Assembly (NCBI GenBank): GCA_038877255.1
Contig: JAVYWZ010000009.1
Coordinates: 5,200-29,652, forward strand
Source: Candidatus Micrarchaeaceae archaeon
GTDB lineage: Archaea > Micrarchaeota > Micrarchaeia > Micrarchaeales > CABMGC01
DNA: 24,453 nt
Reading direction: 5' to 3'
Below the pieces are notes generated by a model that searched no databases, was not told the DNA's origin, and worked only from the letters and a program-made list of their open reading frames with translations. Positions 1-24,453 of the stretch are shown piece by piece. Both the position numbers and the translations under genes were made by a program. Each line of letters starts with the position of its first letter. Position 1 is the first letter of the stretch.

Positions 1-232
1 GAGAAATACATAAGGACTTGTGTAAAATAAAGTGGCATGCCCAATGCAGAGAAGAACAACAGGATACGCAATAAAGGCGAGGCAACAATGCAAAGAAGTA
101 TTGCCGCTTAAGCGCAAACTCCAAAGTTGCAGATGTGGTGGAAGCCAATTCCGCAATGGCTGTGTAGTTCACTACTTGAGAAGCTTATAAACGGTGGAAA
201 GATACTAACTGAAGAAGTAAAAGGTGTGAGAG

Positions 233-778
233 ATGATAGAAATAGAAACAAAGATTGATCAGATAGACCCTGCGGAAGTCGTAAGACTGCTTACTAAGAA
301 CGGTGCAAAACTGGTCGGAAAGAAGTTATTTAGGAGATGGATCTTCAATCTTGAGGGAAAGAAAGGCGAGGATAGATTTATAAGGGTAAGAACAGACGGC
401 GATACCGCGACTCTCACGTACAAGCATAGGTCCGGAGACAGCCTTGCAAACACAGAGGAGATCGAAACTGTAGTGGAGGATTTCGATGCCGCTGCAAAAA
501 TTATCTCTGCTGTTGCTTCTGAACCGTATTACCAAGAGAGCCGCAGGACAGTTTATAGTTTAGACAATGTGGAGGTAGCGATTGATGAGTGGCCCAAACT
601 CCCACCAATCGTCGAGATAGAAGGGCAGAGCGAAGAAGATGTAAAGAAAGCAATTAGCAGGCTCGGAATAAAAGGTAGGGAACTTGGAAATATCGGGTGG
701 GAAAGGGTTTATTCTATGTACGGATTCAACCTTAGAGATTACAAAATATTAAAATTCGAAGAGGATACTAAGCGATGA
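233..778 (+). CDS. CYTH-domain protein (class IV adenylate cyclase / triphosphate tunnel metalloenzyme family)
   Basis: N-terminal ExExK motif (IEIETK), RVR..G..TLTYK, EEIE, later IDEWP..VEIEG; AGGTG SD-like site upstream. Confidence 0.9.
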   Translation: MIEIETKIDQIDPAEVVRLLTKNGAKLVGKKLFRRWIFNLEGKKGEDRFIRVRTDGDTATLTYKHRSGDSLANTEEIETVVEDFDAAAKIISAVASEPYYQESRRTVYSLDNVEVAIDEWPKLPPIVEIEGQSEEDVKKAISRLGIKGRELGNIGWERVYSMYGFNLRDYKILKFEEDTKR

Positions 779-779
779 T

Positions 780-930
780 ATGTTTCACGATGTGTGTGGT
801 ACTCTGCTAAAAACAGAAAGTAGACGGCAAAGAGGAATATCGCTGCCCAGCGTGCAAGGTATCGATTGAACTAAAGGATTCACTGAGAAAAGAAGACGAA
901 AGAGTACTATATAAGTGTGGCAAATGCTAA
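780..930 (+). pseudogene. Frameshifted zinc-ribbon ORF resembling a truncated transcription factor S / RpoM
   Basis: ATG 780 gives MFHDVCGTLLK; after a +1 shift in the A5 run (809-813) it reads QKVDGKEEYRCPACK...RKEDERVLYKCGKC* (TAA 928-930). Confidence 0.5.
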
Positions 931-935
931 TACAT

Positions 936-1685
936 TCATGCTATTACGCGTGCCTTTGAGAATGAATACGCGCCAAGGCTTAGCATTCCTATTGCTATTG
1001 CTCCCAATACCATTGCATCTACCCAAATAGGGAATACTGATGCATTCATTAGTGCACCGCGCATGCCGTCAACACCATAAGTTAGAGGATTTACGTATGT
1101 TATGTAACGCACGATCTTAGGCAGTGCGTCTACAGGGTAGATGGCGCCGGAGAGAAAGAAGAGTGGGAATATTAGCAGGTTAAGTATTAGTCCGAAACCC
1201 TGCATATCAGTCATTATAGACGCAAGCACCAACCCAAGGGATATGAATACAAACCCTATGAGCAGCATAAAGCCAAAAGTCACTAACAGGCCCGCTATGC
1301 TTGACACATGAAAACCTATGAACAATGCGAATATTATCAGCAACAGGCTCTGCAGGAATGCAGTGGTTATGCCGCCGAATGTTCTGCCAAGCATAATGCT
1401 TATGCGTTTTACAGGAGCGACCATTACCTCTTTAAGGAACCCGAATTGCCTGTCCCACAGCAGCGATATGCCTGCGGTAGTTGCCGCGAATAGCATGGAC
1501 ATGCCCAATATGCCTGGCACTAAAAAGTCTATATAGCTAAACCCGGCAGGCAGCCCTGGAAATTTTACGCTGCTGAACCCAGCTCCAAGAAATATCAGAA
1601 AAAGAAAAGGCATTGCAACTGATCCTATGATCTGCGAAGGTGACCTTTCGAATCTCTTCATTGCGCGAAGCCACAGAACATACAT
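936..1685 (-). CDS. ABC-2 type transporter permease (DrrB-like)
   Basis: About 6 TM segments, DRQFGFLKEVMVAP and FLSGAIYP..NPLTYGVD motifs, directly downstream of an ABC ATPase. Confidence 0.93.
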   Translation of the reverse strand: MYVLWLRAMKRFERSPSQIIGSVAMPFLFLIFLGAGFSSVKFPGLPAGFSYIDFLVPGILGMSMLFAATTAGISLLWDRQFGFLKEVMVAPVKRISIMLGRTFGGITTAFLQSLLLIIFALFIGFHVSSIAGLLVTFGFMLLIGFVFISLGLVLASIMTDMQGFGLILNLLIFPLFFLSGAIYPVDALPKIVRYITYVNPLTYGVDGMRGALMNASVFPIWVDAMVLGAIAIGMLSLGAYSFSKARVIA

Positions 1686-1710
1686 TGCCGCTAAGTCTTT
1701 ATTCGTGCAC

Positions 1711-2709
1711 TTACCTCATTCTGCTTCGCATGATGCCGCGCATGCGCTCGTTTCCCTCAGCCTCAGAATCCCTTATGCTTTTCCCTGTATAATATATGAA
1801 CACATCCTCCAGGCTAGGCTTGTGTATTTCCACGCTCGCCACTTTTATGTTAGACTTGTACGCAATGTTCATTATTTTGGGCAGCGTAGATTCGGCGTCT
1901 TTAACATAAATATACAGCGTGACGTTGTCTTCCTTGGTTGTTTTAACAAGCTTTTCGGTTTTTAGCTTATTTGAAAACGCGCTGGCCTCTGAAGCAGAGG
2001 AAAATTTAGCTATTACCGCATCGCCCTCCAGCTTCTTTTTGAGCTGTTCAGGGGTATCACATGCAACTATCTTGCCATGGTCTATTATCGCCACTCTGTT
2101 GCATACGTAATCAGCTTCTTCTATGTAGTGCGTTGTTACCAACACTGTGATTCCATATTTCTTGTTTAAGTTCTTTATATAGTCCAATATGTGCCTTCTC
2201 GTCTGCGCGTCAAGCCCTATCGTAGGCTCATCTAGAAACAGAACCTTTGGCTGGTTTAGAAGACCGCGCGCTATTTCCAATCTGCGCCTCATTCCGCCGG
2301 AATATTTCTGAACGAGCAGGTGGGCTTTGTCGGACAGCTCCACCATATCAAGCATCTCAGCAATCCTCTTCTTCCTTTCTGCTTTTCTTATTCCGTATAT
2401 CGTTGCGTGGAAATCAAGGTTTTCATATCCTGTCAATCGATCATCAAGCGACGGATCCTGAAACACTATGCCTATGCTATTGCGCACATTCTCTTTATCT
2501 TTTGATATATCAAAGCCTGCCACTGTGGCATCGCCGCTGGTCTTATCTATTATAGTAGTGAGCATGTGCACTGTTGTTGTCTTGCCCGCGCCGTTAGGGC
2601 CGAGGAATCCGAATATCTCGCCGCTTTTGACATTAAATGATATGTTGTCTACAGCAGTAAAGTTGCCGTATTTCTTGCTAAGGGCTTTTACCGTTATTGA
2701 ATCTGTCAA
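1711..2709 (-). CDS. ABC transporter ATP-binding protein (DrrA-like)
   Basis: Walker A GPNGAGKTT, signature YSGGM, Walker B LFLDEP, H-loop TTH; probable TTG start at 2709 after GGGGAT (ORF track starts at 2751). Confidence 0.95.
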   Translation of the reverse strand: MTDSITVKALSKKYGNFTAVDNISFNVKSGEIFGFLGPNGAGKTTTVHMLTTIIDKTSGDATVAGFDISKDKENVRNSIGIVFQDPSLDDRLTGYENLDFHATIYGIRKAERKKRIAEMLDMVELSDKAHLLVQKYSGGMRRRLEIARGLLNQPKVLFLDEPTIGLDAQTRRHILDYIKNLNKKYGITVLVTTHYIEEADYVCNRVAIIDHGKIVACDTPEQLKKKLEGDAVIAKFSSASEASAFSNKLKTEKLVKTTKEDNVTLYIYVKDAESTLPKIMNIAYKSNIKVASVEIHKPSLEDVFIYYTGKSIRDSEAEGNERMRGIMRSRMR

Positions 2710-2776
2710 GTTATCCCCATGCTGCTTTGGGGCACAGACCCCAACTAACATTATCTGTGCCTTTTCTGTTTTGCTT

Positions 2777-4465
2777 TTAATTGAGCTGTTTCATTTCTTC
2801 ATATTCTGTTATTTTTTGGGTTTCGTGGTTTAAGCCGTAACGCTTTGCTTTTTCTATATCAACGCCGCTCTTCTTTGCAAAGCGCTCTATTAGCTTAAGT
2901 ATAAGAATACCGCCGAAGGTTATGGCGCTGAATACGCCCGCCCTCACCACTGGGTTGTTTCTTCTGCTCTCGATCCTGGCGTCACGCAACGCCATCTTTG
3001 CAAGGTGCCTATAGCTTGCGTAATACACCGCAAATTGCGCCTGCGTTAATTGCAGGTTTGTAAAACCTCTGCTCTTTATCATACCCATTGGCACGTTTTG
3101 CATAGGCGTTACAGTAAACTCAAAAGGCCTACCGTCGATATACGAGTTGCTGAGCTGGTTTATAAGCGCAACTGTGTCCCAGTTGTCATCATCAGTTTCT
3201 TCTGCTTGGCCGACCTGCACAGTAAACGCAGGACGCCACCAATACTTGTTATAGTTTCTAGTGCCTTTCCACACAATCTCCTTCCAAGTGCCATCTGGGC
3301 CTATTCTCAATGGCAATGTTTTATTCGGCATGTGCCTTTGGGCAAGCTTGTCGCTTCCTGTTTCCACACCAACCTGTACGCCTATCCAATTGTCTGGACC
3401 TGCTTTCATGATATTTGAAAGCTTCTCTATGAGCTCAGGATACGCTGCAGGTATAGATACGCGCGCATGCGTAGGATTTGTCCTAGTGATGCCAGGAGTT
3501 GACATTACCGCGGTGAAAAGTTCTACAAGCGCATCTTCGTTGGGCTCGAACCTCGCATTTAGGTGCTTGTACCCGAAGACCTCATCAGTATGAAGCCATG
3601 CATTGTGTATGCCTGCAGCAACATTAACCTTTATCTCGCGCAATATCTTATCTATTGGGTAGTATCGCAGAGGCCTCAACGTTACCTCGCAGAAGTCGCA
3701 GCCTATGCCACAACCGCGCATGATTTCAGTTAGACCAAGGACAGAAGGTCCTACAATTTCAGGTATTTCTTCTATTGGCGGAGCTGTCCTATATATCTGC
3801 TTGCGAACTATGAACTTGCTATGCGGTACAAAGGTTCTGCGGAAGTTATCATCAATGAACAGATAGCCTTCGAAGAATTCGCTGCTATCGAAAGAGCCTT
3901 TTGAAACCTGCTCGAACAAATCAGCGGCTATGTCGTCAACCTCGCCCTGGAATGCGTAGTCTATTCCTTCGTTATCGAGCTCTTCTGGTCTAACTGTAAA
4001 ATCCCAAACACCAGGCCCGCCGACAAGTAGCTTCGCTTTCTTGCCTCTCCTTGCCGCATTTATTCTTTTGATAAGCGTTTCCCATTCGACCTGAACCCAC
4101 GGCTTGCCTTTGAGCCCTAGAAGCACGTTGTAGGACATTGTCAGAGGGCCAAGCCCTAACGGATCCATTGTTGATACTGCAATTACCTCTGTGTCATTAG
4201 TTATGAACTTCTCTATGTAATTTTGATGCGCCACAACAACATCTTCCCTTTTGTTGCGTTTGAGCAGCGCAGCCTCAAGCTTTCTTATAGAATATGGCGC
4301 CAACTTCGCCTCGCCGTTTGGCAACGCCGGGAATGGAGCACCTTTCAGAAAGTAGTAAATCGGTTTGGGTACTGAATCAGGAGCACTTGGCAGAAACTGC
4401 AACAAAGGGAAATTTCTGAACGGCGAAGTAAGACTTGTATCAGATATCAGCACATATTTTGCCAT
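2777..4465 (-). CDS. Radical SAM protein, B12-binding-domain-type family
   Basis: CxxxCxxC (RGCGIGCDFC), upstream LVGGPG and FQGE motifs, GVETG; likely ATG start at 4465. Confidence 0.85.
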   Translation of the reverse strand: MAKYVLISDTSLTSPFRNFPLLQFLPSAPDSVPKPIYYFLKGAPFPALPNGEAKLAPYSIRKLEAALLKRNKREDVVVAHQNYIEKFITNDTEVIAVSTMDPLGLGPLTMSYNVLLGLKGKPWVQVEWETLIKRINAARRGKKAKLLVGGPGVWDFTVRPEELDNEGIDYAFQGEVDDIAADLFEQVSKGSFDSSEFFEGYLFIDDNFRRTFVPHSKFIVRKQIYRTAPPIEEIPEIVGPSVLGLTEIMRGCGIGCDFCEVTLRPLRYYPIDKILREIKVNVAAGIHNAWLHTDEVFGYKHLNARFEPNEDALVELFTAVMSTPGITRTNPTHARVSIPAAYPELIEKLSNIMKAGPDNWIGVQVGVETGSDKLAQRHMPNKTLPLRIGPDGTWKEIVWKGTRNYNKYWWRPAFTVQVGQAEETDDDNWDTVALINQLSNSYIDGRPFEFTVTPMQNVPMGMIKSRGFTNLQLTQAQFAVYYASYRHLAKMALRDARIESRRNNPVVRAGVFSAITFGGILILKLIERFAKKSGVDIEKAKRYGLNHETQKITEYEEMKQLN

Positions 4466-4532
4466 TATATCAGCTAACAATTCATCATATAACTGAGTGT
4501 TAAATAATCTTTACGTAAAACATTTATAAAGT

Positions 4533-4874
4533 TTATTGACTATGCTTTTCAGTGTTTATGGGTTTTTGCGCAGTGTTTTGTTTCTCCCCGTTATCCGGTT
4601 TCTGTTGCGTATCTGATGCTGCTTCTTTCAGGTAAAGATTTGCGGTTGCCTTGCCTGCCTTCATATCGATGCTCAACTTCAACTGCCTGGGGTTCTGAAC
4701 CAAATATGCGATTATGTACCTGTTCAGCGCGGCAGAGAACTTAACATTTTCAGGCCTTAGTTTGAGTCTGCGTGCGATCTCGCCTTTTACGTATGCGCTG
4801 GCCTGCTTGCGCCTCCTGCTCTTATGCAATGGCCTGAGCTTCTTTGCCATGTCTAGTGTTATTATTGTTGCCAT
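4533..4874 (-). CDS. rpl31e: 50S ribosomal protein L31e (divergent)
   Basis: Basic protein with R..R.K.A...V...IAR...NVK....LN pattern; position directly after rpl39e matches the conserved archaeal gene order. Confidence 0.75.
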   Translation of the reverse strand: MATIITLDMAKKLRPLHKSRRRKQASAYVKGEIARRLKLRPENVKFSAALNRYIIAYLVQNPRQLKLSIDMKAGKATANLYLKEAASDTQQKPDNGEKQNTAQKPINTEKHSQ

Positions 4875-4878
4875 TGAA

Positions 4879-5037
4879 TCATTCCTTTATCTTTAGCTTT
4901 TTGTGGCGCCAGTCACGTTGGAACTTGTTGTTGCTTATGCGCCTGTGCGTTCTTATTATCGCAAGAACAGGTATGCGCCTGTTGCGCTTTAGCTGCTTGC
5001 CAAGCATTAACTTCTTCCTGAAATTCTTCTTGCTCAT
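4879..5037 (-). CDS. rpl39e: 50S ribosomal protein L39e (not in the ORF track)
   Basis: Manual translation MSKKNFRKKLMLGKQLKRNRRIPVLAIIRTHRRISNNKFQRDWRHKKLKIKE (52 aa) with NRRIP and R.WR motifs; AGGTG SD upstream. Confidence 0.95.
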   Translation of the reverse strand: MSKKNFRKKLMLGKQLKRNRRIPVLAIIRTHRRISNNKFQRDWRHKKLKIKE

Positions 5038-5045
5038 AATTGCAC

Positions 5046-5357
5046 CTATTTGTGCTTTATCTGAATAGAAGACTCTGGCCTAGATATAATCTGCTGCAAA
5101 AGCTTCTTGAAATTTTCTTCGGAGATGCGGTCGCTGATCTTGTTGCTCTGTGCCATCGCAATTAGCAGATCAAGCAGCTGGCTGTAAAGCTCAGGGTTTG
5201 CAACGCGTATGTTCATGAGCCTTTCATATGCTCCTGGTTCGAGTATCTTTCTTATTATCTGCTTTTTCTGTTCTTCAAGTTGCATCGCTCTCAACCTTTT
5301 CTGTATTGCCTTCTGCGCTGCATCATTTTCATTGTTTTCTGTGCTAGCCTCTTGCAT
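5046..5357 (-). CDS. PDCD5-like (TFAR19) DNA-binding protein
   Basis: ILEPGAYERLMNIRVANPE motif; lies between rps19e and rpl39e as in other archaea; likely start MQEAS at 5357. Confidence 0.92.
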   Translation of the reverse strand: MQEASTENNENDAAQKAIQKRLRAMQLEEQKKQIIRKILEPGAYERLMNIRVANPELYSQLLDLLIAMAQSNKISDRISEENFKKLLQQIISRPESSIQIKHK

Positions 5358-5361
5358 TGTC

Positions 5362-5778
5362 TCACGTTTTGGCAAGCTCATTGGCTGTTTTGTCGAGCAG
5401 CGACCTGCCTTTTGGCGTTATTATCCTGCCGCTCTTTGTTTTAGCAACATAGCCAAGCCTTTCAAGAGAGTTAAGTGAATCTGTAAGAATGCTGCCGCTT
5501 GCTTTGTAATGATGGTGTTTGATGACGCTCCTGTGCTTTTTTCTGTTACCAAAATATGTGCGGAGCCGAGAAATGCCGACTGGACCATTGATGTAAATAC
5601 GCCTGAGCAGAGAAGCCGAACGCACATACCAAAAGTCCTCGTTACTTGGAACCCGTTCCCTGCCGGCACCGCTTTTGACCAAGCCAATATATTCTGGTTT
5701 TGCAAGATTCTGCTCCTTAAGCTTCTTTGCAACTTCTTCAACGAGCCTTTGCGCATCTACTTCATATATATTTGACAT
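5362..5778 (-). CDS. rps19e: 30S ribosomal protein S19e
   Basis: VKSG...ERVP...FWYVRSASLLRRIY..GPVG and GRIITPKGRSLLD motifs; start MSNIY at 5778 after AGGTG. Confidence 0.97.
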   Translation of the reverse strand: MSNIYEVDAQRLVEEVAKKLKEQNLAKPEYIGLVKSGAGRERVPSNEDFWYVRSASLLRRIYINGPVGISRLRTYFGNRKKHRSVIKHHHYKASGSILTDSLNSLERLGYVAKTKSGRIITPKGRSLLDKTANELAKT

Positions 5779-5922
5779 TCTTGCACCTGATTGCATCTAA
5801 AAGCAATAAATATAAACTTATTATTAGAAAAGAATATTTATATATGCATTTTTGCATAAGCATGTCGGCAAGAACAAAGAAGGTGCTATTGCAGGCTCAA
5901 AATGCATGAGCATAGTGGTAAA

Positions 5923-6186
5923 ATGCCAATAAATGTAATAGAAGATGAGCAGAAGAGCGTTGTGCTAGAATTTGACGGCATCGACAGGAGTGTTGCTGAA
6001 TTAATAGCAAGAAAACTTCTTGAGAGCAAAAGCGTTGATTTTGCTAGCGTTGAAAAGGAGCGACTAGAGGCAAGCAAATCTAGGCTAGTGGTAAAGGGAG
6101 ATAAGCCCAAGGCAGCAATGCAGAAGGTGCTCGAGCAATTGCAAAAAGAAGTTGATGAAATAAAGGACCGAATGCCGAAAAAATGA
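5923..6186 (+). CDS. rpoL: DNA-directed RNA polymerase subunit L (Rpo11), divergent
   Basis: Size and pattern (INVIE....VLEFDG.D.SVA..I...LLE...VDFA, C-terminal helix) match RpoL; adjacent to DUF99; the usual HT/HP motifs are altered. Confidence 0.8.
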   Translation: MPINVIEDEQKSVVLEFDGIDRSVAELIARKLLESKSVDFASVEKERLEASKSRLVVKGDKPKAAMQKVLEQLQKEVDEIKDRMPKK

Positions 6187-6190
6187 GCGC

Positions 6191-6748
6191 ATGAAGCCTG
6201 GCGTACGCATATTGGCACTTGATGATTCAAGCTTCAGCAAGCGAGACAGGAAGGCAAGAATTGTAGGCATGATAGGCAGGCAAGGCACAGTAGAGGGCGC
6301 ACTCTCTTATTTTATAAGCGTAGACGGCAATGACGCAACAGAAAAGACCATAAACGCAATACGTGGCTCAAGGTTTGCAAACCAAATAAAGCTTGTTGCG
6401 CTACAGAGTATTCTCTTTGCAGGTCTCAACATAATGGACATGCTACAAATAAAGAAAGAGCTTAATGTAGAAGTAGTGGCAATTACAAGGAAAAAGCCGA
6501 GAAATGACATGCTGCTAAAAGCGATTAAAGCGGCAGGCGTAAAAGACATGGAAAAAAGGGAGCAAGCATTGCGAAACATTTCAGCGCACGTAGATTCATA
6601 TTTTCTGAAAGGAGTTTACACAAAGTGCACAAAGGGAATAGGCAGGAAAGATTTAGAGGTGCTGTTGCCTGAGATGCTTTCTTTAATAAGGCTTGCGCAC
6701 ATAGTAGCTACGGCAGTCTCTGCTGGTGAATCAGGCGGTGCGCAGTAG
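6191..6748 (+). CDS. DUF99 / UPF0215 family endonuclease V-like protein
   Basis: MKPGVRILALDDS, ISVDGNDAT, I.FAGLNI.D, RLAH motifs. Confidence 0.88.
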   Translation: MKPGVRILALDDSSFSKRDRKARIVGMIGRQGTVEGALSYFISVDGNDATEKTINAIRGSRFANQIKLVALQSILFAGLNIMDMLQIKKELNVEVVAITRKKPRNDMLLKAIKAAGVKDMEKREQALRNISAHVDSYFLKGVYTKCTKGIGRKDLEVLLPEMLSLIRLAHIVATAVSAGESGGAQ

Positions 6749-6997
6749 CTCCTTTAATGCATCATTAATCTCTTTTTCTAAGCCTTTACTTTTCATGAAT
6801 ATTTTTATGTCTTCTAGCTCATTATTAATGTCATAGACGCCGTTGATAGAACTTGCCAAAGCAGGATGCTTTGATATTAACTCTTCAATTTGCTTAAGCA
6901 TTTCACTGTTGTGTGGCTCTCGGTGGTACGCGCTGAGCACAATAAAACTAGCGCGCTCTACATCCTCTTTCCTCTCAACGGTTGTGACGTTTGACAT
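6731..6997 (-). CDS. Hypothetical protein (88 aa)
   Basis: Protein-like composition, TTTATAA box about 27 nt upstream on the minus strand; no family recognised. Confidence 0.65.
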   Translation of the reverse strand: MSNVTTVERKEDVERASFIVLSAYHREPHNSEMLKQIEELISKHPALASSINGVYDINNELEDIKIFMKSKGLEKEINDALKELLRTA

Positions 6998-7267
6998 GCA
7001 ATCGATAAATGGTTATAATCCTATACTTATAAACGTTTTCATTTTTTGCTTGCAGCTAAACGAAAAAGGAAATGAACAAACAGTGTTAAAGCCTATGGCG
7101 CATAGGCAATGAGAAATAGCATTAGCAATAGCTATTGGCAAATGCTCGCATGTGCCGCTACAAAATCAGCTTGTTTTGTGCCATATGAACGGTGTAGATT
7201 TGCTGCACCTTACTAGTGAACTATGCTGCACTTATGGGCTATGCTTCTTCCGCTTCTACAGCGAATG

Positions 7268-7275
7268 TTTATTAA
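7268..7275 (+). promoter_or_regulatory. Probable TATA box of the 16S transcript
   Basis: TTTATTAA about 45 nt upstream of the processing stem. Confidence 0.5.
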
Positions 7276-7320
7276 TCTTTACCGCAAAATTAGTATTGTG
7301 AAAATTGCTTAGGCAATTAG

Positions 7321-7351
7321 ATTTAGTCTTGAGGAACGCAAACAGATTGCG
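7321..7351 (+). other. 5' arm of the pre-16S processing stem (BHB)
   Basis: ATTTAGTCTTGAGGA-ACGC-AAA(bulge)-CAGATTGCG pairs with 9376-9406. Confidence 0.92.
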
Positions 7352-8429
7352 AACCTGCAATTGCTTGCTTACGATTAACTCCAGTCGATGCTGCTGGAGG
7401 ACACTGCTATCGGATTTCGGCAGCCATGCAAGTCTGCCGGGCGGCTTCGCCCGACGGCGTACGGCTCAGTAACGCGTAGCTAACCTAACGTAGAGAACGG
7501 GATAACCTCGCGAAAGTGAGGATAATACCGTATAAACTACTGCAACTGGAATGTGCTGTAGTTAAAAAAGCCTGCGAAATGCAGCAGGTCTGCTCTACGA
7601 TGGGGCTGCGTCAGATCAGGCAGATGGCGGGGTAAAGGCCCACCATACCTTTGACCTGTAGGGGATGTGGGAGCAGAAGCCCCGAGAAGGGCACTGAGAC
7701 AAGGGCCCTAGCGCTACGGCGTGCAGCAGGCGCGAAACCTCCACAATGTGCGAAAGCATGATGGGGGGAATCCGAGTGGCATACTTTTAGTATGCCTTTT
7801 GCCAAGTCTTAACAACTTGGAGAATAAGTGCTGGGTAAGTCCGGTGGCAGCCGCCACGGTAATACCGGCGGCGCTAGTGGTGTCCGCGATTATTGGGCTT
7901 AAAGGGCCAGTAGCCTGTTGGAACCGTCCTGTGTGAAATGTTTGCTCTTAAAGCAAACGCGGGCATAGGATACCTTCCGGCTAGGGAGTGGGAGAGGTCA
8001 AGGGTACTTATGGGGTAGGGGTAAAATCCTGTAATCCTATAAGGACCACCTGTGGCGAAGGCGCTTGACCAGAACACATCCGACGGTGAGTGGCGAAGGC
8101 TAGGAGAACAAATCGGATTAGATACCCGAGTAGCCCTAGCAGTAAATGATGCAGACTCTGGTGTTGCTTTTGCTTCGGCAACGGCAGTACCGTAGAAAAA
8201 TTGGTAAGTCTGCCGCCTGGGGAGTACGGTCGCAAGATTAAAACTTAAAGCAATTGGCGGGGGAGCACCACAAGGGGTGGATGTTCTGGTTTAATTGAAC
8301 ACTACATCGGAAATATTACCTGGAGCGACGGCAGTATGAAGGTCAGGCTAAAGACCTTACTAGATGAGCCGAGAGGTGGTGCATGGCGATCGTCAGCTCG
8401 TGGTGTGAACTGTCCGGTTAAGTCCGGTA

Positions 8430-8918
8430 TGCGGTTGAGTGAAGCTATGAAAATAAGACTCGATAAAGAAATGTGTTATTTTGCCGGCATGCAGAGCAAA
8501 TGGGAAGGCGAAGCTAATTCGCTTGGCATTTGCACAGGCAATGCAGACATACAGCAGAGATTTGTGGAATTGGCAATAAAGAAGCTTGGCGTAAGTGCTG
8601 AAAAGATAAAGCTTGATGGCTCTTGCGCTTATTTCTATAACTCTGGAATAGCAAAGCAGATAAAAAAAGTAATCGCTAAACAGCTAAGGCTCTTTGGCAA
8701 GCAAGGCGAGAATTCTGCAAGCTATATTGCTGGCATGCTCGACGGTGCAGGCAAGATAACACACAAAGGGATTTACATGCGCTTAAGCAGCGCAGATGCA
8801 CTGTTGTTGGAGTTGCTTGGTGTGCACACAAAAGATGGGTATGTGCTTAACGCAAGCAAGCTCATAATGCTTACAAAGCCTTATAGCGTCTTATTGAGCG
8901 GCATTCGACTGCCCGGTA
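8430..8918 (+). mobile_element. Archaeal BHB-type 16S rRNA intron, 489 nt, at about E. coli position 1101/1102
   Basis: 11-bp terminal stem (8431-8441/8902-8912), CCGG/CCGG 4-bp helix, 3-nt bulges TAT and TAA; cutting after the second bulge base restores GTTAAGTCCGGTA|ACGAGCGAG. Confidence 0.95.
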
Positions 8919-8938
8919 ACGAGCGAGATCCTTGCTGA
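8447..8938 (+). CDS. Intron-encoded LAGLIDADG-like homing endonuclease homolog (degenerate); no stop inside the intron
   Basis: Motifs YFAGMQSKWEG and YIAGMLDGAG; the first in-frame stop (TGA 8936-8938) lies in exon 2. Confidence 0.8.
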   Translation: MKIRLDKEMCYFAGMQSKWEGEANSLGICTGNADIQQRFVELAIKKLGVSAEKIKLDGSCAYFYNSGIAKQIKKVIAKQLRLFGKQGENSASYIAGMLDGAGKITHKGIYMRLSSADALLLELLGVHTKDGYVLNASKLIMLTKPYSVLLSGIRLPGNERDPC

Positions 8939-9375
8939 CAGTTGCCACTTGCATAGAGGTATGTAAAGCACTCTGTCAGGACCGCCTCCGTTTAAGGAGG
9001 AGGAAGGAGAGGGCGACGGTACGTCAGGATGCCCCAAATCTCCAGGGCTACACGGGACATACAGAGGCTACCTCAATGGGCTGCAACCTCGAAAGAGGAA
9101 GCTAATCCCCTAAAAGTAGCCAAAGTTCGGATTGAGGGTTGAAACTCACCCTCATGAAGCTGAAATCCCTAGTAATCGCGCGTCACTATCACGCGGTGAA
9201 TGTGTCCCCGCTCCTTGCACACACCGCCTGGCAAGTCATCCAAGTGGGAGTTTAGTGAGGCTGTGCTTATAGCGCAGTCGAACTAGAGTTCTGTGAGGGG
9301 GGCTAAGCCATAACAAGGTATCTGTAGGGGAACCTGCGGATAGATCACCTCGTTAACGTGTGCAATAGGCAAGCG

Positions 9376-9406
9376 CGCAGTCTGGCGTTATTCCTCAAGA
9401 CTGAAT
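9376..9406 (+). other. 3' arm of the pre-16S processing stem (BHB)
   Basis: CGCAGTCTG-GCGT-TAT(bulge)-TCCTCAAGACTGAAT complementary to 7321-7351. Confidence 0.92.
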
Positions 9407-9418
9407 CGCCAAGGCGAT

Positions 9419-9790
9419 ATGGTGTTATTGGGCATCAGAAGGGTTTACGAAAAAAGGAGCCCTACTGATGGCAAACTAATCCTTGTTGATAGGCTTTGGC
9501 CTCGTGGTCTGAGAAAGAGCACTAACCAAGTAGATTTGTGGCTTAAAGACGTGGCACCGAGCAACGAGCTCAGGAAGTGGTTTGCGCACGACCCTTCAAA
9601 ATGGGAAGAATTCAAAAAAAGGTATTGGCAAGAGCTCAACAACAATGCAAAATTTAAGGAACTTGTAAAGAGTGTAAAAAACGAGGACGTGACATTGGTA
9701 TACGCAGCAAGAGACACAGAACACAACGATGCAGTAGCACTTGCAGAATTCATAAAGCAGGAACTTGAAAAAAGCGAAGAGCAGCAATGA
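9419..9790 (+). CDS. DUF488 (YeaO-like) protein
   Basis: RVYE, LVDRLWPRG, WLKDVAPS.ELRKWF.H, TLVYAARD.EHN.A motifs. Confidence 0.95.
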   Translation: MVLLGIRRVYEKRSPTDGKLILVDRLWPRGLRKSTNQVDLWLKDVAPSNELRKWFAHDPSKWEEFKKRYWQELNNNAKFKELVKSVKNEDVTLVYAARDTEHNDAVALAEFIKQELEKSEEQQ

Positions 9791-9919
9791 CTCTTTGCAA
9801 AATAAAAGTTAACAGGTGCACGTGGGTGGGCAGGTTAAAATAAGTATACGTGCACCGTTGGATATGTTTTATAGAGAAAAGTATATTAATTTATCGCAGT
9901 GTTCATTCGGAAGAAGAGG

Positions 9920-10483
9920 TCAGAGCTCTATTCTTTTTATCTCTAACTTTGCTATAGGCGCAGACCTGCCCATGTGAGTAATTGCTTCTTTTTGCATATC
10001 TCCGGAGAGCACGTTCTTCAGGAACGCATCTTGCGTGTAATTGCTGGCATAGCTCTGCAGAAACGCACTTATTTCCTTCCTTAGCTTACGCTTTTCAGAA
10101 TAAGCAACCTTTCCATGAGTAGTCGCAAAAAGCTTTGCCACCATTATGCTAGAATCCTTGAGCTTTAGCTTATCATACGTATAAAGCACGTCAGAATGCT
10201 TTCTTACAAGAGAGTGCAAATAGCTGAACTGATTTTCCAAATACGCGATCTGCGTATTAGCCACGTTATTATTTGCCTCACTGACCTTGAGACCTACTGT
10301 CATGAACGAGTGTGAAGCGTTGTGCGTAATCCAGGAAAGGCTTACTTTTAGCACGCGCCCTACTGCTGCTTCGCTAACATTTGCAGGTATGCTGCCTATA
10401 ACTTCACTGCCAAGTATTTCTGGAACCTTAACATCGAGCCACTGCTTCAACTTCCACTTTTCTGTTCCTTTTTGAGTTGCCAT
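9920..10483 (-). CDS. rps3ae: 30S ribosomal protein S3Ae (eS1)
   Basis: KWK.KQW....P, VGRV..VSL, YL.SLVR, C-terminal EIKRIE; follows rps15. Confidence 0.9.
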   Translation of the reverse strand: MATQKGTEKWKLKQWLDVKVPEILGSEVIGSIPANVSEAAVGRVLKVSLSWITHNASHSFMTVGLKVSEANNNVANTQIAYLENQFSYLHSLVRKHSDVLYTYDKLKLKDSSIMVAKLFATTHGKVAYSEKRKLRKEISAFLQSYASNYTQDAFLKNVLSGDMQKEAITHMGRSAPIAKLEIKRIEL

Positions 10484-10497
10484 TTACGCACCTGCGG

Positions 10498-10962
10498 TTA
10501 AGCGACTTTTATTATCAGCGCAGCTTGCTCTGGGTCGTAATGCCAATCCTTCGGCAGCTTGCCCTCCTGCTTATAGTACTTGCTCAGACGCCATATCTTT
10601 GACTCTACGCGCACAAGCCTGACCTTGTTGTGCATATCCTTGTGGTTGCGCAGTATGTGCGCACGCATGCGAACAGCTCTGCGCATAAGATCAAGCAAAT
10701 CTGCAGGAAGCTGACGCTGCATATTATTCTTAATCATGTATTCGTTAAGGCGCATCCCCAAAATGGGCCTTACATACTTAATGCCATGCTTGTCTTTGAG
10801 GAGTTGGCCTATATGCGCCGGTGAAAAGCCCTGCTTAAAGTAGTTGCTGATTAGTTCTTCTACTTCTTTTCTCTTAGTCTCGTCATACTCCTGTGCAATG
10901 GTGCTCATTTCAGGCTTTCTAGACTTTGCCTTGCCATGCCTTCGCGTATGCATCCTAGCCAT
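10498..10962 (-). CDS. rps15: 30S ribosomal protein S15 (uS15, S15P/S13e)
   Basis: MARMHTRRHGK, LPADL..LMRRA, H..KD.HNK..L...ESKI.RL.KYYK motifs. Confidence 0.98.
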   Translation of the reverse strand: MARMHTRRHGKAKSRKPEMSTIAQEYDETKRKEVEELISNYFKQGFSPAHIGQLLKDKHGIKYVRPILGMRLNEYMIKNNMQRQLPADLLDLMRRAVRMRAHILRNHKDMHNKVRLVRVESKIWRLSKYYKQEGKLPKDWHYDPEQAALIIKVA

Positions 10963-11010
10963 ATCTTCACTGACGTTAATTTTTACAAGTGGTAAATTAT
11001 ATTTAACTAG

Positions 11011-11024
11011 CTATAAATATCTTT
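11011..11024 (-). promoter_or_regulatory. BRE/TATA promoter of rps15-rps3ae
   Basis: AAAGATATTTATAG on the minus strand; identical 14-mer at 20933-20946, near copy before rfcS. Confidence 0.65.
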
Positions 11025-11028
11025 CTTT

Positions 11029-13410
11029 TTATCTGCCGTCAGCTGCTGTGTTGCTTAATGTTATTTTTATCTTGATATCTGTGCCTGGTATTTGCTCTGC
11101 GTTATCTCCTACGCCTGTTGAAATCATGCCTATGTTCATGGCGTCAGTTATATCTTTGAAAGCAGATTCACTTATTCCTATTAGCGAAACGCTTGCGATT
11201 GGTGCGTTAAGGGCAAGCTTGTTGTTGTGCTTCCACTGCCTTATAAACAAAATAGTGTCATATGCCTTTTTTCCTTCTTCAGCAAGTGAATCGACAACAC
11301 TTATTTTGCTCCCGTTTGGCCACTCAGAAACGTGTATCGACTTCTCGCCTGCTTGTTTGTAAAGCGACTGATAAACCTTCTCAGTAACGAATGGCATGAA
11401 TGGAGCAAAAAGTTTCAACAAGGCAATAAAAGCCGTGTTTATGGCATATTTAGCATCATTGTCGTTTGCATAAATGCGTTTCTTTACAAATTCAACGTAA
11501 TCGTTTGCGAACTTCCAGAAGAATTCCTCCACGGTATTGCGTGCTTTGAAATAGTCGTAAGCTTCGAAGTACTCAGTTGCTTTTGCAATTACAGTTTTAA
11601 GCTCTGAAAGAAAATATGCATCTAACGCTGATCTTGGGCTTGCTTCTTCATAGTCTGCGCAGGTCATGCTTATTAGCCTTGCAAGATTCCAAATTTTGTT
11701 TGAGAGTCTTGATCCTGCAATTACCTCTTTTTCCTGGAAGGAATTGTTTTCACCAAGTACCGAAGAGCTTGCCCAGTACCTAACAGCATCAGCACCGTAT
11801 TTGTTTATGTAAAACCACGGATCTACTACATTGCCATGCGATTTGTGCATAGGCTTGCCATGCTGATCCAGACCCTGGCCTGAAATCATAAGGTTTTCCC
11901 AAGGTATTGTGTTTGTGTGAAGCAATGACTTTACAATCGAAGTGAAATCCCAGAAAGAGATTATTTCATAAGCGTTTGCACGCATACTCATCGGGTATAT
12001 TTTGTCAATATACTTATTGTCAAGTCCCCATCTGGCGTTTATGAGCGGAGTAAGCGAAGAGGTTGCCCAAGTGTCCATTATATCGGTTTCAGGCACAAAC
12101 TCGTCTGAGCCGCATTCGCATTTCCCCTTTGGCTTGTCTGTGAATGGATTTACAGGTATATCTGCTTCATCAGCAAGCTTTACGCGGCCGCATGCCTTGC
12201 AATACCAAAGCGGAAAATACACCCCAAAGTAACGCTGCCTTGAGATACACCAGTCCCATTTTAATCCGTTAACCCAATTTTCATATCTTACACGCATATA
12301 CTCCGGGTACCATTTGATCTTTCTACCTTGTTCTATAAATTTGTCCTTAAGATCAAGATAAGCAACATACCACTGCTTCTTAATCAGGTATTCAATCTCT
12401 GTTCCGCAGCGTTCGTGCACATTGACAGAATGCTCAATGTCCTCTTCTTTAAGCACAAGCCCCTTCGCTTTAAGGTCCTCTATGATCTTCGTCCTTGCAT
12501 CTTTTATACTAAGCCCCTTGTACGGCTCAACCGTAAGCAGACCATGGTCATCGATAATCAGCCTGAGATCTAGGCCGTATGCTTTGTAAAGAGCTATGTC
12601 GTTTTGATCCCCAAACGTGCAGCACATCTCAGCGCCTGTACCGAAATCAGGCCTTATGCTATCGTCGGCGAATACCTTTACCTCATGTCCGGTAATTGGA
12701 ACTTTCACAGTAGTATTAACTATCTTTGCATATCGTTCATCTTTAGGATTAACAAATATGCCTACACATGCAGGTATGAGCTCTGGCCTAGTAGTTGCAA
12801 TTATTAGGTCATCACTAAATTTTACATATACAAGCTTGCTCTTCATGGGCTTATCTTCCAGCTCCATCTGCGAAACCACGGTTCTACACTTTGGGCAGTA
12901 GAGCACTGGCGATTCCTTCCTAACAATCCTACCTGATTTGTACAATTCTATAAAAGATTTTTGTGAAATCTTTTGCACTTCTTCGCTTATTGTTTGGTAA
13001 GTAAGCGACCAATCTATTGAAAGGCCTAGCCTTTTGAAAAGCGCGATATACGATTCATTGTAATATTGTATTTCTTTTTGCACGAGTTCTACAAATTTGT
13101 TCCTGCCAAGGTCCTCTGCTATTATGTTGAATTTCTTTTCTATGAGTAGTTCTGTTGGCAAGCCATTGTTGTCTAAACCGAACGGATAAAAAACATTAAA
13201 GCCGCGCATGCGCTTGTACCGTGCGATAAACTCTGCTTGCGAATAAGAAAAAACATGACCCATGTGCAAATCGCCAGAAACCGTAGGCGGCGGAGTGTCT
13301 ATTGAAAAGACAGGCTTATCGCTTGAATCATCAAACGCAAAGATGCGCTCGCGCTCCCAAAAATCCTGAATGGCGGGCTCTTCTATACTTGGGTTGTACT
13401 TGCTTTCCAT
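11029..13410 (-). CDS. valS: Valine--tRNA ligase
   Basis: IDTPPPTVSG, HIGH-like HMGH, ATTRPE, WDWCISRQR, MDTW, KMSKS-like PMHKS. Confidence 0.96.
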   Translation of the reverse strand: MESKYNPSIEEPAIQDFWERERIFAFDDSSDKPVFSIDTPPPTVSGDLHMGHVFSYSQAEFIARYKRMRGFNVFYPFGLDNNGLPTELLIEKKFNIIAEDLGRNKFVELVQKEIQYYNESYIALFKRLGLSIDWSLTYQTISEEVQKISQKSFIELYKSGRIVRKESPVLYCPKCRTVVSQMELEDKPMKSKLVYVKFSDDLIIATTRPELIPACVGIFVNPKDERYAKIVNTTVKVPITGHEVKVFADDSIRPDFGTGAEMCCTFGDQNDIALYKAYGLDLRLIIDDHGLLTVEPYKGLSIKDARTKIIEDLKAKGLVLKEEDIEHSVNVHERCGTEIEYLIKKQWYVAYLDLKDKFIEQGRKIKWYPEYMRVRYENWVNGLKWDWCISRQRYFGVYFPLWYCKACGRVKLADEADIPVNPFTDKPKGKCECGSDEFVPETDIMDTWATSSLTPLINARWGLDNKYIDKIYPMSMRANAYEIISFWDFTSIVKSLLHTNTIPWENLMISGQGLDQHGKPMHKSHGNVVDPWFYINKYGADAVRYWASSSVLGENNSFQEKEVIAGSRLSNKIWNLARLISMTCADYEEASPRSALDAYFLSELKTVIAKATEYFEAYDYFKARNTVEEFFWKFANDYVEFVKKRIYANDNDAKYAINTAFIALLKLFAPFMPFVTEKVYQSLYKQAGEKSIHVSEWPNGSKISVVDSLAEEGKKAYDTILFIRQWKHNNKLALNAPIASVSLIGISESAFKDITDAMNIGMISTGVGDNAEQIPGTDIKIKITLSNTAADGR

Positions 13411-13599
13411 GACTAATGTTTTATTGATAGACTTTTATAAATGGAATGTTTGCCTATAGGGAATTATGATACAAGTAACTCCTTTGCCAAGTGAAATCAA
13501 ACAGAAAGATTTAAATATCTATTTGTTAACTAATTCTATTGCTTTTTTTAGAAAACCTTTTAAAACTTTCTAATGCTTTACCGAGAAAAAAGCGATCAT

Positions 13600-14661
13600 A
13601 TGGCAACAAAAAAAGAAACAAAGAGCAGGAAAAAAGGCGCTCTAAGCGCAAAGCCGAGTGAGCCTGAGCCTGAGCCTGGCGTGCCTGAAGATATGCAGAC
13701 AGATGTAGAGCAGGTTACAATAAGCCACACACAAGAAGGCACAGTAATAAGGGAAAGGCCGAAAGTGTGCCCAAGCTGCGGCAGCACTGATATAATATAC
13801 GACGCTGAAAAGGGCGAATACGTATGCAACAACTGCGGGCTAGTGATTGAAGCCAATGTTGTTGATAACGGGCCTGAATGGCGCGCTTTTGATGCTGACC
13901 AGAGGAATGAGCGTGCAAGGACAGGCGCCCCGATAAAGTACATGAAGCCAAACAAAGGCCTTGTCACCGAAATCGATATGTACAATAAAGACATAAGAGG
14001 CGCAAAGCTGCCATCAAAGAGGCAGGCACAGCTTTACAGGATAAGGAAATGGCACAAGCGCGCAAGCATAGCAAGCTCCAGCGAGAGGAACTACCTTGTA
14101 GCATTGCCTGAATTAAGCAGGGTAGCTAGCTATCTCGGCTTGCCTGATAACATAAGAGAGAGCGCCGCATTGCTTTACAGGCAGTGCGTGAAGAACAATC
14201 TAATAAGAGGCAGGCCGATAGAAACAGTGGTCAATGCAGCGCTGTATACTGTCTGCAGGCAGACTGGCATGCCCAGAACGCTTGATGAGATAGCGCAAAT
14301 ATCAGGAGTGCCTAAGAAAGAGATAGGCAGAACCTACAGAATAATAGTGCACGAGCTCGATCTGAAAGTGCCACTCACAAACCCAGTAAGCTATGTTCCG
14401 AGATACGTAGCCGCGTTGAAACTTAGCGGCGAAGCGCAGGAAAAGGCAAACGAGCTCTTGAAGCGCGCTATGAAGAAGGGTCTTGTTAGTGGCAGAAGTC
14501 CTACCGGCGTGTGCGCTGCAGCAGTATACATAGCTAGCGCATTGGCTGGAGAGCGCAGAACCCAGAAAGAGGTGGCTGAGGTTGCAGGGGTAACTGAAGT
14601 CACAATAAGAAACAGGTACAGGGAGCTCAAGAAGGAGCTCAATATAGACGTAAACCTGTGA
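13600..14661 (+). CDS. tfb: Transcription initiation factor IIB (TFB)
   Basis: Zn ribbon CPSC..CNNCG, GPEWRAF B-reader, two cyclin repeats, TQKEVAEVAGVTEVTIRNRY; likely start MATKK at 13600. Confidence 0.98.
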   Translation: MATKKETKSRKKGALSAKPSEPEPEPGVPEDMQTDVEQVTISHTQEGTVIRERPKVCPSCGSTDIIYDAEKGEYVCNNCGLVIEANVVDNGPEWRAFDADQRNERARTGAPIKYMKPNKGLVTEIDMYNKDIRGAKLPSKRQAQLYRIRKWHKRASIASSSERNYLVALPELSRVASYLGLPDNIRESAALLYRQCVKNNLIRGRPIETVVNAALYTVCRQTGMPRTLDEIAQISGVPKKEIGRTYRIIVHELDLKVPLTNPVSYVPRYVAALKLSGEAQEKANELLKRAMKKGLVSGRSPTGVCAAAVYIASALAGERRTQKEVAEVAGVTEVTIRNRYRELKKELNIDVNL

Positions 14662-14666
14662 TCCGC

Positions 14667-15098
14667 ATGCCTTTTAAGCATGGGCCTTGCGTACTATTTT
14701 CTTTTGCACTCGCACTATTGCTGCTTGGCGCTGTGCAAGCACAAGGCCCTGTGCTTAACAGCACTGGCATGAGCAAAGCAAGTGCAAACTACACAATAGC
14801 AAAGGCAGAAGCATTCGTACAAAAAATAAACGAGAGCACATACCTTATTTTTTCGCCCAATCTAACTACCGCGTACAAATACCTTTCAGAAGCTAAAAAG
14901 TCGCTTAACAGTTCGCCATATATGGCAGGGCTATATGCAAACGAAGCTATTTCGTCGTCACAAACTGCGTATGAGAAACTGAATGCATACCGCTACGCTT
15001 CTGCAGCAGTAATGCTCGCAATAACAATAGCAATCGGCGCCATTCTCGTGCACATTATGAAAAAACCTAGATCAACGCATGCGCATGCGCATGCGTAA
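14667..15098 (+). CDS. Hypothetical exported protein with signal peptide and C-terminal TM anchor
   Basis: Hydrophobic N-terminus ending AVQA, several N-x-S/T sequons, C-terminal TM helix plus basic tail; start 14658 (GTG) or 14667 (ATG). Confidence 0.75.
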   Translation: MPFKHGPCVLFSFALALLLLGAVQAQGPVLNSTGMSKASANYTIAKAEAFVQKINESTYLIFSPNLTTAYKYLSEAKKSLNSSPYMAGLYANEAISSSQTAYEKLNAYRYASAAVMLAITIAIGAILVHIMKKPRSTHAHAHA

Positions 15099-15181
15099 TC
15101 ATTTCTACTCTTAGTACATAGTGCAACTTCTATATTGCAAGATTCTATCAAATATTAAATTTTGCGGTACTAATACAAAGC

Positions 15182-15598
15182 ATGGAAGATACAGATGAAG
15201 AAGCCAATAGGCTTGCATACCTGCAAGCTGCATATATGCAGCAGTACGAGCTTATTTCAAATGAAATAGAAACATATACTATTGCTCAGGAATCCTTGCT
15301 GCGCAATTTGGAACTCATAGAGCGTATCGGCAGCGTGGAGAATTCGAAGATCCTTTCCGGAAATGGCGGCATAATGTTCAATGCGACTACCGGCAAGCTG
15401 GATAGCGTATTGGTGTATGTTGGCGCAGGCTATGTTGTAGAGAAAAGCCTTGACGAAGCAAAGTCATTTTTGCAAAAGCTTTCGAGGGCTAATGAAGAAA
15501 ACATAAACAGGCTTTCCGCAGAGAAGAACAGGCTCGAAAAAATGCTAATTGAAGTTAGCCATAGCGCCGACGCTCTGCAAAATAGGCGTCAACAATAG
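15182..15598 (+). CDS. pfdA: Prefoldin alpha subunit
   Basis: Coiled coils flanking VLVYVGAGYVVEKSLDEA; directly upstream of ftsY. Confidence 0.92.
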   Translation: MEDTDEEANRLAYLQAAYMQQYELISNEIETYTIAQESLLRNLELIERIGSVENSKILSGNGGIMFNATTGKLDSVLVYVGAGYVVEKSLDEAKSFLQKLSRANEENINRLSAEKNRLEKMLIEVSHSADALQNRRQQ

Positions 15599-15618
15599 GC
15601 GGGTGCTCAGGTGCTTAT

Positions 15619-16665
15619 GTGTTTGAGAACTTGCGCAAGAAATTTTCAGATTTTGCTAATGGATTAGTTAAAAAAGAATTGCTTGAAGAGCGCGCAGAAG
15701 AACATGGATCTGAAACTTCAAAAGGCAACAAAGCGCAAGAAAAGCGGGCAGATATATCGCTAAGGACAAAAGTAGGAGGTGCAATATTTGGCAATGTCAA
15801 GCTTACAGAATCAGACATAGCACCTTTTGCAGAGGAGCTGAAAATGAGTCTTATAAAATCAGATGTAAACTATGATGTTGCTGAAAAGCTTTCCGATAGC
15901 ATCGAGAAACGCCTGATAAAAAAAGAAGTAAACGCAAAAGACGCAAAAAAAGCCATAAACGATGAAATAAGGAGCGTGGTGGCAGAGACTCTTGCAAAGA
16001 ATAAAGGAACAGATATTTTGGAAGGAATTAGGAACGCCAAGTCAGCAGGCAAAGTGCCATACGTAATTTTATTCCTAGGGCCAAACGGCGCAGGCAAGAC
16101 CACTACAATAGCAAAGCTTGCCGCAATGCTGACAAAGAATGGAGTAAGCTGCGCCATTGCAGCGGGAGACACGTTCAGGGCAGCAGCCATAGAACAGATA
16201 TCTATGCATGCAAACAAGCTTGGCGTAGAAGTGATCAAAGGCGCCTACGGGGCAGATCCTGCAAGCGTGGCCTTCGACGCAATAGCACATGCAAAGTCAC
16301 GAAGCATTGATTGCGTACTTATAGACACGGCAGGCAGACAAGAGACCAATAAGAGCCTGATAGAAGAACTCAGAAAAATAGCAAGAGTAAGCAAACCAGA
16401 CCTTGTTATATTTGTAGGAGAGAGCGTTGCAGGCAACGCGCTTCTTGATCAAGTAAAAGAATTCGGTCAAGCAGTAAAGCTGGACGGCATAATACTTACC
16501 AAGCTTGACTGCGATGCCAAAGGTGGCAATACGCTGTCGATACTTAGCGAAACAGCTGTTCCTGTGCTTTATTTAGGCACAGGAGAAGCCTACTCTGAGC
16601 TAGTACGGTATAGCCCAGAGATTATTTTGTCAAATATATTACCTGAAAATAAAGAGCCCACATAA
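15619..16665 (+). CDS. ftsY: Signal recognition particle receptor FtsY
   Basis: GPNGAGKTTT, DTFRAAA, DTAGR, TKLD..AKGG. Confidence 0.97.
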   Translation: MFENLRKKFSDFANGLVKKELLEERAEEHGSETSKGNKAQEKRADISLRTKVGGAIFGNVKLTESDIAPFAEELKMSLIKSDVNYDVAEKLSDSIEKRLIKKEVNAKDAKKAINDEIRSVVAETLAKNKGTDILEGIRNAKSAGKVPYVILFLGPNGAGKTTTIAKLAAMLTKNGVSCAIAAGDTFRAAAIEQISMHANKLGVEVIKGAYGADPASVAFDAIAHAKSRSIDCVLIDTAGRQETNKSLIEELRKIARVSKPDLVIFVGESVAGNALLDQVKEFGQAVKLDGIILTKLDCDAKGGNTLSILSETAVPVLYLGTGEAYSELVRYSPEIILSNILPENKEPT

Positions 16666-16693
16666 AGCAGCATTTCGCAAAGGTATTTATAGA

Positions 16694-16745
16694 ACATATT
16701 AAAATTAGTAATTTGACTGACATATTAAAATTAGTAATTTGACTG
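16694..16745. repeat. Perfect 26-bp tandem duplication
   Basis: ACATATTAAAATTAGTAATTTGACTG at 16694-16719 and 16720-16745. Confidence 0.95.
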
Positions 16746-16750
16746 ATTAA

Positions 16751-17728
16751 ATGGTAGAGCAATCCAATATGCCATGGATAGAGAAGTATAGACCAAAGAG
16801 ATTAGATGACATAATAGGCCAAAGCGCGATAGTAGAGAGATTGAAGGCGTTTGTAACAACAAGAAATTTTCCTAACATGATCTTTTCAGGCCCTGCAGGC
16901 GTTGGCAAAACAACTGCCGCAATAGCGTTTGCAAACGAGCTCTATGGCGATAACATCGCATCGTATTTTCTTGAGACAAATGCAAGCGACGCGAGAGGCA
17001 TAGACGTTATACGTGGCAGGATAAAAGAATTTGCAAAAACGATGCCACTGCAATCATCGCTTATTAAAATAGCATTCCTTGACGAGGCCGATGCACTTAC
17101 GCCTGAGGCGCAGCATGCACTAAGGCGTACTATGGAAAAATACTCAGAAACAACAAGATTTATATTCAGCGCAAACTACGCAAGCAAGATCATAGAGCCG
17201 ATACAGAGCAGATGCGTAGTGCTTAGATTCAGGCCACTTAATGAGGAGCAGGTAAAGAGCTACATTAAAAGGATAGAGGAGAGCGAGGCCCTTGAAATAG
17301 ATGACAAGGCAGTTGAAGCGCTTGTTTATGTAGGTGAAGGCGATCTTAGAAAGCTTACAAACGTATTGCAAGGCGCAGCAGCCATGAATGCTAAAATAAC
17401 AGACAGGGAGATATATGACATTGCCTCAAGGGCAAAGCCGAAGGAGATAATAAGCATGCTCCGCTACGCTGTTTCTGGCGATTTCTCAAAAGCGCGCAAC
17501 GAACTTGATACGCTAATGCTGGAGAATGGAATGAGCGGCGAGGACATACTGATACAGTGCTATAGAGAAGTGCTCAACATGCAGGTAAATGATGAGCAAA
17601 AGCTGGAGCTTGTAAAAGAGATAGGCGATTGCAACTACAAAATAGTAGAAGGGGCAAACGAGCGCATACAACTAGAGGCAATGCTAGCAAGACTTGCAAT
17701 CATAGGAAAACAGCACATTAAGAATTAG
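16751..17728 (+). CDS. rfcS: Replication factor C small subunit
   Basis: PWIEKYRP, GPAGVGKTT, NASDARG, LDEAD, SRC motif; no intein. Confidence 0.97.
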   Translation: MVEQSNMPWIEKYRPKRLDDIIGQSAIVERLKAFVTTRNFPNMIFSGPAGVGKTTAAIAFANELYGDNIASYFLETNASDARGIDVIRGRIKEFAKTMPLQSSLIKIAFLDEADALTPEAQHALRRTMEKYSETTRFIFSANYASKIIEPIQSRCVVLRFRPLNEEQVKSYIKRIEESEALEIDDKAVEALVYVGEGDLRKLTNVLQGAAAMNAKITDREIYDIASRAKPKEIISMLRYAVSGDFSKARNELDTLMLENGMSGEDILIQCYREVLNMQVNDEQKLELVKEIGDCNYKIVEGANERIQLEAMLARLAIIGKQHIKN

Positions 17729-18329
17729 GCGCATTTGGTTTTTGCATCTCTCTGCTTATGACCTGCGGTGCTCGCGCAAATGTCAAGTAACCAGTGTGCC
17801 ATATGCCTTTTGTGCTGGGTCTTGTGCCCTCTTTTCTTACCAGTATGTCGCGCACTATTACTTCAACAGTATATGCATCTTCAAATCTCAGGCGCTCCAG
17901 CTTTTCAACATACGTTTTGACCTGCTCCATATTCGGCAAATACGAGACAACGCAGCCATCTGGTCTCAGCGCTTTTTTCACGTTTTTAAGCGCCTTTTCA
18001 GGATTTGGTAGGTCTAATGTCACCAAATCAACTCCACGCTCATCTATTTTCTTGAAAACATCCCCTTCCTTGAAGGTTATATTGTCCAGGCCCAGGATTT
18101 CCTTGTTCTTATTTGCTATGCTTAGAAAATCATGCCTCAGGTCATAGCTAATGACACGCTTGCACAGGCGCGCAAGTGAAAGCGCAAGCCAGCCACTTCC
18201 CGTACCTGCGTCAACACAAACGCTTTCCTTACTTATGCCAGAATAAGCGATTATTATTCCAATATCTTTTGGCAGGATCACCTGCGGACCACGCCTCAAC
18301 TTTCGATATGTTTTAGGGTATATGAACAT
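17718..18329 (-). CDS. trmI: tRNA (adenine-N1)-methyltransferase TrmI/GCD14 family, N-terminally short
   Basis: RGPQVILPKD, DAGTGSG, LDLP.P, P.MEQV, TRP....HTGYLTFAR. Confidence 0.9.
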   Translation of the reverse strand: MFIYPKTYRKLRRGPQVILPKDIGIIIAYSGISKESVCVDAGTGSGWLALSLARLCKRVISYDLRHDFLSIANKNKEILGLDNITFKEGDVFKKIDERGVDLVTLDLPNPEKALKNVKKALRPDGCVVSYLPNMEQVKTYVEKLERLRFEDAYTVEVIVRDILVRKEGTRPSTKGIWHTGYLTFARAPQVISREMQKPNAPNS

Positions 18330-18383
18330 TTCTTATCACTTTTTATTTATCCTCATGTGTCTTTCCGCATAACCATTGCAAAA

Positions 18384-20477
18384 TTACAGCGCAGTTTTAG
18401 CATCTTCTTTGCCGTGCTCTTTGCTTTTTCTTTTGTTGTTCCAGTCTTTTTTGCTCGAGCAGTTAGGATCAAGGTCCATTGTGAATACCTTGCCCCTCAT
18501 GAATACCTTTACTATAGGCGTATGGCAGATTTCGCACACCTTGCCTGTAGGAACTATTGTAGCGTTTGCAGGCAACGGATAGCTTGTCTGGCATTTGGGC
18601 CAGTTGCTGCACCTTACATAGTTCTTTCCATTCGCAGAATGCATAAGCAAAAGATCGCCGCCGCAATTCGGGCATTTGCCCAGTACATTCGCTTTTTCAC
18701 TCTCTACAATTCCAGAGAGCAATGCCTCGCCTATTTCTTTTTCATTGGCCTTGAACTTATCTATTGCCTGGGTTATTATGACCTTGCCCTCGTTTATAAC
18801 GTCATCCTTTTTTACGGCTCCGTGCGCAACACCGTCCATGTCAGTTTCAAGTTTTCTTGTAAGGTTTTCATCTATTATCTCAGGCGCATATTTGCTTAGC
18901 GCAGCGCACACGCTATATCCAAGTTTGGTTATCTCGAGTTTTGAGCTCCTAACATAACCGCGTTTGAACAGCGTATCTATTATCTCAGCGCGTGTAGCTT
19001 TTGTTCCCAGATTCTTCTCTTCCAAAAGCGCTATGAGGCTTGCTTTTGTATACCGTTCTGGCGGCTTTGTCTTCTGCTTCTTGTACTCTGCTTTGTTTAT
19101 ATCAATGACCTCGCCCTTCTCAAATCGCTGAAGCGGCAATTCTTTCACTTTATAAAATGGATAGAATGATAGCCAACCTTCATTGACGACTCTGCTTCCT
19201 TTCGCTTCGTACGCCTCGCCGTTTACATCAAGCATGGCCTTTGCCTCTTCTATTTCAGCATAAGGCGCGAAAGCAGCAAGAAACCTGCGTACTACAAGAT
19301 CGTATATTTTCTCCTCTTCTTGCGTGAGCTTTTTAGGCTGCTCGCCAGTAGGGAATATTGCTGGGTGTGCTTCGTCTTCCTTCTTGCCCTCTGCAGGCAC
19401 GAAGCGCCTCTCGTTCAACAACGACATTGCAAGTTCCTTATACTTTTCCTGTTGCGAAATGCTTTCAATTATACGTGGCAGGTTGAGCGTCTTCGGAAGC
19501 TTCTGCGACGATGTTCTTGGATATGAAATATATGAATGCTCGTAGAGGGATTGCGCTATTGCAAGGGTTCTTGAAGGATCTATGCCATGCGCGCCGCTAG
19601 CTGCCAGCTGCAGAGACGTAAGGTCGAACGGAGGCAAAGGCCTTAATTTTAAGCTCTTTGTCTCAAAGCTTGCTACTATGGCCTTGCCTTCTGTTTTTGC
19701 GTTATCAACAAGCTCCTTGGCTTTTGATTCTTCGAATATCTGACCCCTAGAGTTCCTGAACCGCGTTCCTTTTGCAGTGATGAAAACTTCGAAAAAATCC
19801 TTTGGAACAAAACTTTTTATTTCCTGGTCGCGCTTTACGAGTATCGCTAGCGCTGGGCCTTGAACCCTGCCTATGCTTAAAGTTTTATACTTGCCTGCTT
19901 TAGACAGCGCTCGCATGAGGGCTCTGCTCAGATTTATGCCCCAGAACCAATCAAGTATGTGCCTTGTAGCGCCAGCCTCAAAATTTCCCTTGTCAAAGGC
20001 TTTGATGTTTGCATAAGCAGCCGAAAGGTCTGCCTTTGTAGTCGTTGAAAAGTGCATTCTTCTTACGGTATCTGAGCTTATCTCTTTGTTTGGATCAGAG
20101 TAAAGCAGATAACTTATTATGTTGCTTCCTATGACACTTCCTTCTATGTCGTAGTCGCACGCATTTATGAAGAATTTGCAATTCTTACCAACACTACTTA
20201 TCACATCAAGGTATTTTTTTGTATAATAAGCAAACTTGTTGGCCTTGTACGACGGCACCCATTCAACATCGAAAATAGGCAATTCTGATGATTTGCCTTT
20301 CTGAGCTACCGTGAATAAATGGCCTACTGCCGCAACTACATAAAGCCTGTCACCGCCGCTGCTCAGCTCGAAATAGCTAACTCCATTGACGTATCTTCTC
20401 ACAGGCCTGCCATCGCCAAGTGAAAGCGCAAGCCGCAACGCTACGCTTGGTTTTTCTGCCACTATGAGCTTGTCCAT
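18384..20477 (-). CDS. topA: Type IA DNA topoisomerase
   Basis: LIVAEKPS, ACDYDIEG (TOPRIM), SIGRVQ, ISYPRT catalytic Tyr, LGTKATR, C-terminal Cys zinc ribbons; start MDKL at 20477. Confidence 0.97.
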   Translation of the reverse strand: MDKLIVAEKPSVALRLALSLGDGRPVRRYVNGVSYFELSSGGDRLYVVAAVGHLFTVAQKGKSSELPIFDVEWVPSYKANKFAYYTKKYLDVISSVGKNCKFFINACDYDIEGSVIGSNIISYLLYSDPNKEISSDTVRRMHFSTTTKADLSAAYANIKAFDKGNFEAGATRHILDWFWGINLSRALMRALSKAGKYKTLSIGRVQGPALAILVKRDQEIKSFVPKDFFEVFITAKGTRFRNSRGQIFEESKAKELVDNAKTEGKAIVASFETKSLKLRPLPPFDLTSLQLAASGAHGIDPSRTLAIAQSLYEHSYISYPRTSSQKLPKTLNLPRIIESISQQEKYKELAMSLLNERRFVPAEGKKEDEAHPAIFPTGEQPKKLTQEEEKIYDLVVRRFLAAFAPYAEIEEAKAMLDVNGEAYEAKGSRVVNEGWLSFYPFYKVKELPLQRFEKGEVIDINKAEYKKQKTKPPERYTKASLIALLEEKNLGTKATRAEIIDTLFKRGYVRSSKLEITKLGYSVCAALSKYAPEIIDENLTRKLETDMDGVAHGAVKKDDVINEGKVIITQAIDKFKANEKEIGEALLSGIVESEKANVLGKCPNCGGDLLLMHSANGKNYVRCSNWPKCQTSYPLPANATIVPTGKVCEICHTPIVKVFMRGKVFTMDLDPNCSSKKDWNNKRKSKEHGKEDAKTAL

Positions 20478-20478
20478 T

Positions 20479-20673
20479 CTACCTTCTCTTCTTGCCTGTG
20501 GATGCGCTAGCCTGTTTTTCAGCTCTAGATTCCGCAGATGCGGCATACGCAAGATAGAAGCCTATGGCAATTGCCAGCACGGCCAGCAGGTAAAAAAGGG
20601 CCATGGAACTAAGCACAAAAGCAACTATAGCAAAAATGCCCAGCAAAACTACAAGTACAGCGATAGAAAGCAT
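20479..20673 (-). CDS. Small two-TM membrane protein
   Basis: Two hydrophobic segments and a basic tail; stop lies 1 nt before the topA start. Confidence 0.7.
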   Translation of the reverse strand: MLSIAVLVVLLGIFAIVAFVLSSMALFYLLAVLAIAIGFYLAYAASAESRAEKQASASTGKKRR

Positions 20674-20912
20674 GCGCTTCTCAGAGGCAGCGTATTCCGT
20701 ATAATCACGCGCACTACTTTTTATGGCAAAAGCGAACTGCCCTTACCTTACGGACAGACTTCTGCCACGTCCACAACTTTTGAGCTTCTCGCTTCAATAG
20801 ATATGCTTGCTTATGTATAGGAATATGGATTTCATATTCCAATATATATAAAGCAGAGGCATAATCCTCCGCGAGCATTTAACCTGCGTTCCGCAGGCGA
20901 GCCATTTCCGGC
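20674..20912 (-). ncRNA. Putative structured RNA / 5' leader, family unknown
   Basis: At least five stems with G-U pairs only on the minus strand, starting about 22 nt downstream of a BRE/TATA. Confidence 0.5.
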
Positions 20913-20932
20913 AATACTATTACTTAGCATGA

Positions 20933-20946
20933 CTATAAATATCTTT
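20933..20946 (-). promoter_or_regulatory. BRE/TATA promoter
   Basis: AAAGATATTTATAG, identical to the rps15 upstream element. Confidence 0.65.
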
Positions 20947-20986
20947 GCTCGCTTCATGCGCTTGCCGAATGTGAATTCCCGATCAC

Positions 20987-21012
20987 TGATCAATATTATT
21001 GATCAATATTAT
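20987..21012. repeat. 13-bp tandem repeat containing an inverted repeat
   Basis: TGATCAATATTAT x2; TGATCAATA-T-TATTGATCA. Confidence 0.9.
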
Positions 21013-21263
21013 AAAAGTGAGCGGAAAACTTCTATTCTTCAGATAGGGGATGAGAGCGAACCGCATAAATGCATATAAATTTTAAGATGCATGAAGATAT
21101 GGCTGTCATGAAAACTGCATCTAAACACAGAGTATATCCTTCAATGGAGCAAAAGACAAAATCAGATAGGCAGTTGCCGGCGAAGCAGGAAGTATACAGG
21201 CATCATGACAACCAATAAAGTTACTATGGAAGCTCCCAACCTTCAGTTGGGAGAGGATGTCAC
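21013..21263 (+). mobile_element. Non-autonomous miniature IS200/IS605-family element (PATE-like, internally deleted tnpB)
   Basis: Left hairpin CTTCTATTC-TTCA-GATAGGGG (21029-21049), right hairpin CTCCCAACC-TTCA-GTTGGGAG (21233-21253) then AGGATGTCAC; TTAT target motif at 21009-21012. Confidence 0.85.
21099..21218 (+). pseudogene. tnpB: tnpB remnant (N-terminal HTH start fused to the 3' end)
   Basis: MAVMKTASKHRVYPSMEQKTKSDRQLPAKQE..., matching the TnpB N-terminal K.R(L/I)YP..EQ pattern. Confidence 0.75.
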
Positions 21264-21290
21264 AAATGCTAGGATTAATGCATAATGTAA

Positions 21291-21701
21291 ATGTTGTGCG
21301 AAAGGCATGTGAATGCCATACATGATGTGGGTGCTAATTTGGCAAGCGAACTGTTTGTAGTGGTGCTTACGCTGATAGCAGCCGCAGTAGCAGCATACGC
21401 ACAATACATATTCAAGAAGTATGTCAGATCCTTCAACTTAAAATTTAAAGAAATGCTGCAAACGATTTTTGAGAAACACGTACTTTTCGGAATCTGCTTA
21501 TACGTATTGAGTTTTGTGTTTTACATATACGCTCTGCACGTTGCGCCAATAATCTCGTTTGTGTACCCTATATTTGCAAGCACGTTTGTCTTCGTATTTC
21601 TTATATCCAAATTTGTGCTTAAGGAGCCGATAGGCAGCATCAGACTCATAGGAATAGTGCTGATCGTTATCGGCATAATTGCCGTAACGGCTACGTACTA
21701 A
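21291..21701 (+). CDS. Small 4-TM DMT/EamA-like (SMR / ArnE-ArnF-like) transporter subunit
   Basis: AQYIFK, ISFVYP, LKEP....R.IG...I..GI pattern; alternative TTG start at 21339 after GGGTG. Confidence 0.85.
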   Translation: MLCERHVNAIHDVGANLASELFVVVLTLIAAAVAAYAQYIFKKYVRSFNLKFKEMLQTIFEKHVLFGICLYVLSFVFYIYALHVAPIISFVYPIFASTFVFVFLISKFVLKEPIGSIRLIGIVLIVIGIIAVTATY

Positions 21702-21710
21702 CGTGATATA

Positions 21711-22049
21711 ATGCACGAGAGCAAAACCACATATGCGCTTATTCTGCTTGTAAGCACATCACTTGGAGCGCTAGGCCAGGTATTCTTCAAGATAGGAGTA
21801 ATGAGCCAAACCGCGCTGCTTATTTCTGAGTATTTAATTATTGGCATAATATTTTATATAGCATCAACTGTCATTTACTTCTACGTGCTTAGCCGCACGC
21901 ATCTCAGTTGGGCATATGGCTTTACAGGATTGAGCTACATCTTTGCAAGTCTTATTGCGTTTGTGTTCCTTGCCGAAAGCGTACCTCTATTAAGATGGAT
22001 TGGCATATTCATGATAGCAATAGGCACAGCGCTTATAGGCGTGAGCTGA
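21711..22049 (+). CDS. Small 4-TM DMT/EamA-like transporter subunit (partner)
   Basis: GQVFFK.G, LS...LSWAY, L.E.V...RWIG...I..G pattern. Confidence 0.88.
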   Translation: MHESKTTYALILLVSTSLGALGQVFFKIGVMSQTALLISEYLIIGIIFYIASTVIYFYVLSRTHLSWAYGFTGLSYIFASLIAFVFLAESVPLLRWIGIFMIAIGTALIGVS

Positions 22050-22107
22050 GTCTCTGCAATATGTTCTAAAATAAGCACTGCACAGGCCCAAGGCCATAGC
22101 AAAGTGG

Positions 22108-22449
22108 TTATTGCTTTCTCTTATTAGTTCCTTCGGCTTCTCCTATCTCTGCACTTGCCTTGTTCTGACTTATTCCAAGGGACACAAACTTGTAGCCTAC
22201 GTTAGCAAAAAGAAAGAGCACCAGAATCTTAACTATGAAAACAACCAACGAATCGGAGCTGCTAAGCAGGCCTGAAACCAGACCGTTTATTGATGTACTT
22301 ATAGAGGCTATAGAGCTGTTTGTTGTTGGAATGCCAAGAGGTACGCCGGTGGCCTGAGCTATGCTTATGTAAAATTTGTATGCGAGATAAAGGGTAGCAA
22401 CTAAAATAACAATTCCAATTATTATCATTGAATTTCCAAGTATCGACAC
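22108..22449 (-). CDS. Hypothetical membrane protein
   Basis: Two TM segments, GTG start with AGGTGA SD. Confidence 0.75.
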   Translation of the reverse strand: MSILGNSMIIIGIVILVATLYLAYKFYISIAQATGVPLGIPTTNSSIASISTSINGLVSGLLSSSDSLVVFIVKILVLFLFANVGYKFVSLGISQNKASAEIGEAEGTNKRKQ

Positions 22450-22603
22450 CCTTTCACCTTGTTTGCCTCAGGAGCTTTTGATACATCCATTAACTAATTC
22501 ATGGACAACGCAGCCGAACAAAATAACGATATGCGTTTAAACGAAAAGATATATATAATATTTGTGTTTGGAAAAAGTCATGAGAGTTTATAACGGTGCT
22601 GAA

Positions 22604-23503
22604 TTGAACACAATAACAATAGGAATCGGTGGCAACGCACTGCTTAATCCGAAAGGTAGCCAAAGAGTCTCGGGCGAGCTCGCAACTACAAATCGCATTG
22701 CCAAAGCAATAGCAAAGCTTTCTAACAAATACAAAATAATAGTAACGCACGGCAACGGCACGCAAGTGGGCGATGAGCTATTGAAGAATATCAATGCAAG
22801 TGTGGAGCCGCTCCCGCTTTACCTGCTCAACGCAGAAACGCAAGCATCGATAGGTTCTGTACTTGAAAATGCGATAAATAATCAAAAGCCCAAAAGGCAG
22901 TTTTGCACTATTGTAACGCATGTGTCAGTAAGCCCAAAAGATCCCGCATTCAAAAGGCCAACAAAACCTATAGGCCCGTTTTATAGCAAGACCCAGCTTA
23001 AAGAAGAGCTAAAACACGAAAAATTTGCTTATATTAAAGAAAGAGGCATGTTCCGCAGGGTAGTTGCATCGCCCATGCCAAAGAGAGTGTTAGAGCTCGG
23101 GGCCATAATGCACTTGTCTAAATCGTTCAACATAATATGTGGCGGTGGCGGCGGCATACCTGTATATTATAATGGCAGAGCATATTCAGGAGCAAATGCA
23201 GTAATAGACAAGGACTTCACTACGCAGCTAATCGCAACAGGCATTGGAGCCGAAAGGCTTGTGCTGCTTACCAATGTTGATTTTGTATACGGCTCGCTAG
23301 ATGACAAACGCTCGGCAATAAAACACATACACGCAAATGAACTCAAGCACATGCTTACTGATTTTGAAGAGGGTACAATAAGGCCAAAGCTCGAAGCCGC
23401 AATAAAATTTGTTGAGCATGGAGGAAAGCTAGCGCAGATCGGAAACATAATTGCGATAGAAAAGGTGCTAAATGGAAGGGAAGGAACTAGCATAACTTTA
23501 TGA
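22604..23503 (+). CDS. arcC: Carbamate kinase
   Basis: GGNAL, THGNG.QVG, DPAF..PTKPIGPFY, RRVVASP.P, GGGGIPV, AVIDKD; start 22580 (ATG) or 22604 (TTG after GGTG). Confidence 0.93.
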   Translation: MNTITIGIGGNALLNPKGSQRVSGELATTNRIAKAIAKLSNKYKIIVTHGNGTQVGDELLKNINASVEPLPLYLLNAETQASIGSVLENAINNQKPKRQFCTIVTHVSVSPKDPAFKRPTKPIGPFYSKTQLKEELKHEKFAYIKERGMFRRVVASPMPKRVLELGAIMHLSKSFNIICGGGGGIPVYYNGRAYSGANAVIDKDFTTQLIATGIGAERLVLLTNVDFVYGSLDDKRSAIKHIHANELKHMLTDFEEGTIRPKLEAAIKFVEHGGKLAQIGNIIAIEKVLNGREGTSITL

Positions 23504-23574
23504 CGCACTTACGTTAGACTGCAATGGTGCTGGCACCATATTTAAATATAAATGCAGAAGTATAAGCGGATTTT

Positions 23575-24267
23575 ATGCAGGCCGCACTGCTTGTAGGTGG
23601 CAGCTCAGGGAGAAGCAGCGTGCTAAATCGCACTGTACCTAGATCATTGCTCATAATAGCAGGCAAACCACTAATCGAATGGCAGTTTAATTGGCTCGCC
23701 GCAAACGGAATAAGGTCAGTAACACTCCTTGCAGATGCGTCGTATGAAGCGGTAACAAAAACAGCCCAAAAATTGGGCAGAAAGAAAGACATTAGCGTTG
23801 ATTACGTAATAGAAAAATCGCCACTAGGTACCAGCGGTGCGCTAAAACACGCAGAAAACGTGCTCGGCAATGAAAACTTTATTGCAGTAAACGGCGATGT
23901 GATAACAAACTTGAAAATAAGCAAGATGCACCTTGGCAACAGCGTTATTGCGATGGCACTTGTGCCCCTGCGCACAAGTTACGGCATAGTGGAAGAAAAA
24001 GGAGGTAAGATAATAGGATTCAGGGAAAAACCGCTGCTAAAAGAATATTGGATAAATGCGGGCGTGTACTTAGCCAGCAAGAGCATTTTTGATTACCTGC
24101 CGGTTAAGGGCGACCTCGGAAAAACAGTACTTACAGAGTTGAGTTGGAAAGGCCTCCTGTGCGGAGTAAAGTACAAGAATGCATATTGGCGTTCCATCGA
24201 TACTAATGCTGACTTGCAAACTGCGTCTAGAGACCTGAGAAAAATACGCATAACAAATATTCACTGA
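23575..24267 (+). CDS. Sugar-phosphate nucleotidyltransferase family protein (NTP_transferase), degenerate signature
   Basis: AGKPLIEW, EKSPLGTSGAL, VNGD, YG.V, FREKP, INAGVY, W.SIDT. Confidence 0.88.
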   Translation: MQAALLVGGSSGRSSVLNRTVPRSLLIIAGKPLIEWQFNWLAANGIRSVTLLADASYEAVTKTAQKLGRKKDISVDYVIEKSPLGTSGALKHAENVLGNENFIAVNGDVITNLKISKMHLGNSVIAMALVPLRTSYGIVEEKGGKIIGFREKPLLKEYWINAGVYLASKSIFDYLPVKGDLGKTVLTELSWKGLLCGVKYKNAYWRSIDTNADLQTASRDLRKIRITNIH

Positions 24268-24453
24268 ACTCGAACTATAAAATAAGCTTGCACGCGCATT
24301 CTATCCGCATGCTATTCTCCAAAAGAACCACGAAAAGGATTAGAAATTCAGAAAGCAATAGCACCAACCTGCTGAGTGTATAGCTCATATTTATAAAACT
24401 TATTGTGGAAGTAAATATGGGTGTTTAGAGCATATTCTAATGATATTCCCCAC

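What the first reader, a model, noticed from the sequence alone, without database searches (positions are those of the whole stretch)
8430..8918. 16S intron whose excised circle encodes an endless, stop-free ORF (candidate natural rolling-circle translation)
Seen: the intron is 489 nt, exactly 163 codons, and the LAGLIDADG frame has no stop anywhere inside it. Joining its last base (A8918) to its first (T8430-G8431) recreates an in-frame ATG: ...CTG CCC GGT A|TG CGG TTG AGT GAA GCT ATG AAA. Because CCGGTA is directly repeated at both junctions, every splice register that restores the 16S gives the same circle. Known: archaeal BHB introns are excised by the tRNA splicing endonuclease and circularised, and in the I-DmoI intron circularisation supplies the stop codon. 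Here it does not. Inference: three RNA forms give three outcomes. The precursor gives a 163-aa protein ending in exon 2, the linear intron is a non-stop mRNA, and the circle gives tandem 163-aa concatemers unless frameshifting, proteolysis or ribosome rescue intervenes. A length divisible by 3 arises by chance one time in three, so conservation is the key test.
Basis: partly seen in the sequence, partly recalled or inferred. Interest (0 to 1): 0.92.

Follow-up and report, generated by a model that had tools for sequence, protein, structure and literature searches.

The report
16S intron ORF without own stop
A 489-base spliced intron in this small archaeon's 16S rRNA gene is almost entirely one protein gene with no stop codon of its own, so its excised circle could in principle be read endlessly, but relatives show this is an accident of length, not a conserved design.

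Summary
The 16S rRNA gene (7378-9353) carries one 489-nt insertion (8430-8918), flanked by a CCGGTA repeat. The protein frame is open across all of it, so a circle would have no stop.

It is a bulge-helix-bulge intron: the 4-bp helix is always paired, there is a 3-nt bulge, and the adjoining helix covaries. The genome encodes the splicing endonuclease and RtcB ligase. The ORF gives an I-DmoI-like LAGLIDADG fold under purifying selection, but the canonical catalytic acid of motif 2 is missing.

In 53 same-site introns from relatives, length mod 3 is 25/19/9. Twenty-two have a stop inside the intron and four more a stop across the 3' junction. Only 6 (six genera) would give an endless circle, against about 5 expected by chance in the first 45. 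The junction ATG is not conserved; the conserved start is ATG 8447.

All 27 introns that read out into exon 2 meet a stop within 20 nt. That codon is a stop in only 7 of 22 introns with an internal stop and 42 of 60 intronless genes. This suggests the unspliced precursor is translated.

No RNA data exist for this organism. Rolling-circle translation is untested and most likely incidental.

The parts
7378..9353 (+). 16S rRNA gene (exon 1 7378-8429, intron 8430-8918, exon 2 8919-9353)
   Evidence: Rfam RF01959, 1294 bits, model 1-1478 complete. Single 489-nt insertion.
8430..8918 (+). 489-nt bulge-helix-bulge intron, in the register that cuts after the second bulge base
   Evidence: Intronless relatives define the mature sequence. 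Where the two repeats differ in relatives, the exon-1 copy keeps the rRNA-like UA.
8424..8429 (+). 5' copy of the CCGGTA repeat; CCGG (8424-8427) is the 5' strand of the central 4-bp helix H
   Evidence: Read directly. H is paired in 42 of 42 distinct junctions, with G-C / G-U / A-U variation at one pair.
8913..8918 (+). 3' copy of the CCGGTA repeat; CCGG (8913-8916) is the 3' strand of H
8428..8430 (+). 5' three-base bulge (UAU here; UAA in most relatives, GAA in two) holding the 5' splice site
   Evidence: listing. Its last base makes the window's junction ATG.
8917..8919 (+). 3' bulge region (UAA) holding the 3' splice site
   Evidence: the first two bases vary among relatives (UA, AA, UU, AU). 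An outer helix beyond it is weak, so this side is a relaxed form of the motif.
8431..8441 (+). 5' strand of intron helix h' (GCGGUUGAGUG)
   Evidence: Pairs with 8902-8912 in the MFE fold. The first nine pairs are standard in 34-42 of 42 relatives, with 2 to 10 base combinations per position.
8902..8912 (+). 3' strand of intron helix h' (CAUUCGACUGC); also codes the C-terminal tail
8437..8442 (+). Conserved GAGUGA, Shine-Dalgarno-like, 4 nt before the start codon
   Evidence: TGAGTGA(T) recurs in most leaders. AGTGA also precedes the ATG of the free-standing homologues in L024 and L029. Its complementarity to the 16S 3' end GAUCACCUC is my inference.
8447..8938 (+). ORF of 163 codons plus TGA: conserved start ATG 8447, runs through the 3' splice site, ends at TGA 8936-8938 in exon 2
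   Evidence: The homologue P0002 starts at the equivalent MKIRL and ends ...NERDPC. Starts ATGAAA / ATGAC are conserved.
8936..8938 (+). Exon-2 TGA that ends the ORF in the unspliced RNA
   Evidence: This codon is a stop in 25 of 27 read-through introns (the other 2 stop one codon later), against 7 of 22 introns with an internal stop and 42 of 60 intronless genes.

Best explanation
The insertion is an archaeal bulge-helix-bulge intron in the 16S rRNA. It lies in the hairpin GUUAAGUCC, near or at the site that papers on Thermoproteales call locus 1093. The cell's tRNA-splicing endonuclease cuts in the two bulges that flank the CCGG:CCGG helix, and RtcB joins the exons and presumably circularises the intron (inferred).

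Nearly all of the intron is one gene for an I-DmoI-like LAGLIDADG-fold protein of about 148 folded residues plus a disordered tail. Translation starts at the conserved AUG 8447, behind an SD-like GAGUGA.

The gene has no stop of its own. In the unspliced precursor it ends 17 nt into exon 2, at a UGA inside the rRNA. The 15-19 nt (longer in some relatives) leader between the 5' splice site and the AUG drifts in length, so intron length mod 3 is effectively random.

Where the length happens to be 3n and the leader carries no in-frame stop, as here, the excised circle has an endless frame. That state is an incidental by-product with no sign of selection for or against it. The main template for the protein is most likely the unspliced precursor.
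For: Intron identity:
- rRNA model and insertion point.
- Intronless relatives give the mature sequence.
- H is paired in 42 of 42 distinct junctions and the adjoining helix covaries.
- The genome has a splicing endonuclease (two catalytic-domain matches in one 420-aa frame) and RtcB.

Protein:
- AF2 mean pLDDT 93.1, with the last 13 residues at 66 and 51.
- The ten best Foldseek matches are I-DmoI, E about 6e-4 to 1e-3, TM 0.52-0.58. I-Tsp061I and intein endonucleases follow.
- A family profile hits PI-PfuI at E 0.007.
- 9 of 46 family members weakly match Pfam LAGLIDADG_3.
- dN/dS is 0.10-0.37 in 13 of 15 pairs; the other 2 are saturated.

Not conserved:
- 53 same-site introns have length mod 3 = 25/19/9.
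- 6 are endless, in six different genera. Two genera (g4, g30) hold introns of different mod 3.
- In the first 45, 30 have no complete stop inside the 3' part. Of the 12 that are 3n, 6 have a leader stop. The rate is 5 of 11 and 4 of 7 in the other length classes. About 5.0 endless introns were expected and 6 were seen.

Precursor as template:
- All 27 read-through introns stop at +17 (25: TGA 18, TAA 7) or +20 (2).
- The same codon is a stop in 7 of 22 introns with an internal stop and in 42 of 60 intronless 16S genes.
- By genus: 17 of 19 read-through genera have only stops at +17 (the other 2 stop at +20), against 5 of 14 and 11 of 21.
Against: No RNA data exist for this organism, so splicing, circle formation and which RNA is translated are all inferred.

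The exon-2 stop association is not corrected for phylogeny beyond genus and family labels. Relatives share ancestry, and TGA/TAA is also the majority state in intronless genes (70%).

The sample was not random. Searches took rows that looked like same-site introns. Searches took 60 not-yet-fetched rows whose match began at query base 1, which favours exon 2 sequences similar to the window's.

The outer helix on the 3' side of the BHB is weak, and the MFE fold of the window alone places both bulges on one strand.

The absence of selection against endless circles could also mean that circle translation occurs but is harmless.
Confidence: 0.72

Rival explanations
1. Rolling-circle translation really occurs. 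The excised circle is a stable mRNA, ribosomes start at AUG 8447 and go round repeatedly, and the product is a string of LAGLIDADG-fold units joined by a flexible linker of about 20 residues, either tolerated or used.
For: The circle is 3n and stop-free and has an AUG behind an SD-like motif. The enzymes for cutting and ligation are present. The tail that would become the linker is predicted disordered, so repeated units could fold independently (inference). Six lineages carry such circles with no sign of selection against them. A review cites the D. mobilis intron circle as an early case of a coding circle and lists eukaryotic endless ORFs (passages read).
Against: Neither the 3n length nor the stop-free state is conserved, and the endless state occurs at the chance rate. 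The junction ATG is not conserved. The exon-2 stop is kept where the ORF needs it, which only matters if unspliced RNA is translated. The start region lies in or next to a stable helix. There is no RNA or protein evidence.
Confidence: 0.13
2. The insertion is not spliced by the BHB pathway. It either stays in the rRNA as an expansion segment or is cut out without exon ligation (fragmented 16S), and the ORF is read from the rRNA transcript only.
For: No RNA evidence of splicing exists for this organism. The 3' side of the motif lacks a clear outer helix.
Against: The 4-bp helix, 3-nt bulge and covarying flanking helix are what the splicing endonuclease recognises (BHB description read). The insertion interrupts a universally conserved hairpin that 60 relatives have intact. 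This lineage's endonuclease is the long multi-unit form; I recall that form as having broad substrate range, and the paper appears only as a reference title.
Confidence: 0.06
3. The ORF is a decaying remnant and the open frame is a leftover; no protein is made.
For: The window's protein has no Pfam hit, and the canonical catalytic acid of motif 2 is missing.
Against: dN/dS is 0.10-0.37 between related introns. The nearest homologue is 67% identical over 163 residues without a gap. The fold is predicted with confidence. Homologues were found in 287 of 401 genomes of the phylum.
Confidence: 0.05

Closest known systems
Archaeal BHB rRNA introns carrying LAGLIDADG genes, e.g. the I-DmoI intron of Desulfurococcus mobilis 23S rRNA
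   Same: An enzyme-spliced intron in an rRNA gene holding a single-chain two-domain LAGLIDADG-fold ORF. I-DmoI chains are the ten best structural matches. Such introns are described as excised and circularised (passages read).
   Different: The ORF here fills the intron apart from a 17-nt leader and has no stop of its own, ending in exon 2. The canonical catalytic acid of motif 2 is absent. The host is a small-genome archaeon (0.71 Mb in 30 contigs, estimated 92% complete), not a crenarchaeote. How the I-DmoI ORF ends could not be checked.
16S rRNA introns of Thermoproteales at 'locus 1093' (Jay & Inskeep 2015, PMC4496867)
   Same: BHB introns, many with LAGLIDADG genes, at a 16S site numbered 1093 and also seen in Desulfurococcales and Aigarchaeota (passages and section 5 read). 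By my own estimate from recalled primer coordinates, the window's site is E. coli ~1095-1101, so it may be the same or an adjacent site.
   Different: Site identity is not proven, because the paper's text gives no flanking sequence. Those introns are often over 700 nt. The paper says nothing about ORFs ending in the exon or about length mod 3: 'stop codon' and 'circular' each occur 0 times in it.
Endless ORFs (iORF) in circular RNAs: circEGFR, circTau 12->10, and the 220-nt satellite RNA of rice yellow mottle virus
   Same: A circle of 3n length without a stop, or one read in shifting frames, can be translated round and round (review PMC11724312, passages read).
   Different: Those are eukaryotic back-spliced exons or a plant virus satellite, with experimental evidence. 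Here there is only sequence, the host is an archaeon, and the property is not conserved among orthologues.
Intron ORFs that share codons with an exon (mitochondrial group I intron ORFs fused in frame to the upstream exon); recalled, no call
   Same: The intron gene depends on exon sequence for part of its reading frame.
   Different: There the fusion is to the upstream, protein-coding exon. Here the ORF runs out into a downstream rRNA exon and only borrows its stop.

Membership tests
Archaeal bulge-helix-bulge intron | Central 4-bp helix | tested here: met
   CCGG 8424-8427 pairs with CCGG 8913-8916. All four pairs are standard in 42 of 42 distinct junctions; one pair varies G-C 38 / G-U 3 / A-U 1.
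Archaeal bulge-helix-bulge intron | Two 3-nt bulges on opposite strands, each flanked by an outer helix | tested here: inconclusive
   The 5' bulge (UAU/UAA/GAA) lies between H and a covarying helix of 9 or more bp. The 3' bulge bases vary as unpaired bases would, but the outer exon-exon helix is at most 2 bp, and the MFE fold of the window puts both bulges on one strand. It is a relaxed form.
Archaeal bulge-helix-bulge intron | Removal restores the conserved host RNA | tested here: met
   Removing 489 nt gives GUUAAGUCCGGUAACGAGCGAGA, as in 60 intronless relatives and the Rfam consensus.
Archaeal bulge-helix-bulge intron | Host has the splicing endonuclease and RNA ligase | tested here: met
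   PF01974 twice in one 420-aa frame (80.8 and 21.5 bits); RtcB at 555 bits.
Archaeal bulge-helix-bulge intron | Excised, with exons joined and intron circularised, in RNA | not testable with these tools
   No RNA run holds the intron. The laid RNA contigs cover only exon parts and come from other organisms.
LAGLIDADG homing endonuclease | Two-domain alpha-beta-beta-alpha-beta-beta-alpha fold | tested here: met
   AF2 pLDDT 93.1, pTM 0.88. Foldseek gives 11 matches at E <= 0.001: ten I-DmoI chains and one intein endonuclease.
LAGLIDADG homing endonuclease | Acidic catalytic residue at the end of each LAGLIDADG helix | tested here: not met
   The profile aligns YvAGlFDaaG with PI-PfuI FIAGLFDAEG. 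The column under that E is A101 in the window. Its eight commonest residue types, covering 44 of 46 sequences, are A, S, C, N, R, M, K, T; none is acidic. Motif 1 reads YxAGLxS with no fixed acid; a Glu five residues later is present in 25 of 46. That this E of PI-PfuI is the catalytic residue is recalled.
LAGLIDADG homing endonuclease | Recognised by curated family models | tested here: inconclusive
   The window's protein has no LAGLIDADG hit at E <= 1. 9 of 46 family members hit LAGLIDADG_3 (best 6.4e-5) and 7 hit Hom_end.
LAGLIDADG homing endonuclease | Cleaves the intronless allele at the insertion site | not testable with these tools
   Needs a biochemical assay.
Endless-ORF circular RNA (rolling-circle translation) | Circle length divisible by 3 with no in-frame stop | tested here: met
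   489 nt; frame open 8430-8918.
Endless-ORF circular RNA (rolling-circle translation) | Internal start with a ribosome-binding signal | tested here: inconclusive
   A conserved AUG at 8447 is preceded by the conserved GAGUGA. The motif lies partly within helix h'. Its function is inferred.
Endless-ORF circular RNA (rolling-circle translation) | Property kept in orthologues | tested here: not met
   6 of 53 same-site introns; length mod 3 = 25/19/9. About 5.0 were expected by chance in the first 45, where the same 6 were seen.
Endless-ORF circular RNA (rolling-circle translation) | Circle and multimeric product observed | not testable with these tools
   No RNA or protein data for this organism.

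The most novel reading that the evidence does not exclude
In this archaeon, and in five other sampled lineages whose intron happens to be 3n and stop-free, the circularised 16S intron is a natural endless mRNA. Ribosomes entering at AUG 8447 would make beads-on-a-string multimers of a LAGLIDADG-fold protein. Sister lineages with a stop make monomers, which amounts to a ready-made natural comparison for rolling-circle translation in Archaea.

A second reading is more likely but less spectacular. The pre-rRNA itself serves as the mRNA, and a codon inside the 16S rRNA is kept as a stop for the intron's gene.
Probability: 0.13. Interest if true: 0.8.

Novelty: new variant of a known kind. Interest (0 to 1): 0.42.

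Why it matters
The headline idea, a designed endless circle, does not survive comparison with relatives. That saves effort on a conserved-mechanism hypothesis.

What remains is still useful:
- This BHB intron sits at one 16S site in 5 families and 34 genera of the sampled phylum.
- Its gene fills the intron and commonly ends in the downstream rRNA exon. The exon stop appears to be kept where it is needed.
- If that holds under a proper phylogenetic test, an archaeal pre-rRNA is being used as an mRNA, and an rRNA position carries a second, coding constraint.
- The scattered lineages with endless circles give a clean in vitro or meta-omic test of whether archaeal intron circles are translated at all. 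Reviews still treat that on the strength of 1980s-90s work.
- The protein looks like a LAGLIDADG fold that has lost its canonical active-site acid yet stays under selection and also occurs as a free-standing gene, which hints at a role other than DNA cleavage.

Tried and rejected
- RNA evidence. The one run search found only two DNA runs holding the stretch (shares 0.94 and 0.41). The four RNA runs held 0.05, which is exon words. Laying X9 and X6 (RNA contigs, min likeness 88) gave no cover of 8430-8897 and no joints. Loose ends at 8429 and 8913 show exon 1 next to exon 2, but in sequences 88-99% like the window that belong to other organisms. They say nothing about splicing here.
- DNA of the nearest homologue P0002. 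It was not found in genome contigs or metagenome contigs, so its intron length and dN/dS against the window are unknown. The four same-genus genomes have no match to the protein or to exon 2, probably because their 16S is unassembled.
- Word-indexed protein search. It found only one homologue, while the six-frame genome search found 287 genomes. The first result is a sensitivity limit, not rarity.
- Anchor patterns. My first patterns missed or mis-placed several introns. They were replaced by a longer fuzzy exon-2 anchor.
- Group I intron. Considered because such introns occur in rRNA genes of this phylum. Rejected because 472 of the 489 nt are ORF and Rfam reports nothing but SSU rRNA.
- Original papers on I-DmoI and the Aeropyrum introns are not held.
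- Earlier findings of this scan hold nothing on this place or sequence.
- The sigma-70 promoter and terminator scan was at background level and is not informative for an archaeon.

Full report
**1. The observation**

Rfam's archaeal SSU model matches window 7378-9353 from end to end at 1294 bits. Re-run on 8300-9020, the alignment shows one insertion of 490 nt against one consensus position, between GUUAAG and CCGGUAACGAGCGAGA. Intronless relatives read GTTAAGT-CC[G/T]G[T/G]A-ACGA, so the insertion is 489 nt.

The sequence itself shows CCGGTA at 8424-8429 and at 8913-8918, with different bases on both sides. Every register that restores the rRNA therefore gives the same circle.

Logan contigs of run X1 (8400-8749 and 8722-9050) and of a second sample X2 (8626-8882) match without a single difference or indel. 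X1 may be the sample of origin.

**2. What the insertion is**

I collected same-site introns from relatives and compared their junctions. Among the first 45 introns there are 42 distinct junction sequences.
- The exon-1 CCGG pairs with the intron-terminal CCGG in 42 of 42. One pair varies G-C 38 / G-U 3 / A-U 1.
- On the 5' strand three bases follow (UAA in most, UAU in the window, in L002 and in L039, GAA in two).
- Next comes a helix whose first nine pairs are standard in 34-42 of 42, with 2 to 10 base combinations per position.
- On the 3' strand this helix runs straight into CCGG, followed by two variable bases and the exon.

This is the helix-bulge-helix core that the archaeal splicing endonuclease recognises (description read in PMC4344496). 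The outer helix on the 3' side is weak, so it is a relaxed form of the motif.

The genome encodes the endonuclease, with two catalytic-domain matches in one 420-aa frame, and RtcB. Where the two repeat copies differ in relatives, the exon-1 copy keeps the rRNA-like UA.

**3. The protein**

- The window's product has no Pfam hit, and the word-indexed search found one homologue. That homologue is 67% identical over 163 residues with no gap. It starts at the equivalent of ATG 8447 and ends ...IRLPGNERDPC.
- A six-frame search of 401 genomes of the phylum found matches in 287.
- An alignment of 46 sequences gave an AlphaFold model with mean pLDDT 93.1. The last 13 residues score 66 and 51.
- The ten best Foldseek matches are I-DmoI chains (E about 6e-4 to 1e-3, TM 0.52-0.58). 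I-Tsp061I and intein endonucleases follow.
- The family profile hits PI-PfuI at E 0.007. 9 of 46 members weakly match Pfam LAGLIDADG_3.
- dN/dS is 0.10-0.37 in 13 of 15 pairs; the other two are saturated. The gene is translated and under selection.
- In the PI-PfuI alignment, the column under the E of FIAGLFDAEG is Ala in the window. Its eight commonest residue types, covering 44 of 46 sequences, include no acidic residue. The canonical catalytic acid of motif 2 is therefore missing. That this E is catalytic is recalled, not tested.

**4. The conservation test**

I examined 113 16S genes of the phylum at this site.
- 19 of the 30 loci contain the site.
- 34 of the 40 regions contain it. These rows were chosen because they looked like same-site introns.
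- All 60 regions contain it. These were not-yet-fetched rows whose match began at query base 1.

53 genes carry the intron and 60 do not. Because of how the regions were chosen, this is not a prevalence estimate.

| Measure | Result |
|---|---|
| Intron length | 489-593 nt |
| Length mod 3 (0 / 1 / 2) | 25 / 19 / 9 |
| Stop inside the intron | 22 |
| Stop (TA\|A) across the 3' junction | 4 |
| Reads out into exon 2 | 27 |
| Endless circle | 6 (window, L002, L030, L032, L033, L039) |

The six endless introns lie in six genera of two families. Two genera (g4, g30) hold introns of different mod 3.

In the first 45 introns, 30 lack a complete stop inside the 3' part. Of the 12 that are 3n, 6 have a stop in the leader. 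The rate in the other two length classes is similar (5 of 11 and 4 of 7). About 5.0 endless introns were expected if length class and leader stops are independent, and 6 were seen.

Length mod 3 varies mainly because the untranslated leader varies: it is 15-19 nt in the window's family. The junction ATG occurs only in the window and L002. The conserved start is the ATG at 8447, behind a conserved GAGUGA, and AGTGA also precedes the ATG of the free-standing homologues in L024 and L029.

**5. Which RNA is translated**

All 27 read-through introns meet a stop at +17 (25: TGA 18, TAA 7) or at +20 (2). The same codon varies freely elsewhere.

| Class | Stop at +17 | Genera with only stops at +17 |
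|---|---|---|
| Read-through introns | 25 of 27 (other 2 stop at +20) | 17 of 19 (other 2 stop at +20) |
| Introns with an internal stop | 7 of 22 | 5 of 14 |
| Intronless genes | 42 of 60 | 11 of 21 |

In the introns with an internal stop the non-stop codons are CAA, TTA, AGA, CTA, GAA, CGA and GGC.

The exon sequence can matter to the ORF only if unspliced RNA is translated. I therefore read this as evidence that the precursor is a template. It is suggestive only. The test lacks a real phylogenetic correction, and a stop is the majority state anyway.

**6. What could not be done**

No RNA run holds the intron, and the laid RNA contigs cover only exon parts from other organisms. The DNA of the nearest homologue was not found.

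**7. Literature**

- Jay & Inskeep 2015 (PMC4496867; passages and section 5 read) list BHB introns with LAGLIDADG genes at 16S locus 1093 in Thermoproteales, Desulfurococcales and Aigarchaeota. The terms 'stop codon' and 'circular' do not occur in that text.
- Nawrocki et al. 2018 (PMC6125680; passages) report group I introns, and co-occurring BHB introns, in rRNA genes of Micrarchaeota.
- A 2024 review (PMC11724312; passages) cites the D. mobilis circle as coding for a 194-aa endonuclease. It lists endless ORFs in circEGFR and circTau and in a 220-nt satellite RNA.
- My searches listed no paper on an endless ORF in an archaeal intron or on an intron ORF ending in an rRNA exon. I judged this from the titles and abstract openings listed, and from the passages of the six papers I opened. 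Subscription papers are not covered.

**8. Verdict**

The thing is a new variant of a known kind: a BHB rRNA intron with a LAGLIDADG-fold gene, here filling the intron and borrowing its stop from the exon. The endless circle is most likely an accident of leader length. Rolling-circle translation is not excluded, but nothing beyond the sequence itself supports it.

Noticed in passing
L024:1501-2036 (+), about 210 nt after the 16S 3' end; L029:1510-1992 (+); also L008, L012, L015-L017, L020-L023, L025, L027: Homologues of the intron protein also occur as free-standing genes with their own stop. Some lie just downstream of an intronless 16S gene and others beside a tRNA gene. L024 keeps the AGTGATGCAATGAAA start region and has an AT-rich TATA-like stretch upstream.
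   Followed up: partly
window 8447-8935 (protein residues 99-102) and alignment A1: The family keeps an invariant Asp (D99) and Gly (G102), but has Ala, Ser, Cys and similar residues where PI-PfuI has the Glu of FIAGLFDAEG. Motif 1 has no fixed acid. The protein may not be a canonical double-strand endonuclease.
   Followed up: partly
window 8441, loose end in run X1 (table 7): One DNA contig of the same sample follows the window up to 8441 and then continues with the leader and start of a different same-site intron, identical over the 30 letters shown to the L011 type. A second related archaeon with this intron therefore lives in the same sample.
   Followed up: no
L030:787-3061 (-): This relative's 16S match is 2275 nt, about 290 nt longer than the other intron-bearing genes. 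It must hold a further insertion elsewhere in the gene.
   Followed up: no
G126: contigs C18 and C19: One genome bin has two 16S exon-2 matches. The one on C19 has the intron (L003). The one on C18 is followed by a free-standing homologue at C18:1080-1550. This may be two strains in one bin or two rRNA genes.
   Followed up: no
window 1-24453: Rfam finds only the 16S rRNA in the 24-kb window, ARAGORN finds no tRNA, and no 23S or 5S follows the 16S. The rRNA genes are therefore unlinked here.
   Followed up: no
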